Below, in pieces: positions 1 to 64,000 of a DNA stretch of 64,000 nucleotides (position 1 is the first letter of the stretch; the number at the start of each line of letters is the position of its first letter). The stretch spans positions 538-64,537 of the forward strand of contig CADASF010000014.1 of assembly GCA_902790465.1 (NCBI GenBank). Direction: 5' to 3'. The translations under genes were made by a program, and so were the position numbers. Origin of the DNA: an uncultured bacterium. Lineage in GTDB: Bacteria; Vulcanimicrobiota; CADAWZ01. The notes beneath the pieces were generated by a model. It ran no database searches. It saw nothing but the letters and a program-made list of their open reading frames with translations, and was not told the origin of the DNA.

Positions 1-680
1 CGCTTCCCATTGTGATTTCCTCCTTTTACAGAGGAAATCCAATCAGGATATTGGACAAATTTTGTTCTATCTTTTAAATCTCCAAAGATAGAATCAGGCA
101 TTGCTCCATATACAAGAACAACTATTGGCTCAAGTTCATAGAGCATTGCAAGAAGACCATTTCGTAAATGTGTCTTTTCTTCTTTTGTTTTGCAACACCC
201 ATAAGTTCCTATTGATACTATACTGTGTTTGAGTAACCCAAGAAATGCAAATTTTTCTTTGCATTTTTCAGTAATAGTGTAAGTTCTTTCATCGCCCCAA
301 CGAACATTTGGAATTACATAAAATCCATGCTCTTGGAAAATATGTCCTATCATTCGATTTCGAGCAATATTCCCTATTTGAGCATATATTGGTGAATCGT
401 AATAAACAGAAAAATCAGGAGTGATTATACCTTTGAACTTTTTCAGTTCTTTTAGATATTTTTTTGTGTCTTTTACAATTTGTCCAAAATTTTCATCATA
501 CTCATAAAAATGTATAAATTCTGAAGAATCTTTTGAACGATTCCTTTTTGAAAAAGGAATTATTCTTTCAGGAATTATTATTTCCTTTGGTGGTTTTATA
601 ACTGGAATTTCAAGAAAACCATCAAAATTAGCATTTACAACGAGTTCAGGACTGAAGCCGTCGTCTATATTTAATTTCAT
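1..680 (-). CDS. DUF4417-like protein, partial (runs off the window start); not in the ORF track because it is truncated
   Basis: Manual translation of the minus strand from ATG at 680: MKLNIDDGFSPELVVNANFDGF...SEFIHFYEYDENFGQIVKDTKKYLKELKKFKGIITPDFSVYYDSPIYAQ... is open to position 1. It shares the HFYxYDxxF...LKKxxKF motif block with the two truncated ORFs at 9201-9734. The family assignment rests on recalled motifs, not a search. Confidence 0.45.
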   Translation of the reverse strand, partial: MKLNIDDGFSPELVVNANFDGFLEIPVIKPPKEIIIPERIIPFSKRNRSKDSSEFIHFYEYDENFGQIVKDTKKYLKELKKFKGIITPDFSVYYDSPIYAQIGNIARNRMIGHIFQEHGFYVIPNVRWGDERTYTITEKCKEKFAFLGLLKHSIVSIGTYGCCKTKEEKTHLRNGLLAMLYELEPIVVLVYGAMPDSIFGDLKDRTKFVQYPDWISSVKGGNHNGK

Positions 681-1165
681 AGAATTTACTTATAAGATTG
701 ACAAATAAGTAAAAATATGTTAAATTTGATATGCTACTAAGAAATATACACATATTTCTACTTATAAAATTCTTGTTCATCTTGTCCCCACAATTTGAAT
801 AAGAATTTTTGTTTTTAGTCATCTTATTTTTCTCCTTTCATAAAGTTTTTATTAACCTTTTTGGTTAATAAAAACTTTATATTTAAATATTAATATATTA
901 TTTGAATTAATTCAAGTAATATATGTTAAAATTTTCTAAACTTTTCTCTTTATTTTTTATATATATACTTACATATTTATTATTGATCATTTATAAAAAA
1001 TAATCAATAAGATTTTTATGGCTTTAATAGCTATTTTATCAAGATTTCAAGAAAAATTCTTAAAAATATAAGAATTTTTCTTAAAAATTAACCTTTTTAT
1101 CTCAATTTATGCTAAAAACGGCTGTTTTGGCATGGCAAACGAAAAAAATACCCATATTTATTATA

Positions 1166-1186
1166 TTTGACAAAGTCTTTGTCAAA
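1166..1186. promoter_or_regulatory. Perfect palindrome TTTGACAAAG-T-CTTTGTCAAA, operator-like site
   Basis: Seen directly: 10-nt arms with a 1-nt centre in an AT-rich intergenic region between the DUF4417-like gene start (680) and the terminator at 1204. Confidence 0.3.
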
Positions 1187-1200
1187 ACATGCTAACCAAC

Positions 1201-1242
1201 AAAAAAGACACTCGGATTAATTTAGTACCGAGTGTCTTTTTG
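1201..1242. terminator. Bidirectional Rho-independent terminator
   Basis: Stem GACACTCGG / CCGAGTGTC flanked by an A-run and a T-run, immediately 3' of the minus-strand gene ending at 1285. Confidence 0.6.
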
Positions 1243-1284
1243 ATTACTTACAAATTTTTCAATGAAGAATTTTTACATACCCAA

Positions 1285-4143
1285 TTATTTCACTGCTTTT
1301 AAAATTATTCTTCTTATATCATCAACAGAAGAAATTCCATTTTCTCTTGCTTCTTTCAAAATCTTAACTGCTTCATCCATATTGAACTCAAATTCAAGCC
1401 AATTTTCAAAATCTCCCCTAATAAAATGATATTTAAGAGATTCCTCTGGAATTTTAAAAATTATTTCCGCAAACTCCTTTATGCTATATACAGACATTCC
1501 AGTATATTCTCCTGGAATCCAAAAATAAAATCTATGTTCGTGAGAAATTTCTTGAACATCATCTTCTTGTTCTTGGTATGAATGAGAAAGCTCATTTCTT
1601 CCCATTAGATTAGATATTTTTCCCATCAAATTAGAGATTTTTCCTCTTGCTTCCTCAGACTTATAACTTTTTATATTGTGTTTTAGATGTTCGATTATAG
1701 ATTTTGCCTTTTGTTCTGTATCGCCTTCAGCAGTCAAATGAAGAACAGCCTCATTTCTATCTGGAACAACAAGCCCCCAAGAATTTGCAAAAAATACTTT
1801 AATTCCTTCAATAGTAGAAAATGGATGTGTATCACAATAAGAATAGAAATAACTCATTATTCTACCCTTATCTGCAAAAGCACATTCAACATCTGCTTTT
1901 TCCATATATAATGGAGGAATTGAATCTGCAACTTCTGCAATAGAAAGACCTGTTTTTGCCATAAATTCAAGAATCTTAGCAATGGCAAACATAGAATCAA
2001 ATCCACAGTTAAATTGAGGAAATATGAAGCCACCTCTGTGATTTCCTGCAAATACAACATCTTTATTACTAAGAGCTGATTCCATAAGTGATTGTCTGTC
2101 AGATTTAGTTCTTATTACTTCGCCTCCAACATTCCACATTATCTTATCAATAATTGCAGGAGCAGAAGAAGCAACAACAACTGAAGGCTTGTTATAAATT
2201 TTTGAAACAAACAATGTAACCAAAGTCAAAAGTTGATTTCCATTTATAAGCCTTCCTCTTTCATCTACCAAAAAGAATGACTCTGAATCAGAATCAAGAT
2301 AAACTCCTGCATTTGCACCCAATGTTACAACAACTTTTGAAAGTTGAGATAATTGGCTTTTTTTAGTATAAAATCCCTCTTTACTTGGATCAATATATGA
2401 ATTGATAGAAACAGTTTCACAGCCCAATTTTCCCAAAATATTTGGAAAAACAGCAGAAGAAGAACTAAATCCATAATCAATCACAACTTTAAATTCAGAT
2501 TTTGCTATTTTTTCAATATCAAGACATTCAAGAAAATCATTTGAATACATTTCAACAATTCGAGGAGGAAACTCAATTTTTCCGATTTCAACACTTGAAC
2601 ATCTTCTAAAATCTTCTCTTGAAAATAGATTTTCTATTTTTCTTTCATTATTTTTAGAAATATTTATACCACGCTCGTTGAACAATTCGATAAAGACAGA
2701 ATTTGGATCATAGGGCTTCATTCTAACATGAACTCCACCAAGTGCAGGTGTATTCCTCGTTACATGTCTTGACAAGGCTGCAGGGATAACTCTAAGATCA
2801 TTTACATTTATTCCTGCAGAAATCAATCCACATATAATGGCTCTGTTTATCATTCTTGAAGCTGGGTGATCATCTCTTGATGTATTTATAACAGTTTCCT
2901 TTTCAAAGCAAGCTCCAAAAGCAGAACCCAATTTTAAAGCGAACTCTGGACTTATTTCAATATTTGAAAGACCGCTTATTCCATCTTTTCCAAAAATACT
3001 TCCAAGCCAACGACCGCCCCAAATAAGGCTCATACTCAATGTAGAACCAGATTCAATTTTTTTATCAGGCCAAATTTTTACATTTGTATTTACAGTTGTT
3101 CCACTTGCTATAAAACATCTATCTCCAATAATAGAACTGTCATTTGTTCTTACTTTTTCTTTTAGAACAACACCTTTTCCAATTATAGTACCGTAAATAG
3201 TACAGTATTTACCTATATAAGTATTACTCCAAATTATTGAACGCTCAATTTCAGTGCCATCAGAAATTATACAATTATCACCTATAGATGTATATGATTT
3301 TATTTTTACACCTTCTTTGATTTTACAATTTTTGCCAATTACAACATGTTCACCAATTTCAACAGAAGGATGTATATAAGAATTATCACCTATATTTATA
3401 TTCTGTTTTAATCTTTTCCCAGGGATTTCAGCCTTTACCGAACCATTAAACAAATCATAAGATGCCTGTTTATATTGTTCTAAATTGCCTATATCACACC
3501 AATAGCCGTCAAGAGTACAACCACATAAAGGTAAGTGTCTTTCCATTATTTCAGGAAAAATATCCCTGCTGAAATCATAAACTTGACCATATTCCATCAA
3601 ATCCAAAACTTCAGGATTTATCAAATAAATTCCAGTATTTGCTGTATCTGCAAAAACTTCTCCCCAAGTTGGTTTCTCGATAAATTGCTTTATATATGAA
3701 TCTTTATCAACAATGACCAAGCCAAATTCCAAAGGATTTTCAACTTTTTTCAACAGAATAGAAGCTACTGCTTTCTTTGTATTGTGAAATTCTATAAATT
3801 TTGTAAAATCAAAATCGGCAAGTGCATCACCACTGACGATCAAAAAAGGTTCATTTAAAGATGAGGCAATTTTCTTAATACTACCAGCAGTGCCAAGTGG
3901 TTCATCTTCAACAGAATAACGAATCGAAACGCCAAAATCACTGCCATTTCCAAAATAACTTACAATCTCATCTGCCAAATAATGGAGTGTTACTATAATA
4001 TCTGTTATATTATGTGATTTTAAATGTTTTATCATATGCTCCATTACTGGAATATTACAGACAGGAACAAGAGGCTTAGGAGTATTCACTGTCAAAGGTC
4101 TCAATCTTGTCCCCTCTCCCCCTGCCATAACAACTGCTTTCAT
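1285..4143 (-). CDS. Fused sugar-1-phosphate nucleotidyltransferase (mannose-1-P guanylyltransferase-like, N-terminal GGxGTRLxPLT plus left-handed beta-helix) and phosphomannomutase/phosphoglucomutase, with an extra ~120 aa C-terminal domain
   Basis: N-terminus MKAVVMAGGEGTRLRPLT...EDEPLGTAGS is an NTP-transferase. The middle GKDGISGLSNIEISPEF...TSRDDHPAS... has PGM/PMM alpha/beta/alpha domains. The C-terminus after ~aa 830 is unassigned and contains an in-frame 7-aa tandem duplication, GKISNLMGKISNLMG. Confidence 0.8.
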   Translation of the reverse strand: MKAVVMAGGEGTRLRPLTVNTPKPLVPVCNIPVMEHMIKHLKSHNITDIIVTLHYLADEIVSYFGNGSDFGVSIRYSVEDEPLGTAGSIKKIASSLNEPFLIVSGDALADFDFTKFIEFHNTKKAVASILLKKVENPLEFGLVIVDKDSYIKQFIEKPTWGEVFADTANTGIYLINPEVLDLMEYGQVYDFSRDIFPEIMERHLPLCGCTLDGYWCDIGNLEQYKQASYDLFNGSVKAEIPGKRLKQNINIGDNSYIHPSVEIGEHVVIGKNCKIKEGVKIKSYTSIGDNCIISDGTEIERSIIWSNTYIGKYCTIYGTIIGKGVVLKEKVRTNDSSIIGDRCFIASGTTVNTNVKIWPDKKIESGSTLSMSLIWGGRWLGSIFGKDGISGLSNIEISPEFALKLGSAFGACFEKETVINTSRDDHPASRMINRAIICGLISAGINVNDLRVIPAALSRHVTRNTPALGGVHVRMKPYDPNSVFIELFNERGINISKNNERKIENLFSREDFRRCSSVEIGKIEFPPRIVEMYSNDFLECLDIEKIAKSEFKVVIDYGFSSSSAVFPNILGKLGCETVSINSYIDPSKEGFYTKKSQLSQLSKVVVTLGANAGVYLDSDSESFFLVDERGRLINGNQLLTLVTLFVSKIYNKPSVVVASSAPAIIDKIMWNVGGEVIRTKSDRQSLMESALSNKDVVFAGNHRGGFIFPQFNCGFDSMFAIAKILEFMAKTGLSIAEVADSIPPLYMEKADVECAFADKGRIMSYFYSYCDTHPFSTIEGIKVFFANSWGLVVPDRNEAVLHLTAEGDTEQKAKSIIEHLKHNIKSYKSEEARGKISNLMGKISNLMGRNELSHSYQEQEDDVQEISHEHRFYFWIPGEYTGMSVYSIKEFAEIIFKIPEESLKYHFIRGDFENWLEFEFNMDEAVKILKEARENGISSVDDIRRIILKAVK

Positions 4144-4289
4144 TTCAAAAATCCTCCATTCTCTCTTAGTCTTTTCTTCTTTTTGATCAAATCCAACTTA
4201 CCAACACCCCTAAATAAAATCGTTGTGATAGTTGAATTTTTGCCTATTTACAGCAATTTTCATAAATAGTGCAAATTTTAAAAAATAAG

Positions 4290-4400
4290 TAAATAAAAAT
4301 TTGCTATAAACTATCCAAAATATGCCTGTATACTACCACTTTGTCATTGCCTCTAAATAGAGGATGTTTAGGTTACGGAAATCAATTTTTGTTATTAATT
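4290..4400 (-). repeat. Composite small repeat, copy C (R1 module in inverse orientation, then a CCTCTAAATAGAGG palindrome, then the 'acggaaatcaatttttgtta' module)
   Basis: The reverse complement of 4293-4345 matches 10441-10530 and 11741-11830 over ~80 nt (gcaatgacaaagtggtagtatacaggcatattttggatagtttatagcaaatttttatttactt). 4370-4392 matches 27990-28012 and the inner repeats of the 44824-45013 element. Confidence 0.6.
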
Positions 4401-4475
4401 TTGCAATTACTTCCTCTTTATACCCCCAAAAAGTTGCGAAAATAGAAACCAAAAAACTTACCAAAGCACAAAAAT

Positions 4476-5102
4476 TTAAATTAAAATCTCATCAGGCTCA
4501 ATTCCAACCATTATAATTGGTACAGTTGGATTTGATCTCCCCTCTCGTATTACATTTGCAACTTCATTTTCAAACCACGCTACGCCTGTATCCATTTTTA
4601 AACACATTGCCCTTGTAGGAATTATTTCAATTCCTACATCTATATCATTACGCAAAAAGAAAAAAGTATGCTTTACATGTAGATCATAGGCAACACTAAA
4701 ATATTTGCCAAATTGAACTTCAACAGCAACACGGTCTTTTACAAAATCGACTTGATTATTTGTCCTATAAGCCTGAAATCCTTTACTTTCTATTATCCTT
4801 TTCTGCTCTTCTTTATCACGAATATTTGAAATTTCTCTCGCAAGTTGAATATCACCTGTAACATAATAATATGTCGTTACAGATTGCCAATTAAGTGGAA
4901 ATAATCGTTTTTCAAATTCTTTGTTTATTGCTTTTTGATCATAATTAACTCTTCCACTCGTGGGCTGTGCTTTGCTCAATTTTGTAAAATTATTGGCTTC
5001 TATACTATTAATAGCATTTACTATTTCATCCCATTGTTTTTTTCTATGGACAAGCATATACTCATAACCATTTAAATGACTATAAAGATTTGCTATTTTC
5101 AT
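4476..5102 (-). CDS. Type II restriction endonuclease, BglII/BstYI-like (tentative family)
   Basis: Its ATG overlaps the stop of the upstream methyltransferase by 2 nt (ATGA), which suggests translational coupling. Motifs VAVEVQFGKY... and PIIMVGIEPDE recall the BglII-family catalytic core; that is recalled similarity, not searched. Confidence 0.5.
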   Translation of the reverse strand: MKIANLYSHLNGYEYMLVHRKKQWDEIVNAINSIEANNFTKLSKAQPTSGRVNYDQKAINKEFEKRLFPLNWQSVTTYYYVTGDIQLAREISNIRDKEEQKRIIESKGFQAYRTNNQVDFVKDRVAVEVQFGKYFSVAYDLHVKHTFFFLRNDIDVGIEIIPTRAMCLKMDTGVAWFENEVANVIREGRSNPTVPIIMVGIEPDEILI

Positions 5103-6013
5103 TTATCTTCTCTCCATTCAAATGGTATCTGAGCAATTTTATCATTCGGACTTGGTGTCCAAATTTTTTTATATATCGGTCTTGTTATCAATGTATCATT
5201 TTTTAATTTTTCGATTCTTTCAAGACCAATATCTATATATTTTTTTTCTAACTCTGTTCCATAAGCTATGCGATTATTCTTAAGCGAAGCTATCAATGAA
5301 GAACCAACCCCAGCAAATGGATCATAGACAATATCATTTTCATTACTCAATGCAAGCACACAGCGTTCAACTAATTCAACAGGAAATTGACAGGGATGAT
5401 CAACTTTTTCTGGATGATTATTTTTTACATTTGGAATATCCCAAATAAGGGCATCCCAGTCATCAATCAATCTCTCTATATTTGCTTCCCATACATCCTC
5501 AGGATTTTTGCCTTTAGGATTTCCACTTATCTGTCCTTTTTTTTCACCTTTATAATATCTTTTACCAGGATATTTAGACGGTATTCTAACAGAATCCAAA
5601 TTAAAAGTATAATTATCTGTTTTTGAAAACCAAAGAATCGTCTCATATCTTCCACTAAATCTTTTCGAACAGTGAAGACCGTGTCCAAAATGCCATATTA
5701 TACGATTGCGAAGATGAAGCCCTAATTTTTTAAAATAAGGATAAAAATATATGTCAAGTGGATAAATTTCTCCATTATCCACAAAATTTCCAGTTTGCCA
5801 ACAGAGATGACCGTCATCTGATAAAATGCGTACAAATTCTGAAAGCATCGGCTCAAGAGTTCTTATATATTCATCTATATTTGTTTTTGTCTCATATTCT
5901 TTACCAATATTATAAGGAGGTGAAGTTATTATAAGTTTTACAGAATTAGAAGAAATCTCTTTGCTAAATTCGAGAGCATTTTTACATTCATATTTAAAGT
6001 CAAGAATTTCCAT
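5099..6013 (-). CDS. DNA methyltransferase, beta-class N4-cytosine or N6-adenine (SPPY motif IV before a C-terminal DPFAGVGSS motif I)
   Basis: Carries SPPYNIG and DPFAGVGSS motifs with D12 class N4/N6 methylase domain order; paired with the downstream REase. Confidence 0.85.
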   Translation of the reverse strand: MEILDFKYECKNALEFSKEISSNSVKLIITSPPYNIGKEYETKTNIDEYIRTLEPMLSEFVRILSDDGHLCWQTGNFVDNGEIYPLDIYFYPYFKKLGLHLRNRIIWHFGHGLHCSKRFSGRYETILWFSKTDNYTFNLDSVRIPSKYPGKRYYKGEKKGQISGNPKGKNPEDVWEANIERLIDDWDALIWDIPNVKNNHPEKVDHPCQFPVELVERCVLALSNENDIVYDPFAGVGSSLIASLKNNRIAYGTELEKKYIDIGLERIEKLKNDTLITRPIYKKIWTPSPNDKIAQIPFEWREDK

Positions 6014-6073
6014 AAAATCACCTTAACAAATATTAACACAAAATATATATTTATTCTTTGTTAAAATTATCCT

Positions 6074-7399
6074 TTACTTTTCCTGTCCCTTATATTCGAA
6101 AATAGCTGTTTTGAAGATCTCATCATAAGGTTTGTTATTTTCTTTTGCTATTTTCGCAATGCTCTCATATTCAGGATATATTTTTTCTTGTCCTAAATGC
6201 TCACAAACTTTTATTTTCACATCTCCATACTTTGTCTTTACATCAACAGTTTTTCTTGGCAAAATAGACCTTTCCATTTTTTGCTTTCTTATCCCAATAG
6301 TAGTTGTCTCACTGAAAATAATATCTTCCATTTTTGACACATTTTCATCATCTGTTATAACAGAAAGTAAATAGGCAGGTCTATTTTTTTTCATAAAAAT
6401 AGGAGTGTAAAAAACATCTCTTGCACCTTCTGCAAATAATTTTTCCATTGTGTAACCGAGTTGTTCGCCTGTGCTGTCATCTATATTACATTCAAGTTTC
6501 CAAATACAATCTTTTTTATTTTGTAAATTATCTTCAAGCAAAAATCCTCTCAAAATACTCGGTTGTTTGTATTCTCTTTTTCCTGATCCCAATCCAATTT
6601 TTACAGGTTTTATTATTTCAGGTAGAGATGTTGAAGTAATTACAGAAGCAACAAAGGCAACTCCTGTTGGTGTCAATAACTCGCCTTTTCTCTCTGTTAT
6701 AGATAGTGGAAGATTATATTTTGAAATTATGTTCATAACTGCAGGAACTGGAACAGGCAAAATTCCGTGTTGACATCTTACAGAGCCTGTACCTTCACAT
6801 AATTTAGGCACAATTACATCTTTTATTTCCAAATTATCAAAACATACACTTGCAGAAACAATATCAATTATTGAATCTATTGCCCCTACTTCATGAAAAT
6901 GTACTTCATCTATAGGTTTGTTGTGAGCTTTTGCCTCTGCCTCAGCAATTATTTTAAATGTTTTTAATGCTATATTTTTTGCATTTTCTGTAATTTCAAG
7001 CTCAGATATTATTTTTTCTATGTCAGCAAGATTGCGATGAATGTGCTGGTGTTCGTGGTGGTGTTCGTGGTGGTGTTCGTGTTCGTGCTCGTGGTTATGT
7101 TCGTGCTCGTGGTTATGTTCGTGCTCGTGGTGGTGTTCGTGTTCGTGGTGGTGTTCGTGTCCATATAGATATTCCATATCGTGATCGTGATTTTCATTCT
7201 TATCATCTAAAATAACATTGAAATCACAACAATCTATACTCGATTTATTTACTCTTTTTATTTCTATTTTAAAGCTGTCATCTTCAATTTTAGAAAGAGC
7301 CTTTTTTAATACTTCTTGATCAGCTCCTAAATCAAGAAGCATACCAACTATCATATCTCCACTGATACCTGTTTCACATTCCAAATATAAAGTCTTCAT
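6074..7399 (-). CDS. larC: LarC, nickel-insertion protein for the nickel-pincer nucleotide cofactor (DUF111 family), with a His-rich insert
   Basis: N-terminus MKTLYLECETGISGDMIVGMLLDLGAD is typical of LarC/DUF111. It contains a long HEHHHEHEH... nickel-binding tract encoded by tandem repeats, and is adjacent to larB. Confidence 0.8.
   Translation of the reverse strand: MKTLYLECETGISGDMIVGMLLDLGADQEVLKKALSKIEDDSFKIEIKRVNKSSIDCCDFNVILDDKNENHDHDMEYLYGHEHHHEHEHHHEHEHNHEHEHNHEHEHEHHHEHHHEHQHIHRNLADIEKIISELEITENAKNIALKTFKIIAEAEAKAHNKPIDEVHFHEVGAIDSIIDIVSASVCFDNLEIKDVIVPKLCEGTGSVRCQHGILPVPVPAVMNIISKYNLPLSITERKGELLTPTGVAFVASVITSTSLPEIIKPVKIGLGSGKREYKQPSILRGFLLEDNLQNKKDCIWKLECNIDDSTGEQLGYTMEKLFAEGARDVFYTPIFMKKNRPAYLLSVITDDENVSKMEDIIFSETTTIGIRKQKMERSILPRKTVDVKTKYGDVKIKVCEHLGQEKIYPEYESIAKIAKENNKPYDEIFKTAIFEYKGQEK
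7036..7170. repeat. Tandem ~18-21 bp DNA repeats (gtgttcgtggtggtgttcgtg...) encoding the His/Glu-rich tract of LarC
   Basis: Seen directly: repeated GTTCGTG(C/G)TCGTGGT units. The track ORF 7018..7206 (TNTNTT) is the out-of-frame reading of the same repeat. Confidence 0.8.
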
Positions 7400-7412
7400 A
7401 TTCTTCTCCTAT

Positions 7413-8162
7413 TTACTTTTTTTCTGCCAAGCGATTAATCTGTGTTGCTATATATCCTGCTCCATATCCATTGTCAATATTTACAACAGAAACTCCATTT
7501 GCACAAGAATTTAACATTGTCAAAAGAGCAGAAAGCCCTCCAAAACTCGCTCCATATCCAATAGAAGTCGGAACTGCTATAACTGGATTTGATACCATTC
7601 CACCTATAACACTTGCCAAAGCACCTTCCATTCCTGCTATTGCTATCACACAATTTGCTTTTTGTATCAATTCTATTTTAGAAAGAAGCCTATGCAATCC
7701 ACTTACACCTACATCATAAAATCTTTCAACATTACTACCAAAATATTCTGCTGTCTGTGATGCTTCTTCTGCAACAGGAATATCTGCAGTGCCTGCACAA
7801 CATACGGCTATTTTTCCAATTTTTTCTTTTGGATTTCGTTCAACTTTTAAAATTTTTGATATAGGATCATATTCGACATCTGAAATAACATTTTTTATCA
7901 ATTCATATTGCTTTTGACTTGCCCTTGTTCCAAAAACACTTCCGTTTTTATCGAGAAGTTTTGTATAAATAGAAACAAGATGTTCATCTGCCTTTCCACT
8001 GCAAAAAACAACTTCTTGAAATCCACTCCTTATCTCACGATGCATATCAAGTTTTGCATATCCAAGCTCTTCATAAGGAGCTTGACTAAAATAAGCCTCT
8101 GCTTCATCTATTGGCATTTTTCCATTTTTTACATTTTCAAGAATTTCTCTCGCCTTCGTCAT
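7413..8162 (-). CDS. larB: LarB, PurE-like carboxylase making pyridinium-3,5-biscarboxylic acid mononucleotide
   Basis: PurE-like core ...IAVCCAGTADIPVAEEA...GMEGALASVIGG.... The likely start is the ATG at 8162 (MTKAREIL), preceded by AGGAGG; the track's TTG start at 8207 is probably an over-extension. Confidence 0.8.
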   Translation of the reverse strand: MTKAREILENVKNGKMPIDEAEAYFSQAPYEELGYAKLDMHREIRSGFQEVVFCSGKADEHLVSIYTKLLDKNGSVFGTRASQKQYELIKNVISDVEYDPISKILKVERNPKEKIGKIAVCCAGTADIPVAEEASQTAEYFGSNVERFYDVGVSGLHRLLSKIELIQKANCVIAIAGMEGALASVIGGMVSNPVIAVPTSIGYGASFGGLSALLTMLNSCANGVSVVNIDNGYGAGYIATQINRLAEKK

Positions 8163-8639
8163 TCCATCTATCCTCCTCTTTCGTCTTTTTTCGTCTGCGT
8201 CCCCCAAGATGAATTTGATATTATTTTTATTTATTTTATTTTTTAATCCTCTTTAAAATTGTCTTAATTTTTGTTATTTGCTATAATTATTATAATCAGA
8301 ATATTGAAATATTTTTATGATATTTTAGTAAATTATTAATTAGCAACTTTTATGTGGTGTCTTTCTATATATCCTATTTAAACTCTTTCTTTATATTTTT
8401 TTTGTACCAAATAACCAAACAAAGTTTTGGGGTATAATGTAACAAATTCGCTCCAAGGAGAAAAAATACTGGAACGGCTTCAGTTTTCTCATAGTATAGC
8501 TAAATAAAAAGAAGCTCTTATCTTTGCGAGAAAACTGTCAGAGTTCAGAGTGAGGATATTATACCTCAAAAATTGGCGTAAGCAGAATAATTATAACACT
8601 CTTCAAAATTAATGAAGATTTGCAAAGGAGATTATTTTA

Positions 8640-9098
8640 ATGGTAAAAATAGATATAACTTTTGATGAAAAGACGATGAATATTTTTCAAAATTTCATTG
8701 GAAAAAAATTTGAAAAGTACAAATCTGATCCTTTTGTATATTCTTATTCTGTATATGGAATAGTAGGATTATATATAGACAAATCTGTATATAAATTGAC
8801 AAATCTAACAGAAGTTATGAATTATTATGGTGCTAAAGAAGATGTTGCTATTTTCAAATTTGAAAATAGTATAGATGAAGAGATAAAGACATTTATGATC
8901 AACGGCAAAATGATAGAAACTTCTTTAGATAATACAATTTCCAAAATACAAATTGTAAATGAAAATCAAAAAACATTTTATAAAGGCGAGCAAGATTATG
9001 ATGTTTGGGTAACAAGAGGAATAATATTTTTCTTTGCCGATGGTTTGGAATTGTCATTTGAAAAACCTGTTTGGTTTTCTGAAGATATATATAGATAA
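8640..9098 (+). CDS. Hypothetical protein (152 aa)
   Basis: ORF with an AGGAGA RBS at 8627-8632 and no recognisable motifs. It is preceded by a ~190-nt untranslated leader downstream of a TATAAT at ~8436. Confidence 0.4.
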   Translation: MVKIDITFDEKTMNIFQNFIGKKFEKYKSDPFVYSYSVYGIVGLYIDKSVYKLTNLTEVMNYYGAKEDVAIFKFENSIDEEIKTFMINGKMIETSLDNTISKIQIVNENQKTFYKGEQDYDVWVTRGIIFFFADGLELSFEKPVWFSEDIYR

Positions 9099-9200
9099 AG
9101 GATATAATTTGATATCAAGGTTTACTCCTGAAGATGAGTTTCCTAAACATTGGGAAAATGGTTATATTGCAGAATGTACAAGAAAAATAATAGAGATTAA

Positions 9201-9734
9201 GTGAAAGGAGAAGAAAAAATGGAAGTAGAAGACGGTTATCCCAATTATCTTGTTGAAAAGGGAACTTTTTTTACAAGACCAGAAGGTATTCCACTTTTGA
9301 TGGATTTGCATAATACTGAAATTCCTAAAGATATTATACCTTTTGACAAAGCTAAGACATGTAAAAATAAGAGGCAGTATGTTCATTTTTATATGTATGA
9401 TCAAAAATTTGCGAAATTTTTAAAGAGATATAAAAAATTTTACACCTTCAAATCTTTTTTTAAAATCTTTCAATATATCTTCAAGATCGAAATAAAGAGC
9501 GTTAAAAAGCCCATTATGTCCATCAAATACTGAATCATATTGATAAAAGCATATTGCCGTCTTATCTGTCTTTTTATAAAGTCCTGTTTCTGAATAAAGA
9601 GCCAAAAAATCAGGATAAACTGTTGTATTACAATTAATTTTTGGCAAATCCAGTTCACCTACAGAATCAGTTTTATTGGTATATTTCAAATAATTCAAAT
9701 TTAACAATCTTTGAATATTTTCATGTTTTTTCAT
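9201..9734. pseudogene. Two convergent, overlapping, truncated DUF4417-like N-terminal fragments (9201..9533 plus strand and 9420..9734 minus strand)
   Basis: Both ORFs reach the family motif (QYVHFYMYDQKFAKFLKRYKKF and AICFYQYDSVFDG...DFKKRFEGVKFF), then terminate exactly where the full-length paralog at 1-680 continues with ITPDFS.... The two reading frames meet head-to-head at the same 9426-9464 DNA segment. Confidence 0.4.
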
Positions 9735-9746
9735 AAAAACTCCCTA

Positions 9747-10355
9747 TTAGTTCTTAGAATGTTCAAATATCCAATTAATAGCTTCTTTTCCGTCAATTAT
9801 TTTTGTTTCATTATCATTAGAAATATCAAATGATAATTTTGTTGCCGAATCAATGTTTGTATGATTTATAAAAATAGAACCATTGATTTTAACTTTACTC
9901 ATATATGCTAAATTGAAATCAACATTTTCAAAAATTGCATTTTGCAAATTTGCTTCAATAAAATCTGCTCCTTCAAACGAACAATTTATAAATTTAGAAT
10001 TTGCAAAGTTTGTTTGATACATTTCCGCACGACTAAATTTACAATTGTTGAAGACTGCATTTTCCATGTTACAATAATTAAGAACAGATTTATAAAAATT
10101 ACATTTAGTGAAAATACATTCATTAAATATACTTGAATATAATTCAGCAAGATAAAAATCTGTACTTTCAAAATCTTTTTTTGAAAAATTGCAACAAGTC
10201 AAATAAGATTGCTGAATTGGAAAATTTTTATCAACTATATTACGCAAATCAATTTCGTCAAGAACAAGTTGTTTAGCTCTTAATTTGCTATTTTTTATCA
10301 TTCCCAACCATTTTTTATGTTGTTCGATTTTTTCTTGTAATTGTTCAGTAGTCAT
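9747..10355 (-). CDS. Pentapeptide-repeat protein
   Basis: Consecutive A(D/N)LxX-type pentads: CNFSKKDFES...ANSKFINCSFEGADFIEANLQNAIFENVDFNLAYM. An N-terminal coiled segment precedes them. Confidence 0.7.
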   Translation of the reverse strand: MTTEQLQEKIEQHKKWLGMIKNSKLRAKQLVLDEIDLRNIVDKNFPIQQSYLTCCNFSKKDFESTDFYLAELYSSIFNECIFTKCNFYKSVLNYCNMENAVFNNCKFSRAEMYQTNFANSKFINCSFEGADFIEANLQNAIFENVDFNLAYMSKVKINGSIFINHTNIDSATKLSFDISNDNETKIIDGKEAINWIFEHSKN

Positions 10356-10440
10356 ATCTAATCATAATATTAGAATTTTATTAATATCATTCATATTTTT
10401 TTAATAAATCATAATCAAGAACTTCTTTAATAAAAATTGC

Positions 10441-10530
10441 TATTTATAAAGCTTCGCAATGATAAAGTGGCAGTGTACAGGCATATATTGGATAGTTTAT
10501 AGCAATTTTTTATTTACTTGTTTTAAAAAA
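10441..10530 (+). repeat. Composite small repeat, copy A (R1 module)
   Basis: cgcaatgataaagtggcagtgtacaggcatatattggatagtttatagcaattttttatttactt matches 11741-11830 and the reverse complement of 4293-4345. Confidence 0.6.
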
Positions 10531-10555
10531 AAATCAATTAACACAAGGCGTTAAT

Positions 10556-11047
10556 CTATTTATGATTATTATGTAATTTGAGTTCTTCTTTTACATGTTC
10601 AATATCTTTTTCAGTCAAATTTGTTATATAGACACTGACTAATTTTTCTTTTGAATCAAATGATAAAATCAACTGCCCAGTCTGAAAATATTTTATAGGT
10701 TCTGATTCTGATAAATCTATTCTACCCCCATCGTTATATACAATAGTATTGAAATAAGAACAGTTTACTTTGCTTGCCCCTTTTATTATCACCTTTCCCT
10801 TTTTATCAACAACTGGTAATTTCATTTTTTCATATTTAAATTCATAATTATTGCAACATATCATGAGAATTTTTTTTATATGGAATCTTATTGGATGTAG
10901 TGAAAATTCAAGATCATTTTTATCTTCATTCTTAAAATATAGATAGTGATTACAAAGTTCATCTGAAAACACAACTCTTATTGAAAAAAAATCTTCTCTC
11001 TCAAAATGAGATATTACTTCTTCTGATGTATCAAAAATAAATTTCAT
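10556..11047 (-). CDS. Hypothetical protein (163 aa)
   Basis: ORF only; no motifs recognised. Confidence 0.4.
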   Translation of the reverse strand: MKFIFDTSEEVISHFEREDFFSIRVVFSDELCNHYLYFKNEDKNDLEFSLHPIRFHIKKILMICCNNYEFKYEKMKLPVVDKKGKVIIKGASKVNCSYFNTIVYNDGGRIDLSESEPIKYFQTGQLILSFDSKEKLVSVYITNLTEKDIEHVKEELKLHNNHK

Positions 11048-11146
11048 AGATCATCTAAATCTTCCTAAAAAGAGCCCTAAAAGAATAATTTATAAATTTA
11101 GAATTTGCAAAGTTAATTTAATATCTAATCATATATTAGAATATTC

Positions 11147-11599
11147 TTAACACCATTCATATTTCTCAAATAAATCATAATCAAGAACTTCTTTAATAAA
11201 AACTGCTATTTTTATTACTTGTTTTGTGTCTATTTCATCTTCAATCCAATATCCATCTGATGATTCCCAATTCTCTTCCCAATCATCAAATTTAAGTTCT
11301 GAATCAATTTTACAGGCTTCCTTCATTGACATACCAACATATATTCCATTTGGCAACTTTCCATTAAATTTTTCTTCAACCCAAATTTCAAACAATTTAT
11401 TTTTAGCAAACCAAAAATTAATAGTATCTTTGACGCTTATCAAAATCCAAGGTTCAGGAATAGTCCAAGTTTCATGTCTTTGAATTTCTTCAGAATATGA
11501 AAATTTTTCATCATCAAGAATCTTCTTTACATCTTCAACTGAACTGTAAAGTTTAAACTTTCCAACACCTTTAAATGGTACAATATCCCAATTTATCAT
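11147..11599 (-). CDS. Hypothetical protein (150 aa), Trp/Glu-rich
   Basis: ORF. Its 3'-terminal ~70 nt plus downstream sequence is duplicated non-codingly at 10356-10455, so a decayed paralog fragment exists. Confidence 0.45.
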   Translation of the reverse strand: MINWDIVPFKGVGKFKLYSSVEDVKKILDDEKFSYSEEIQRHETWTIPEPWILISVKDTINFWFAKNKLFEIWVEEKFNGKLPNGIYVGMSMKEACKIDSELKFDDWEENWESSDGYWIEDEIDTKQVIKIAVFIKEVLDYDLFEKYEWC

Positions 11600-11740
11600 T
11601 TTCTATCTTCCTTTACATATCTTCTTATTTCTTTTAAAAAAAATTTTAGACTTTTCATTTCCCTCACCTTTATATTTTTGCTTAATTCACTCGTTGTACT
11701 AATTGATTAATATTTTAAAATATAACCAAATAGTCTCTAT

Positions 11741-11830
11741 TTATAGGGGGGGAGGTCATTACAATGGAGCTAAATACAGGCATATATTGGATAGTTTATA
11801 GCAAATTTTTATTCACTTATTTTTAATAAA
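11741..11830 (+). repeat. Composite small repeat, copy B (gaggtcatt module plus R1 module)
   Basis: gggggggaggtcattacaatggagctaaatacaggcatatattggatagtttatagcaaatttttattcacttattttt. The R1 core is identical to 10478-10510, and the gaggtcatt part matches the IR arm at 28073. Confidence 0.6.
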
Positions 11831-11833
11831 ATT

Positions 11834-12670
11834 CTAAATTACCTCATTCATTGAGCCTGTTCTATACCCTTTTAAATCCATCGTTATATAATCAAATCCA
11901 AACGATTTAAATTTTGTATATATTTCATCTCGATTTTTTAATATAATATCAAATTCATCAGGCATTACTTCTATTCTCGCAAGATTTTCTCCATGTATCC
12001 TAACTCTAACTTGATGTAATCCAAAATTTAATAAAATCTGCTCTGCCCTGTCAACCATAGAAAGTTTTTTCTCGTTTATTATTTCACCATATACAAAACG
12101 AGAAGCAAGACACGCAAAAGATGGTTTATTCCAAGTTGGCAAATTTAAATATTTTGAAAGACTTCTGATTTCCTCTTTTGTAAATCCAATATGTCTCAAT
12201 GGACTTAAAATTTCAAGCTCTTTTATAGCTTGAAGACCAGGTCGATAATCCCCATTGTCATCTAAATTTGAACCTTCTGCAACATACGAAATATTTTCTT
12301 TTTGGGCATAATCAAGAATTTTATTAAAAAGTTCTTTTTTACATAGATAACAACGATTTTTAGGATTATGTGAAAATCCTTCTATTTGCAATTCTTCTGA
12401 TACAAGCTGAATATATTTTATATCTTCATTTTTACAAAAATTTTCAGCTTCTTTTCTTTCTCTATCAGGAAATGAAGCAGATTTTGCAGTTACAGCTACT
12501 ACATTTTCTCCAAGTGCTTCTTTTGCAACTTTTAATAAAAATGTGGAATCAACACCACCTGAAAAAGCTATAACAAGACTTTTCAAACTTTTTAAATATT
12601 CTTTCAATTTTTCATATTTATTTTTTAATTCAATATTAATTTCTTCTTGCATTTTATATCCGCTTTCCAA
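11834..12670 (-). CDS. larE: LarE, ATP-dependent sacrificial sulfur transferase of nickel-pincer cofactor biosynthesis (PP-loop ATPase)
   Basis: PP-loop SGGVDS. LarE-specific blocks DYRPGLQA, PTWNKPSFACLASRFVYG (the catalytic Cys region), VRVRIHGENLARIEV and GFDYITMDLKGYRTGSMN. Preferred over QueC because the QueC C-terminal zinc-Cys motif is absent and larB/larC are neighbours. Confidence 0.8.
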   Translation of the reverse strand: MESGYKMQEEINIELKNKYEKLKEYLKSLKSLVIAFSGGVDSTFLLKVAKEALGENVVAVTAKSASFPDRERKEAENFCKNEDIKYIQLVSEELQIEGFSHNPKNRCYLCKKELFNKILDYAQKENISYVAEGSNLDDNGDYRPGLQAIKELEILSPLRHIGFTKEEIRSLSKYLNLPTWNKPSFACLASRFVYGEIINEKKLSMVDRAEQILLNFGLHQVRVRIHGENLARIEVMPDEFDIILKNRDEIYTKFKSFGFDYITMDLKGYRTGSMNEVI

Positions 12671-12779
12671 AGTTTTTTATTTTTATTTTTATTTATGTTT
12701 GATTTATTTTCCTGTTTAGAGTTGGTCTAAAATAAATAACAAAATCCAGCCAAGTCAGTAACTCAACTGGATTTTGTTG

Positions 12780-13592
12780 CTATACATCCCAAATTTTGAA
12801 AATATCTTTATATCTTTTTTCCGATAATTCCACATATTCAGGCATAATATCAATACCAATAAATTTTCTTTTCATCAATATTGCCTGTATGCCTGTAGTT
12901 GAACTTCCACAAAATGGATCGAGTATTAAATCTCCTTCTTTAGTAGATGCTTCTATAATTCTTTTCAAAACAGCCAAAGGCTTTTGAGCTGGATGTGAAC
13001 CTGATTTTTTCTCAGATTTTTTTGCAGATGGAATGACCCAAACAGACCTCATCTGTTTTCCTTCTTTTTTTATTGGATCATCATCCCAATTCTTAAATTT
13101 CATCTCTTTGTAATTGAAAGTGTAATTTTTTTTGTTGTCTTTCTTAGCCCAAATTATAGTTTCGTGGCTTGCTGTAAAACACTTACAAGAGAGATTTGGC
13201 GGTGCATTTGGTTTAAACCAAGCAATATCATTTATTATCTTAAATTTTTCAGATAAAAGAGCATAACCTGTTGAGTAAATAGAATGATATGTGCCACTTA
13301 TCCAAATTGTGCCATTTGGTTTTAGAACTCTTGCACAGGCTCTTATCCATTTTTTTGTAAATTTTAAATTTTCTTGTAAAGTAAGTGGTTTATCCCATTC
13401 ACCTTTGTCAACACTCTCCATTTTGCCACCTTTACAAGTAATTCCTCCACTTGAAAGATTATATGGAGGATCGGCAAAAATCATATCAACAGACTCTTTT
13501 GGGAGTTTTGACAAAATCTTTATTGAATCTCCCAAATATAATTTAAAATCTTTGTCTTCAAAAAAGGGTTTCATGGTTTTTCCGCCTTTCAA
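12780..13592 (-). CDS. Orphan DNA methyltransferase, beta-class N6-adenine/N4-cytosine (DPPY then DPFCGSSTTG)
   Basis: DPPYNL motif IV and C-terminal DPFCGSSTTG motif I. No restriction-endonuclease-like ORF is adjacent. Confidence 0.8.
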   Translation of the reverse strand: MKGGKTMKPFFEDKDFKLYLGDSIKILSKLPKESVDMIFADPPYNLSSGGITCKGGKMESVDKGEWDKPLTLQENLKFTKKWIRACARVLKPNGTIWISGTYHSIYSTGYALLSEKFKIINDIAWFKPNAPPNLSCKCFTASHETIIWAKKDNKKNYTFNYKEMKFKNWDDDPIKKEGKQMRSVWVIPSAKKSEKKSGSHPAQKPLAVLKRIIEASTKEGDLILDPFCGSSTTGIQAILMKRKFIGIDIMPEYVELSEKRYKDIFKIWDV

Positions 13593-13601
13593 GAAATAAT
13601 G

Positions 13602-14648
13602 TTACTCTCCGTAGATTTTTTTCATCTCATCTGATAAAATTCCAGTCATTGAAAGAATCTTTTCAGCTGTTTTTTCGCTCAAACTTCCTGTACCACAAGC
13701 AGGTGATATAAATGAAAATTCAGAGACTTTTCTTGTTTTACATATATTTTTTGCTTCGTCCAAAAGTTCTGTTATTTTTGATTTTAATTCATCTATACTT
13801 ATTGATTCTATTTCTTCAGATGTAGGAACTGCTCCCCAAGCTATGGCTCCACCTTTTTCTAAAAATTTTGCCAATTTGTCTTTGTACAACAAGAGAGATT
13901 TTCCATAGTTGTATGAATCATAACTCAAAATGTCTGCAGGTGAATCAAGAATTATTGACCAATCCGTATTTCCGCAACAGTGAATAGCAATTTTTACATC
14001 AGGATATTCTGCTTTTATTTCATCTATAAATGAATATATAGTTTCTGCAACTTCATCACGATTTATAGACATAACACCAGAGCCAATACTTGCCAAATAT
14101 GGTTCATCTATGAAAAATATCACTTCTTTTTTTATTTTTTTCAAAAATCCGATCTGCCAAAGAGCCTTCATTTTTAGACCAGTTTTTATGATGTCTCTTA
14201 AATTGACATCAAACCAAGAAGCTCTTTTGTTTTCATCTGTTACTGTCAATGCAAAACTAAACGGTCCAGTTGTATGACCTTTCACTGCTTTTGGATTGTT
14301 TGCAATTATTTTGTCTTTTAATTCAACAAATTTATATAAACCTGCTGAAAATTTTTCTGTGATTTTGAAATTTTCGATGTCGTTTTCTTCAACTTTTGAG
14401 TAAAAATCGAGAAGTTCTTCTGGTTCGTTTTCAGGATTTGAAAAGAATATTTTTTTGTCATCAATATTTATATTTACAAAAGGAAGACCTTCTGAATATT
14501 GAACATACATACTCTCGTAAAATGTTCTATTAGGAAGCTGTACCCACATTGGATAATCTTTTAAATTGTCGAGTACAAGATTTTCAATGTAATCAATATC
14601 TTTATGTGGAAAACTACCTATGAGTAGTGGACTAAAATTTGCGTTCAT
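13602..14648 (-). CDS. Cobalamin-independent methionine synthase (MetE C-terminal domain)-like Zn-dependent methyltransferase family protein
   Basis: IDEPYLAS, IAIHCCGN and ISPACGTGS match the His/Cys/Glu/Cys zinc-ligand spacing of the Meth_synt_2/URO-D-like fold. The start is taken at the internal ATG (MNANF) preceded by AGAGGT; the longer track ORF (to 14777) looks like a spurious 5' extension. Confidence 0.5.
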   Translation of the reverse strand: MNANFSPLLIGSFPHKDIDYIENLVLDNLKDYPMWVQLPNRTFYESMYVQYSEGLPFVNINIDDKKIFFSNPENEPEELLDFYSKVEENDIENFKITEKFSAGLYKFVELKDKIIANNPKAVKGHTTGPFSFALTVTDENKRASWFDVNLRDIIKTGLKMKALWQIGFLKKIKKEVIFFIDEPYLASIGSGVMSINRDEVAETIYSFIDEIKAEYPDVKIAIHCCGNTDWSIILDSPADILSYDSYNYGKSLLLYKDKLAKFLEKGGAIAWGAVPTSEEIESISIDELKSKITELLDEAKNICKTRKVSEFSFISPACGTGSLSEKTAEKILSMTGILSDEMKKIYGE

Positions 14649-14852
14649 AATTTTACCTCTGTAATTTTTATACTTATTTTTATTATTTTTTTTGCTCTTT
14701 CTTCCTGCAAAATATTTCAAAAACAGGGATTCACAGCTAACAAATAAAATAAATAAGCACAAATTTAAATTGCACAACGAGTTAATTTATAAAAAATATT
14801 ATAAATTTATATATGCAAAATATTTTTTTTCATTGAAAGGGGAAATGACAAT

Positions 14853-15086
14853 ATGCGGTATTGGATTTGTCAGTCGTGTAAACAGGGACAGGTTGATGAC
14901 GAGAAACCAACAAAATGTCTAAATTGCGGTAAGGTTGGAGGTTCTTGGAAGTCAAGTGATGTCAAAAACATGGATAGTTTCAAAATCTATGAATGTACAA
15001 AATGCAATAATTCAGTTACAGAGCGTCGCCCTCCGACTTATCGTTGTTCTTGTGGTGCAAATAGTTGGAGACTATTTCGTGGTTAG
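14853..15086 (+). CDS. Small double zinc-ribbon protein (77 aa; CxxC...CxxC, CxxC...CxC)
   Basis: MRYWICQSCKQ...KCLNCGK...YECTKCNN...YRCSCGAN with a GAAAGGGG RBS upstream. Confidence 0.45.
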   Translation: MRYWICQSCKQGQVDDEKPTKCLNCGKVGGSWKSSDVKNMDSFKIYECTKCNNSVTERRPPTYRCSCGANSWRLFRG

Positions 15087-15160
15087 ATAAATGGATTAAC
15101 TAATGTTTACTATGTCAAAATTTGTCCCTAAAATAAGTCAAAATTGTAATAGTTTTAAAA

Positions 15161-15189
15161 TTTAGAATGACAAATTCTGTCATTCTAAA
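15161..15189. promoter_or_regulatory. Perfect 12-nt-arm palindrome TTTAGAATGACA-aattc-TGTCATTCTAAA overlapping the promoter region of the 15237 gene
   Basis: Seen directly. A TATAAT at ~15196 lies just downstream, so this is a repressor-operator-like arrangement. Confidence 0.35.
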
Positions 15190-15236
15190 TATGTTATAAT
15201 AATTTAGTGAAGTGATAAAATTTGGAGGCTAAAAAT

Positions 15237-15995
15237 ATGACACCAGAAGAAACAACCAAATTAGTTCTTAGATCCGCTTTAAAAGTTCCTGGAGTTAAAA
15301 TAGATAGAGAAGAATTTTTAGAAAAAGAATTAAAAAACTATTGTGATGAATCTGAAGTTGAAATGGCTATTAAGTTATCTCCACAAAAAGCAGGAATTTC
15401 AAAGAAACTTATAGATAAAATTTCTGATATTTGTATTAACTACGAAACAAATAAAGTATCATTAATTTCAGGTGGAACTGGTTTATTTGGAGGTTGGGCT
15501 TTAGCTGTTACTATTCCTACTGATGTTGCTCAATATTTCGCACATGTAATGAGAATTGCACAAAAATTGGCATACTTACATGGTTGGAAACAAGTAGATA
15601 ATATAGAAGAAGATCTCAATTCAGAATCTGCAAATGAATTATTGATTTTTATTGCCGTAATGATGGGAGTTGGTGGTATAGGTTCTAATGTTGCCTCTTT
15701 AGCAAGTAAAATAGCTGCAAACAATGGACTTAAATTTCTTTTTAAAGGATTGTGGAAAAATGCAACATTTAAAATAATACAACAAATTTTAAAAAGAATG
15801 GGAATAATAATTAATCAAACAATATTATCAAGAGCAGCTTCCAAAGTTATTCCTGTTATAGGTGGATTTATATCAGGTGGTTTGACTTATGTAACTTTTA
15901 AGCCAATGTGTAAAAGATTAAAAGAGGCACTTTCCAAAAAAGTAGATGATATAGAAGATGCTGAAATTTTACGAAAAATTGAAGAAGATCAATAA
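15237..15995 (+). CDS. Hypothetical protein with hydrophobic/Gly-rich segments (possibly EcsC-like; unverified)
   Basis: ORF with the start moved to the second ATG (MTPEETT) because GGAGG lies 8 nt upstream. Segments GGTGLFGGWALAVTIP and VIPVIGGFISGGLTYV look membrane-associated. Confidence 0.4.
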   Translation: MTPEETTKLVLRSALKVPGVKIDREEFLEKELKNYCDESEVEMAIKLSPQKAGISKKLIDKISDICINYETNKVSLISGGTGLFGGWALAVTIPTDVAQYFAHVMRIAQKLAYLHGWKQVDNIEEDLNSESANELLIFIAVMMGVGGIGSNVASLASKIAANNGLKFLFKGLWKNATFKIIQQILKRMGIIINQTILSRAASKVIPVIGGFISGGLTYVTFKPMCKRLKEALSKKVDDIEDAEILRKIEEDQ

Positions 15996-16010
15996 ATTAA
16001 CTACATAACT

Positions 16011-16046
16011 AAAAACTGCTGTAAAAATTTATACAGCAGTTTTTTA
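16011..16046. terminator. Bidirectional Rho-independent terminator
   Basis: AAACTGCTGTA / TACAGCAGTTT stem flanked by A and T runs, between convergent genes. Confidence 0.6.
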
Positions 16047-16065
16047 TTACTCCCCCACAAAAATT

Positions 16066-18633
16066 TCACTCGTATCTAAGAGCCTCTATTGGATCGAGTT
16101 TTGAGGCCTGCCAAGCAGGATAGAATCCAAAGAATATTCCAACACCTACTGAAAACAAAAATGAAATTATTATTGCCTCAACTGAAATGATAGTGTTCAA
16201 ATCTTTAAAGAAATGTGGAACATACTGTGAAATAACTATGCCAAGGATAATTCCAATTACCCCTCCAGTTATGGATAATTGCATTGATTCAAATAAAAAT
16301 TGTTTTAAAATATCACTTCTTCTTGCACCAACAGACATTCTTATGCCAATTTCTTTAGTTCTTCCTGTTACAGAAACAAGCATTACATTCATAATTCCTA
16401 TTCCACCAACTGTAAGAGATATTAAAGCTATTGATAGCAAAAGCACTCTAAATAAATTTGTTGTCTCTTCACCTGCTTCTTGAATACTTATTTGAGTTTC
16501 TATTTCAAAATCATCTTTATCATCTTCTTGCAATTTATGCCTCTGTCTCAAAAACAATTTAATTTCCTCTACAGATTCTTCTAAATCTACATCATCAGCA
16601 ATAGAACAAACTAATAAAGATAAATATTTGTCTTTATTTAGACGAGAATGAGCTACAGTATATGGAATAAGGATACAATCATCATATGTTCCAAAAGATT
16701 GTATTTTAGTTTTTACGAGTGAATTTTTCTTATTTTTGTCATCGTTTTCTTTTGTTTCATTTTTATCGTCATCTTTTGTTTTATCCTCTTTTGTTACACG
16801 ATACATTGTTCCTTTTGGTTTTAGTATTCCAATAACTCTAAATGGAATATTTTTTATTCTTATAAATTGATCTATTGGATCGTCCTCTTTATTAAACAAT
16901 TCTTTGACAACTTCACTACCTAAGAGACACACTTGATTCCCATTATTTAAATCTTCTTCTGTAAAAAATTCTCCGTCAGCAATCTCCCAATTTGTAATTT
17001 TATAATAATTTTCTGAAACTCCATAAACATCTGACCTACAATTTTTATTTCCATATACTATTTGTAAATATTTTCTTATAACTGGTGAGGAATAAATTAT
17101 AAAAGAAAATTCATTTGCTATGGCATGACTATCTTCAATTTTCAATGTGTGAAAAACTCCATTTCTAACTCCATTAACCATTTTAATTTCTGGTCTAATA
17201 TTTATGAGATTTTTTCCCATCAATGAAATTGAATCTTGAATTGATTTAGAAACACCTTGACCAACACTGATCATCGTTATAACAGAAGCAACACCTATTA
17301 TAATTCCAATAATTGCCAAAAATTCTTTTATCTTGTCTGTATATATTGTTTTTAATAATAATTTCGCTATAACCCAAAAAGAAATTACTTTATGGGATTC
17401 CATATATGATTTTAAGGTTTTTATTAAAGATATTTGGCCATCTGATTCATTTCTAATAGCCTCAATGGGATCGAGCTTCGACGCCTGCCAAGCAGGATAG
17501 AATCCAAAGAATATTCCAATACCAGCAGAAAATAAAAACGAAATTATTATAGACTCTATTGAAATCACTGCTTTTAAATCTGAAAAACTTTGTGAAAGAT
17601 ATTGTGAGATTACAATTCCAATTACAGTTCCTATCAACCCACCAATTAATGACAATATCATTGATTCCAACAAAAATTGTTTTAATATATCAATTCTTCT
17701 CGCTCCAAGTGCCATTCTAATACCAATTTCTCGAATTCTTTCAGTAACAGAAACAAGCATTATATTCATAATTCCTATTCCACCTACTAAAAGAGATATA
17801 GAAGCAATAATTGATAAAAACAATGCCAATGTTTTTGTTGTTTCTGTCCGTTTATTTATAAACTCAATGGGTAAGAATAATCTAAAATCATCTTCTGCTT
17901 CTGCCTTTAAATAGGAATGTCGCTGTCTCAAAATTGATCTAACATCTTCCTTGATTTCTTCTATATTTTCATATGGATTAATAGAGCAATGTACAATATT
18001 ACGAGACACTTTGTTAATACGAGAAAAAAATGTAGTATATGGAATATATATACTCTTATCATCATCCATTCCTATTTTTTTAAATACTCCATTTACCCTA
18101 AATGGTATCCCTTTAATTCTTATAAATTTGCCTATTGGATATTCCTCGGGAAACAGTTTTTCACACATATAACTACTTAAAATACAAACTTGCTCACCAT
18201 TTTCTAAATCTTCTTCTGTAAAAAATTCTCCTTCAGAAAGTTCCCAATTTTTAATTTTACAATAATTTTCAGAAACTCCCGAAATATATGAACTACAATT
18301 TTCATTCTCATATATAACTTGAACCTCATCATATAATTCTGGTGAGGAATGAATTATGAAAGAAGATTCATTTTCTATAGCTTTACAATCTTCAAATGTC
18401 AATGGATTTCTTTTCCTAAATTCTTGTCCTACTCTTGGAACAATAAGAATAGTATTTTCACCAAAAACATTACAAATTCTATCTTTAATTGCCTTAGTTG
18501 CACCTTGACCAATACTCACAACTATTAGAACAGAAGCAATTCCTATTATAATTCCAAGCATTGTCAAAATACTTCTCAACTTGTTTGCATATATCGCTTT
18601 TAAAGCTATTTTTATCGTTGACAAAAGAGACAT
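16066..18633 (-). CDS. Tandem-fused double FtsX/MacB-type ABC permease (two complete permease units in one 855-aa polypeptide)
   Basis: Two repeats of the MacB-like architecture, each with MSLLSTIKIALKAI...LGIIIGIASV N-terminal TM, a periplasmic domain and a FYPAWQASKLDPIEA C-terminus. The second unit begins at ...WVIAKLLLKTIYTDKIKEFLAIIGIIIGVASV. Confidence 0.8.
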   Translation of the reverse strand: MSLLSTIKIALKAIYANKLRSILTMLGIIIGIASVLIVVSIGQGATKAIKDRICNVFGENTILIVPRVGQEFRKRNPLTFEDCKAIENESSFIIHSSPELYDEVQVIYENENCSSYISGVSENYCKIKNWELSEGEFFTEEDLENGEQVCILSSYMCEKLFPEEYPIGKFIRIKGIPFRVNGVFKKIGMDDDKSIYIPYTTFFSRINKVSRNIVHCSINPYENIEEIKEDVRSILRQRHSYLKAEAEDDFRLFLPIEFINKRTETTKTLALFLSIIASISLLVGGIGIMNIMLVSVTERIREIGIRMALGARRIDILKQFLLESMILSLIGGLIGTVIGIVISQYLSQSFSDLKAVISIESIIISFLFSAGIGIFFGFYPAWQASKLDPIEAIRNESDGQISLIKTLKSYMESHKVISFWVIAKLLLKTIYTDKIKEFLAIIGIIIGVASVITMISVGQGVSKSIQDSISLMGKNLINIRPEIKMVNGVRNGVFHTLKIEDSHAIANEFSFIIYSSPVIRKYLQIVYGNKNCRSDVYGVSENYYKITNWEIADGEFFTEEDLNNGNQVCLLGSEVVKELFNKEDDPIDQFIRIKNIPFRVIGILKPKGTMYRVTKEDKTKDDDKNETKENDDKNKKNSLVKTKIQSFGTYDDCILIPYTVAHSRLNKDKYLSLLVCSIADDVDLEESVEEIKLFLRQRHKLQEDDKDDFEIETQISIQEAGEETTNLFRVLLLSIALISLTVGGIGIMNVMLVSVTGRTKEIGIRMSVGARRSDILKQFLFESMQLSITGGVIGIILGIVISQYVPHFFKDLNTIISVEAIIISFLFSVGVGIFFGFYPAWQASKLDPIEALRYE

Positions 18634-18796
18634 AATTTATTCCTAATTTTATATAAAGCTATAATTTTTCATATCTCTTTATTATTTTTATATACCTTTT
18701 CCCCTGCAAAAATTAGATAGAAAAAATCATTTGCCTTTTGAGTTGTATATGGTATAAGAATTATGTTATGAAAATTATATATTTACAGCAATTTTC

Positions 18797-18846
18797 AAAA
18801 AAAAAGGGGTTGTAAAAAAAATACTTTTTTCACAGCCCCTTTTTTA
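18797..18846. terminator. Intrinsic terminator hairpin inside the efflux operon (between permease genes)
   Basis: GGGGTTGT...ACAGCCCC stem (one G-U pair) flanked by A and T runs on both sides. Confidence 0.45.
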
Positions 18847-18862
18847 TACCCATACACACATT

Positions 18863-20083
18863 TCACTCGTGGTTAAGTGCCTCTATTGGATTGAGTTTTG
18901 AGGCTTTGTATGCAGGATAAAATCCAAAAAAGATTCCAACACCTGCTGAAAATATAAATGAAATAACTATTGATTCTGTTGAAATAAATGTTTGTAAGTC
19001 TGGAACAAAATTAGGAATAGATTTTGAAAGTGAAATTCCAATTATAATTCCTATTATTCCTCCAATAATTGAAAGAATCATTGATTCAAGTAAAAACTGG
19101 TTTAAAATATCACTTCCTCTTGCTCCTAAAGACATTCTGATACCAATCTCTCTAATTCTTTCTGTAACAGAAACAAGCATTATATTCATAATTCCTATAC
19201 CACCGACCAAAAGAGATATTGAAGCAATGGCTAATAAAAATAATGTCAGCATTCTTGTTGTTTCTGTTCTTTTTTCTATCATATCTACTTGTGAATTTAT
19301 TTTAAAATCATCTTCGGCACTTTCTATTAAATGATGTCTCTGTCTCAAAAGTGTTGTAATTTCATCCATAGCTTCTTCTGTATATTTATCTGAAGTTATA
19401 GAACAATATATTGACCATAAAAATTTATTCTTATATAAACGAGCTTTAACAGTTGTATATGGCATTAATATAAAATTATCTTGATAATTAGCTTCTGCTG
19501 AACCTGAAGAATTTTTAGGTTTAAGAACACCAATAACTCTAAATGGAATATTTTTTACTCTTATATATTGGTCTATTGGGTCTTCGCCTTTAAATAATTC
19601 TTCTAAAACTGTATTACCTATTAAACAAACTTGATTGGCATTTTCAACATCTTCATCTGTAAAAAATTCACCTTCAGAAATTGACCAATTTCCGATTTTA
19701 TCATAGTCTGTTGAAACTCCATCAAAAATTGCATTCCAATTTTCATTTCCATATACAACTTGTGCATTTCCATTGATATTAGGAGAAGCATATTTTACAT
19801 AATTACACTCATTTTCTATGGAATAACAATCTTCTAAAGTCAATGTCTTTGCAATTCCTTGACGAACTCCATTAATTGTAACTGCCCTTGGTACAACAAT
19901 TAAAAGATTTGTTCCAAGTGCGGATATTTTATCTTCAATAGCTTTAGAAGCCCCTTGACCAATACTAACCAATGTAATAACAGAAGCAACACCAATTATA
20001 ATGCCAAGCATTGTCAAAAATGCTCTCAATTTGTTTGCATTTATCGCTTTTAAAGCTATTTTTATCGTTGAAAAAAGAGACAT
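18863..20083 (-). CDS. FtsX/MacB-type ABC transporter permease
   Basis: Paralogous to the neighbouring permeases: N-terminus MSLFSTIKIALKAINANKLRAFLTMLGIIIG and C-terminus FYPAYKASKLNPIEALNHE. Confidence 0.85.
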   Translation of the reverse strand: MSLFSTIKIALKAINANKLRAFLTMLGIIIGVASVITLVSIGQGASKAIEDKISALGTNLLIVVPRAVTINGVRQGIAKTLTLEDCYSIENECNYVKYASPNINGNAQVVYGNENWNAIFDGVSTDYDKIGNWSISEGEFFTDEDVENANQVCLIGNTVLEELFKGEDPIDQYIRVKNIPFRVIGVLKPKNSSGSAEANYQDNFILMPYTTVKARLYKNKFLWSIYCSITSDKYTEEAMDEITTLLRQRHHLIESAEDDFKINSQVDMIEKRTETTRMLTLFLLAIASISLLVGGIGIMNIMLVSVTERIREIGIRMSLGARGSDILNQFLLESMILSIIGGIIGIIIGISLSKSIPNFVPDLQTFISTESIVISFIFSAGVGIFFGFYPAYKASKLNPIEALNHE

Positions 20084-20220
20084 AGTTTATTTTTTTATCT
20101 GCATAATTTTTATTATGTTTTTATTATTTTTCTATATCTTTTCCCCTGCCAAAATATAAAATAAAAAAGAGACTGGAAAAATATTCCAATCTCCCTTTAC
20201 AATTACTACCCACAAAAATT

Positions 20221-21435
20221 TTACTCGTGTCTAAGTGCATCTATAGGATCGAGTTTTGAAGCTTGCCAAGCAGGATAGAATCCAAAGAAGATTCCAACAC
20301 CTGCAGAGAACAAAAATGAAATTATTATTGCCTCAACTGAAATTACAGTTTTTAAATCTGGAACAAAGTGCGAAATAGTAAGTGCAAGTCCCATTCCTAT
20401 TAAAATTCCTATTATTCCACCCATTATGGAAAGTGTCATTGATTCAAACAAAAACTGTTTTAAAACATCGCTTCCTCTCGCACCAAGTGCCATTCTGATA
20501 CCTATTTCTCTAATTCTTTCAGTTACGGAAACAAGCATTATGTTCATAATACCTATACCACCGACCAAAAGAGATATAAAAGCTATCGCAGACAAAAATA
20601 ATGTCAACATTCCCATTGTCTGTGCCATAGTCTCTTTTATATCAGCCTGTGACCCTATTGTAAAGTCATCTTCTGCATCATCTTTTAAATGGTGTCTCTG
20701 TCTCAAAAGTGTTGTAACTTCATCTACAGCTTGTTCTGTATATTCTTCTGCTGAAACAGAACATACGATAGATTGAATATATTTCATTCTACTTATACGA
20801 GAAAGGGCTGTTGTGTATGGAACCATTATGACATCATCTTGGTCTCCTCCCATTCCTTCACCTTTTGTCTGTAAAACCCCAACAACTCTAAATGGTACTT
20901 TTTGAACTCTTATAACTTGATCTATTGGATTTTCTCCATTGAACAAATTTTCAACAATAGTATTACCTATTACACAGACTTTAGCACTGCCTTTTACATC
21001 TTGTTCTGTAAAAAATTCACCTTCAGAAACAGGCCAATTTCTTATTTCATCATAATCTTGTGATACTCCATAGACAGTTGAACTCCAGTTTTGATTTCCA
21101 TAAACAACCTGCATTCCTCTTCTAACCATTGGGGAGGCATAAGTTATAAAAGAACATTCGCTTTCTATAGCTTTGCTATCATCAACAGTCAAAGTATGAA
21201 CAGTTGAAGTTTGTCTAACTCCTCCTGTTTTTAACATTGATGGAGATACTGTCAAAAGATTTGTTCCAAGTGAAGATATATTATCTTCAACTGATTTTGA
21301 AACTCCTTGACCAATGCTGACCATCGTTATAACAGATGCAACACCTATTATGATTCCAAGCATTGTCAAAAGAGCCCTCATTTTATTGGCATTTATTGCT
21401 TTTAAAGCAATTCTCATAGTTGCCCAAGGAGACAT
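20221..21435 (-). CDS. FtsX/MacB-type ABC transporter permease
   Basis: MSPWATMRIALKAINANKMRALLTMLGIIIG...FYPAWQASKLDPIDALRHE. Confidence 0.85.
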   Translation of the reverse strand: MSPWATMRIALKAINANKMRALLTMLGIIIGVASVITMVSIGQGVSKSVEDNISSLGTNLLTVSPSMLKTGGVRQTSTVHTLTVDDSKAIESECSFITYASPMVRRGMQVVYGNQNWSSTVYGVSQDYDEIRNWPVSEGEFFTEQDVKGSAKVCVIGNTIVENLFNGENPIDQVIRVQKVPFRVVGVLQTKGEGMGGDQDDVIMVPYTTALSRISRMKYIQSIVCSVSAEEYTEQAVDEVTTLLRQRHHLKDDAEDDFTIGSQADIKETMAQTMGMLTLFLSAIAFISLLVGGIGIMNIMLVSVTERIREIGIRMALGARGSDVLKQFLFESMTLSIMGGIIGILIGMGLALTISHFVPDLKTVISVEAIIISFLFSAGVGIFFGFYPAWQASKLDPIDALRHE

Positions 21436-21439
21436 AATT

Positions 21440-22237
21440 TTATTCCTCCGGTACAGGCATAGTCTTTAATATTTCTTCAGCGTTATTTGGGTTTGTATTT
21501 CTTCTGTCTTCTCTTATGAGACCATCTCTAAATACAATAACTCTGTCAGCAAATTCTGCTATTTCATCAGAGTGAGTAACCAAAACAACTGTTATGCCAT
21601 TTTTTCTGTTCATCTGCTGAAAAATATTCATAATTTCAACAGATGTTCTTGAATCAAGATTTCCAGTAGGCTCATCCGCCAAAATAAGAGAAGGATTTTT
21701 TATCAATGCCCTTGCTATAGCTACTCTCTGTTGTTGACCTCCTGAGAGTTGATTTGGCTGATGATAATATCTTCCATTAAGTCCCACTGAATCGAGAGCC
21801 TTTCTTGCCATTTCCTCACGTTCTTGCTTATTGTAACTTCTTGCTCTTGAATACAAAAGAGGAAGCTCTACATTTTCTATTGCAGGAGTTTTTGCAAGAA
21901 GATTAAATCCTTGGAACACAAAACCTATGAGATCATTTCTTATATCTGCCAATTCATCTCTCGACATATTGGAAACATTTCTGCCGTCAAGTATGTATTC
22001 TCCTTTTGTCAATTTATCAAGACAGCCTAAAATGTTCATGAGTGTTGATTTTCCACTTCCTGAAGTACCCATTATGGCAACGAGTTCTCCGTCATAAACA
22101 CTCAATGTTATACCACGGAGAGCATGAACTTTTACTTCGCCTGAATCATAGATTTTTTCAAGATTCTTGACTTCAATTACTGTTTTCTTATTTTTTTCTT
22201 CTTTTTCTTTTGCCATATCATTATACTCTCTTGCCAC
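21440..22237 (-). CDS. ABC transporter ATP-binding protein (MacB/LolD-type)
   Basis: Walker A GTSGSGKST, signature LSGGQQQRVAIARAL, Walker B ILADEPTGNLD. Confidence 0.9.
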   Translation of the reverse strand: MAREYNDMAKEKEEKNKKTVIEVKNLEKIYDSGEVKVHALRGITLSVYDGELVAIMGTSGSGKSTLMNILGCLDKLTKGEYILDGRNVSNMSRDELADIRNDLIGFVFQGFNLLAKTPAIENVELPLLYSRARSYNKQEREEMARKALDSVGLNGRYYHQPNQLSGGQQQRVAIARALIKNPSLILADEPTGNLDSRTSVEIMNIFQQMNRKNGITVVLVTHSDEIAEFADRVIVFRDGLIREDRRNTNPNNAEEILKTMPVPEE

Positions 22238-22241
22238 TATA

Positions 22242-23861
22242 CTATACTCTCATTGGACGACCGCCACCTGGACCACCTGGTCCTCTATTATTATTTTTCT
22301 TTTTATCCTTTTTATTGCCCTTTGAAGCTGCTGTTATAACTTTATCTCCTTCTTTAAGATCGCCTTTTACAACTTCTGTGTAATTTCCACCTGTTATTCC
22401 AACTCTCAATCTAACTGGTTTTGGATTTCCCGCTGGGGTTAATACCCATACCATTTCTGCGTCTTCTGGCTTTTTATGAGTTCTTCTTTCGCCAGATTTT
22501 GAAGAATCAGCTGAACGAGATGGTCTGTCTTTACCTGCAAATTCAGCTTTTTTATCAGGTCTCTTGCCATCTCTTGCATGTCTTTGTGGCATTGGAAAAT
22601 CAGGAATTTTTTCTGCTTTAAATCTTAGTGCAGCATTTGGAACTTTTATACATTCATCAGTGATTTTTGAAATAATAGTGATATTTGCCGTCATTCCAGG
22701 CATTAATTTCTCACCTGGATTATGTGCAGATATAACAGCTTGATATGTAACAACTCCAGATTCTACTGTAGAAACTTTTCTTACCTGTTTTACAACTCCA
22801 CTAAATGTTTCTGTAGGAAAAGCATCGACAGTAAATGTTGCCTCCATTTTTTCAGCTACTTTTCCAATATCAGCTTCATCGACATTTGCAACAACTTCCA
22901 TATTTGTGAGATCTTCAACTATTGTAAAAAGTTCTGGAGTGTTAAATGAAGAGGCAACTGTCTGACCTTCTGAAACAGCTCTTTTTGTTACTATTCCATC
23001 TATAGGTGAGTAAATTTTTGTATAACCCAAATCAACTTCAGCTTGATTTAATCTACTTTTTGCCTGTGAAACCTGTGCAAGAGATGATTTTACTTGATTT
23101 AACGAACTATCTGCTTGAAATTTAGCACTATCTTCAGATATTCTTGTCGATTCAAGATCATAAGTTGCACTTTCAAGATTTAGTTGAGCAGATTTTAAAG
23201 ATGCTTCAGCTTGATTTATTGCTGCTTGTGCAGATGTTATATCAGCCTGAGCTATTTTGTAATTTGTCTCTGCAGTATCTCTCTCAGAAGCAGAGATAAA
23301 ATTTTGTTGATAAAGGCTTTCTGCTCTTTCATAATCTAATTTTCTGTTTTCAAGTGTAGCCTTAGATTTTTCATAAGATGCCTTTGATGAATTTAAAGCA
23401 TTTTTTGCAGATTCAAGATTTGCTTTTGCAACCTCTTGTTTTGCCATTGCAGTTTTTGTAGCTGCCTGTGCTTTTTTTACATTTGCCAATGCTACTTTAT
23501 ATTGTGATTCAACATTTTTTGAACTTGCAAGTGAAGAATCATAAGAGGCTCTACTTTCTTCTACTTTTGATTCAGAAATTGAAGGGTCTATAGTAGCAAG
23601 TAATTGACCTTTTTTAACTCTTGAATTGTAGTCAACATAAAGTTTTTCTATTTTTCCATTGACCTGAGCACCGACTTGGACAGATGTAACAGGTTGAAGA
23701 GTTCCAGTTGTTACAACTGTCTGAGTAATTTTCCCTTTTTCAACAGTTATTGTTGTATATGTCAATTTTTTATTTTCTGCATGGTTTTGCATAAAAAAGA
23801 AAACTACTGCGATTATAATCAAAATCATTATTGTCGGAACTAACCATTTATTTTTCTTCAT
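22242..23861 (-). CDS. Periplasmic adaptor / membrane fusion protein (HlyD/MacA family) with a long coiled coil and a basic low-complexity C-terminal tail
   Basis: N-terminal TM, biotinyl-lipoyl-like and beta-barrel segments, and an extended Ala/Ser/Gln-rich coiled coil. The C-terminal RDGKRPDKKAEF...GGPGGGRPMRV tail is unusual. Confidence 0.75.
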   Translation of the reverse strand: MKKNKWLVPTIMILIIIAVVFFFMQNHAENKKLTYTTITVEKGKITQTVVTTGTLQPVTSVQVGAQVNGKIEKLYVDYNSRVKKGQLLATIDPSISESKVEESRASYDSSLASSKNVESQYKVALANVKKAQAATKTAMAKQEVAKANLESAKNALNSSKASYEKSKATLENRKLDYERAESLYQQNFISASERDTAETNYKIAQADITSAQAAINQAEASLKSAQLNLESATYDLESTRISEDSAKFQADSSLNQVKSSLAQVSQAKSRLNQAEVDLGYTKIYSPIDGIVTKRAVSEGQTVASSFNTPELFTIVEDLTNMEVVANVDEADIGKVAEKMEATFTVDAFPTETFSGVVKQVRKVSTVESGVVTYQAVISAHNPGEKLMPGMTANITIISKITDECIKVPNAALRFKAEKIPDFPMPQRHARDGKRPDKKAEFAGKDRPSRSADSSKSGERRTHKKPEDAEMVWVLTPAGNPKPVRLRVGITGGNYTEVVKGDLKEGDKVITAASKGNKKDKKKNNNRGPGGPGGGRPMRV

Positions 23862-25311
23862 AATCTGTTACTCCGTCATTTTTAGTATAGTTTGTATTTA
23901 ATTCTGATCCTATTGCTTTTTCAAGTTTTGCTATTGCAATATAATAATCAGTTATAGCATTTATTCTATTTATCTTTGCCCTAAAAAGAGATACTTGTGC
24001 ATCTATAAATTCAAGATTTGAACCAACACCTACATTATATCTACTTTCAGCAAGATAAAAATTTTCTTCTGCTTGTGCAAGTGTTTTTTGAGTCAATTCC
24101 ACATTTTTATATTTGTCATTCATTGTCAAAAATGCAGATTGAACTTCATATATTGCATTTTGCCAAGATGTCTCATAAGAGGCTTCAGCTTGTTCTACTC
24201 TTATTTCAGCTTGTTTAATTCTATATGTCAAACTTCCACCATCGAGTATTGGCATACTCATAGAAGCACCAACATTCCAGCTATGATCAGGGGGATATTC
24301 CTGTCCACTCCAATTATAACCTGCACTTGCAGAAATAGAAGGAGTTCTTTCAGCTCTTACAGATTTTAAAGAATAACCTGCCGATCTTATTCTTGATTCC
24401 AATCTCATCAAATCAGGTCTTTCATTTTTAGCAGTTGCCAAAAGTTCACCTATTCCTTCTGTCAAAATAGGAATAACATTTTTATATAACTTATCAGCAT
24501 CATCACCAAAATCATAATCATGTCTATATATTTCGCCAATAGCATTTGCAAGTTTCATAAGTGCTAATTCATAGGCATTTTTTGATTCTGTCAATGAATA
24601 TTCAGCATTTGCAAGATTGACTTCTGCTGTTGTAACTTCTATTTTTGATTTTGTGCCTGCTTCAAAATATGCTTTTGCCTCTTTTAGATGTTTTTCATAA
24701 GCATCATAACTTTCTTGATTAACTTCTACTTTACATTTTGCTGATATACATCTATAATAAGCATCTTTTACATTATACACAACATCTTCCTCTGCAGACC
24801 TTAAAGAACATATAGAAGATATGTAACTTTCTTCAGACACTTTTAGCAAATTAGATGTTTTTCCAAAATCTGTTATATACTGTCTTAATGAAAAACCATA
24901 GCTAAAACTGCCTGTAGAATCACGACTTGGCTGTCTCATTGACTGACTATAGGAAGCAGAAAAATTGACTTGAGGACTTAGAGATGTTCTGCTTTCTTTA
25001 TTTTGATAAAAAGATTCTTCAGTCTCAGCTCTTCTTTGCTTCAAAGTTGGATTTAATTTTAATGCCCTGTCAATATATTCTCTTAATTCTTCAGTTATGT
25101 AAGGACTTTTTGTAAATTCCTTCTGCTCAAAAATTTTTTCATTTATTTCTGTATTTGGTTTTATTGCTTCAATTTTTTCCTTGTCTTGGACATCCTCAGC
25201 AACCTGAGTTATTACGACTTGTTTATCTTCAACAATATTATCTGCAAATACAGGAGGCATGACAAAAGAGAATATTGACAGGAAATATATCAATGTACAA
25301 AGTTTTTTCAT
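23848..25311 (-). CDS. TolC-like outer membrane efflux protein (OEP family)
   Basis: Signal peptide, two OEP repeats with typical Ala/Leu-rich coiled hairpins, and a C-terminal ...YLAESRYNVGVGSNLEFIDAQ... segment. It is the first gene of the efflux operon. Confidence 0.7.
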   Translation of the reverse strand: MKKLCTLIYFLSIFSFVMPPVFADNIVEDKQVVITQVAEDVQDKEKIEAIKPNTEINEKIFEQKEFTKSPYITEELREYIDRALKLNPTLKQRRAETEESFYQNKESRTSLSPQVNFSASYSQSMRQPSRDSTGSFSYGFSLRQYITDFGKTSNLLKVSEESYISSICSLRSAEEDVVYNVKDAYYRCISAKCKVEVNQESYDAYEKHLKEAKAYFEAGTKSKIEVTTAEVNLANAEYSLTESKNAYELALMKLANAIGEIYRHDYDFGDDADKLYKNVIPILTEGIGELLATAKNERPDLMRLESRIRSAGYSLKSVRAERTPSISASAGYNWSGQEYPPDHSWNVGASMSMPILDGGSLTYRIKQAEIRVEQAEASYETSWQNAIYEVQSAFLTMNDKYKNVELTQKTLAQAEENFYLAESRYNVGVGSNLEFIDAQVSLFRAKINRINAITDYYIAIAKLEKAIGSELNTNYTKNDGVTDYEEK

Positions 25312-25417
25312 AATTTAAACCAATTGATTTTTCCTTTATTTTTTATGCCCTTCTTAATTATATTTATTTATTATATCATATTTGAATGAAAATTTTATTA
25401 AATTTTTAATGAATTTA

Positions 25418-25466
25418 TTAAAAAATAACACCGTCCTACCCCAAAAGTAATAAACGGTGTTATTTC
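25418..25466 (-). terminator. Rho-independent terminator 3' of gene 25490..26869
   Basis: AATAACACCG / CGGTGTTATT stem with a 21-nt loop; a T-run on the minus strand. Confidence 0.4.
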
Positions 25467-25489
25467 ATAATTTATACAAATATAAAAAA

Positions 25490-26869
25490 CTAAATATCGA
25501 GCTCAATCATTTCTGGCTTTTTGCCTTTTTTACCCTTTTTAGTTGTTGTTTCCTCTACTGGCATTTCTTCAATTTCATCTATCTTGTTTTCATCATGTTT
25601 TTTTGCTTTTTGGACTGTCGGAATAGTATTTGTTATGCTTTCGATAACAAGTTCATTTATTTTTACAGGTGTAAATGTGATAAATGAACTCAACAATTTT
25701 GAAATATATGCAGAACAACGTTCAATTATGAAGAGTTCGATTGTGTCATCTATTGAATTGAGGGTTTCAATGAAGTTGAAACTTACATCTTCTGTGCTTG
25801 AATTTTCGATATATTTTTTGATGACCAATGGAATATTTTTTGTAGAGATCAAAAGTACATTGTCTATATTATATGATTCAACATATAATTTAATCTTGTA
25901 GATATCTTCTATTGTTACTTTGTTATCTGCAAGTACAAATAAGAATGACTGACCATTAATGATTGAGAACATATATGTTATATCATTATCTGATACCCAA
26001 AGTCTGACTTGGTCTGATTTGATACCTGCTTTTTCAAGTGCATGAATTATTCTTACTTGTAGCCAATATCCATGCTCAATAAATTTCTTTCCCGTCGAAC
26101 TACATGAAACAATTTCATCAATAGTTTCTTTTGAAAGTGGATTTCCACAGATAAAACATTTATTAGCACCTTGTGGAGTTTCTTCTAAAGCACTTTTTGA
26201 GGAAACTTTCAAAATTGGCTGTCCAGTTTTACTACAGAGAACAACAAAATCTTTTGTTATTACCTGTCTCTTTTCAAACATATCAACTATTGGAGCTAAT
26301 GAAGAAAGTTCATCTTTTGGAAATATACTTGTTATTGAAGCAGATGTAATATCCTTTATCTTCATCAAGAAATCTCTTGTTTTTTCATCTTCAAGTATTA
26401 TTGAAAGCTCATTTTCTTCTTCTGTTGGATTGCAAGTACATGATTGTTCATCAATTACATGCTTTATCTCTGAATCATATTCATTTGCAGTCCAAACAAC
26501 TTTTTTATCAAAATATTTATCTGCTAATTCAGATATTGTTTTGAAAAATGAATCAAAATCTTCTGTAACATTATTTCCAATGAAACCAATTTGTATACAT
26601 TTTTCATACAATTCAATTTTATAAAATAAAATGTCTTTATTTTTGTTTAGAACTATATCACCAAATATGCCTTCATCTTCTAATTTTTCAGATGTGATTT
26701 CATCCCACCATTTGTCATTTGTCTCTTCTGGAAGACCAAGCCTTTTACGATATTCTTTTCTTATTGAATAGAGTACAGGCTGATAATTAGCTGAAATTTC
26801 TCTTATAAAATTAAGAACAGCACTTAATTCCATGCTTTCAAGTTCTGCTTTTTTCAAGGATATTTTCAT
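25490..26869 (-). CDS. Hypothetical protein (459 aa) with an internal CxxC...CSS zinc-ribbon-like motif and a Lys-rich tail
   Basis: ORF; KCFICGNP...IVSCSS; C-terminal KKGKKGKK; no family recognised. Confidence 0.45.
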   Translation of the reverse strand: MKISLKKAELESMELSAVLNFIREISANYQPVLYSIRKEYRKRLGLPEETNDKWWDEITSEKLEDEGIFGDIVLNKNKDILFYKIELYEKCIQIGFIGNNVTEDFDSFFKTISELADKYFDKKVVWTANEYDSEIKHVIDEQSCTCNPTEEENELSIILEDEKTRDFLMKIKDITSASITSIFPKDELSSLAPIVDMFEKRQVITKDFVVLCSKTGQPILKVSSKSALEETPQGANKCFICGNPLSKETIDEIVSCSSTGKKFIEHGYWLQVRIIHALEKAGIKSDQVRLWVSDNDITYMFSIINGQSFLFVLADNKVTIEDIYKIKLYVESYNIDNVLLISTKNIPLVIKKYIENSSTEDVSFNFIETLNSIDDTIELFIIERCSAYISKLLSSFITFTPVKINELVIESITNTIPTVQKAKKHDENKIDEIEEMPVEETTTKKGKKGKKPEMIELDI

Positions 26870-27002
26870 GTTTTCACGCTTCCTTTTTTAATTCAGACTG
26901 TCCTTAAAAAAACAGCCTTTTTATAACCTTATTTTTTTTCTTTAAAAAAATATATTTTTCCTTTATTTATTTCTTATAAAATTATAGAGTTTTTTCAAAG
27001 CT

Positions 27003-27932
27003 CTAATCTTCAAGAATGTTTTCAGCAGGAATCTTCAAAATTTTGATAGCCGATTCTTTTATCTTATCTATTTTATTTGCATTTATAAGACAAGATATAG
27101 TCGTATGTGAATCTGTTGTCCTCATTATATCAACTTTTACAGAGTCAAATGCTTCAAAAATCTTGTCCATTATACCTGGAACACCTTTTATTCCAACTCC
27201 TAAAAACATCACTTTTGCACATTCATCATCTCTTGAATATTTAAATCCTAAATCAGAAATAATTTTCTCAATTTTATCAGCTGAAGAATTTTCAGAGATA
27301 AAATGAAGTTCATCATAACAAATATTGATCATATCAAGACTTATATCAGCAGACTTAATATTTTCAAGAAGATTTAAAATATCCAAATTTGAATCTTCCT
27401 CAAAAAACACTGAAAATGAAGAACGATTATTTACTATTTCAACAGAATTTAATTTAGTTTCTAAATCTATATTAAAATCCAACTTTCCTTTTTTCTCTTT
27501 AGTTAAAACATTTTCAGGTACAGCACATGGAATCAATATCAAAAGATTATTTTCTGAAAGTAATTCCTCGATCTCTCCCCTATTTGCAAAAACCTCAACA
27601 GTATCTGTTTTTCCTGTAAATTTACCTTCATGATAAAAACCCTGACAAAAAACAGGTTTAAATTTTGCTTTTTCAAGAATTGAACAAAGAGAAACACTCT
27701 TTGCAATTTGTCGAGAATAAGAAAGCATTTTTACATCTTTACCATAAAGATAATTTTTATCAACACCAATTTTTCTCATTACAGAAAACATCTGTGATGT
27801 GGGTATCTCTTCAGATAAAATAAATATGACTTTTTCGCCTTTTGTCAAAAGTGGTAAAAGTTCAAAGGCAGCCTGATCCTCATTTCCAGCCATATCTCTT
27901 TCATTAATTACATAAGCATACATCTTTTTCAC
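27003..27932 (-). CDS. ACT-domain protein resembling an aspartokinase regulatory region fused to a degenerate kinase-like N-terminus
   Basis: C-terminal tandem ACT-like segments (AKVMFLGVGIKGVPGIMDKIFEAF...). The GRGGSD catalytic loop is absent. Confidence 0.4.
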   Translation of the reverse strand: MKKMYAYVINERDMAGNEDQAAFELLPLLTKGEKVIFILSEEIPTSQMFSVMRKIGVDKNYLYGKDVKMLSYSRQIAKSVSLCSILEKAKFKPVFCQGFYHEGKFTGKTDTVEVFANRGEIEELLSENNLLILIPCAVPENVLTKEKKGKLDFNIDLETKLNSVEIVNNRSSFSVFFEEDSNLDILNLLENIKSADISLDMINICYDELHFISENSSADKIEKIISDLGFKYSRDDECAKVMFLGVGIKGVPGIMDKIFEAFDSVKVDIMRTTDSHTTISCLINANKIDKIKESAIKILKIPAENILED

Positions 27933-27989
27933 ACCATTTTTATATAAATTTTATAATATTATTTCAAACTAAAAATAAAAAATCCCCTT

Positions 27990-28050
27990 TTATGTCACGG
28001 AAATCAATTTTTGTTAGTTCAAATAATTTTCAAAAATTGATTTTCATACC
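27990..28050. repeat. 'acggaaatcaatttttgtta' module plus its own inverted partner (caaaaattgattttc), forming a local hairpin
   Basis: 27991-28012 matches 4370-4392 and the inner repeats at 44855/44952. 28031-28046 is its reverse complement. Confidence 0.55.
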
Positions 28051-28072
28051 CAAACTGGCTCTATTTAAAAGC

Positions 28073-28107
28073 GAGGTCATTGCGAGGCGTAGCCGTGGCA
28101 ATCTCAA
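28073..28107. repeat. Left arm of a long-range inverted repeat (GAGGTCATTGCGAGG-n5-CCGTGGCAATCTCAA)
   Basis: Its reverse complement is found at 28479-28519 (15+15 nt identical blocks with a variable centre). The arms are GC-rich within an AT-rich context. Confidence 0.7.
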
Positions 28108-28478
28108 GCCTGTAAATTTATAATATTATTTCAAATTTCCAAAACAAATTTATTTTGTTTTTGATTTTGCAAATCAATATGTAACCCCGCCAAAATATAA
28201 ATATAGTAGATGACTTTATTAATGCCTGTAAATAAAGCTAAAATTTGAAATAATGTTATTATCTACTTAAAAATTGAGTTGATCGCTTCTATTTATCCGA
28301 TTTCTACCTGATCTGCTGAATAAATTTAGATGATATTAATTCACCCATAAAAGGAAAATTGTTGTAAAATAAAAAATAACACAATAGATAAAATAAATAA
28401 ATTAAGGCTGTGAAAAAAGTATTTTTTTATATAATTTTCGTAAATTAACTCATTGTGTTAGTTAATAAAAAAAAGTGG

Positions 28479-28519
28479 TTGAGATTGCCACGGTCGCACA
28501 GCTCCCTCGCAATGACCTC
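28479..28519. repeat. Right arm of the inverted repeat, 37 nt upstream of the lipoprotein start codon
   Basis: TTGAGATTGCCACGG-n11-CCTCGCAATGACCTC is the reverse complement of 28073-28107. Confidence 0.7.
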
Positions 28520-28556
28520 TATTCTATTTACTTTTTTCACAGCGTTAGGAGACATA

Positions 28557-30183
28557 ATGACGAAGAAATTTTTAATTTTTACACTGTGCCTTTTTATCCT
28601 CGGCACATTTATTTCAGCATGTGGTGGAGGTGGCAAAACAACACCGCCAAACTCTCCATTTTTCCCTATACCTACTCCAACACCTGCAACATATCCTCTT
28701 GAACTTTCAAAGACAGAATTCACTGTAAATATTGGAGAAACAGACAATATCACTGTTACACTAAATGGTGAAGACATCACACAAACTGCTACTTATACTG
28801 TTGACCAAGAAGCAATCGCTACTGTTGAAGCTGGACTTATAACAGGAATTTCTGTAGGAATTGCGACAGTTACTGTACATGCAGAAAATGCGGAAGCTGA
28901 TAAAACATTTACTGTTAATGTCATCGATCCAACTTTACCAAGTCTTGAAGTAAATCCAACAGAAGTTGATTTGATTATTGGTGAAGAAGGGGCTGTAACT
29001 ATTACACTTGAAGGTAAAGATGTAACAGAAGATGTTACTTATACTGTTGATGACAAATCTATTGCAACTGTTGAAAAAGGAAAAATTACTGGAAATAATG
29101 AAGGAACTGCAAATGTTACAGTTTCACTCACAGGAGCAAACAGTGCAATTTTCAAAGTAAATGTAAAATACCTCGAAGTTACATTAAATGACGAGGTACT
29201 CGAGCAGTTAGGATATCAAAAAGTTAAAAATGGAAATTATTATGATATAAAAAAAATAGAAGATGGTACAATTGTAACAAATCTTGAAATACCTGCAACT
29301 TTTCAAGATAATGAGAACAAAAAATGCAAAATAATAGCCTTTACAAAGTGTTACTATTCCTGACAGTGTTACACACATTGAAAATCAGGCTTTTGAATAT
29401 TGCTATTCATTAAAAAGTATTACTATTCCTAACAGTGTTAAACACATTGGAAATGAGGCTTTTAAGTCTTGCACTTCATTAGAAAGTGTTACTATTGGAA
29501 GTGGTCTTACAGCTATTGGACAAATTTTTTATAATTGTTCCAATTTAAAAAATGTTACAATATCTGACAATGTAACACAATTGACGACTAAAAATGGAAC
29601 AAAAATAGATGTTCCTAATGGAATTTCTACAAACAATAATGTAACTTTCATAGATGTTAAAACAACATCAACTATTACAAGTGTTACTATTCCAGATGGA
29701 GTTACAGAAATTCCTGACAAGGCTTTTTGGAACTATCATTCGAACTATAATTCATTGGCAACGATAAATATTCCAAACAGTGTTACAACTATTGGTCAAT
29801 CTGCTATTAAAAATTGTAAATCATTAAAAAGTATTACTATTCCTGACTCTGTTACAACCATTGAAAATGCGGCTTTTTCTGATTGTACTTCATTAGAAAG
29901 TATTACTATTCCAAACGGTGTTACAACTATTGGAAATCAGGCTTTTGAATGTTGCACTTCATTGACAAGTGTTACTTTTGAAAAGAATTCAAATTTGGAA
30001 AGTATTGGATATCAGGCTTTTAGTTATTGCGGTTATTCTAACGACACAGCAAATTTGAACCTCGAGGTTCCAAGCACAGTTACAACTATTGGAAATGCGG
30101 CTTTTGATCATATCAATTTTAAATATAGTGGTACTGCAGAAGATACAAAGGGCAACAACTGGGGCGGAAATAAAATAGAATAA
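28557..30183 (+). pseudogene. Surface lipoprotein with two Big_2 Ig-like domains and a BspA-type leucine-rich repeat (LRR_5) region, disrupted by a frameshift near 29335-29365 (track ORFs 28455..29363 and 29581..30183)
   Basis: Lipobox MTKKFLIFTLCLFILGTFISACGG with an AGGAGA RBS. Big_2 repeats TYTVDQEAIATVEAGLITGISVGIATVTV and TYTVDDKSIATVEKGKITGNNEGTANVTV. Frame 0 stops at 29363, while frame +1 is open from 29338 and continues the LRR units (IPDSVTHIENQAFEYCYSLKSITIPNSVKHIGNEAFKSCTSLESVTIG...) into the 29581 ORF. Confidence 0.6.
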
Positions 30184-30200
30184 CAGAGTAAAAGCGAGTA

Positions 30201-30243
30201 AAACAACTCCACTTATCAAATCTGATAAGTGGAGTTGTTTTAT
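30201..30243. terminator. Strong Rho-independent terminator
   Basis: 17-bp stem AACAACTCCACTTATCA / TGATAAGTGGAGTTGTT followed by TTTTAT. Confidence 0.7.
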
Positions 30244-30367
30244 GTTATATTACAAAATCAAAAATTTTCCTTTTATTTTTCTATCTTCTATTTTTTTGTA
30301 AAATGTGCTATAATAATAAAAATATAAATATGCTCCTTCTATCAAAGAAGCCAAAAGGGAGGAAAAA

Positions 30368-31180
30368 ATGAAAATAGGACTTTGCCAAACAATGATTCAA
30401 AAAGAGATGGATAAAAATCTTGAATCTGCTTCAAAACATATTGCAATAGCACATGAACAAAATGCAGAAATGGTGATTTTACCTGAAATGTTTGCGATTG
30501 ATTATTCACTTCAAAACATAAAAAAGTCTGCTCAAAAATTGAAAAGTGGTGAAAAAATATATGACTTCCTTTCTGAACAATCAAAAAAATATAACATAAC
30601 ACTTATTGGGGGAACTGTTGCAGAACTTACAGATGACAACAAAATTTACAACACATGTCCAATATTTAAAAATGGAGAATTTATAGCCAAATACAGCAAA
30701 ATACATTTATTTGATGTTGATATAAAAAACAAGATTACATTTAAAGAATCATCTGTTTTATCAGCAGGAGATAAAATAACAACATTCGATTTAAATAATA
30801 CCAAAATAGGTGTAGCAATATGTTATGACATAAGATTTGCAGAACAGGCAATAAAAATGGCGGATTTAGGCTGTGAAATAATTGTATATCCAACGGCTTT
30901 TAGTCTTGTAACAGGACCATATCACTGGGAATTGACAGCAAGAGCAAGAGCTTTGGATTCTCAATCTTATGTATGTGCTGTCTGTACTGCTCGAAATATG
31001 GAACTTGACTATAAAACTTATGGTCATTCTATTGTATGTGATCCTTATGGTCAAATAGTTTTTCAAATGGGCATAGAAGAAGAGACGAGAATTTTTGAAT
31101 TTAACAAAAACAGAGTTAAAGAAATAAGAGAAGAAATTCCGATGGTTAATTGGAGGAAAGCAAATAAAGCGTGTTGGTAA
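30368..31180 (+). CDS. Carbon-nitrogen hydrolase family protein (omega-amidase/Nit2-like)
   Basis: MKIGLCQT...EMVILPEMF...(Glu), a Lys in KIHLFD, and the AICYDIRF catalytic Cys region. Confidence 0.8.
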   Translation: MKIGLCQTMIQKEMDKNLESASKHIAIAHEQNAEMVILPEMFAIDYSLQNIKKSAQKLKSGEKIYDFLSEQSKKYNITLIGGTVAELTDDNKIYNTCPIFKNGEFIAKYSKIHLFDVDIKNKITFKESSVLSAGDKITTFDLNNTKIGVAICYDIRFAEQAIKMADLGCEIIVYPTAFSLVTGPYHWELTARARALDSQSYVCAVCTARNMELDYKTYGHSIVCDPYGQIVFQMGIEEETRIFEFNKNRVKEIREEIPMVNWRKANKACW

Positions 31181-31279
31181 ATTCAAAAATTTATAAAGAT
31201 AAAAGATAACAAAGGTTTTTTGAGAAAAATAAAGAAGTTATATTGTTTGATGAATTAAATAAGAAGTAGGTATATTATT

Positions 31280-32320
31280 TTGAAAAGAAAGTTACTATTG
31301 TTTTTAATATTTTCACTTGTGATATTTTTACCTTCATGTGCTCCAAGGACAGATAATATGATTCAATATGCAGAAGGTCCATCAATAAAGATATGTACGA
31401 CAATATCCCCAATATATTCAATAACAGCAGATGTCGTATCAACCAGAGAAAAAATAGCTGTTGTACAGATGTTTCCTTCAGCAAAAAATATTGAAGACTA
31501 TAAAATGGGAGAAGCAGAATATACATATTATTCCAATTTTGACTTAGTAATAATAAATGGTATGGGGCTTGATAATGAGATAGCAGAAAGATTAAAAAAT
31601 ATCAATCCAAACATAAAAATATGTGATGCTTCTTTGGGAATAGACCCAATTATAGATGAAAATGGTGAAAAAAATAAAAAAATTTGGTCAAGTCCATTAA
31701 ATCAACTGATAATGTATCAGAATATTGCAAATGCAATAATGGAAATAGATAAAATGCCTCTTGTTGTTACTAAAGAAAATGAACAACCAAATGAAGCAAC
31801 AATAAAACAGAATAAAACAATAACAAACAATAATGAAGCTATAGTTAAAGAATACAAAACAAGATTTTTATATTTCGAAGATTTATTAAAAAATGATATA
31901 ACAGTAGAAAAATCAATAGCTCCAAAAGCAGATTTACAAAATTTACAATCAAATAAAGAAAAAAATAAAAAAGAAGCCGTTCAAGGCTCTAAAGAAGAAA
32001 AAACAAATATAGATAAATTGCAAATAACTGAAGAAACTAAAAAAGAGATTTTAGACCAGATAAAAATAAAAACATCAAAAAAAGCAATAGTCAAAGATGA
32101 TTCATTTGACTATCTTTTAAAAGACTGTTCTATAGAAAAAGCACAATCTAAAGAAAATTCAATAGAAATTGGAAATTTTGAAACAGACAGTGATTCTAAC
32201 AATAAATGTCTTTTAAAAGATATAGCTAAACAGGAAGAAATAATGCCAAATACTGCTGAAGAAACAGTAAAATACAATATGAAGAAACTAAAATTTTACT
32301 TTGGAGAAAATAAAAAGTAA
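31280..32320 (+). CDS. Lipoprotein with a degenerate TroA/ZnuA-like N-terminal region and a Lys/Glu-rich low-complexity C-terminal half
   Basis: Lipobox LPSCAP. NFDLVIINGMGLDNEIAERL resembles the ZnuA/TroA block (ADLVVYNGLGLE); this is a weak resemblance. Confidence 0.4.
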   Translation: MKRKLLLFLIFSLVIFLPSCAPRTDNMIQYAEGPSIKICTTISPIYSITADVVSTREKIAVVQMFPSAKNIEDYKMGEAEYTYYSNFDLVIINGMGLDNEIAERLKNINPNIKICDASLGIDPIIDENGEKNKKIWSSPLNQLIMYQNIANAIMEIDKMPLVVTKENEQPNEATIKQNKTITNNNEAIVKEYKTRFLYFEDLLKNDITVEKSIAPKADLQNLQSNKEKNKKEAVQGSKEEKTNIDKLQITEETKKEILDQIKIKTSKKAIVKDDSFDYLLKDCSIEKAQSKENSIEIGNFETDSDSNNKCLLKDIAKQEEIMPNTAEETVKYNMKKLKFYFGENKK

Positions 32321-34729
32321 GTGATTCCATTTATAACCTCCATTTCAGAATGGAGCATTTTCAAGACATCTAAAGAAGAAATAGATAATTACTTAAAAGG
32401 TATCAATATAAAAAGACCTTTAAAACAATCCCTCATGAGAAGAGGAATAAAAGATATAAAAGATTATGAGGATTTTTTATCTGATGATCTATCTAAACTT
32501 TTAAATCCTTTTCTATTGAAAGATATGGATAAAGCTATTGATATTTTTTTAAGATCATTCAAAAATGGAGAAAAAATACGAATATTTGGAGACTACGATG
32601 CCGACGGAATAACTGCAACTTCAATTCTTGTCAGATTTATAAAAGAATTGGGAGGAAATGTAGATTATTCTATTCCAAATAGGCTTGAAGATGGTTATGG
32701 AATATCTGATGAAGGATTGAACTCAGCAAAAACAGACGGAATATCACTTGCAATAACAGTTGACTGTGGCATATCTGAAATGAAAAAGATAACAGAAATG
32801 AAAAAACAAGGTCTTTCTGTTATAATTTCAGACCACCATACAGTTCCAAAAGAGCTTCCACCTGCAGATGCAATTATAAATCCAATGAATCCCCAATGTA
32901 ATTATCCTTGTAAATATCTGTCAGGCGTTGGCATTGCATTTAAATTTATATGTGCAGTTTGTCAAAAATTAAATAAACCTTTTCCCAAAAAATATTTGAT
33001 ACCTACTGCTGTTGGTCTCATTGGAGACTTAATGCCAGCAAAAGACGAAGTAAGGATAATCTTAAAAAATGCAATTTCAATAATAAACGCAGGAAATAAT
33101 GATTGGAAAGGGATAGAAAGTTTAATAAATTATTCTACAACATCAAAAGTTACAAGCAGAACTATTGGATATAGTATATGTCCAAAAATAAATGCCTCTG
33201 GAAGAATTGGAGATGCCTCTATTTCAGTTAAATTGTTGCTATCTCAAACAGAAGAAGAAGCCGATAATTATCTAAATGAACTAATTGAGATGAATAAGAC
33301 AAGACAAAAGATAGAAGAAAAAATGCGAAAAACTATCTTATTCAAACTTCAGGATTCTGGAGACCTTATAAATAGCAATGTCATAGCTGAAGCTGGAGAT
33401 TACCTACATGTAGGGGTACTTGGTATAACAGCCTCTAAATTGGCAGAAACATTTAAAATGCCAGTTTTTCTGTGTGCTTTGACAAATGGAATTGGAAGAG
33501 GTTCTGCAAGGGCTTATGGCGGTTATAATATCCATTCGATACTTGAAAAAAATTCAGATATACTTGAATCCTATGGTGGACATGTCCAAGCAGGCGGTTT
33601 TTCTATTAAAGAAGAAAATTTTCCAATATTTAAAGAAAGAATTAAAAACGAAGAGCCTGAAAAAGAGGCAGACAAATTTATAAGTGATGGTGAAATGTCA
33701 TTTTCCGAACTCACATTGGAAGCTACTGAAGAACTTTTAAAGCTCGAACCTTATGGCAAAGACAATGAAGAACCTGTTTTTTTATTCAAAAATGTAAAAT
33801 TTACAGAAATAAAAAAAGCATCGAAAAATACATTAATCGCAACAATAGAACAAAATGGAATAGAATTAAAAGGCATTGCATTTGGAAAGGCAGAGCTGGC
33901 AGATTCAATAAAAATTGATGACTTAAAATATGATATTTTTGCATATCCTTATGTAAATGAATTCAATGGAACAAAATCTGTAAATTTAGAATTATCTTCA
34001 ATATTGCAAGCGGAACAAGTAGTAAATTCAATTATTGAGGAAAAAATAAAACTTCCTGAAAAAACAAACGCTCCAATAATATCTGATTCTTCAAAAGTTA
34101 TAAATAAAATGAAATATTTAAAATATTTATCAAATATTTCAAATTGTCTTGTATTGGTAAGAACAAAAGCTGTTCAAAAAACGATTTTAGATGCAGTAAA
34201 GGGAACTAATACAAAAGTCAAATTTATTAAAGATATAGACCAAAAAGATATTTTTGACGATATAATATTTTTTCATCCTCCTGCAACTTTTGATTTATTT
34301 TCAATATCTATATTTAAAAAGGCAAAAAGAATTCACTTTCTTTTTTCAGAAGAAGACATCGAAAATGAAAAACAATTCTATAAAAAAGCATTGCCTTCAA
34401 TTAATTCGATAACAAAAATATTCAACATATTAAAAGACAACAAAAATATAGACAAAGAAAAAATTTTAGAATTGATAACTTCAAATGAAAACATAAATTA
34501 TGCTCATGGCTGTTTTGCTCTTGAATTACTTTCAGAAAATGAAATGCTAAAAGAAGAAGAAATAACACTCGATTTTATAAAATCTTCTGATATTTTTTCA
34601 AGATTACAAGTACAGTCAAAAAAGTTTTTAAAACTTGCTGAAATATATTATGATTCATTTGAAAAATTTTCAAATATTGTATTAAAATATATTATGAATA
34701 TAGAAAATTGCTGTAATAACAACGACTAA
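32321..34729 (+). CDS. recJ: Single-stranded-DNA-specific exonuclease RecJ (DHH + DHHA1) with a ~230 aa C-terminal extension
   Basis: DHH motifs IFGDYDADGITATSIL and DHH at ISDHHTV; DHHA1 GGHVQAGGFSI. GTG start immediately after the upstream stop. Confidence 0.8.
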   Translation: MIPFITSISEWSIFKTSKEEIDNYLKGINIKRPLKQSLMRRGIKDIKDYEDFLSDDLSKLLNPFLLKDMDKAIDIFLRSFKNGEKIRIFGDYDADGITATSILVRFIKELGGNVDYSIPNRLEDGYGISDEGLNSAKTDGISLAITVDCGISEMKKITEMKKQGLSVIISDHHTVPKELPPADAIINPMNPQCNYPCKYLSGVGIAFKFICAVCQKLNKPFPKKYLIPTAVGLIGDLMPAKDEVRIILKNAISIINAGNNDWKGIESLINYSTTSKVTSRTIGYSICPKINASGRIGDASISVKLLLSQTEEEADNYLNELIEMNKTRQKIEEKMRKTILFKLQDSGDLINSNVIAEAGDYLHVGVLGITASKLAETFKMPVFLCALTNGIGRGSARAYGGYNIHSILEKNSDILESYGGHVQAGGFSIKEENFPIFKERIKNEEPEKEADKFISDGEMSFSELTLEATEELLKLEPYGKDNEEPVFLFKNVKFTEIKKASKNTLIATIEQNGIELKGIAFGKAELADSIKIDDLKYDIFAYPYVNEFNGTKSVNLELSSILQAEQVVNSIIEEKIKLPEKTNAPIISDSSKVINKMKYLKYLSNISNCLVLVRTKAVQKTILDAVKGTNTKVKFIKDIDQKDIFDDIIFFHPPATFDLFSISIFKKAKRIHFLFSEEDIENEKQFYKKALPSINSITKIFNILKDNKNIDKEKILELITSNENINYAHGCFALELLSENEMLKEEEITLDFIKSSDIFSRLQVQSKKFLKLAEIYYDSFEKFSNIVLKYIMNIENCCNNND

Positions 34730-34753
34730 AAGCACATAAGAGGCTAAAAAAAA

Positions 34754-37018
34754 ATGGTTGACACTGCCAAACAACAAACAGATATTCAAAAAACAACTAC
34801 ACCGACTATAGAAGAATTAATACAAGAAGTAGCCGATGCTCGTCTTGGTGCAAATTTAGAAATAATCAAAAAAGCATACAATTTTGCAAAAGAACTTCAT
34901 AAAGACCAAAAAAGAAAATCAGGAGAGCCATATATAATTCATCCGCTTTCTGTTGCTATGATTCTTGCAAAAATGAATATGGACGAAAGTACCATAGCAG
35001 CAGCCCTTTTACATGATACAGTAGAAGATACAGATACAACATTAGAAGATATAAGCAGAGAATTTTCTCCTGAAATAGCTGGATTGGTTGACGGAGTTAC
35101 AAAATTGTCCGCTTTTTCTGTTCCAAATGAACAAAATTTGGCAAAAGGAACCGCTTTTAAATCAAGAGCAGACCGACAAGCAGAAAATTTAAGAAAAATT
35201 TTTATATCTATGGCAAAAGATATAAGAGTAATACTTATAAAATTTGCAGATAGACTTCATAATATGCGTACATTGGCATTTATGAGAAAAGACAAACAAG
35301 AAAGAATTGCAAACGAGACACTTACAATTTATGCGGCTATTGCATCTCGTCTCGGTATATGGAAAATGAAATGGGAACTTGAAGACCTCTCTTTTTCCTA
35401 TTTAAATCCGACAGAATATCAACATTTAAAAGAACTTGTCGATGCCAAAATGGCAGATAAGGAAAAAATAATTCAAAATACAGTATCAATCATAACAAAA
35501 GCCCTTGAAGAAGATGAAGTAGATGTTTTGCAAATTTCTGGCAGAAGAAAACATATTTACAGTGTTTGGCAAAAAATAAATCAAAGAGGAAAAGATTTTT
35601 CCGAGATATACGATCTATTTGCAATTAGAGTAATAGTAAATGACATAGAATCATGTTATAAAGTTTTAGGAGCTGTTCACAAATTGTGGACACCTATGAA
35701 AGATAGAATTAAAGATTATATAGCAAGACCAAAATCAAATGGCTATAGATCTCTTCATACAACAGTATATGGTCCAGGTGGCGAACCAATAGAAATCCAA
35801 ATAAGAACAATGGAAATGCACATGGTAAATGAATATGGACCTGCTGCTCACTGGGCTTACAAAGAACGCAGAAATATATCAAGTCAAGATGAATATCCTT
35901 GGGTAAAAAGAATAATTGAGTGGCAAAAAGATTCAAAAGATGTCAGAGACTATATCGACAATATCATAATGGATATAAATGAATCTGAAGTTTTTGTCTA
36001 TACTCCTAAAGGAGATGCAATAGACCTGCCTGCAGGCTCAACACCAATAGATTTTGCATATAGAATCCATACAGATGTAGGTCATAAATGCGTAGGTGCA
36101 AAAGTAAATTCAAATATTGTACCTCTCAATTATAGATTACAAAATGGCGATAGAGTTGAAATCATAACATCTAAAAATGCCAATCCAAGTCTTGATTGGC
36201 TCAATATTTGTCGTGGTACTCATACAAAAATTAAAATTCGTCAATGGTTCAAGAAAGAAAGAAGAGAAGAAAATATCCTAAGGGGAAAAGATATTCTTGA
36301 AAAAGAGTTAAAAAGACTTCAAAGAACAGACAAAAGACTTTCTCCTGAATTGATGACCAATAATGAACTTTTAAACAAAATAGCAATCAAATTAAATTTT
36401 TCTAATCAAGAAGATTTAATTGCTTCTATAGGTTATGGAGAAACTTCAATAACTCAAATTATACAAAAAATAAAAGATGAACTTCCAAAAGAACAAGAAG
36501 AAATATTAATCCAAGCCAAAAAGCCAAATCCCAAAAAGGATAAATTAAATAAAGGTGTCATCGTAAAAGGTGTTGACAATGTTCTTGTTGTTTTTGCTAA
36601 ATGCTGTAATCCAATACCTGGTGATGAAATTGTTGGACACTGGAAAATTGGAACAGGAGTTGCAATTCACAGAAGAAATTGTCCAAATATTCAATCTGAC
36701 AGAATAACAGAAGTCAGATGGGCTGAGTCGAGATCAGACAGAAGGTATCATGTAAAACTTGAAATAGAAGCAAAAGACAGAAGAGGACTTCTCGCAGAAT
36801 TTATGAATGTATTGAGCGAAATGAGGATTCCGACTAATGAATGTAGTGCGAAGGTTAAGAAAAATAAGGCAATAGTTACGATCAGCATAGAAGTTTTTGA
36901 CAAAGCACAGTTAAATTCTGCACTTAGAAAATTGTCTTTAATAAAAGGAGTTGAATCTGCATCAAGAGGTTCTTTGGCAGATGACATATTTTTAATGGGT
37001 AAAAATAGAGATTATTAA
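34754..37018 (+). CDS. rel: Bifunctional (p)ppGpp synthetase/hydrolase Rel/SpoT
   Basis: HD domain HPLSVAMILA...LLHDTVEDT, synthetase motifs RRKHIYSVWQK / YRSLHTTV, and TGS and ACT C-terminal domains. Confidence 0.9.
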   Translation: MVDTAKQQTDIQKTTTPTIEELIQEVADARLGANLEIIKKAYNFAKELHKDQKRKSGEPYIIHPLSVAMILAKMNMDESTIAAALLHDTVEDTDTTLEDISREFSPEIAGLVDGVTKLSAFSVPNEQNLAKGTAFKSRADRQAENLRKIFISMAKDIRVILIKFADRLHNMRTLAFMRKDKQERIANETLTIYAAIASRLGIWKMKWELEDLSFSYLNPTEYQHLKELVDAKMADKEKIIQNTVSIITKALEEDEVDVLQISGRRKHIYSVWQKINQRGKDFSEIYDLFAIRVIVNDIESCYKVLGAVHKLWTPMKDRIKDYIARPKSNGYRSLHTTVYGPGGEPIEIQIRTMEMHMVNEYGPAAHWAYKERRNISSQDEYPWVKRIIEWQKDSKDVRDYIDNIIMDINESEVFVYTPKGDAIDLPAGSTPIDFAYRIHTDVGHKCVGAKVNSNIVPLNYRLQNGDRVEIITSKNANPSLDWLNICRGTHTKIKIRQWFKKERREENILRGKDILEKELKRLQRTDKRLSPELMTNNELLNKIAIKLNFSNQEDLIASIGYGETSITQIIQKIKDELPKEQEEILIQAKKPNPKKDKLNKGVIVKGVDNVLVVFAKCCNPIPGDEIVGHWKIGTGVAIHRRNCPNIQSDRITEVRWAESRSDRRYHVKLEIEAKDRRGLLAEFMNVLSEMRIPTNECSAKVKKNKAIVTISIEVFDKAQLNSALRKLSLIKGVESASRGSLADDIFLMGKNRDY

Positions 37019-37125
37019 GGCGTGTTGATAAACTATTGCCTTATTTCTCTTATGGGAAAAGGACTGGGAAAAAGGACTAGGAAAAAAGACAGAAGAGGAG
37101 AAAGGAAAGGGACTGGACAAAAGAG

Positions 37126-37578
37126 ATGAGAGCTGTTGTACAAAGAGTTTCAAAAGCAAATGTTCTTTCAGAGGGTATAGAAAGCGGAAAAATTGAAGAA
37201 GGTCTTGTCGTTTTACTCGGTGTTGAAGAAAATGACACAGAAAAAGATGTCGAATACATAGCAGACAAAACGGCAAATATGAGAATATTCAAAGATTCTG
37301 AAGACAAAATGAATCTTTCTGTTAAAGATATAAATGGAAGTGTGCTTGCAATATCTCAATTTACACTTCTTGGCGATTGTCGGCATGGAAGAAGACCCAG
37401 TTTTTCCAATGCTGGAAAGCCTGAAATGGCAAATGAACTATACATGAAATATATGGACTGCCTGACAAAAAAATATGGATTGCATGTTGAATCAGGCGTT
37501 TTCAGAACTTCAATGACAGTAAATATCTGTAATGAAGGACCTGTAACAATAATGCTCGACAGCAAAAAGACTTTTTAA
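37126..37578 (+). CDS. dtd: D-aminoacyl-tRNA deacylase
   Basis: MRAVVQRV...SQFTLLGD...NEGPVT motifs; 150 aa. Confidence 0.9.
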
Positions 37579-37580
37579 GC

Positions 37581-38888
37581 ATGATAAACAAATTATTCAA
37601 AAAATTTAAGGCAGAACAAATATATCCAGTAGTTATATTAATTACTGGATTTTTAGCATATTCTAATATTTTTTTACCAACTTATGTTGAAGATTTCAAA
37701 AAAATCTTCACTGCTCCCCAATTAAATCTTATTTACAATGATTTTTGGAATTTTATCTGTAACATATTTAATATAACAAATACAAGCAAAGGATCTGCCA
37801 ATTTATCTTCTCACAATATTGGGAATCAAATAATATTTTTAATATCAATATTTTTGATATATAAATTTTTATCAAAAACACTAAAAAATTTAAATACTGC
37901 TTTTTGGGCTTCAATGATATATTCTGTACATCCGACCCACATAGAAAGTCTAATTTTAAATTCAGGAAGTCAAAATAATAATATATCTATCTGTTTTATG
38001 TTGTCTTCTTTTTTGACATTCATAAAAACAATGGAAGAAGAAAAAGAAAAAAAGAAAAATATACCACATAACGATTTACCAAGTTCACTTTTAGCTCTCG
38101 GACTATATGGATTTTCATTAAGAGATGGTGGAATTTCGGCAATATATCCATTGCTCATCCCCCTTTGGACTTTTTTCTTTAAAAAAGAAAACATGAAAAA
38201 AGCACTAAAATTTGCTGGATTGACGGCAATAATGGCAATCATTTATGGAATAAATTTCTGTCAAAAAAATCACATATCAATATCAAATATTTTTCAAAAT
38301 AAAGATATACTTGATATAACATCTGTAATTGGAAAATATTTAGAATCTATAACAACTTGTTCAAATATATCAACAATATTTTCAATACCAAATAAATATA
38401 TTTATAGCATTGTTTTTTTTGTGATAATAGGAATTGCAATTTATATATGTATAAAATCAACAAATAAAATTTACAAATTCTGTTTGGGATTATTTTCACT
38501 ATCAATTCTCCCCTATTCTCACATCTTTGATCAAATGCCAATTCCAACAAATGATTATTTAGCAATTCCTTCACTTTCTTTTGCAACAGCATTGACAACT
38601 AAAATTTTAGAAGTAAAAGAACAAATAGCTGAGAAAAAACAGAAGAAAAATATATTCTCAAATATATTCAGTTTAAAAGGTTTTGCCTATACAAGTCTAA
38701 TTGCTATATGTATCTATTATTTAACAACAACAATGATTCAAGGAAATTATTTTCACAAACATGCCGAACAATTTATTAATCTAAAAATATTACAACAAGT
38801 AAATCCAAGTAAAATAAATATAGATAAGTTTAAAAATCAAAATTATAAAAAAATACAAGAATTATTCAAGAAATATACTCAAAAATAA
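37581..38888 (+). CDS. Polytopic membrane protein, function unknown
   Basis: Multiple hydrophobic helices; no catalytic motif recognised. Confidence 0.5.
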   Translation: MINKLFKKFKAEQIYPVVILITGFLAYSNIFLPTYVEDFKKIFTAPQLNLIYNDFWNFICNIFNITNTSKGSANLSSHNIGNQIIFLISIFLIYKFLSKTLKNLNTAFWASMIYSVHPTHIESLILNSGSQNNNISICFMLSSFLTFIKTMEEEKEKKKNIPHNDLPSSLLALGLYGFSLRDGGISAIYPLLIPLWTFFFKKENMKKALKFAGLTAIMAIIYGINFCQKNHISISNIFQNKDILDITSVIGKYLESITTCSNISTIFSIPNKYIYSIVFFVIIGIAIYICIKSTNKIYKFCLGLFSLSILPYSHIFDQMPIPTNDYLAIPSLSFATALTTKILEVKEQIAEKKQKKNIFSNIFSLKGFAYTSLIAICIYYLTTTMIQGNYFHKHAEQFINLKILQQVNPSKINIDKFKNQNYKKIQELFKKYTQK

Positions 38889-38900
38889 AAAATATGACAT

Positions 38901-38946
38901 AAAAAAATTAGGTGTGAAAATTAATTTCACACCTAATTTAAAAAAC
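38901..38946. terminator. Bidirectional Rho-independent terminator shared by the convergent membrane-protein gene and the SCIFF gene
   Basis: 13-bp stem ATTAGGTGTGAAA / TTTCACACCTAAT with A/T runs on both sides. Confidence 0.65.
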
Positions 38947-38951
38947 TAAAA

Positions 38952-39119
38952 TTATCTTCTCTTTTCACATGGGACATTGCCTACTGTGCAAGAAGTTTTG
39001 CATGCAGACTGACAAGATGTTGCACAATTTGCACATTCTTTTGAAAACTCTTCTTTTTTCCATGGTGCGGAAATTTGAGAAGCAAATTCAAATTTTTCTT
39101 CTTTTTTTGTGTTTTGCAT
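38952..39119 (-). CDS. scfA: SCIFF-family ribosomal peptide precursor ('six cysteines in forty-five residues', ranthipeptide/ScfA-like); 55 aa, absent from the ORF track
   Basis: Manual translation of the minus strand gives MQNTKKEEKFEFASQISAPWKKEEFSKECANCATSCQSACKTSCTVGNVPCEKRR. The core C-x2-C-x-TSCQSACKTSCTVGN-x2-CE matches the recalled SCIFF signature (GGCGECQTSCQSACKTSCTVxNQxCE). It has an AGGAGA RBS 6 nt upstream of the ATG and a terminator downstream. Confidence 0.8.
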   Translation of the reverse strand: MQNTKKEEKFEFASQISAPWKKEEFSKECANCATSCQSACKTSCTVGNVPCEKRR

Positions 39120-39146
39120 TGTATTCTCCTAAATATATCAAAAAAA

Positions 39147-39449
39147 TTAACCGAGTGAAGAACCTTCTTTATCTGGAAAATCACAGTCTTCACATTCATT
39201 AAAACTTGCAAGAGGTCTTGCCTTATATGTATGAGTGCAGTTTATGAATATTTTTGCTCCATCTTCGAGGTTAAAACCAAAATCAATATGAGGACAGAAT
39301 CTATCTGGAACTTTATCCAAACAAAATTCGTATAAATCATCATACATACTTGGATGAGCATGCTGGAAATAGTGCTTTTCACATTGGAAAATTCCAAGCA
39401 AAGACTGTCTATAAACGCAAGGTCTATAATTAGAAGCAGGCATAGTCAA
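39147..39449 (-). CDS. Cys/His-rich small protein (100 aa), unknown family, immediately upstream of and co-oriented with the SCIFF gene
   Basis: MTMPASNYRPCVYRQ...FQCEKHYFQHAHP...FCLDKVPDRFCPHIDF...INCTHTY...NECEDCDF: 9 Cys and 5 His. No radical-SAM CxxxCxxC motif. Confidence 0.5.
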   Translation of the reverse strand: MTMPASNYRPCVYRQSLLGIFQCEKHYFQHAHPSMYDDLYEFCLDKVPDRFCPHIDFGFNLEDGAKIFINCTHTYKARPLASFNECEDCDFPDKEGSSLG

Positions 39450-39592
39450 TTCCTCCCATATTATATCTATCTATCCTGAAATTTTAATTCTACAGCTCAA
39501 AATTAGCCGAGAAGAAACATCAATTATTAATTATTCTATAAAAAAAACGCTTCCTTATAAAATACTTCCTTGACAAATAATTTTCCTTTTTC

Positions 39593-40147
39593 TTAAAAAA
39601 TATTATTTGAAAAATCTGATTGAAATACATAAGGGATATTTCTAAAATTACTATCAATATCAAGACCATATCCTGCAAGACCTGTTTCCAAAGAAATTAG
39701 ACCAAAATAATCAATAGTAACATCAACAAGTCTTGAAGCTCTTGAATCTATCAAAACACATGTTTTCAATACTGCAGGCTTCAATGCTTTTAAATGCTTT
39801 ATTGCAAAATCAAGCGTCAATCCCGTTTCTACTATAGTATCAACTAAAAGCACATTTTTATTTTCTATAGTTTCAGAAATATCTCTCAAAATCTTTATTG
39901 AAGAACTCATGTTATCAGGTGTTCCATAAGATGAAATAGAAATAAAATCTGCAAAAACAGGAGATTCTATTTCTCTTACTAAATCAGAAACAAAAAAAGC
40001 AGAAGAATTTAAAAGTCCTATCAAAACAATCTCAGAATTTTTAAAATCTTCTGAAATTTTAGAAGCAAGTTCTCTGACACAAATTTTTATAATCTCTGAA
40101 GAATAAAGTGGTACAATTTCTCTATTATTGCTCATTTTCAAATTCAT
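39593..40147 (-). CDS. hpt: Hypoxanthine phosphoribosyltransferase
   Basis: PRPP-binding motif VLLVDTIVETGLTL; size and architecture typical of Hpt. Confidence 0.8.
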   Translation of the reverse strand: MNLKMSNNREIVPLYSSEIIKICVRELASKISEDFKNSEIVLIGLLNSSAFFVSDLVREIESPVFADFISISSYGTPDNMSSSIKILRDISETIENKNVLLVDTIVETGLTLDFAIKHLKALKPAVLKTCVLIDSRASRLVDVTIDYFGLISLETGLAGYGLDIDSNFRNIPYVFQSDFSNNIF

Positions 40148-41240
40148 CTATATCTTCATTTTCTATGATTTTTTCTTCTTTTGTTTCTTTTGTTTCTTTT
40201 GGTTCTTTTTCTTCTTTTGGTTCTTTATCTTCTTTTAGTTCTTTTGTTTCTTTTGGTTCTTTTGTTTCTTTTGGTTCTTCAGAATAATTCTTCAAATTAT
40301 TTTCTTCTATTGGATTATTCTTTTCAGATATGTTCAAAACAATACTATCATCAGATATCGAAACATCAATAGTATTATAATTCATAATTTCTGGAATAAC
40401 TCTTCTCAAATTTACCAAACAATAATTTTTATATGTTTTTACAAAGTCATATTTCAAATTATTCTTTATAGCTTCCATGACTATATTTTGAATTATAAAT
40501 TCAGGAACATTCAAAGATTTAAGCAAATGTATTTTTGCTATCTCTATTTTTACTACACTTTTCTTTGAATCAACAGAAAACTCAACACTAAATGGAATAG
40601 TAAAAATACTCTTCTTGAAATCACCTTTAAGTATGATTTTACCTGAAGAAAGAATAACTTTTATATTAAAAACTCCATTTTTCTCTAAATCATATTTTAG
40701 AGATTTAAGAACATGGTCAATTAATTCCTGATAAATACATAATGTTAATTCTTTTAAATATATAGAAGAAATAGTAAGATTTTTATTTTCTGCCTTATCA
40801 AAGAAAACCCTCAAAGATACATTTTCTACAGATATATCGAAATTATCTATATTTTTAAGTTCAACTTGTTCTATATTCGAATCAATTACAAGTTCTTCAG
40901 TATCATTTGCAAAAATAAAATCAGCATTTTCCAATTTTACATTTTTAAGATAATCTAAAATCTCGGCTAATTTTTTATCTTTGTTTATCAAAGCAGATAT
41001 TGAAAAATTCAAATCTACTCTTTCCTCTTCACCGTCATCTTGTATATCTATAAAAACAGAATCTGCATTTTTAAATTTTACTGTTTTAATAATTTTTAAA
41101 ACTGTAGCTAACTTTTCATCTTTTTTTATCAAAGCAGACAACAAAATATCTAAATCAATTATTTCCTCTTCACCATGATTCTGTAAAGCTACATTTGCAT
41201 TCGAAATTAAAACTCCATCAATTAAAGAAATAAAATCCAT
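40125..41240 (-). CDS. Hypothetical protein with an internal ~40-aa duplication and a C-terminal (E/K)PKETKE-type charged repeat plus acidic tail; overlaps hpt by 23 nt
   Basis: DNA tandem repeats at 40165-40275 (ttcttttggttctttt...) encode KEPKETKEPKETKELKEDKEPKEEKEPKETKETKEEK; the N-terminal repeats read IDLDILLSALIKKDEKLA... / VDLNFSISALINKDKKLA.... Confidence 0.5.
   Translation of the reverse strand: MDFISLIDGVLISNANVALQNHGEEEIIDLDILLSALIKKDEKLATVLKIIKTVKFKNADSVFIDIQDDGEEERVDLNFSISALINKDKKLAEILDYLKNVKLENADFIFANDTEELVIDSNIEQVELKNIDNFDISVENVSLRVFFDKAENKNLTISSIYLKELTLCIYQELIDHVLKSLKYDLEKNGVFNIKVILSSGKIILKGDFKKSIFTIPFSVEFSVDSKKSVVKIEIAKIHLLKSLNVPEFIIQNIVMEAIKNNLKYDFVKTYKNYCLVNLRRVIPEIMNYNTIDVSISDDSIVLNISEKNNPIEENNLKNYSEEPKETKEPKETKELKEDKEPKEEKEPKETKETKEEKIIENEDIDEFENEQ
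40165..40275. repeat. Tandem 15-18 bp coding repeats (KE-rich tract)
   Basis: Seen directly as repeated ttcttttggttctttt(g/a)t units. Confidence 0.7.
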
Positions 41241-41383
41241 TGACCTAAAATCCTTAAAAAAAATATTTCTTAAACTTTTTTCTTTTTTATATACATTCTT
41301 TCCTTTTTATCAAAAATTATTATAACAAAAAAAAATAAAAAAAAAGTCAAAAAAATTTTAACATTCATGAAGGAAAAAATATA

Positions 41384-41412
41384 TTGACAAGCAAAAAACA
41401 AGATAGTAAAAT
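41384..41412 (+). promoter_or_regulatory. Sigma-70-like promoter upstream of the dcw cluster (TTGACA-17 nt-TAAAAT)
   Basis: Seen directly; ~95 nt upstream of the rsmH start. Confidence 0.4.
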
Positions 41413-41504
41413 TTTAGTAATAACATGACTTTAACAGAAAATCATTAGAATATATTTTCGAAAAAGTGGAAAATACTCTTAAAGCCACATAGTAATAAAA
41501 CATA

Positions 41505-42446
41505 ATGTTAGAAGAATACCATATTCCAGTTATGCTGGAAGAAACAATAAACTTTCTTGAGCCATGGCGTGGCGGAACTTATATTGACTGCACCTTAGGA
41601 GGTGGAGGTCATTCAGAAGGATTATTAAAAAAAATAAATGGCAATGGAAATGTAATAGGTATAGATAGAGACTTAGAAGCAATTGAAAATGCTTCTTGTA
41701 AATTGAAAAATTTTCGAAATTTCCATGCTGTAAAAGGAGCATTTGGGGATATCGAAAATATAATAAATTCTCTTGATATAAAAAATCTAAATGGCTGTAT
41801 TTTTGATTTAGGTGTTTCATCTCATCAACTTGATGAGGCAAAAAGGGGCTTTAGCTTCCGCTCAGAAGCTGAACTTGACATGAGGATGGACAATGAAAGT
41901 TCAATAACAGCTTATGACATAGTAAACAAAAGTACAGAACAAGAATTAAAAAAAATATTTTGGGAATACGGAGAAGAAAGACATTCAGGGAGAATAGCTC
42001 GGACAATAGTCAATGAAAGACAAAAAGAGCCAATAAGGACAACTCTTCAACTTTCTTCTATAATAGAAAGGTGTATTCCAACAAACAAAAATTTAAGGCA
42101 TTATATACACCCAGCTACTCGAGTGTTCATGGCTCTTAGAATTGCCGTAAATGATGAGTTAGGACAACTCTCAAGAGGCTTAGAAGGGATTCTAAGAAAA
42201 ATGAGCATAAATGGTGTTGTTGTTGTTATCTCTTATCATTCGTTGGAAGATAGAATTGTAAAAAACATATTTAGAGATTTAACTTCCGATCCTGATATAA
42301 GAGAAAAATATAAAAAAGATGATATTCTGAGTAAGAGATTGGTTAGAAGGCTGACAAAAAAAGTTCTCCTTCCTTCTGAAGAAGAACAAATTAAAAATCC
42401 TCGTGCCCGCTCGGCAAAAATGAGGGCTATTTCTGTCATATCTTAG
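41505..42446 (+). CDS. rsmH: 16S rRNA (cytosine1402-N4)-methyltransferase RsmH (MraW)
   Basis: HIPVMLEE...GGTYIDCTLGGGGHS...DLGVSSHQLD motifs. Confidence 0.9.
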   Translation: MLEEYHIPVMLEETINFLEPWRGGTYIDCTLGGGGHSEGLLKKINGNGNVIGIDRDLEAIENASCKLKNFRNFHAVKGAFGDIENIINSLDIKNLNGCIFDLGVSSHQLDEAKRGFSFRSEAELDMRMDNESSITAYDIVNKSTEQELKKIFWEYGEERHSGRIARTIVNERQKEPIRTTLQLSSIIERCIPTNKNLRHYIHPATRVFMALRIAVNDELGQLSRGLEGILRKMSINGVVVVISYHSLEDRIVKNIFRDLTSDPDIREKYKKDDILSKRLVRRLTKKVLLPSEEEQIKNPRARSAKMRAISVIS

Positions 42447-42502
42447 GTAATTAATTTTTAGCATGGAATATAAGAAATCAGAGAATTTGGAGGGTCTATT
42501 TC

Positions 42503-42940
42503 TTGAAACTTATAGAAATGACAAAAGACAGAAAAATGGATAAGAAACCTGTATTTAAAGCAACAGCAAATAAAACAGAAGATGTTGTTGTTGTGTCTCG
42601 TTATGCTGTTATTTTAACATCGTTTACAATACTATTGATAACATTGATGTCAATATTTTATGTTGGTATCTGTGCTCAAAATGTAAAATCACAATATAAT
42701 CTTTCAAGACTTAAAGAACAGAAAGCAAATCTTGAAAAAACAAAACTTGCCCTAAAACTTGAAGTCAGTAGATTAAATTCTCTTGAGCGTATTGAAACGA
42801 TTGCAAGAAAAGAATTAGGAATGGCACACCCTCCAAACCGTCTTGTTATTGATATGAGAAATCCTTCTGTTTTGAGAGCATCAATAGAAGATGTTGTCGC
42901 TATAGAATCATATTATGATGAAGAATTGACATCGAATTAA
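42503..42940 (+). CDS. ftsL: Cell division protein FtsL-like (single TM + coiled coil)
   Basis: Position between rsmH and ftsI; TM segment AVILTSFTILLITLMSIFYV; coiled coil; ERIETIARKELGM motif. Confidence 0.6.
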   Translation: MKLIEMTKDRKMDKKPVFKATANKTEDVVVVSRYAVILTSFTILLITLMSIFYVGICAQNVKSQYNLSRLKEQKANLEKTKLALKLEVSRLNSLERIETIARKELGMAHPPNRLVIDMRNPSVLRASIEDVVAIESYYDEELTSN

Positions 42941-43056
42941 TTTTTATATAGATTATTAAATTTGGGCTATCCATTGATAAATTTATCATTGGATAGCTTA
43001 TTATATTGTTAAGTACAGAAATAATTTCCTTGATATTTACCTAAAGAGGATTTGAT

Positions 43057-44805
43057 ATGATAGGCTGGAAAAACCAAGTAAGAGATAGGCTAATTGTTGT
43101 ATTTTATGTAGTAATACTTCTATTTTTAATTATTGGTTATAGATTGATAAGTCTTCAAATTTTTCAACACGATTTATATAAATCAAAAGCTGAATCACAA
43201 CACAAGGGAACAATAACAATTCCTGCTCTCCGTGGCTCCATAATGGACAGAAAATATGTAGTATTGGCAAACAGTTTAGCACTTACTTCAATAACTGCAG
43301 ACCCAACTTTAATAAAAGATAGACATAAGACAGCAGTATTACTGTCTCAAATTTTAGGAGATTCAGAAGAAGTTTTAGAGAGTAAATTAAGTGCAGCAAC
43401 AAGATTTGTTTGGATAGCAAGAAAACTTGATGATGATAAAGTCAAAAAAATAATGAAACTCGAACTTCCAGGAATCTTTACGATGAAAGAGACAACTGGA
43501 AAGCGTTTTTATCCAAAGGGTGAATTGGCTTCACATATTTTAGGTTGTACAGGAATCGACGATCAGGGACTTGATGGAATAGAAGCTGTTATGGATAGTT
43601 ACTTAAAAGGAAAACCAGGTAAGATGACAGCTGAAATGGATCTTGTTGGAAGATTAATTCCTGGTGGAATTTCATCTTTAGTTAATGCAACAAGTGGATA
43701 TAATGTGGTTTTAACAATAGATGAGAGCATACAATATATAGTTGAAACAGCTCTTGAAAAAGCTGTAAAAGCATATGGAGCCGATACAGGCTCTGTGTTG
43801 GTCATGGATGCCAAAACAGGAGAAATACTTGCACTTGCAAACAAACCAGACTATAAATCAAAAGATCCAAAATCCCCTGATTATATGCAGTTAACAAGAA
43901 ATAGTATTGTAACAGATGCCTATGAACCTGGTTCTACATTTAAAGTAGTATTGGCAGCTGCAGCACTTGACAGCGGTAAAGTTGGCATGAATGATCAAAT
44001 ACAATGTGGAGATACAATACAAGCAGGTGGTTGGACTCTTCACAATGCAAATGATGGTTTTGGAGGAAATGCAACTGAGACAATAACAGATATAATAGCA
44101 TATTCATTTAATACAGGTTCTGTGGCCATGGGTCTTAGAATGGGTTCAAAAATATTTTATGATTATATCGTCAAATTTGGTTTTGGAGATATAACAGGAA
44201 TTGAACTTCCTGGTGAAACAGAAGGAATTTTACCTCCTCTTAAAGATTGGTCTGAAATCAACTTGGCAACAATTTCATTTGGTCAAGGAATTGCTGTAAC
44301 TCCACTTCAAATAGTTTCAGCAGTACAGGGATCGATAAATAATGGAGAACAAATGCAACCAAGGATTATAAGACAAATTCTCGATTCAGAAGGAAATATA
44401 GTAAAAGATTTTAAGCCTGAAATTAAATCAAGACCTATAAGTAAAGAGACATCATATAAAATAAATATGATATTGAGAAATGTAGTTGAAAGCGGAACAG
44501 GTAAAAAAGCTCGAATACCTGGATATTTAGTAGGTGGAAAATCAGGAACTGCAAATGTAGTTGAGAATGGAATGTATGCAAAAGGAAAATATATAGCTTC
44601 ATTTGTAGGTTTTGCACCAGCCGAAGATCCAAAATTTGTCATGCTTGTAAAAATAAAAAATCCAAAAGGTACAATTTGGGGCGGTACTGTTTCAGGTCCA
44701 ATATTCTCAGAAATAGGAAGAGAAATATTATGGAGATTGGGGATTCCACCAAGTTTTCCAAATGAAGTAAATCAAATGGGAGCAGACCCCAGTAAAAATA
44801 ATTAA
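43057..44805 (+). CDS. ftsI: Penicillin-binding protein, class B transpeptidase (FtsI/PBP2B-like)
   Basis: N-terminal TM and dimerisation domain; STFK active-site Ser; SxN and KSGT motifs. Confidence 0.85.
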   Translation: MIGWKNQVRDRLIVVFYVVILLFLIIGYRLISLQIFQHDLYKSKAESQHKGTITIPALRGSIMDRKYVVLANSLALTSITADPTLIKDRHKTAVLLSQILGDSEEVLESKLSAATRFVWIARKLDDDKVKKIMKLELPGIFTMKETTGKRFYPKGELASHILGCTGIDDQGLDGIEAVMDSYLKGKPGKMTAEMDLVGRLIPGGISSLVNATSGYNVVLTIDESIQYIVETALEKAVKAYGADTGSVLVMDAKTGEILALANKPDYKSKDPKSPDYMQLTRNSIVTDAYEPGSTFKVVLAAAALDSGKVGMNDQIQCGDTIQAGGWTLHNANDGFGGNATETITDIIAYSFNTGSVAMGLRMGSKIFYDYIVKFGFGDITGIELPGETEGILPPLKDWSEINLATISFGQGIAVTPLQIVSAVQGSINNGEQMQPRIIRQILDSEGNIVKDFKPEIKSRPISKETSYKINMILRNVVESGTGKKARIPGYLVGGKSGTANVVENGMYAKGKYIASFVGFAPAEDPKFVMLVKIKNPKGTIWGGTVSGPIFSEIGREILWRLGIPPSFPNEVNQMGADPSKNN

Positions 44806-44823
44806 AAGGAAATTTTCTACTAC

Positions 44824-45013
44824 GCAACTTTTGTACGGTACAAATAGGAGATGTGGAAATCAATTTTTTTAATTCATAATAATTTTCAAAAATACTATTT
44901 TTTTATTTTGTATCGTATTTTTGAAAATTATTTAACTGCAAAATTAATAACAAAAATTGATTTCCTTGAGGGGAAAAAATAAAAATTGTTATCTTGTACC
45001 GTACAAAAGTTGC
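44824..45013. mobile_element. MITE-like 190-bp element with nested terminal inverted repeats, inserted in the ftsI-murE intergenic spacer
   Basis: Perfect 20-nt outer IRs gcaacttttgtacggtacaa (44824-44843) and ttgtaccgtacaaaagttgc (44994-45013). Inner IRs ggaaatcaattttt (44855-44868) and aaaaattgatttcc (44952-44965) belong to the same 'acggaaatcaatttttgtta' module seen at 4370 and 27991. Confidence 0.55.
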
Positions 45014-45069
45014 TAATTGAGAGTTTAGCTATATATTATAAAAGTAAATAATTAAATAGTGGTAAGATC

Positions 45070-46512
45070 ATGAAAATAAAAGAAATTATAGACAAAATAA
45101 ATGGTTCAATAATAAATATTGATGAAAATACAGAAATAGACAATGTTACATGTGATTCAAGAGAAGCAAACGAAAAATCATTATTTTTCTGCATAAAAGG
45201 CTTCAAAACAGATGGTCATAAATTCATAAAAGATGTCTTAGAAAAAGGTTGCAAATCCTTCTGCATATCTGAAGATATACAATTTGAAGATGGTATAAAT
45301 GTAATAAAGACAGATGATCCAAGAAAAGCATATGCAGAAGCCTCTATTGTAATTTACAATCACCCTGCTGAAAAAATGAGAATGATAGGTGTAACAGGTA
45401 CAAATGGTAAAACAACATCTACATTTATGATAAGTCATATATTGAATTCCCTAAAAAGTCCAACAGGTCTTATGGGAACTCTATATACAAAATTTGCAGA
45501 CAAACAGATAACATCTTCTGTAACAACACCTGATGCAAAAACACTTCAACACAACCTTTCTGAAATGGTAAAAGCAGGAATGAAAAATGCTGTTTTTGAA
45601 GTCTCATCTCATGCTCTAAGTTTAGATAGAGTACATGGAATAAAATTTGATGTCGCTGTTTTTACAAATTTGACAAGAGACCATCTCGATTTCCACAAAA
45701 ATTTTGATGAATATTTTGAGGCAAAATTAAAATTATTCCAAAATCTAAAAAAAGAAACTGGTATTGCTGTAATAAATACAGATGACGAATATGGGATCAA
45801 AATTCCAAAATTGATAGATTCAAAATGTATAACTTATGGAATCCAAACTGGAGATATAAGAGCTTTTGAACCTAAAGTTGGACAAAAAGGTATTTCTTAC
45901 ACACTCATAAGTGGCGATAAAAAAATTGAAGTAAATCTTCAAATATCAGGATTCTTCAATGTATATAATTCACTTGCCTCTATATGTGCTTGCAAAGCCT
46001 TGGGAATAAGTGAAGAGGAATCCTGCAAAGCCCTTGAATCTTTTACTGGTGTAAAAGGTCGTTTTGAACTCGTAAAAACAGAAAAAGATTTTGTGGCAAT
46101 AGTTGACTATGCACATACTCCTGATGGTTTGGAAAATGTACTAAAAACAGCAAAAGCAATAAGCCACAACAGAGTAATTGCTGTCTTTGGTTGTGGTGGA
46201 GACAGAGATAAAACAAAGAGACCTATAATGGGAAAAATTGCCTCTGATCTATCAGATATAACTATAATAACATCTGACAATCCAAGAACAGAAAACCCAG
46301 ATTCAATCATAGAAGATATAGAAAAAGGAGTGCCTGAAGGCAAAAAATATCACAAAGAAGTTGACAGGGAAAAAGCGATTAAATTGGCAACAGAAATGGC
46401 GACTTCTGGTGATGTGATTGTAGTAGCAGGAAAAGGGCATGAAAATTATCAAATATTTAAGGATAAGACAATCCATTTTGATGATACAGAAATTTTGAAT
46501 AAATATCTGTAA
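45070..46512 (+). CDS. murE: UDP-N-acetylmuramoyl-L-alanyl-D-glutamate--2,6-diaminopimelate ligase
   Basis: Mur ligase GVTGTNGKTT P-loop; the DNPR motif (SDNPRTENP) indicates meso-DAP specificity. Confidence 0.9.
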   Translation: MKIKEIIDKINGSIINIDENTEIDNVTCDSREANEKSLFFCIKGFKTDGHKFIKDVLEKGCKSFCISEDIQFEDGINVIKTDDPRKAYAEASIVIYNHPAEKMRMIGVTGTNGKTTSTFMISHILNSLKSPTGLMGTLYTKFADKQITSSVTTPDAKTLQHNLSEMVKAGMKNAVFEVSSHALSLDRVHGIKFDVAVFTNLTRDHLDFHKNFDEYFEAKLKLFQNLKKETGIAVINTDDEYGIKIPKLIDSKCITYGIQTGDIRAFEPKVGQKGISYTLISGDKKIEVNLQISGFFNVYNSLASICACKALGISEEESCKALESFTGVKGRFELVKTEKDFVAIVDYAHTPDGLENVLKTAKAISHNRVIAVFGCGGDRDKTKRPIMGKIASDLSDITIITSDNPRTENPDSIIEDIEKGVPEGKKYHKEVDREKAIKLATEMATSGDVIVVAGKGHENYQIFKDKTIHFDDTEILNKYL

Positions 46513-46578
46513 GAAAATATATATAACAAACTGCCGACTTATAAGATTTTGAACAAAAAAAATATTTGATAAATTTTC

Positions 46579-47964
46579 ATGATAGGAAAAGAGGACATGA
46601 TACCAATCAAATTAAGTGAAATATTTTCAATTTTTGACAAAAAAATGACTATTGAAGATGTCGATGTAAAAAATATATCTACAGATTCAAGAACAATAGG
46701 AACAGATGATCTATTTGTTCCTATTGTTGGCGAAAATTTTGACGGTCATAAATTCATAGAAAAAGCTCTTACGAGTGGAGCAAGTGCATCTCTATGTAAT
46801 ATTGATCAAGTAGAAAAATACAGCCAATTTTCAGAAAAAATAATACCTGTAGAAAATACATTAGACGCACTTTTAAAAATTGCTGGACACTACAGAAAAC
46901 AATTCAATTTTCCAATAACAGCAATCACAGGAAGCAATGGAAAGACAACTGTAAAAGATATTTTGGTTCACCTATTATCTGCTAAATATAAAACAAATGG
47001 AACTTTTGAAAATTTTAACAATGAAATAGGAGTTCCCAAAACTGTTTTTTCATGTGATTCAAATACGGAATTTCTCGTTGTAGAAATGGGAATGAGAGGA
47101 AAAGGACAGATAAGAAAACTTGTTTCTGAAGTGAAACCGACATCTGCAGTCATAAGCATGATTGGAGAAGCACATTTTGAACTTCTCGGTTCAAGAAAAA
47201 ATATAGCTGAAGCAAAGGCAGAAATAACAGAACAACTTCCAAAATCAGGATTTGTTGTCATGAATGGAGATGACGATTTTGCCGATTTAATCGAAGAAAA
47301 ATCCTCAGCTCCAGTTTATTTTTTTGGAAAATCAGATAGATGTATGCTCAAAATTTTGTCATGCTCTCAAAAAGAAGATGGAATTGATGTAGAAGCAAAA
47401 TATAAAGACAAAAAAATAAATTATTTTGTTCCTCTTCTCGGAATACACAATGTATATAATGCAAGTGGAGCATTACTATCAGCTTTATTAAGTGGTGTAG
47501 AATTGGAAAAAGCTATTGAACAATTAAAAACTGTAAAAATATCAGGAAGCAGAATAGAGATAATAAAAACAGATAAATATACAATTCTAAATGATTGTTA
47601 TAATTCAAGCCCTTCTTCTGCTAAAGCTGGAGTTGCAATATTGTCTTCACAACATGCAAACCATAGAACAGCAATAATAGGAGATATGGGAGAATTAGGA
47701 GACATATCAGAAAGTTCTCACTATGAACTCGGTCAAAAAATAGGAGAAGCAAAAATAGACCTATTGCTTGTAGCTGGTAAATTTGCAAATTTAGTAATTG
47801 AAGGAGCATTGAGTGCAGGAATGGACAAAAATTCTTGCATATCTTTTGAAAAAACAGAAAATTTTGAGAAAGTTATGGATAAAATACCATTAAAAAGCAC
47901 TGTTCTTGTAAAGGCTTCACATGCAATGCACTTTGAAAATATAACAAAATGTTTAAGTAAGTAA
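46579..47964 (+). CDS. murF: UDP-N-acetylmuramoyl-tripeptide--D-alanyl-D-alanine ligase
   Basis: Mur ligase family, ITGSNGKTT P-loop; gene order. Confidence 0.85.
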   Translation: MIGKEDMIPIKLSEIFSIFDKKMTIEDVDVKNISTDSRTIGTDDLFVPIVGENFDGHKFIEKALTSGASASLCNIDQVEKYSQFSEKIIPVENTLDALLKIAGHYRKQFNFPITAITGSNGKTTVKDILVHLLSAKYKTNGTFENFNNEIGVPKTVFSCDSNTEFLVVEMGMRGKGQIRKLVSEVKPTSAVISMIGEAHFELLGSRKNIAEAKAEITEQLPKSGFVVMNGDDDFADLIEEKSSAPVYFFGKSDRCMLKILSCSQKEDGIDVEAKYKDKKINYFVPLLGIHNVYNASGALLSALLSGVELEKAIEQLKTVKISGSRIEIIKTDKYTILNDCYNSSPSSAKAGVAILSSQHANHRTAIIGDMGELGDISESSHYELGQKIGEAKIDLLLVAGKFANLVIEGALSAGMDKNSCISFEKTENFEKVMDKIPLKSTVLVKASHAMHFENITKCLSK

Positions 47965-47984
47965 CAACTATAAAGGAAGTAAAA

Positions 47985-49022
47985 ATGGATTTTTCAGTAA
48001 TACCAGACTATTTTAGATTTGTAGCACCTTTGTTGGGAATAAGTTTTATCATAAGTATGATAATATTTCCATTTTACATAAAGGCATTAAAAAAATTACA
48101 ATGGGGACAACAGATAAGAGAGGAAGGACCAGAAGACCACCTATCTAAAAAAGGAACTCCTACAATGGGAGGACTTGCAATAATTGTAGTTTTTGTCCTG
48201 ACTTCATTATGCCTTCCCTTCATTCCATCTACTTATGATGGTAAACCATTGCACTTAACCCCTGACTACTTTGTATTTGCTGGAATAATACTTGTAAATG
48301 CAGGCTTGGGATTTGTAGATGACTTTTTAAAAATCAAAAAAAGTAAATCATTAGGGCTTCGTGCAAGAGACAAAATGGCAGTTCATCTAATACTGGCTAT
48401 TGCTACAGCATATTACATGATCAATTTTACAGAAATAGGTAGTAAAATATTTATTCCATTTTTAGGACATTCTATAGAATTTGGTTGGTGGCTATATCCA
48501 TTTTTTATGCTTGTTTTACCAGGTTGTGTAAATGCTGTGAATTTGACAGATGGTCTAGATGGACTTGCAGGTATAAATATAATAATATCTCTTTGTGCAT
48601 TCAGTCTCATACTTCTTGTAATGGGAAGAATAGATATGGTTACAGGTGGAATAATAATAGCAGGTGCTTTAATGGCATTTCTCTGGTTTAACTGTTATCC
48701 TGCAAAAATATTTATGGGTGATACAGGTTCACTTGCTCTTGGTGGTGCTATAGCAGGAATGGCAATTTTAACAGGAACAGAATTAATTCTCTGCATAATT
48801 GGTGGAATTTATGTATGCGAAGCACTTTCAGTTATGATTCAAGTAACATATTTTAAAATTACCAAAAAACAGGATGGCGTAGGTAAGAGAATATTTAGAA
48901 TGACACCTATTCATCACCATTTTGAAAAAGGTGGAATGCATGAAGTACAGGTTACAATTCGTTTTGCTATAACAAGTTTTATGTTTGCAGTTTTAGGACT
49001 TTATGCATATTTTGGTTTTTAG
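47985..49022 (+). CDS. mraY: Phospho-N-acetylmuramoyl-pentapeptide transferase
   Basis: Polytopic protein; NLTDGLDGLA and HHHFE motifs. Confidence 0.9.
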   Translation: MDFSVIPDYFRFVAPLLGISFIISMIIFPFYIKALKKLQWGQQIREEGPEDHLSKKGTPTMGGLAIIVVFVLTSLCLPFIPSTYDGKPLHLTPDYFVFAGIILVNAGLGFVDDFLKIKKSKSLGLRARDKMAVHLILAIATAYYMINFTEIGSKIFIPFLGHSIEFGWWLYPFFMLVLPGCVNAVNLTDGLDGLAGINIIISLCAFSLILLVMGRIDMVTGGIIIAGALMAFLWFNCYPAKIFMGDTGSLALGGAIAGMAILTGTELILCIIGGIYVCEALSVMIQVTYFKITKKQDGVGKRIFRMTPIHHHFEKGGMHEVQVTIRFAITSFMFAVLGLYAYFGF

Positions 49023-49087
49023 CTTATCTCTTTAGAGAGTTGTATTTTTGAAAAATGATTACAAATAGGTGTTTGGGGACGAGAGAA

Positions 49088-50458
49088 ATGGAATTCAAAA
49101 ACAAAAAAATTTCAATAGCAGGATTTGGAAAAAGTGGAAAATCTATCGCTGAGATATTGTTAAAAAATGGGAATGAAATATTTATAAGCGACAGTGGAGA
49201 AGAATCAAAATTCACTGAACTAATAAAAGAACTCGATTCAACAAAAGTACAATATGAATTTGGAGGTCATACTTCAAAAATATATGAAGGCAAAGACCTA
49301 ATTATAATAAGTCCTGGTGTTTCAATATATACTCCCAAAATTCAAGAAGCAATTAAACACAATGTCCCAGTTATGGGAGAAGTTGAAATAGCCTATGAAA
49401 TGGCAAACGCAGATATAATAGCAATAACAGGAACAAATGGAAAATCTACAACTGTAAGCATGATTGACAAAATGCTAAAAGATCATGGCTTAAATTCTAT
49501 TTTGGCGGGAAATATCGGCACTCCCCTATCCTATGAAATATATAACCACAGAGAAGCTGATTATATTGTCGCAGAAATTTCGAGTTTCCAACTTGAATCA
49601 ATATCAAAATTCCGTCCACATATTGCAGGAATCACAAATATAACAGATGATCACACTGATAGACATCATGGTTTTGAAAACTATGTAAAAGCAAAATCGA
49701 GAATTTTTATGAATCAAACAGAAAATGATTTTGCCATTTTAAATGCAGATGATGAAAATGTTCTCAAAGCAGGAGAAGGAATAAAATCCAAAGTTTTACT
49801 ATTTTCAATGGAAAAAGAAATCAATAACGGCTTCTATCTAAAAAATGGAATAGTTTATCAAAGTGAAAATAACATTTCAAAAGAATGTTTCAATATAAAT
49901 GAATTTAAGATACATGGAATACACAATATCAAAAACTTACTTGTTACTCTATGTGTCGGAAAAATATTGAATATAACTCCCCACGAAGTATTAAATTCAA
50001 TAAATGAATATAAGTTAATGCACCATAGACTTGAATTTTCTGGAGAAAAAAACGGTGTAAAATTCTATGATGATTCAAAAGGAACAAATCCAGGTGCTGT
50101 AATCGCAGGTATAAACAGTTTTTCATGTCCTATTGCACTAATTGTAGGAGGAAGGAACAAAGGCTTAAAGTTTGACGAACTCGCAAAAGAAATAGCTAAA
50201 AAAGTTCATACTCTCGTAACTATTGGTGAAGCTGGTCCTGAAATAGGAGAACTATCAAAAAAATATGGAATGAAAAATATAATAGACTGTGGAACTGATT
50301 TTACAAAGGCAATAACAGAAGCATATAAATCAGTAGAAAATTTAAATGGCTGTGTTCTTTTATCTCCTGCAAATGCAAGTTTTGACATGTTCAAATCTGC
50401 AGAAAATAGAGGAGATATATTTAAAGAAATAGTACAAAACCTGATTAAGGAAGATTAG
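49088..50458 (+). CDS. murD: UDP-N-acetylmuramoylalanine--D-glutamate ligase
   Basis: ISIAGFGKSGKS N-terminus; ITGTNGKSTT P-loop. The start is moved to the internal ATG (MEFKNKK). Confidence 0.85.
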   Translation: MEFKNKKISIAGFGKSGKSIAEILLKNGNEIFISDSGEESKFTELIKELDSTKVQYEFGGHTSKIYEGKDLIIISPGVSIYTPKIQEAIKHNVPVMGEVEIAYEMANADIIAITGTNGKSTTVSMIDKMLKDHGLNSILAGNIGTPLSYEIYNHREADYIVAEISSFQLESISKFRPHIAGITNITDDHTDRHHGFENYVKAKSRIFMNQTENDFAILNADDENVLKAGEGIKSKVLLFSMEKEINNGFYLKNGIVYQSENNISKECFNINEFKIHGIHNIKNLLVTLCVGKILNITPHEVLNSINEYKLMHHRLEFSGEKNGVKFYDDSKGTNPGAVIAGINSFSCPIALIVGGRNKGLKFDELAKEIAKKVHTLVTIGEAGPEIGELSKKYGMKNIIDCGTDFTKAITEAYKSVENLNGCVLLSPANASFDMFKSAENRGDIFKEIVQNLIKED

Positions 50459-50491
50459 AAAATATCCCACAATGGGAAGAGGTTTATAATT

Positions 50492-51673
50492 TTGAAAAAA
50501 AAGCCCGATTTAACTATTATTCTAATAAGCGTAATATTGATAATGATTGGAACAGTGATGGTTTTTAGTGCAAGTTCTCCTACTTGTGCAATGCTCTCAG
50601 AATATCATAATGATCCATATTATTACTTGAAAAGACAACTAATAAATATAGCCTTTGGAACAGTAGGATTTTTGATATTTGCTTTTATAAATATAAAAGA
50701 AATGAAAAAATACGGTCATATACTATTTTTATGTAACTTGCTGTTATTAGGCTTGATATTAATTCCAGGAGTTGGGATATCTTCAAAAGGAGCAACTCGC
50801 TGGCTCGGAGTTGGCAGTTTTTCATTTCAACCTGCTGAATTTGCAAAATTATTTTGTATAATATTTATTGCCACTTATCTATCCAAAAGAGGAGAAAATA
50901 TACAATTACCAAAACAATTTTTTATAATAACAGCTTGGATAGTAGGAACTGCATTCTTAATACAATTAGAACCTGATTTAGGAACTGCTCTTTCAATTTG
51001 TTTTGTATTTGTGATAATGTTATATATAGGTGGAGCAAATAAATTACATTTGACAAGTTTAGTTGGTTTAGGAGGAGGATTAGTAACTGCTATTCTCTTA
51101 TTTGGTGGTCATTCATACAGAATTAAGAGATTGACATCTTTCTTAGATCCTTGGAAAGATGCCCAAAACACAGGATACCATGTTTGTCAATCTCTAATTG
51201 CAATAGGTTCTGGTGGTTTTGGATTGGGATTAGGAGAAAGTAGGCAAAAATTTTTATATCTTCCTGAACAACATACAGATTTTATATTTGCAATAATTGG
51301 AGAAGAATTGGGAATTGTTGGAACAATAGTAATAGTGTTACTATTTTGTTTTCTCTTACACAGAGGTTTAAAAATAGCCTCTGAAACAAGTGATCTATTT
51401 TTGAGTTTGCTTGCCATAGGTTGTACTTTAATGATAACTCTACAGGCTTTTATGAATATAGGTGTTGTAGTTGGAATTCTACCTTGCACAGGAATACCAC
51501 TTCCATTTATAAGTTATGGAGGATCGTCATTAATAGCGACGATGATGATGGCGGGTATTTTATTTAATATATCTCAATATTGTTCAAGAGAAGGAATAGG
51601 ATTGCACTTGGAAGATGAAAATTCAAGTCAAGATTATGATTACTCCGAGTGCTTAGATGCAGAAGAAAATTAA
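50492..51673 (+). CDS. ftsW: SEDS-family peptidoglycan glycosyltransferase FtsW
   Basis: 10-TM SEDS architecture; ...GSGGFGLGLGES...TDFIFAIIGEELG... motifs; position in the dcw cluster. Confidence 0.85.
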   Translation: MKKKPDLTIILISVILIMIGTVMVFSASSPTCAMLSEYHNDPYYYLKRQLINIAFGTVGFLIFAFINIKEMKKYGHILFLCNLLLLGLILIPGVGISSKGATRWLGVGSFSFQPAEFAKLFCIIFIATYLSKRGENIQLPKQFFIITAWIVGTAFLIQLEPDLGTALSICFVFVIMLYIGGANKLHLTSLVGLGGGLVTAILLFGGHSYRIKRLTSFLDPWKDAQNTGYHVCQSLIAIGSGGFGLGLGESRQKFLYLPEQHTDFIFAIIGEELGIVGTIVIVLLFCFLLHRGLKIASETSDLFLSLLAIGCTLMITLQAFMNIGVVVGILPCTGIPLPFISYGGSSLIATMMMAGILFNISQYCSREGIGLHLEDENSSQDYDYSECLDAEEN

Positions 51674-51686
51674 AGGCGAAAAAAAA

Positions 51687-52775
51687 ATGAACATAATATT
51701 CACAGGTGGTGGCACAGGTGGTCATCTATATCCAGCAATAGCAGTTGCAAGAGCATTAAAAGCTAAAGATTCAAATAACAATATATTGTTTATTGGCAAT
51801 GAAAATGGAATTGAATCTTCAATAATTCCCAAAGAGGGATTTGATATAAAATTTGTAAAATGCAGTTCCTTCAGTGCAAATCCAATTAAATTGGCAAAAG
51901 GACTTTGTAAAGTTGCAAGTGGAGTATTTGAATCGCTTTCTATAATATCGAAATTTAAACCAAATCTAATTGTTGGAAGTGGTGGTTATGTAAGTGCTCC
52001 TGTTACATTTGCAGGAAGTTTAAAGAAAATACCTGTTGTTCTTCTCGAACAAAACACTATATCAGGAAAAACAAATAGATTTATAGGAAAATTTGCAAAA
52101 AAAATCTGTATAAGTTTTGAAGACACCGCAGGATCATTTCCAAAAGGTAAAACAGTTTTTACTGGAAATCCTGTAAGAGATGATATTATATCTGCAAACA
52201 GAGAAGAATCAAGAAAAGAGCTAAATATCAAAGAAGATCAATTTTGCATTTTAGTTACAGGGGCAAGTCAAGGAGCAAAAAGCATAAACAATGGAATTAT
52301 AGAATGTCTAAAAAAATGGAAAGATAAAGATATAACTATAATTCATTTAACTGGAGAAAAAAATTGGGAGGAGATAAAAAAAGCAACTGAAGAATTGACA
52401 AAAGATTCAAAAATTGATTATAGACCAGTTGCTTATATGAACAATATTGCCTCAGCTTATGCTTCATGTGATTTAGTAATAGCACGAGCAGGAGCAACAA
52501 CACTGGCAGAAATTTCAGATAGAGGCATACCTGCAATTCTAATTCCCTACCCCCATGCAGCTGAAGACCATCAAAAGAAAAATGCACTATTTTTTGAAAA
52601 AAGCAATGCTGCAATAGAAATTGATGATGACAAAATACAAGAAAAATTGTCGGAAACTGTCGAAATGCTTATAAATGACAGAGAAAAATTAAATTCAATG
52701 GGTAATGCATGTAAAAAACTTGGAAAACCTAATGCAGTTTTTGAAATTTTAAAGGTATTAGAAGAAATAAAATAG
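51687..52775 (+). CDS. murG: Undecaprenyldiphospho-muramoylpentapeptide beta-N-acetylglucosaminyltransferase
   Basis: IFTGGGTGGHLYPAIAVA N-terminus. The start is taken at the internal ATG (MNIIF). Confidence 0.9.
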   Translation: MNIIFTGGGTGGHLYPAIAVARALKAKDSNNNILFIGNENGIESSIIPKEGFDIKFVKCSSFSANPIKLAKGLCKVASGVFESLSIISKFKPNLIVGSGGYVSAPVTFAGSLKKIPVVLLEQNTISGKTNRFIGKFAKKICISFEDTAGSFPKGKTVFTGNPVRDDIISANREESRKELNIKEDQFCILVTGASQGAKSINNGIIECLKKWKDKDITIIHLTGEKNWEEIKKATEELTKDSKIDYRPVAYMNNIASAYASCDLVIARAGATTLAEISDRGIPAILIPYPHAAEDHQKKNALFFEKSNAAIEIDDDKIQEKLSETVEMLINDREKLNSMGNACKKLGKPNAVFEILKVLEEIK

Positions 52776-52804
52776 AAGAATAACATTTAACTTTTTTAGG
52801 TATT

Positions 52805-54256
52805 TTGAGGTTTTTTTATACAATGCAACATATTCACTTCATCGGTATCGGTGGAATAGGAATGAGCGGAATTGCTCAAATAATGATAAAAAAAGGCTAT
52901 AAGGTGTCAGGTTCAGATTTGAAAAAATCAAATCTCACAGAAAATCTTGAAGCCATTGGAGCTAAAATTTATTATAATCACAATGAATCAAATATAGATG
53001 GTGCTGATACAGTAGTATATTCAACAGCTATTTCAGAAAATAATATTGAAGTTCAAGCAGCCCAAAAAGCAGGAATTCAAATCATAAAAAGAGCAGAAAT
53101 GCTAGGTTTCTTGATGAATGGCAAAAATGGAACAGCTGTTGCAGGTACACATGGTAAAACAACAACATCATCTATGATTTCCTATGTCTTTAAAAAGATA
53201 GGATTAAATCCAACTGTGATAATTGGAGGAGAACTTTCTGCAATAACATCAAATGCTTCATCTGGAACAGATCCTTATGTAATTGCAGAAGCAGATGAGA
53301 GCGATGCTTCATTTTTGTATTTAGCTCCTAAAATCGCTGTAATAACAAGTATTGATTCAGATGTAAATTTAAATGTAAGACCTTGGAGAGAATATAGAGA
53401 CGACACTCCTCTATTAATGGAAAAAATAAGGGAGACATTTATAAATTTTACAGATAAAGTTGTAGATTCTGGAATTGTTGTTTTATGTGAAGACAATGCA
53501 GAAGTGAGAAAAATAAAACCGAGTATAAAAAGAAAAATAATAACTTATGGAATAGCACATGAAGCAGATTTATTTGCTACAGATATAAAACTATATGATT
53601 TTAAATCATCTTGTGATGTATATCTAAAAGGTGAAAAAATAGGAACTATGAATTTAAATGTTCCTGGCAAGCACAATGTACAAAATGCTCTTGCCTGTAT
53701 AGCCGTATGTATGGGATATGGATTTGATGTAAAAGAAATTATAATTGCACTCGAAAAATTTGGAGGATTAAAAAGAAGATTTGAAGTAATAGGTCGTCCA
53801 ATGGGAACAATGATAGTCGATGACTATGCTCACAATCCTTCAAAAATAATGTCAGCATTACATGCAACAAAAACAGGAAATGCAAAAAGAGTTATAGCAG
53901 TATATCAACCACACAGATATTCAAGATCAAAATATGAAAAAGAAGAATTATCTGAATCTTTTTTTGAAGCAGATAAAGTTATAATAACAGATATATACTC
54001 TGCTGGTGAAAAACCACTTGAAGATATATCTGGCAAAATACTTACTGAACTTACTTCAAAAAAATATCCTAATCTCGATGTAAGTTTCATTGGAAATCCC
54101 AAAGATGCTTTTGATAGTTTAATTGATCAAGTGCAAGAGGGAGACTTGATAATAGCTCTCGGAGCTGGAGATATAACAAATTATATTCATGATTTTTGTG
54201 AAAATCTTGAAAACAAAGAAAGCAAAAAAGAAATTCATAATGTAAATTATGTTTAA
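52805..54256 (+). CDS. murC: UDP-N-acetylmuramate--L-alanine ligase
   Basis: HFIGIGGIGMSGIA N-terminus; GTHGKTTT P-loop. Confidence 0.9.
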   Translation: MRFFYTMQHIHFIGIGGIGMSGIAQIMIKKGYKVSGSDLKKSNLTENLEAIGAKIYYNHNESNIDGADTVVYSTAISENNIEVQAAQKAGIQIIKRAEMLGFLMNGKNGTAVAGTHGKTTTSSMISYVFKKIGLNPTVIIGGELSAITSNASSGTDPYVIAEADESDASFLYLAPKIAVITSIDSDVNLNVRPWREYRDDTPLLMEKIRETFINFTDKVVDSGIVVLCEDNAEVRKIKPSIKRKIITYGIAHEADLFATDIKLYDFKSSCDVYLKGEKIGTMNLNVPGKHNVQNALACIAVCMGYGFDVKEIIIALEKFGGLKRRFEVIGRPMGTMIVDDYAHNPSKIMSALHATKTGNAKRVIAVYQPHRYSRSKYEKEELSESFFEADKVIITDIYSAGEKPLEDISGKILTELTSKKYPNLDVSFIGNPKDAFDSLIDQVQEGDLIIALGAGDITNYIHDFCENLENKESKKEIHNVNYV

Positions 54257-55022
54257 AAGAAAAACGGAAAAAATAAAATTTAAACCAATATTTCATGGCA
54301 GTAGTAGAAGAAAAATGTTTCTTCTTTCTATTTTTCTATTATCTCAAATTATATTTCTGACTTCATCAAGTTTTCTTCTAAATAGTATTGAAATAAAAGG
54401 ATTAGATAGAATTAATGGAAAAGAGGTTGAACAACATTGTAAACCTCCATTTGGTCATTTAATATGGTTTACAAAAACAGACTCAATAAATCAAAGAATT
54501 TTATCAATACCTTGGATAAAAGAATCTAAGATAAAAAAAATATATCCAAATAAACTTTCTATATCACTATCTGAAAGGGAACTTGTATTAGTAGAAGCGA
54601 ATTTAAAAAATCCTAATAAATGGTATGGAATAGATTCAGATGGTTATATTTTGACAGAAATGGATTCAAAAAAGATAAATAATTTTCCAAAAATAGTAAC
54701 TAATGAAGAAATAATATTACATTCGAGAGTTAATAAATTACATATAAAATCTATTTTATTAGTCAATTCAATAATATCTAAAGAAAATAAAAAAAATATT
54801 AAATATTATAAAATTGATGAAGGTGGATATATTTCATTTATATATGACACAGGCAAACGGACATTTGAAGTCAAAATAGGGGAAGCTGAAGATGCTCCTG
54901 AAAAAATGAAGATATTCGATGCGATGAAAGAGCAGATGGGAAGTCAAATAAACTATTTAGAATATATAGATTTGAGATATTCTGAGCCAGTAGTAAAACT
55001 CAGAGGAACTATAAGAAAGTAA
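54249..55022 (+). CDS. ftsQ: Cell division protein FtsQ/DivIB-like (TM + POTRA)
   Basis: Single N-terminal TM; position between murC and ftsA; ~250 aa. Confidence 0.55.
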   Translation: MFKRKTEKIKFKPIFHGSSRRKMFLLSIFLLSQIIFLTSSSFLLNSIEIKGLDRINGKEVEQHCKPPFGHLIWFTKTDSINQRILSIPWIKESKIKKIYPNKLSISLSERELVLVEANLKNPNKWYGIDSDGYILTEMDSKKINNFPKIVTNEEIILHSRVNKLHIKSILLVNSIISKENKKNIKYYKIDEGGYISFIYDTGKRTFEVKIGEAEDAPEKMKIFDAMKEQMGSQINYLEYIDLRYSEPVVKLRGTIRK

Positions 55023-55068
55023 CATTAAAAAGTTAAAGTAATCCTATAGTAAAAAGGATTTTCATAAA

Positions 55069-55821
55069 GTGAACAATAAAAACAATCAACACAATAAAGG
55101 AAATTGGCAAATTCCAATAGCAATAACTTGTATGTTACTTGGAATAGTGGTTACAATGCAGTTTAAGATGCAAGAAAAAGCAGGTTTTCCACAACTTTCA
55201 AACAACAGAAATGACATGATAAAAATGGTTCATGAACTTGAATTCCAAAAGAACAAACTGGAAAAAGACCTTGAACAAAAAAAGAAAGAACTCAGCAATT
55301 TCGAACAGGCTGCAGGAAGTAAAGAAGACATATTGAAAGCTATGCAAAATCAGCTTGATGCAATAAGAACAGAAGCTGGATATACAGATGTAAAAGGTCC
55401 AGGTATAATCGTTGAATTGTCAGATTCAGCAAAAAGACCTGCTCCAAAAGATGATCCATTCTTTTTTATTGTCCATGATGTTGACATTGCAACACTTGTA
55501 AATGAATTATGGGCATCTGGTGCAGAGGCAATTTCCGTAAATGGTCAAAGAATTGTTGTAAACACTGCAATAAGATGTGTTGGTCCGACAATTCTTATAA
55601 ATTCAGTTAGATTAGCTTCACCATATAAAGTAATTGCAATAGGACCTTCAAAAGACTTAGAGGGAGCATTAAAAACTCCTGGTGGATTTGTTGATTATAT
55701 GACCCCCTCTACAAACCAAGGAGTAAATCTCAGTATAAACAAATACGATAATTTGGAAATATCTGGATTTAAGGGAAGTATGATTTTAAGATATGCAGTT
55801 CCAACAGGAGCTGAAAAATAG
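55069..55821 (+). CDS. DUF881 family protein (YlxW/YlxX-like, division-cluster associated)
   Basis: N-terminal TM; conserved GPGIIVEL...DDP...VHDVDIATLVNELWASGAEAISVNGQRIV block; occupies the ftsQ-ftsA interval as in Bacillus. Confidence 0.65.
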   Translation: MNNKNNQHNKGNWQIPIAITCMLLGIVVTMQFKMQEKAGFPQLSNNRNDMIKMVHELEFQKNKLEKDLEQKKKELSNFEQAAGSKEDILKAMQNQLDAIRTEAGYTDVKGPGIIVELSDSAKRPAPKDDPFFFIVHDVDIATLVNELWASGAEAISVNGQRIVVNTAIRCVGPTILINSVRLASPYKVIAIGPSKDLEGALKTPGGFVDYMTPSTNQGVNLSINKYDNLEISGFKGSMILRYAVPTGAEK

Positions 55822-56211
55822 ATGTGGATTTTACTAGGTCTTATACTTGGAATAATAATAGCCTTTATTCTTCCATCACAATTTGCTTTTCCTATGGCAT
55901 ATTCAACATATATATCTGTTGCATTTTTAGCAGGTCTTGACTCTGTCATAGGTGGAATTAAAGGAGGAATTGAGGGAAAATTTGATTTATCTGTTTTTAT
56001 TTCTGGATTTATAATGAATACTCTTCTTGCTGCTCTTATAACATGGATGGGAGATAGAATTGGAGTTGATTTATATATGGCAGCAATAGTTACATTTGGA
56101 GTTAGAATTTTTAATAATTTTGGTTATATAAGACATGATCTTATGAACACAAACCAAAATTTACAGACAAATGAAACAAAAATAAATGAAGACATAAAAA
56201 AAGAACAGTAA
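55822..56211 (+). CDS. sbp: Small basic protein Sbp-like (DUF1290) membrane protein
   Basis: ~125 aa hydrophobic protein immediately upstream of ftsA; gene order as in B. subtilis (ylxW-ylxX-sbp-ftsA). Confidence 0.55.
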   Translation: MWILLGLILGIIIAFILPSQFAFPMAYSTYISVAFLAGLDSVIGGIKGGIEGKFDLSVFISGFIMNTLLAALITWMGDRIGVDLYMAAIVTFGVRIFNNFGYIRHDLMNTNQNLQTNETKINEDIKKEQ

Positions 56212-56251
56212 AAACGGCAAATATTTTTAAATGTTTATGTGAGGATCGAAA

Positions 56252-57490
56252 TTGAGTAGAACAGAAATTATAGCAGGAATAGACCTCGGATCAAGATATA
56301 TAAGATGTATTGTTGCCGAAGCATCTGAAAATTCGTCTATAAATATTTTGGGGATTGGAAAAGCTGTTTCAAAAGGAATAAGGCAAGGTGTTATAATAAA
56401 TATAGAAGACGCCTATAGATCTATATTGGAAGCAGTACAGGAAGCAGAACATATAGTAGGTTTTAAGTTAAAAAATGTATATGTTGGACTTGGAAGTAAA
56501 TTTGTTGCAGTACAATTTGAACCTGGTAGTGTAGCAATAACAAGCCAAGAAAAAATAATAACAGAAAATGACATTAGAAAAGTTAAAGATTCTGCAAGAT
56601 CTGTAGCAAAAATTCCTCAATATAATCTCATTCAAATAGTCCCATGTGGCTATACAGTAGATGGTTTTTTTGCAGGTATAAAAGAACCTGTAAATATGTC
56701 TGGTCTGAGATTAGAACTCAATGCTATGATAGTAACAGCAATGGAAACATATATTTCCAACATCTCAAAGGCCATAGATGAAGCAGGTCTTGAAATAGAC
56801 TATGATGGATTTGTACTTGGAAGTTATTGTTCTGCACTATCTACACTTTCAGAGGAGATGAAAGATCTCGGAGTTCTATTGATGGACATAGGTAGTGAGA
56901 CAACAAATGTCATAATATATAGAAATAAAAGAGTAACATTCTACAGGTTCTTTCCTTTTGGAGGAGAAAATCTAACAAGAGATATTTCAAATATATTTGG
57001 AATAAAACCAAATGAAGCAGAAAGACTTAAAATAACAAAAGGGAATGCCTGTGCTGATTTAATAGAAGAAGATGAAGAACTATATGGAGATTCTATTACA
57101 TCAAATACACCAGTAAAAATATTAAAAGAAGAATTGGCTCAAGTTATAGAAATAAGAATGAACCAAATTTTAGGTAGAATAAAACAGGAATTAAATGTAT
57201 ATTTGAGTAAAAATCCTATTGGGGCAATTGTTTTAACAGGTGGAACATCAAATTTAAATGGAATAGAAACATGTGTCGGAAGATTATTTGATCGCCCTGT
57301 AAGAATAGGCAAAATAATAGAGCCAAAAGGTTTATCTGAAGAGCTTGCACAAACAGAAAATTCAATGTTAATGGGACTTATATTACATGGGGCAAGTAAA
57401 TCTGAAAGAAAAACAGATAAACCGCCTTCAAAATCAAAATTTTCAGATTTTTGGGATAAAGTCTTACAAATAGGCAAAGATATTTTTTAA
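56252..57490 (+). CDS. ftsA: Cell division protein FtsA
   Basis: Actin-fold ATPase: IAGIDLGSRYIRCIV..., DIGSETTNVIIY, ...LTGGTSNLNGIE.... Confidence 0.9.
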   Translation: MSRTEIIAGIDLGSRYIRCIVAEASENSSINILGIGKAVSKGIRQGVIINIEDAYRSILEAVQEAEHIVGFKLKNVYVGLGSKFVAVQFEPGSVAITSQEKIITENDIRKVKDSARSVAKIPQYNLIQIVPCGYTVDGFFAGIKEPVNMSGLRLELNAMIVTAMETYISNISKAIDEAGLEIDYDGFVLGSYCSALSTLSEEMKDLGVLLMDIGSETTNVIIYRNKRVTFYRFFPFGGENLTRDISNIFGIKPNEAERLKITKGNACADLIEEDEELYGDSITSNTPVKILKEELAQVIEIRMNQILGRIKQELNVYLSKNPIGAIVLTGGTSNLNGIETCVGRLFDRPVRIGKIIEPKGLSEELAQTENSMLMGLILHGASKSERKTDKPPSKSKFSDFWDKVLQIGKDIF

Positions 57491-57535
57491 AATAACCAGT
57501 CCTGTCTTTTCCGGAGACAGTTTTCGATATATTGA

Positions 57536-58768
57536 ATGGAGGTTAAAATTTTGAATACATCCAAAAATGATAAATACATTCCAGCAGGAATAGAAAAATT
57601 GACACAGACAATAAACAAAACACAAAATATGTCAAAGTCAGCAAATACAGATTTAAATACATCAGAAAAATATGCTGGAATAAGAGTTGTTGGAGTTGGT
57701 GGTGCAGGCTGTAATGCTGTAAATAGAATGATTCACACTGGTTTAAAAGGTGTTGATTTTATAAGCATAAATACTGACCCACAAGCACTATTTTTATGTG
57801 ATGAAACAGCGAGACGAATACCTATAGGACAAAATACTACCAAAGGTGTTGGTGCAGGTGGAAATCCTGAAATCGGTCAAAAAGCAATCGAAGAAAACAG
57901 AGCTGAAGTAGTATCTGCACTTCAAGGAGCTGATATGATATTCATAACAGCAGGAATGGGTGGAGGTACAGGAACAGGAGCTTCTCCGATAGTTGCTGAA
58001 ATAGCAAAAGAAATAGGAGCTTTATCAGTTGCTGTTGTAACAAAGCCATTCTCATTTGAAGGAAAAATGAGAGGTATGATAGCCGATCAAGGAATAGCCA
58101 AACTAAAAGAAAAAGTAGATGCTCTAATAGTAATTCCAAATGACAATCTCTTAAAAGTTGTTGACAAAAAGACATCTCTCATTGATGCTTTTAAAGTAGC
58201 AGATGATGTATTGAGATATGGAGTTCAAGGAATAACAGATATAATGACAATTCCTGGACTCATTAATGTTGATTTTGCAGATATACAGACAATAATGTTA
58301 AATAGTGGATCAGCTTTAATGGGCATTGGAATGGCAAATGGAGATCAAAGAGCTGCTGCTGCTGCAGAAGAAGCAATCAAAAGCACACTTCAAGATACTT
58401 CTATCGATGGTGCAAAAGGTGTATTATTCTGTATAACAGGCTCAAGTTCAATGACACTTGCAGAAGTTGATGAGGCTTCAAGGATAATATCCCAAGCCGT
58501 AGATCCTGATGCAAAAATAATATTCGGAACTGTCATAGATGAAGCCTATGCTGATAATATAATGGTTACTGTTATAGCAACAGGTTTTTCTTCAGCAGAA
58601 GATTCACTTTCAATCATGGCAGATGATGAGCAACAGGATTATTCTCAACAGTACAATACATATCAACAATCAGATTATGGAAAATCTGAAGATTATGATC
58701 AGATATCTTCAATTCCAAGTTTTTCATCGGCTCAAAGTATAAGGGAAAGATTTTTAAAGAGAAAATAA
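57536..58768 (+). CDS. ftsZ: Cell division protein FtsZ
   Basis: Tubulin signature [10 protein letters not shown]; [17 protein letters not shown]; conserved C-terminal peptide. Confidence 0.95.
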
Positions 58769-58815
58769 CCGGAAAATAAAAACCTCCAAAAAATATAGTA
58801 AGGATATATGATAAA

Positions 58816-59145
58816 ATGGCAGATTTTATGCAACAAGCAATGGACGCTCTAAAAGCAATGAAGGACAAAAACATAAGTTTAGATGATCTAATACCAAAAG
58901 ATACTTATGGACTTGTAAAAAATGTAATTGCTTCACTTGGTCAACAGGCATGGATAAACTTGGGAATGCAACCAAATCCAATGACGCAAAAAATTGAAAA
59001 AGATTTAAAACAGGCAAAATTGGCTATCGATTGTACAACAAGTCTATGTGAAATAATGAAACCATATTCTTCTCCAAGGGAGAAAATAGAATTGGATACT
59101 TTAGTACAAAATTTGCAATTAAACTTTGTACAACAAAATCAATAA
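58816..59145 (+). CDS. Small conserved hypothetical protein (109 aa) downstream of ftsZ
   Basis: ORF with a plausible RBS; possibly DUF1844-like (unverified). Confidence 0.4.
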   Translation: MADFMQQAMDALKAMKDKNISLDDLIPKDTYGLVKNVIASLGQQAWINLGMQPNPMTQKIEKDLKQAKLAIDCTTSLCEIMKPYSSPREKIELDTLVQNLQLNFVQQNQ

Positions 59146-59241
59146 AATATAACAAAAGCACAATAAAATTCTATTGTTAAAGGGCAATTTATTAATATAC
59201 CATATTTTTTTAAATTTATGGTTAGTATGTCAAAAATTATC

Positions 59242-59270
59242 TTGCATTTTAATTGTTTTTTGTGTATAAT
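59242..59270 (+). promoter_or_regulatory. Sigma-70-like promoter (TTGCAT-17 nt-TATAAT) ahead of the pspA operon
   Basis: Seen directly. A TTGGCAAAGTCT motif downstream resembles the half-site of the 1166-1186 palindrome. Confidence 0.4.
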
Positions 59271-59354
59271 AGAAAACAGTAAAATTTATGTAAAATTATT
59301 ATTTGGCAAAGTCTATTAACAAAGTTCTAATCTTCTACGAAAGGATATAATACT

Positions 59355-60125
59355 GTGTTTAAAAGAATTAGTAAAATTTTTAAGGGTTTTATGAGTCTAT
59401 TTATCAAAAATATTGAGACTAAAAATCCAGAAGCTCTTCTCGAAGCTCAAAAAGAAGAATTAAGAGAAAAAGTATCTCAATTCAATACAAATTTAGCAAA
59501 ACAGGCTGGTTTTGTCGCAAGATTAGAGAGATTTGTAGCTGAAAGAGAAAAGAAAGAAAAAGAACTTTTGGCAAAAGCTCAAGCAAATCTAAAAGCAGGT
59601 AATACAGAAATTGCAGGAAAAGCTGCAATGGAACTAAAGACAACTCGTACAGAATTAGAAGGCTACAAAGCCCAATTAGTAACAGCTAAAAAATCTTACG
59701 AACAACTTGTAAAGACAAAAGATGTAACAATAAAAGAAGCAAAAGCAAAACTTGAATCTCTACAACAGAAACTTTCACAAGTCAAGATGAAAGAAGCAGA
59801 AGCAGAACTTCAAGAAATGTCTCAATCTATGGTTGGAGAACTTGGAGCTGGTGGAGATACAATGAATCGCCTTGACGAACAGCTCAATGAGAGATTGGAA
59901 CTTGCAACAGGAAGAGCACAAGTTGCCAAAGATTCTGCTGATTTCTCAGATGTCATGATGAAAGAATCAGAACAAAAAGCTCTTGAAAGCCAAGCACTTG
60001 CAGAACTTGCAGCTTCAATGGGAATGGATTATTCACCTTATGGACCAGCTCCTGTTGCTGAAAAATCAATGGGTCCACAAAGTGGAGTTTCATTAGAAAA
60101 AGAAACACAACTTGACATAATTTAG
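59355..60125 (+). CDS. pspA: PspA/IM30 (Vipp1/LiaH) family protein, ESCRT-III superfamily
   Basis: N-terminal amphipathic helix FKRISKIFKGFMSLF, long coiled coils, and the PspA-like ...LESLQQKLSQVKMKEAEAE... region; ~250 aa. Confidence 0.6.
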   Translation: MFKRISKIFKGFMSLFIKNIETKNPEALLEAQKEELREKVSQFNTNLAKQAGFVARLERFVAEREKKEKELLAKAQANLKAGNTEIAGKAAMELKTTRTELEGYKAQLVTAKKSYEQLVKTKDVTIKEAKAKLESLQQKLSQVKMKEAEAELQEMSQSMVGELGAGGDTMNRLDEQLNERLELATGRAQVAKDSADFSDVMMKESEQKALESQALAELAASMGMDYSPYGPAPVAEKSMGPQSGVSLEKETQLDII

Positions 60126-60176
60126 TAGAAAAGTACCACAATATCCCAAAATATAAAAAATGGGAGAATAGTTTTT

Positions 60177-61034
60177 ATGAAAAATAAAACAACCTTTTTG
60201 GATTTGGTAAAAGAATGTTTTGGTTGGTGGCCAAATATCTTATTTCTTATTGTTGCAGTAATATTTGGACCTTCTATATGTGGTTCAGCAGAAATTGCAT
60301 ACATAGCAGGTGGAATAATAGAAGCTCTTTGGCTGTTTTTTGGTGGCGGAACTCCTATTATTCAAAATAAAATAAAACAAAAAGAGCAGCAAAAAATCTT
60401 AGCAGAATGGAATAAGAAGAAAAATAGAATCATTGCAAAACTATCTTCAGCTAGCAGAAACAGATTTTGCAAATTTGAAAATACTGGTAGAAATATTTCA
60501 TCTATAATAAATCAATCAAGAAAAGATGGAATAAATGCAGATCCTACAAAATTAAAAACAGTAAATCAACTTCTTTGGCTATCATTAAAACTTCTCTATT
60601 CTCGTGAAATAATGGTCAATAATGTAAAGGGCAATACAAAAGATATGCTCGTTACAAAAATTGAAAATATGAAAAAGAATAGAGAGAATGAGAAAGATCC
60701 TAAATTAATAGAAACACTTGACTCAACAATCAAAACTATGGAACAACGACTTGAAACATTTGACAAAGTTTCAAATGATATGAAATCAATAGATTTAAAC
60801 TTGTTGAGAATAGAGGAACAATTAGAACTTCTCAAAAATTTAACTGCCATAGAAATTCAAAATTCAAAAGGCAATTTGACAAAACAGATAGACAACGCAC
60901 AACAATCAATAGATGACACACAGGATTGGATGGAAACAGCAAAAGATTTGTTTGCTCCTCTTGATGATGATCTGACAGAAACACCTCCAGACGATATTTT
61001 CGTTCAAGGTGTTTCATCTGGTGGGATAATTTAA
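60177..61034 (+). CDS. Membrane-anchored coiled-coil protein (2 predicted N-terminal TMs), co-operonic with pspA
   Basis: WWPNILFLIVAVIFGPSICGSAEIAYIAGGIIEALWLFFGG, then a ~200 aa coiled coil and an acidic tail. Confidence 0.5.
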   Translation: MKNKTTFLDLVKECFGWWPNILFLIVAVIFGPSICGSAEIAYIAGGIIEALWLFFGGGTPIIQNKIKQKEQQKILAEWNKKKNRIIAKLSSASRNRFCKFENTGRNISSIINQSRKDGINADPTKLKTVNQLLWLSLKLLYSREIMVNNVKGNTKDMLVTKIENMKKNRENEKDPKLIETLDSTIKTMEQRLETFDKVSNDMKSIDLNLLRIEEQLELLKNLTAIEIQNSKGNLTKQIDNAQQSIDDTQDWMETAKDLFAPLDDDLTETPPDDIFVQGVSSGGII

Positions 61035-61131
61035 AACCAAATGGCGTTTAATTCCACCGCTTCTATACAGGCGGAGAAATTAGACGCCATTTTTTCATAA
61101 ATAAGCTAACAAATAGTGGAGGATTATATAA

Positions 61132-62907
61132 ATGACTGAAATTGCTTCTTGGGCAAAAAAAATGCAACAATATTTTATAGCAGGGACTTCTTCACAATTT
61201 ATTCTATATGGAAATATATTTGACTATGTCCCAGTAAGAGATAGAAATAGATTAGAATTTATATCTTTGAGAACATTTTTAAATGATGTGATGTTTGCTC
61301 CATTCGATGTAGTCATATTCTATGATAGAGGAAAAGGCATCAGGGTTAAAAAAGGACAAGAAGAATTTCGTCGTTTTTTATCAGGATACGATACTTTCAA
61401 CCACACAAACTATGCAACATTTATGGGTAATCTTCCAAGAGAGCCTAAAGTTGCAATAGATTTGATAGACAGATTTATACAATTAAATCTACAAAAAGTA
61501 AAATTTTCAGAAAATGACAGAAATGCAGATGGAACACTAAAATCTTACACAATCCCTGTAAAAATAGCAATAGTTATAGACTATGCTCAATATGTTGTTC
61601 CAAGAGGCGAACTCATGCAGATGGTAGGAAATACAAGTGAAGTCCTGATAAAAATACTCGACTGGGCTTCAGATCCTGCCATAACAAATGCACATGTTGC
61701 CACATGTCTAATAACAGAAAATCTACAAGAACTAAATACATTATTGATAGAAAGTCCATACAATACAAAAATAAAACTTCCAATGCCTGATGAAAATGAA
61801 TTGGCAGATTATTGCAGATTTTTATCTGAAAGAATGCCTGATTACCATGAATACTGCAAAATTGAACCTAGATTACTCGGTGCAGGAATGTTGGGTCTCA
61901 CAAAAGCAGGTGTCAATTCTATAATCTCATTTGCAATAAAAAACAAACAGGAATTAAATCCAAAAATTCTGTCACAAAACAAAAAAAGCTATATAGAAAA
62001 AGAATGTAACGATCTTCTTGAATTCATAGAATCTCCATATAACCTTGATATGGTAGCAGGTCATAGAGCAGCAAAACAATGGTTAAAAGAAGATGCAGAA
62101 TTGATAAGAAATGGAAAATTGAGATCGATTCCTATGGGTTATCTCTTGACTGGTGGAATAGGTACTGGAAAAACATTTTTAGCAAACTGTTGGGCTGGCG
62201 AACTCGGAATTCCGTTTGTAAAATTCAAAAATTTCAGAGACAAATGGCAAGGCTCAACAGAAGGAAATCTTGAAAAAATATTCACTGTTCTCGATGCCTT
62301 GGGTCAAGTAATTGTATTTATTGATGAAGCTGACCAATCTACAGGAAAAAGAGAAGGTGGCGGAGGCGATTCAGGAGTATCAGGAAGAGTCTATTCAATG
62401 TTAGCTCAAAAAATGAGTGATACAAAAAACAGAGGAAAAATAATTTGGATACTTGCGACATCTCGTCCAGATTTGCTTGAAGTTGATTTAAAAAGACAAG
62501 GAAGACTTGATGTTCATATTCCACTTTTTGCACCTCAGACAGATGAAGACAGAAATGAATTATTTAAAGTAGTTGCAAAAAAATCTGGTTCTGACTTAAA
62601 AGATGAAGACATACCAACACTTCCAACAGGTCTATCATCATTGGGAGGAAACGAAATGGAAGCACTTCTCGTAAGAGCTCATAGACAATTTGATCTCCAC
62701 AAGACTGATGAAACACTTGCAGAAATTCTCAAAAACCTCCTAAAAGATTTCAGACCTTCTGCATATACAGCAGCTCTCGAATATATGGATTTAATTGCAG
62801 TAAAAGAATGTACTGATTCCATGTTTTTGCCAGAAAAATATAAATCAATGACTCCTGAAGAATTAGACGAAAAAATAGAACATGTAAAGCACAGAATGAG
62901 TATATAA
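61132..62907 (+). CDS. Classical-clade AAA ATPase (Vps4/katanin/FtsH-type second region of homology) with an unknown ~330-aa N-terminal domain
   Basis: Walker A GGIGTGKTF, Walker B VIVFIDEADQ, SRH ILATSRPDLLEVDLKRQGRLDVHIPLFAP. Confidence 0.75.
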   Translation: MTEIASWAKKMQQYFIAGTSSQFILYGNIFDYVPVRDRNRLEFISLRTFLNDVMFAPFDVVIFYDRGKGIRVKKGQEEFRRFLSGYDTFNHTNYATFMGNLPREPKVAIDLIDRFIQLNLQKVKFSENDRNADGTLKSYTIPVKIAIVIDYAQYVVPRGELMQMVGNTSEVLIKILDWASDPAITNAHVATCLITENLQELNTLLIESPYNTKIKLPMPDENELADYCRFLSERMPDYHEYCKIEPRLLGAGMLGLTKAGVNSIISFAIKNKQELNPKILSQNKKSYIEKECNDLLEFIESPYNLDMVAGHRAAKQWLKEDAELIRNGKLRSIPMGYLLTGGIGTGKTFLANCWAGELGIPFVKFKNFRDKWQGSTEGNLEKIFTVLDALGQVIVFIDEADQSTGKREGGGGDSGVSGRVYSMLAQKMSDTKNRGKIIWILATSRPDLLEVDLKRQGRLDVHIPLFAPQTDEDRNELFKVVAKKSGSDLKDEDIPTLPTGLSSLGGNEMEALLVRAHRQFDLHKTDETLAEILKNLLKDFRPSAYTAALEYMDLIAVKECTDSMFLPEKYKSMTPEELDEKIEHVKHRMSI

Positions 62908-62926
62908 AATAGGCAGGTATACCACC

Positions 62927-63994
62927 ATGTTCAAAAATAACAAACCAGTAAAACATAAAAAAGGAGATTATAGAGATATAGCAATGGACTCTATGAACTC
63001 CTTAGATGAACTCGAAGGCTTAACTATGAACAACACCTATGTATCTCCTTATGAAAAGAGACACTTTGAGCAAGCTGTAGAGATATTGGATAGAGATCCG
63101 AGATTTACAAGAAATTCAGTAATAAAAAAACCTTCATCAACTGAAATTCCAAAACAAACAGAAGATGCTTTTGCAAGTATGATGAAGAAAACTGTCAATC
63201 TAAATGCAAATAACAATGAAACTCCTCCTTCAAAAGAAGATTCATTTAAAAGTTTGATGAAAAAGAAACTTAGTAATTATGAAAATGAAAAAGCAAACGA
63301 TACAAATCCAGCAGCTACAACTCTATTAAATAATACAGAAGTAGAACAAAAATCTATAAACTTAGAGAAACCTATAAATGATCCAGTAAATACAAATAAT
63401 ACAATTAACGAAAATGTAAATATCCTCGAAAAAAAGACAACTGCTGGGGCTGGACTGCTAACAACTGCTGGAGCTGGACTGCTAAATTCAGTTGAAAAAC
63501 CAAAACCAGCTCCCAAAGACGACACAACAGACGATATTGCAGATATTGCCTTTGAATATTTAGTAAAAAATGGAGAAGAATGGAAAAACTACGACGAAAT
63601 ATATAAACTTGCAAATATTCCAAAATTAAAAAATGGAATGTCAATAGAAACAATAATAGGGATGTCGTCTGAAATGTCAAATATGCCCATAGATGTCAAA
63701 ATGAGTTCAATCTTGGGTTATCTTGAATCAAAAAATATAGATCCTGCTACAATAATTGAAGATTGTAGAAAAAAAGAAACAGTAATAAAACTATACGAAG
63801 AATTTCTTGAAGAAACATTAGCTAAAAAGAAATTGAGAATAGAATCTGAAATAGACCTATTGAATAAAAAAATTGCAGAACGAGAAGATATAATAAGAGA
63901 AGATATAAACAGATTAAATGAATGGAAAAATGACAGAATTATATTAGAAGACATGATGAAAGAAGCATGTGAGTGTTTGGGGCATAAACAGTAA
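62927..63994 (+). CDS. Hypothetical protein with a low-complexity N-terminal half, a tandem TTAGAGLL duplication and a C-terminal coiled coil
   Basis: ORF with RBS; the last gene of the pspA-AAA operon. Confidence 0.45.
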   Translation: MFKNNKPVKHKKGDYRDIAMDSMNSLDELEGLTMNNTYVSPYEKRHFEQAVEILDRDPRFTRNSVIKKPSSTEIPKQTEDAFASMMKKTVNLNANNNETPPSKEDSFKSLMKKKLSNYENEKANDTNPAATTLLNNTEVEQKSINLEKPINDPVNTNNTINENVNILEKKTTAGAGLLTTAGAGLLNSVEKPKPAPKDDTTDDIADIAFEYLVKNGEEWKNYDEIYKLANIPKLKNGMSIETIIGMSSEMSNMPIDVKMSSILGYLESKNIDPATIIEDCRKKETVIKLYEEFLEETLAKKKLRIESEIDLLNKKIAEREDIIREDINRLNEWKNDRIILEDMMKEACECLGHKQ

Positions 63995-64000
63995 AATGAC

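Follow-up and report, generated by a model that had tools for sequence, protein, structure and literature searches.

Two GC-rich inverted arms enclose an AT-rich segment immediately upstream of a surface lipoprotein gene in the 64-kb stretch of DNA analyzed here (referred to throughout as the window), and the question raised by this arrangement is whether the arms and the DNA between them form a single unit, such as a promoter that flips, or came together by some other route. A sequence-only reading of the locus had proposed an invertible promoter in front of a phase-variable gene or, alternatively, a MITE of ~450 bp. The features of the locus are listed here by position in the window.

27968-27994, no strand assigned: left copy of a 27-nt junction duplication, at the end of ancestral intergenic DNA on the ACT-gene side
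27999-28045, no strand assigned: small palindromic MITE-like repeat GGAAATCAATTTTTG...CAAAAATTGATTTTC, with an inverted repeat at 28001-28013/28031-28043 and relatives at 4367-4425 and 44854-44969
28059-28070, plus strand: leader CTCTATTTAAAA, also in dispersed AT-rich repeats (pattern matches at 4351, 11735 and 28059)
28073-28107, plus strand: left arm, an SRM/NTS-like hairpin repeat (covariance model R1, 37.0 bits, E 1.8e-8)
28108-28349, no strand assigned: lineage-specific AT-rich DNA, single-copy in the window and without a match in L170, L171, L176 or L177
28350-28402, plus strand: upstream DNA native to the lipoprotein gene (probable promoter), conserved in arm-less relatives
28403-28547, plus strand: predicted leader hairpin, with 19-nt stem arms (28403-28421/28529-28547) abutting the Shine-Dalgarno sequence and a 107-nt loop that holds the right arm
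28479-28519, minus strand: right arm, an SRM/NTS-like hairpin repeat (R1, 40.3 bits, E 2e-9)
28557-30183, plus strand: surface lipoprotein gene, with a signal and Cys, two Big_2 domains and BspA-type LRR_5 (Pfam)
30204-30243, plus strand: terminator-like hairpin caactccacttatca...tgataagtggagttg followed by tttt, 3' of the lipoprotein gene, read from sequence
30250-30276, no strand assigned: right copy of the 27-nt junction duplication, where ancestral DNA resumes on the CN_hydrolase side

Sequence and structure of the arms

The inverted arms proved to be real, sharing two exact 15-nt blocks, and were as GC-rich as had been claimed (57-59% G+C, against 30% for the window). The left arm reads GAGGTCATTGCGAGG-cgtag-CCGTGGCAATCTCAA and the reverse complement of the right arm reads GAGGTCATTGCGAGG-gagctgtgcga-CCGTGGCAATCTCAA, the centre between the exact blocks measuring 5 nt in the former and 11 nt in the latter. 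The segment between the arms is indeed AT-rich (22% G+C), with a length of 371 nt rather than the 365 nt first given, and the lipoprotein ATG lies where it had been placed, at 28557, with a gap of 37 nt from the right arm. Common to both arms is GTC-ATTGC...GCAAT-C, with G as the base preceding GTC. In the left arm, the GTC head is followed by an outer stem (ATTGC/GCAAT), an inner stem (GGC-GTA-GCC) and a C directly after the palindrome; the inner stem of the right arm (GGGAGC/GCGACC) includes a tandem G.A pair. The stability of DNA folds of single arms was not unusual. The exact arm 15-mers did not occur again within the 64-kb window, where model R1 registered just two sites, the arms themselves (next match E 0.35); possible AT-decayed arm remnants lay beside these two intact copies at 4342, 10450 and 11752.

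A hairpin repeat shared across bacteria

Judged by sequence, the arms belong to a hairpin repeat that is widespread across bacteria and of the kind recognized by small GIY-YIG Ssn nucleases. The family motif consists of GTCATTGCGAGG, a covarying inner stem and then GCAATCTC, or in its fuller form GTCATTGCGAGG, a variable self-complementary core and G-W-R-GCAATCTC. A scan of genome contigs recovered it in at least 120 stretches, with well over a dozen phyla represented, and a scan of viral contigs found it widespread there too (at least 120 loci). Alignment of 114 distinct copies showed no variation in the outer stem and compensatory changes in the inner one (83 double-change cells observed versus 28.8 in shuffles); the observed covariation was reached in 0 of 500 shuffles, and slid controls collapsed. 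On the strength of this alignment, family membership and hairpin covariation are regarded as established. Adjacent plus-minus pairs were mostly close doublets (63 of 70 with a spacer of 0-56 nt, tail-to-tail), and the polarity of these doublets matches that of the arms in the window. No Rfam family reached the gathering threshold in the window or at 8 canonical loci (an E-value scan returned noise only), tRNA genes were not found, and searches of the literature for the motif sequence and peptide strings matched only unrelated primers. ORF clustering of proteins recurring within 1 kb of 142 motif copies returned only spurious ORFs running through the motif.

The arms resemble the REP/REPIN-RAYT (Y1 HUH) system in being short extragenic hairpins, GC-rich and with a conserved head, that form short-spacer inverted doublets, and in having as their presumed source an enzyme gene between the same repeats. 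Unlike in that system, however, the partner of the arms' family is a GIY-YIG nuclease and not a Y1 transposase: no RAYT-like (Y1 HUH) family was recurrent within 1 kb of the 142 motif copies, the only recurrent partner being GIY-YIG. The motif is also conserved across phyla, whereas REPs are species-specific.

Association with GIY-YIG nuclease genes

The framework in which we place the arms is that of the Ssn nucleases and their SRM hairpins described in 2025 (PMC11893778; Chenal et al., Nat Commun 2025). SRM, called NTS in Neisseria (CGTCATTCCCGCG-MAV-GCGGGAATCYRG; NTS-dRS3 repeats), are bound as ssDNA by ~95-aa single-domain GIY-YIG nucleases that cut a few bases upstream; SsnA of Neisseria meningitidis depends critically, both to cut and to bind, on the 3 bases that precede the palindrome and on the C that directly follows it, and the characterized enzyme targets ssDNA, not RNA (PMC11893778). 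Copies of NTS cluster by membrane and host-interaction genes, and the nuclease gene itself sits in an NTS-ssnA-NTS architecture (PMC11893778). Expected of an SRM are a semi-palindrome of 20-50 nt able to fold as a hairpin, many copies per genome, and a partner in CDD cd10448 that cuts the forward strand as ssDNA only.

Both arms can form such a hairpin from the outer stem ATTGC/GCAAT plus an inner stem, and both carry GTC before the palindrome and C after it, the positions found critical by mutagenesis. As in SRM/NTS, the repeat is an oriented hairpin of 30-40 nt in which a GTCATT head precedes a semi-palindrome and AATC-Y follows, and the arms adjoin a surface/host-interaction gene in a variable region. 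The likeness does not extend to the published degenerate pattern (HGTCWYN(0-2)YYVSBRHN(0-5)WNVSBRGN(0-2)RNCYNB), which recognizes NTS yet fails on both arms, on all 114 family copies, with their TTGCGAGG...GCAA stem, and throughout the window; it demands A, C or T before GTC, where both arms have G. The locus further differs from SRM/NTS in having only two intact copies in 64 kb, as opposed to hundreds per genome, in lacking an ssn gene in the window (no GIY-YIG gene of any kind was found there), and in placing one copy inside a leader hairpin.

The association of the family with GIY-YIG genes first surfaced from a single long-spacer motif pair (contig L029), the 395-nt spacer of which encloses a 98-aa GIY-YIG gene; in L085, a 92-aa GIY-YIG gene lies 6 nt from a motif doublet. 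R1 matches were present on both sides of a GIY-YIG gene in two genomic contexts (gyrB-X-gyrA and racemase-X-AMP-ligase, inter-motif spacer 323-351 nt), and contigs with a GIY-YIG gene flanked by the motif comprised L029, L085, L142/145/152/153 and L154-159. The typical bracketed unit runs motif, ~22 nt, gene, ~10-35 nt, inverted motif; besides such units, the motif spreads in other genomes as tail-to-tail doublets that contain no gene. The flanked proteins belong to Pfam PF01541, match UPF0213 protein BH0048 weakly in the PDB, and have at least 7970 GIY-YIG homologues. From these contigs we grade as established that the family elsewhere brackets small (~95-aa, single-domain) GIY-YIG genes on both sides, as in NTS-ssnA-NTS. 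Of 120 random genome loci carrying the motif, only 2 had a GIY-YIG gene nearby, and of 120 such viral loci none did; most motif copies are therefore orphans (the majority of copies are intergenic orphans in the SRM/NTS system as well), and the link from gene to motif rests on few clades.

Taken together, we consider it likely that the motif of the arms is a sequence subtype of Ssn-related motifs and that the arms are stray orphan copies caught in a lineage-specific rearrangement. A bolder proposal, which we put forward tentatively and hold to be well short of probable, is that ATTGCGAGG-type hairpins may be what a very large uncharacterized branch of Ssn-like GIY-YIG ssDNA nucleases recognizes. 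This branch, made up of those homologues and with a motif that the published pattern misses, would act as a motif-gene-motif mobile element that sheds non-autonomous doublets over many phyla and into viral contigs. The two orphan copies of this rumen bacterium would then have been captured around the promoter/leader of a strain-variable lipoprotein gene, where they might gate recombination or cassette exchange, like ssDNA restriction for NTS in Neisseria, or tune leader structure. The published search pattern fails to pick up ATTGCGAGG...GCAAT, a very common variant of the stem that retains the gene-bracketing architecture, so pattern-based surveys probably undercount such systems.

History of the locus

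In close relatives, the lipoprotein gene is found on the other side of the ACT gene and both arms are absent. The CN_hydrolase and ACT genes of L140 and L170-L180 are directly divergent, 153-160 nt apart, without an R1 match; the slot between them is empty in these contigs, is filled by a TPR gene in L141, and in the window contains the lipoprotein cassette. L139, a 97%-identical strain, has the left arm and lacks the right arm, which is absent from L170-L180 as well. Positions 2932-2958 of L170 align both with 27994-27968 and with 30276-30250 of the window, and a three-way alignment with the sister contig L140 gave the same 27-nt junction duplication, the AAAAATYYCCTTTTAT core of which was found solely at the two duplication sites. 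Between the arms, 28113-28135 is a 24-nt direct copy of the ACT promoter region (27945-27968), 28123-28180 forms a 61-nt imperfect palindrome, and 28350-28402 aligns with L171 (~5897-5846) directly upstream of the orthologous gene; BLAST homology of the lipoprotein gene module covers 28543-30203. These alignments show the 371 nt between the arms to be of composite origin and not one unit.

In the explanation that we consider likely, a lineage-specific rearrangement took the lipoprotein gene out of its position 3' of the ACT-domain gene and placed it in the space separating the ACT and CN_hydrolase genes; one copy of the arm lies in the new junction DNA, and the other within the loop of the leader hairpin that belongs to the gene itself. 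Wherever the DNA became single-stranded (during replication, uptake or repair), each arm could fold and, provided that the genome encodes an enzyme of the Ssn type, be nicked, and at this variable locus for a surface protein such nicks would skew recombination.

Part of the evidence could also be read as a single ~450-bp MITE from the AT-rich dispersed repeat family of the genome, with the arms as its terminal inverted repeats. The recurrence of "gaggtcatt" that had suggested this was confirmed, at 11752, within a small dispersed AT-rich repeat with the leader CTCTATTTA.AG; the same leader stands ahead of the left arm, as in the repeats at 4351 and 11735, GAGGTCATTACAATGGAGC at 11752 is a plausible AT-decayed arm, CTCTATT occurs 3' of the right arm as well, and the unit has no coding capacity. 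Against this, the interior (28108-28478) has no second copy in the window, relatives without arms have an ortholog of 28352-28402 upstream of the gene, the arms occur independently (left only in L139) and a clean target-site duplication was not visible. What stands of the earlier proposal is that each arm is a copy of a dispersed and probably mobile repeat, the left one sharing a leader with AT-rich repeats; a ~450-bp MITE as such is unlikely.

The lipoprotein gene and its leader

Pfam assignments bear out the description of the gene product as a surface lipoprotein with Big_2 and LRR domains. The gene is disrupted in the window, as had been noted, though not by a simple frameshift: two deletions, of 29 nt and 42 nt, have removed parts of its LRR repeats. 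The intact allele encodes 565 aa in L002, L003, L007 and L010. The designation of the gene as typical phase-variable cargo was not supported, since the disruption consists of deletions of tens of nucleotides in LRR repeats, with no slippery tract.

The stem arms of the leader hairpin are 95% complementary, and the predicted leader RNA (28396-28570) folds at -40.9 kcal/mol (z -3.7). In L171, an uninterrupted hairpin (AACGGAGTTAATTTTTGAAAAATTAACTCCGTT) occupies the equivalent place ahead of AGGAGA..ATG; in the window, the predicted leader hairpin is interrupted by the right arm. A transcription start within the conserved 28350-28402 would put the right arm into a structured 5' leader. The good fold of this leader, the 19-bp stem that ends at the Shine-Dalgarno sequence, the hairpins right ahead of the Shine-Dalgarno sequence in L171 and the fold of 28050-28545 with the arms paired (z -5.8) are all consistent with a purely RNA-level element, in which the two arms would form a stem within a long 5' UTR, or a leader/attenuator consisting of the right arm alone would control translation. 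We think this very unlikely: any inverted repeat is expected to fold well, no Rfam family matched, a promoter 5' of the left arm is not known, both orientations of the motif, as well as doublets, are found in the family regardless of genes, and the characterized partner enzyme works on ssDNA and not RNA (PMC11893778).

Spacing and orientation of the arms

The 371-nt spacer falls within the 323-395 nt range of intact motif-gene-motif units, and the tail-to-tail polarity of the arms is likewise that of such units, so that the segment could be imagined as an AT-eroded GIY-YIG nuclease gene in a decayed motif-ssn-motif element; 45 nt inside the left arm there is even a faint match (IYFVFDFANQ versus YYVYILTNK). 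However, the family HMM scored at most 0.9 bits in six frames, the tblastn match had E = 13, the interior would need to have decayed completely between intact arms, and part of it is demonstrably the upstream region of the lipoprotein gene. No related strain with an intact GIY-YIG ORF between the same arms was found among 30 or more contigs. Decay of this kind is highly improbable, and the nearness of the spacing to that of the motif-gene-motif unit is treated as coincidence.

The geometry does suit an invertible promoter. As in the invertible promoters of Bacteroides and Clostridioides difficile (fimS-like), inverted repeats surround a few-hundred-bp segment immediately upstream of a surface-protein gene; the segment holds the conserved upstream region 28350-28402, only 37 nt separate the right arm from the ATG, the encoded surface protein is variable, and parts of the ACT promoter region recur inside the segment in direct and inverted orientation, possible scars of past rearrangement. 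A site-specific recombinase flipping 28108-28478 could thereby switch the gene on and off. Yet all 18 distinct metagenome contigs of this species spanning 27801-28700 were collinear with the window in the same orientation, and the inverted orientation was seen in none of these independent contigs. No tyrosine/serine recombinase or transposase gene was present among the ORFs of the 64-kb window, in contrast to fimS-like switches with an invertase nearby, and a promoter consensus scan found no excess of sites (5 versus 4.7 expected). The arm centres are unequal, L139 has a single arm, and the pan-bacterial hairpin family to which the arms belong normally forms short-spacer doublets. A scan of JGI metagenomes gave zero matches for the inverted junction and the native junction alike, which means that the species is not in that collection and makes the zero for the inverted junction uninformative. 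There is no sign of a flipping promoter switch at this locus, where orientation is constant, and we consider such a switch extremely unlikely. A tempting false positive is thereby removed: a surface gene preceded by GC-rich inverted repeats does not automatically have a phase switch.

Variable gene content between conserved neighbors

Minimal mobile elements of Neisseria are cassettes of varying gene content that lie between conserved genes and have dRS3/Correia repeats at their borders. The locus is similar in that a conserved ACT/CN_hydrolase pair encloses content that differs per strain or species, with hairpin repeats at the border. It is dissimilar in that the cassette here appears to have moved within the locus, leaving the 27-nt duplication. 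A strain-rearranged lipoprotein locus bordered by hairpins nonetheless echoes Neisseria, and would offer a natural site for testing whether recombination outside that genus is shaped by Ssn-type nucleases.

The gene content of the window, which includes SCIFF, DUF881, DUF1290, a dcw cluster and TolC/MacAB, is suggestive, though not proof, of a low-GC Firmicute from the rumen. Two other features of the region were considered and rejected. An inverted 15-mer pair (TTTTTGATTTTGYAA, at 28158 and 30250) was taken as the possible ends of a larger element, but its right copy is ancestral intergenic DNA. GC skew and the coding strand switch near 28 kb, as at a replication origin, but there was no cluster of DnaA boxes and TTTTTCACA was not enriched.

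Hairpin family of the arms

The two GC-rich arms upstream of the surface lipoprotein gene are orphan copies of an Ssn-type hairpin repeat, independently placed, and their locus is a rearranged, strain-variable surface-protein locus. Reading the sequence directly confirmed the arm positions of the sequence-only reading:

28073-28107 (+), left arm, GAGGTCATTGCGAGG-cgtag-CCGTGGCAATCTCAA
28108-28478, 371-nt interior between the arms
28479-28519 (-), right arm, reverse-complemented GAGGTCATTGCGAGG-gagctgtgcga-CCGTGGCAATCTCAA
28557-30183 (+), surface lipoprotein gene

Neither 15-mer (GAGGTCATTGCGAGG or CCGTGGCAATCTCAA) has a further copy anywhere in the 64-kb window. The G+C content is 57-59% in the arms, 30% in the window and 22% in the 371 nt between the arms, and the right arm ends 37 nt before the lipoprotein ATG (28557). 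One Logan contig (L138) stops at window position 28102, within the left arm, perhaps because coverage was low or because the assembly graph broke at the hairpin.

A search of one genome per species with the pattern GTCATTGCGAGG-N(3-20)-GCAATCTC matched at least 120 stretches, the matches listed including Chloroflexota, Bacteroidota, Patescibacteria, Oscillospiraceae, Elusimicrobiota, Fibrobacter, Proteobacteria, Omnitrophota, Planctomycetota and others; a scan of viral contigs likewise matched at least 120 stretches. In the family alignment (112 distinct copies plus the two arms; 114 sequences) the outer stem ATTGC/GCAAT is invariant but imposed by the search pattern itself; inside it lie a small internal loop and then an inner stem with covariation or tandem G.A pairs. 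The inner stem test gave 83 double-change cells versus 28.8 in shuffles, a covariation reached by 0 of 500 shuffles, and pairing was lost in a control with slid partner columns. When the covariance model from this alignment was run on the window, the arms were the sole matches (E values of 2e-9 and 1.8e-8), and their assignment to the family is well supported. The motif is covered by no Rfam family. Spurious ORFs running through the hairpin at other database loci (L011-L130) encode the recurrent peptides SLRG..EAIS, CHCEERSDEAIS and ..PRND.., and are a likely source of false "hypothetical proteins" in annotations.

Association with GIY-YIG genes

Across 100 foreign loci the model found 218 copies, most commonly laid out plus then minus (tail-to-tail; 70 pairs), with spacers of 0-56 nt in 63 of the 70. 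The window pair is likewise tail-to-tail; its spacer, however, is 371 nt. The sole other long-spacer pair among these loci (L029; 395 nt) holds a 98-aa GIY-YIG gene inside its spacer, and at another locus (L085) a 92-aa GIY-YIG gene lies 6 nt away from a doublet. This type of GIY-YIG protein has at least 7970 homologues, and the partner proteins match PF01541 and, weakly, a UPF0213 protein in the PDB. Two unrelated genomic contexts were inspected, gyrB-X-gyrA and racemase-X-AMP-ligase (X being the GIY-YIG gene), and at all loci of both the gene had a forward motif on its 5' side, ending ~22 nt ahead of the ATG, and an inverted one on its 3' side, 8-36 nt past the stop, with inter-motif spacers of 323-351 nt.

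This is exactly the Ssn/NTS architecture of Chenal et al. 2025 (PMC11893778), in which ssnA, encoding a 94-aa single-domain GIY-YIG protein, is flanked by hairpin repeats, named NTS in Neisseria (CGTCATTCCCGCG-MAV-GCGGGAATCYRG) and SRM more generally. Binding of SsnA to the repeat requires ssDNA, and the cut falls a few bases upstream; the critical positions are the three bases 5' of the palindrome and the C 3' of it; NTS copies are concentrated near membrane and host-interaction genes, and transformation by NTS-bearing DNA is ~five-fold lower with SsnA (PMC11893778). Like NTS, the window arms have GTC ahead of the palindrome and C behind. The published degenerate SRM pattern, however, matches 0 of the 114 copies and neither arm, so the family is a stem-sequence subtype that escapes that pattern. 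In the mechanism inferred for the window organism, each arm folds as ssDNA and could then be nicked by an Ssn-like nuclease, which would bias recombination at the lipoprotein locus.

Hairpin arrays of up to nine copies, in alternating doublets at ~145-nt spacing, occupy gyrB-ssn or ssn-gyrA gaps of rumen Oscillospiraceae-like contigs (L142/L145, 660-1180; L153, 1500-1830).

Origin of the arm-bearing segment

The sequence-only reading had also considered the ~450 bp as a single MITE, which comparison with relatives argues against, the segment being composite. In a sister species (L140; ACT protein 86% identical) and in closer relatives (L170-L180; >90% identical), the neighbour genes ACT and CN_hydrolase are directly divergent across gaps of 160 and 153 nt, respectively, and the motif model had no match in this region of L170-L180, where the orthologous lipoprotein gene sits across ACT, on the opposite side. 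Window positions 28543-30203 align to that gene, 28352-28402 aligns with its native upstream DNA, and a single ancestral stretch of 27 nt is duplicated at 27968-27994 and 30250-30276. The left arm and the DNA to ~28290 are also found in a 97%-identical strain (L139), which diverges beyond that point; where the right arm would be, L139 has just a core-deleted remnant. No second copy of the interior was found in the window, nor any trace of nuclease gene remains within its 371 nt.

The ACT/CN_hydrolase gap is a variable site (27003-30367, compared with L140, L141 and L170-L180), empty in L140 and L170-L180, with a TPR gene in L141 and the lipoprotein cassette in the window. The lipoprotein gene lies downstream of ACT in L170/L171, and an AAA-ATPase/PDDEXK_9 gene lies between them in L176.

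An invertible promoter switch, the other initial proposal, is not supported: all 18 distinct same-species metagenome contigs spanning 27801-28700 (from exact-protein look-ups) were collinear with the window, their intergenic DNA varying by SNPs at three positions only; genes for a recombinase (the suggested invertases included), a transposase or a GIY-YIG protein are all absent from the 64-kb window; and promoter-like sites occur at chance-level frequency. Scans of JGI metagenomes matched neither the inverted nor the native junction and, since the native junction was absent too, are uninformative on orientation.

Lipoprotein gene and leader

The gene product combines a lipoprotein signal with two Big_2 domains and BspA-type LRR_5 repeats. 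The right arm, as RNA, is probably part of the lipoprotein leader. A leader hairpin with a 19-bp stem, ending at the Shine-Dalgarno sequence, carries the right arm and its flanks (~28422-28528) in its loop; at the equivalent place L171 has a hairpin that is uninterrupted. A 23-nt exact match, GCTGTGAAAAAAGTATTTTTTTA (28406-28428 and 18815-18837 (-)), connects the left half of this stem with a terminator-like hairpin past the gene at 18863-20083.

The gene had been described as frameshifted and phase-variable. It is disrupted: two deletions, of 29 nt and 42 nt, distinguish its LRR region from that of the intact allele (565 aa; L002, L003, L007, L010), and the cause is not simple-tract slippage. 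L164, L166 and L001 carry other deletions. Across the assemblies the deletions measure 29-50 nt and fall in the 69-nt-periodic LRR repeat region; they are either repeat-mediated deletions, with real population heterogeneity, or assembly collapses.

Other features of the window

An AT-rich dispersed repeat (~78 nt, 82-90% identical) lies at 4276-4353 (-), 10456-10530 and 11752-11829. The last copy starts GAGGTCATTACAATGGAGC, a sequence that matches the right arm except for G-to-A or G-to-T changes, and may be a decayed hairpin copy. A MITE-like small palindromic repeat with ends GGAAATCAATTTTTG / CAAAAATTGATTTCC occurs at 4367-4425, 27999-28045 and 44854-44969, the 44.9-kb copy being a complete ~110-bp element. 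Cumulative GC skew reaches its minimum at ~26000-30000, near which no DnaA-box cluster was found, and genes lie mostly on the minus strand before the arm-bearing intergenic region and mostly on the plus strand after it. A BglII-like restriction endonuclease adjoins an N6/N4 DNA methylase (4476-6013), with a second methylase at 12780-13592. Four tandem paralogous segments (16066-21435; period ~1.4 kb, 60-80% identical) cover three MacB/FtsX-type permease ORFs (16066-18633 spans two), which adjoin an ABC ATPase, an HlyD-like protein and a TolC-like protein.

Follow-up and report, generated by a model that had tools for sequence, protein, structure and literature searches.

The four-gene cluster downstream of ftsZ

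In the window, by which we mean the whole 64-kb stretch of DNA that was analysed, four co-directional open reading frames separated by gaps of 51, 97 and 19 nt lie between the ftsZ/DUF1844 genes and a DedA gene. Their features are the following.

59242..59270, + strand: candidate promoter (TTGCAT, 17-nt spacer, TATAAT) within the 209 nt that follow the DUF1844 gene; a weak call
59355..60125, + strand: pspA, PspA/IM30/Vipp1 family of the ESCRT-III superfamily; 256 aa, GTG start, Pfam PF04012
59355..59414, + strand: N-terminal helix alpha0 of PspA (MFKRISKIFKGFMSLFIKNI), cationic and amphipathic, as judged from hydrophobic moment, charge and family conservation
60063..60077, + strand: C-terminal tail motif K-S-M-G-P of PspA (K237-P241), a candidate ATPase-recognition element
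60177..61034, + strand: membrane-hairpin helical protein, 285 aa, counterpart of the 'SIG+TM+Snf7' component of Ravi et al. 2024
60225..60344, + strand: hydrophobic helical hairpin of this protein, residues 17-56 (AF2 helices 17-35 and 38-56)
60966..60989, + strand: acidic-proline tail of this protein, D264...E268-x-P270-P271, assigned by family conservation
61132..62907, + strand: AAA ATPase gene, 591 aa
61132..62031, + strand: D1 of the ATPase, residues 1-300, predicted degenerate and nucleotide-dead AAA module
62032..62907, + strand: D2 of the ATPase, residues 301-591, active classical-clade AAA module and C-terminal helical region
62152..62175, + strand: D2 Walker A, GGIGTGKT, conserved in 35/35 family members
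62242..62253, + strand: D2 pore loop KWQG, conserved as KW[QVM]G in 35/35
62311..62334, + strand: D2 Walker B, VIVFIDEAD, conserved in 35/35
62455..62514, + strand: D2 second region of homology with R455 and R458 (KRxGRLD), both arginines conserved in 35/35
62927..63994, + strand: accessory coiled-coil protein, 355 aa, of a family conserved 3' of the ATPase

A sequence-only reading had taken this region for an operon of four co-directional, closely packed genes behind a single sigma-70-like promoter. The genes are present and spaced as it described them, and domain searches detected no PspB, PspC, PspF, LiaI, LiaF or LiaRS domain in the genes neighbouring pspA. The promoter, however, could not be supported: its -35 hexamer at 59242 agrees with the consensus at only 3 of 6 positions (the TATAAT occupies 59265-59270), and the region, with 31% GC, holds no more sites resembling promoters than chance predicts, 21 having been seen and 22.1 being expected from shuffling.

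The product of the first gene matched Pfam PF04012 (PspA_IM30) with 50.2 bits (cut-off 33.9) over residues 2-220, corresponding to profile positions 3-216 of 220. Moreover, the PspA family profile A3 matched the Vipp1 structures 8qhv, 8qfv, 7o3w and 9eom (E = 3e-5 to 2e-4), and the alignment was in register, residues 1-182 against 1-178, which bears out the assignment of gene 1 to PspA/IM30. A ribosome-binding site, AAAGGA, is located 8 nt 5' of the GTG start. Helix alpha0, formed by residues 1-20, has a hydrophobic moment of 0.62 and a net charge of +5, and its residues R4, L8, G11 and F12 are near-invariant across the family. Public gene calls begin pspA at an internal ATG (position 59391), by which 12 residues of alpha0 are lost. 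In the tail, G240 and P241 are invariant or near-invariant after a variable linker (n = 50 AAA-linked PspAs).

Gene 2 encodes a membrane helical protein, as had been proposed, and its product did not match any Pfam family. The AF2 model is all-helical (pLDDT 81), with six more helices following the hairpin. Helix 1 of the hairpin is clearly transmembrane-like (KD hydropathy >1.6), and helix 2 reaches about 1.5 by hand calculation; the polar residues N20 and E49, the latter in helix 2, are invariant in the family. Additionally, the tail is conserved as [ED]DL[LM]xEPP, and P270 in it is invariant. The label of a divergent Snf7/ESCRT-III protein given to this component by Ravi et al. 2024 was not confirmed here with respect to ESCRT-III homology.

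The fourth gene was correctly described as coding for a repeat-containing coiled-coil protein. Its C-terminal part of about 165 aa (63494-63991) is a conserved, coiled-coil-like family domain, and the N-terminal part of about 190 aa, of low complexity, is an extension specific to the lineage and includes a tandem repeat of 24 nt x 2 (63437-63485, TTAGAGLL twice). No known family was identified for this protein by Pfam, NCBIfam or PDB profiles. Members of its family were found in 26 of 80 related loci, always directly 3' of the ATPase gene, and the window protein is 47% identical to that of the relative L001, the ATPase being 96% identical.

A tandem AAA ATPase with a degenerate first module

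The ATPase matched PF00004 with 93 bits at residues 338-464, the only Pfam domain detected in it, and the best PDB relatives of D2 were VAT, Cdc48 and p97 (1e-36). The second region of homology from which a classical-clade AAA had been proposed, ATSRPDLLEVDLKRQGRLDVHIP, is present, and the motifs of D2 and its aromatic pore loop are intact and conserved in all 35 family members, consistent with that proposal. The ATPase gene is the most conserved one in the region (96% versus 84% for ftsZ at the protein level), and its product retains about 50% identity across phyla.

The part preceding D2 had been regarded as a novel substrate-recognition domain. Instead, structure prediction and fossil motifs indicate that the N-terminal 300 or so residues are a degenerate AAA module; it has no P-loop, and profile-profile comparison was negative for D1 as an AAA domain. 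Since D1 appears to be a degenerate AAA without a P-loop, the enzyme would be a tandem AAA protein like Pex1/Pex6 or Cdc48.

Comparison of the N-terminal domain with MIT and of the AAA core with Vps4 had been suggested as a check, and a Vps4-like architecture was not borne out. No match to MIT (PF04212) was obtained in the ATPase at E <= 0.1, Vps4_C (PF09336) is absent from it, and its architecture is that of a tandem AAA, not of a single cassette. The CdvC model (NF041006) scored 37.8 bits (cut-off 650), below the models of CDC48 (78.9), FtsH (72.1) and PAN (62.8). Clearly, with neither MIT nor Vps4_C, a tandem arrangement with a dead D1 and this low CdvC score, the ATPase can be ruled out as a Vps4 orthologue.

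Conservation of the cassette and its relation to known systems

The comparison covered 80 related loci, which represent 15 or more lineages of phylum rank; full flanks were available for 44 of the loci. A pspA gene was present on the ATPase strand in 62 of the 80 and in 40 of the 44 fully flanked ones, in Acidobacteriota, Planctomycetota, Riflebacteria, Xenobia, Armatimonadota, Gemmatimonadota, Melainabacteria, Omnitrophota and others. The association of pspA with the ATPase gene is far above chance. The sequence-only reading had staked its proposal on conserved pspA-AAA synteny, and as the linkage is conserved across phyla, always on the same strand, the proposal stands on this point. In the remaining 4 of the 44 loci no pspA lies near the ATPase gene; the hairpin-protein gene is missing as well in three of them. 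The hairpin-protein family was found in 68 of the 80 loci, immediately 5' of the ATPase gene.

The usual relatives carry a cassette of 6–7 genes that includes a module of the ABC importer type, made up of a peptidoglycan-anchored, OmpA-fused solute-binding protein (SBP), a permease and an ABC ATPase, and the gene orders among relatives are cyclic permutations of one arrangement. None of these three transporter genes is present in the 64-kb window; the lineage of the window appears, from the sequence comparison, to have lost them and kept PspA. The locus is thus almost certainly a reduced member of a widespread cassette of PspA and a tandem AAA protein. The sole ABC ATPase match in the 64-kb window, at 21440-22237 on the minus strand, is unrelated.

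The idea of an ESCRT-III/Vps4 analogue at this locus is not new: both the dyad and the analogy were published by Ravi et al. 2024 (mSystems, PMC11237479), who described computationally PspA with an 'inactive-classical-AAA + classical-AAA' protein and a membrane-anchored helical protein, often next to an ABC transporter. Their examples are AEY64320.1/AEY64321.1 of Clostridium sp. BNL1100 and the OGG56892.1 operon of Candidatus Handelsmanbacteria, and in their account the long form with SBP (PBPB/NMT1) fused to OmpA, permease and ABC ATPase is optional. The window locus adds a member to this association. It shares with the published dyad the dead N-terminal and active classical AAA modules, the pairing with PspA in a same-strand neighbourhood, the membrane-anchored helical protein next to the ATPase and the presence of 'other coiled-coil proteins', but it lacks the SBP+OmpA, permease and ABC ATPase genes of the long form. 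The Handelsmanbacteria order (PspA, SBP+OmpA, permease, ABC, TM protein, AAA) is matched exactly by our long-form relatives.

As in the ESCRT-III/Vps4 (CdvB/CdvC) systems of archaea and eukaryotes, an ESCRT-III-superfamily gene is coupled here to the gene of a classical-clade AAA protein, which has an aromatic residue in its pore loop and a pair of arginines in the second region of homology, and PspA has a conserved C-terminal tail in a position comparable to that of MIM motifs. A gene for a solute-binding protein (ProX) is found in some ESCRT loci of archaea too (PMC10936438). In contrast to Vps4/CdvC, the ATPase has no MIT, Vps4_C or beta-domain and is a tandem and not a single AAA, and the polymer partner is of the PspA type and not of the Snf7 type. 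The locus may be viewed, by analogy, as a functional counterpart of ESCRT-III/Vps4 that uses a Cdc48/Pex1-like AAA, and the recruitment of an AAA protein to PspA was probably independent of ESCRT-III/Vps4. The type II AAA unfoldases with a degenerate D1, namely Pex1/Pex6 and in a wider sense Cdc48/p97/VAT and NSF, are another close parallel. Contrary to them, the ATPase lacks a double-psi-barrel or other N-terminal substrate domain, degeneration of its D1 has gone much further, to the loss of any P-loop, and it is much shorter (591 aa), with a family-specific C-terminal helical extension.

Ways in which PspA may be coupled to the ATPase

We give an even chance to the overall explanation in which the cassette consists of a specialised PspA and a dedicated tandem AAA protein, and the ATPase remodels PspA. 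PspA would bind to the cytoplasmic face of the membrane via its cationic amphipathic alpha0 and then polymerise, and the 285-aa hairpin-anchored protein would tether or recruit the ATPase to the membrane. The ATPase is envisaged as a double-ring hexamer in which a nucleotide-dead D1 has a structural role and D2, with its KWxG pore loop, is active. It may grip C-terminal tails, K-x-[LIM]-G-P of PspA and EDLLxEPP of the hairpin protein, and extract subunits by threading, so that the PspA assembly would be turned over or remodelled at the expense of ATP, with the fast-evolving fourth coiled-coil protein as a possible accessory or adaptor. ATP-driven disassembly of PspA by the ATPase is the best-supported mechanism, and we place its probability slightly short of even. 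In its favour, the nearest relatives of the ATPase are unfoldases (VAT, Cdc48, p97, FtsH and PAN). Counting against it, most cassettes carry an ABC transporter, the role of which the model does not explain. In the Chlamydomonas chloroplast, Vipp1 is disassembled by HSP70B-CDJ2-CGE1, an ATP-dependent chaperone. The likeness lies in the ATP-dependent remodelling of PspA/Vipp1-family oligomers, which is a precedent for PspA/Vipp1 polymers needing active turnover, even though the chaperone is an Hsp70 system and not an AAA unfoldase, and is not operon-linked.

The tightest coupling in the cassette is that of the hairpin protein to the ATPase, not that of PspA, and so the hairpin protein could be the real client. 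According to this alternative, which we consider unlikely, the ATPase would extract or assemble the hairpin protein and/or the ABC-transporter complex, much as Msp1, Cdc48 or a protease-less FtsH does with membrane proteins, and the part of PspA would be confined to sealing or stabilising the membrane where the ATPase acts. The adjacency of the hairpin-protein and ATPase genes is the most invariant one, commonly with a 4-nt overlap, the cassette falls into a Perm-ABC-TM-AAA block and a PspA-SBP block, the hairpin protein has a conserved C-terminal tail of its own, and the fully flanked locus L056 keeps its gene and that of the ATPase without pspA. However, five loci are minimal PspA-AAA pairs with neither hairpin protein nor transporter, the GP motif of the PspA tail is conserved even in such pairs (e.g. 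L066 and L052), and in the lineage of the window the transporter was apparently lost and PspA kept. Conserved pairing would fit equally well a regulator and its enzyme, as if PspA inhibited the AAA ring until membrane stress recruited PspA and freed the ATPase for other targets. E. coli PspA, which inhibits the AAA+ protein PspF and is not its substrate, sets a precedent for such negative regulation by a functionally paired PspA. PspF, however, is a divergently transcribed, PspA-regulated sigma-54 activator of the NtrC type (bEBP) with an HTH DNA-binding domain, whereas the ATPase here belongs to the classical-clade unfoldases, has an aromatic pore loop and lacks an HTH, and PspB, PspC and PspF are absent from the locus. 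As the conserved disordered tail of PspA also resembles a tag for threading or initiation rather than a surface for inhibition, we regard a purely regulatory role as quite improbable.

Two further readings bear on the surroundings of the module and on its ATPase core. As the module lies directly downstream of ftsA-ftsZ-DUF1844, with 209 nt to pspA on the same strand in the window and in near-identical relatives, it was considered as an accessory of cell division. This is very improbable: ftsZ is near the ATPase gene in only 2 of the 80 loci, in one of which (L010) it is on the opposite strand and about 5 kb away, and in the 76%-identical relative L002 the transporter, and not ftsZ, is upstream. 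Anti-phage defence, IetAS-like or otherwise AAA-based, is hardly credible. The ATPase core did match the IetA models of PADLOC (56.7 bits) and the IteA model of NCBIfam (35 bits), but these matches cover only what AAA cores have in common, an IetS-like partner is missing, and PADLOC gave no match for the products of genes 1, 2 and 4. Moreover, defence islands differ from this locus, which is conserved at about 50% identity across phyla and keeps a stable place in the chromosome.

Returning to remodelling of PspA by the ATPase, we propose, only tentatively, a wider interpretation: the cassette might be an independently evolved bacterial counterpart of ESCRT-III/Vps4, with a double-ring AAA protein, the K-x-[LIM]-G-P tag as an analogue of MIM and the hairpin protein as an adaptor, coupled in most phyla to an envelope-spanning, peptidoglycan-anchored ABC transporter. 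If true, this would overturn the review-level statement that in bacteria ESCRT-III polymers are without a Vps4-like regulator.

The four-gene locus and its transcription

A sequence-only reading of this DNA had proposed a group of four genes on the + strand, and the four open reading frames occupy exactly the positions given there:

59355-60125, + strand, pspA (gene 1), 256 aa, GTG start preceded by AAAGGA
60177-61034, + strand, transmembrane (TM) protein gene (gene 2), 285 aa
61132-62907, + strand, AAA ATPase gene (gene 3), 591 aa
62927-63994, + strand, coiled-coil protein gene (gene 4), 355 aa

The genes are separated by gaps of 51, 97, and 19 nt in a region of about 31% GC, and are preceded on the same strand by murC, ftsQ, a DUF881 gene, a small membrane protein gene, ftsA, ftsZ, and a DUF1844 gene. 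No convincing + strand terminator was found between the four genes, which makes an operon across all of them plausible. The sigma-70-like promoter from which they had been proposed to be transcribed, TTGCAT-17-TATAAT (59242-59270), is present as a sequence, but has no evidential value, as its -35 element is a 3/6 match, and sites resembling promoters are as frequent in this AT-rich stretch as chance would predict (21 found vs. 22.1 expected from shuffled sequences). A weak terminator-like hairpin with a 5-bp stem lies on the + strand inside the 3' end of pspA (60074-60086). It could serve as an attenuator of read-through, yielding an excess of PspA; sites of its kind are not in excess (4 found vs. 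2.2 +/- 1.5 by chance). An Rfam search of the whole window gave zero matches.

Conservation of the gene neighbourhood

Whether pspA and the ATPase gene stay together in related genomes was the decisive check named in the sequence-only reading. We compared 80 genomic ATPase loci that represent at least 15 lineages of phylum rank, including Acidobacteriota, Planctomycetota, Riflebacteria, Xenobia/Eremiobacterota, Armatimonadota, Gemmatimonadota, Melainabacteria, Omnitrophota, Myxococcota, Proteobacteria, and others; the nearest genomes are RUG13696, a MAG from the rumen, and another MAG from horse faeces. Iterative searches with the window proteins detected PspA in 62 loci, the gene 2 family in 68, and the gene 4 family in 26, each time on the same strand as the ATPase. 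Where the flanks were complete (n = 44), pspA was found in 40 loci and gene 2 in 38, so that the linkage passes this check. Conserved synteny of this extent excludes the chance adjacency of pspA and the ATPase gene, and comparative genomics lends strong support to the proposed pairing of PspA with an AAA ATPase of its own. Evidence against a strict pairing comes from the 4/44 fully flanked loci without pspA nearby, among whose neighbours no alternative ESCRT-III-like partner was found. In three fully flanked loci (L016, L029, and L076; ATPase at ~7900-9800), both pspA and the TM gene are missing nearby, and the ATPase neighbours, a TPR protein, a peptide chain release factor, and unknown proteins, suggest no alternative partner.

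In most loci, pspA and gene 2 are separated by genes for a solute-binding protein (SBP) of the NMT1/PBP type that carries a fused OmpA peptidoglycan-binding domain, a permease (Perm; BPD_transp_1), and an ABC ATPase. All gene orders seen can be derived by cyclic permutation from a single cassette of PspA, SBP+OmpA, permease, ABC, TM protein, AAA, and, optionally, gene 4; examples are PspA-SBP-Perm-ABC-TM-AAA (23 loci), Perm-ABC-TM-AAA-gene4-PspA-SBP (8 loci), and TM-AAA-gene4-PspA-SBP-Perm-ABC (4 loci). Bare PspA-AAA pairs were seen in 5 loci. The form PspA-TM-AAA-gene4 without a transporter is limited to the window and its 96% identical relative, L001. As the next relative (L002, horse gut, 76% identity) still has the transporter, and no SBP+OmpA or permease homologue was found in the window, the window form is a derived, reduced cassette, and the transporter-containing form is the norm.

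Other linkages are lineage-specific, as ftsZ lies near the ATPase gene in 2/80 loci and a DedA gene in 1/80. Among the 80 loci, the DUF1844 gene that lies between ftsZ and pspA (58816-59145, PF08899, 49.7 bits) occurs with the cassette in the window lineage alone. In the window's own genome, a gene for a DedA/VTT-domain membrane protein (PF09335, 88.7 bits) begins 2 nt after gene 4, just past the window end, and prolongs the co-directional block; it is at 9865-10560 in the locus fetched from this genome (L081) and at 10810-11505 in L001, where it overlaps the gene 4 stop. DedA proteins have been linked to envelope stress.

Properties of the encoded proteins

The gene 1 product is a genuine member of the PspA/IM30 family, with a Pfam PF04012 score of 50.2 bits (cut-off 33.9). 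When 50 AAA-linked PspAs were combined into a profile, residues 1-180 matched solved Vipp1 structures in register (E = 3e-5). Residues 1-20 of the gene 1 product form helix alpha0, strongly amphipathic and with a charge of +5. Public gene calls start the window PspA at an internal ATG (59391; compare 5260 in L081), giving a protein of 244 aa that lacks 12 residues of this conserved helix. The GTG at 59355, with its AAAGGA ribosome-binding site, brings back the family-conserved N-terminus MFxRLxxLxRGF, and our analysis adds this codon as the corrected start of pspA.

The ATPase matches PF00004 at residues 338-464, and the second region of homology quoted in the sequence-only reading is there. 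In all of 35 diverse family members, the C-terminal module (D2, residues 301-591) keeps Walker A (G[RG]IGTGKT), Walker B (VF[VI]DEAD), pore loop 1 (KW[QVM]G), the ATSRPD motif, and the two arginines of the second region of homology (KRxGRLD), which identifies this half as an intact classical-clade AAA module. Its closest sequence relatives are VAT, Cdc48, and p97 (1e-36). The suggested likeness to Vps4 did not hold: among NCBIfam models, CdvC gave only 37.8 bits, below CDC48 (78.9), FtsH (72.1), and PAN (62.8), so that the enzyme is not specifically Vps4-like. It is no Vps4 homologue. The N-terminal module (D1, residues 1-300), previously regarded as a novel domain, has a P-loop in 0/35 members, but the same comparison revealed hhhhD-Y-AQ at the expected Walker B position, LITEN at the expected sensor-1 strand, and KIxIPLPxE, a mirror of the classical "xIxxPLPD". 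These sequence fossils support the reading of D1 as a degenerate AAA module rather than a new domain. A profile-profile comparison of D1 with D2 gave no significant similarity. The ATPase is thus a type II AAA protein with a dead D1, most similar in its logic to Pex1/Pex6. D1 is family-specific (791 cluster representatives at 50% identity), nearly all full-length members have 560-610 aa, and identity across phyla is about 50% over the full length. One full-length homologue (P0032, 52% identical) is labelled as coming from a Candidatus Nitrosotenuis (archaeal) MAG, which could reflect horizontal transfer or a binning contaminant.

The gene 2 product was modelled as a hydrophobic helical hairpin (residues 17-56) with six cytoplasmic helices after it (AF2 pLDDT 81, pTM 0.70). 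Two polar residues inside the hairpin, N20 (60234-60236) and E49 (60321-60323), are invariant across phyla, which suggests a functional intramembrane site, e.g., for permease contact or for lipid or proton sensing. Ravi et al. (2024; PMC11237479) labelled this component "SIG+TM+Snf7". We could not confirm the Snf7 label, as ESCRT-III homology was not confirmed by Pfam searches with 54 members, by a PDB profile search, by hhalign against the PspA profile (probability 0.8%), or by Foldseek (best E-value 0.23, CdvB only at E = 2-3). In gene 4, the conserved part is the C-terminal ~165 aa, whereas the N-terminal ~190 aa, with a twofold TTAGAGLL repeat, are lineage-specific. No relatives of known function were detected for it, and PspA profile and PDB searches gave coiled-coil noise only.

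Between the window and L001, identity is 96% for the ATPase, 89% for DUF1844, 87% for PspA, 84% for FtsZ, 77% for the TM protein, and 47% for gene 4, pointing to very uneven selective pressures inside one operon. The values for the RUG13696 MAG are the same, with the ATPase (61132-62907) at 96% better conserved than FtsZ (57536-58768; 84%), PspA (87%), or the TM protein (77%), and gene 4 at 47%.

Possible role of the cassette

AAA-linked PspAs end in a variable linker and an invariant K/R-x-[LIM]-G-P motif (K237-P241 in the window), kept even in minimal PspA-AAA loci, and the TM family ends in [ED]DL[LM]xEPP. We infer that both tails, whose position is analogous to that of MIM motifs, may serve to engage or dock the ATPase. 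In the best-supported reading, the ATPase would be a functional analogue of the ESCRT-III/Vps4 system built from a Cdc48/Pex1-like enzyme, in which a membrane-tethered double-ring unfoldase would turn over PspA polymers. Alternatively, it may have the TM protein or the transporter complex as its client: gene 2 is the tightest neighbour of the ATPase gene, commonly with a 4-nt overlap at the ATPase start, so that TM-AAA coupling is the tighter one, and one locus has the TM gene and the ATPase without pspA. It may also be that PspA regulates the ATPase in the way it regulates PspF. A role in division is poorly supported, with ftsZ nearby in just 2/80 loci, and so is a role in defence, a reading we rejected since the match to IetA is confined to the generic AAA core.

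The association of PspA with this ATPase is not new. It was published by Ravi et al. (PMC11237479), who drew the ESCRT-III/Vps4 analogy explicitly, and the gene order of their Handelsmanbacteria operon is identical to the commonest form among our loci. The cassette is therefore of a kind already known from one paragraph of computational description; we found no experimental study of the ATPase or the system, and it is experimentally untouched. Our analysis adds the quantified linkage, the cyclic-permutation structure, the transporter form as the norm and the window form as reduced, the tail motifs, the invariant intramembrane N and E, and the extreme conservation of the ATPase. Liu et al. (2021) raised the question of an ATP-driven partner that would remodel the ESCRT-III proteins of bacteria (PspA/Vipp1); Makarova et al. 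(2024) confined ESCRT systems to archaea and eukaryotes, Popp et al. (2022) did not mention the PspA-AAA system, and, according to a 2025 review, a Vps4-like ATPase "appears absent in bacteria". Among genomic candidates for a partner of this kind, the cassette is the best; it is very widespread and shows strong conservation. Its compact four-gene form in the window, free of the transporter, offers a convenient minimal set for reconstitution, and the conserved tail motifs are concrete targets for mutation. A parallel to the SBP of the cassette is seen in archaea, where some of the Vps4/ESCRT-III loci include a gene for the solute-binding protein ProX (PMC10936438).
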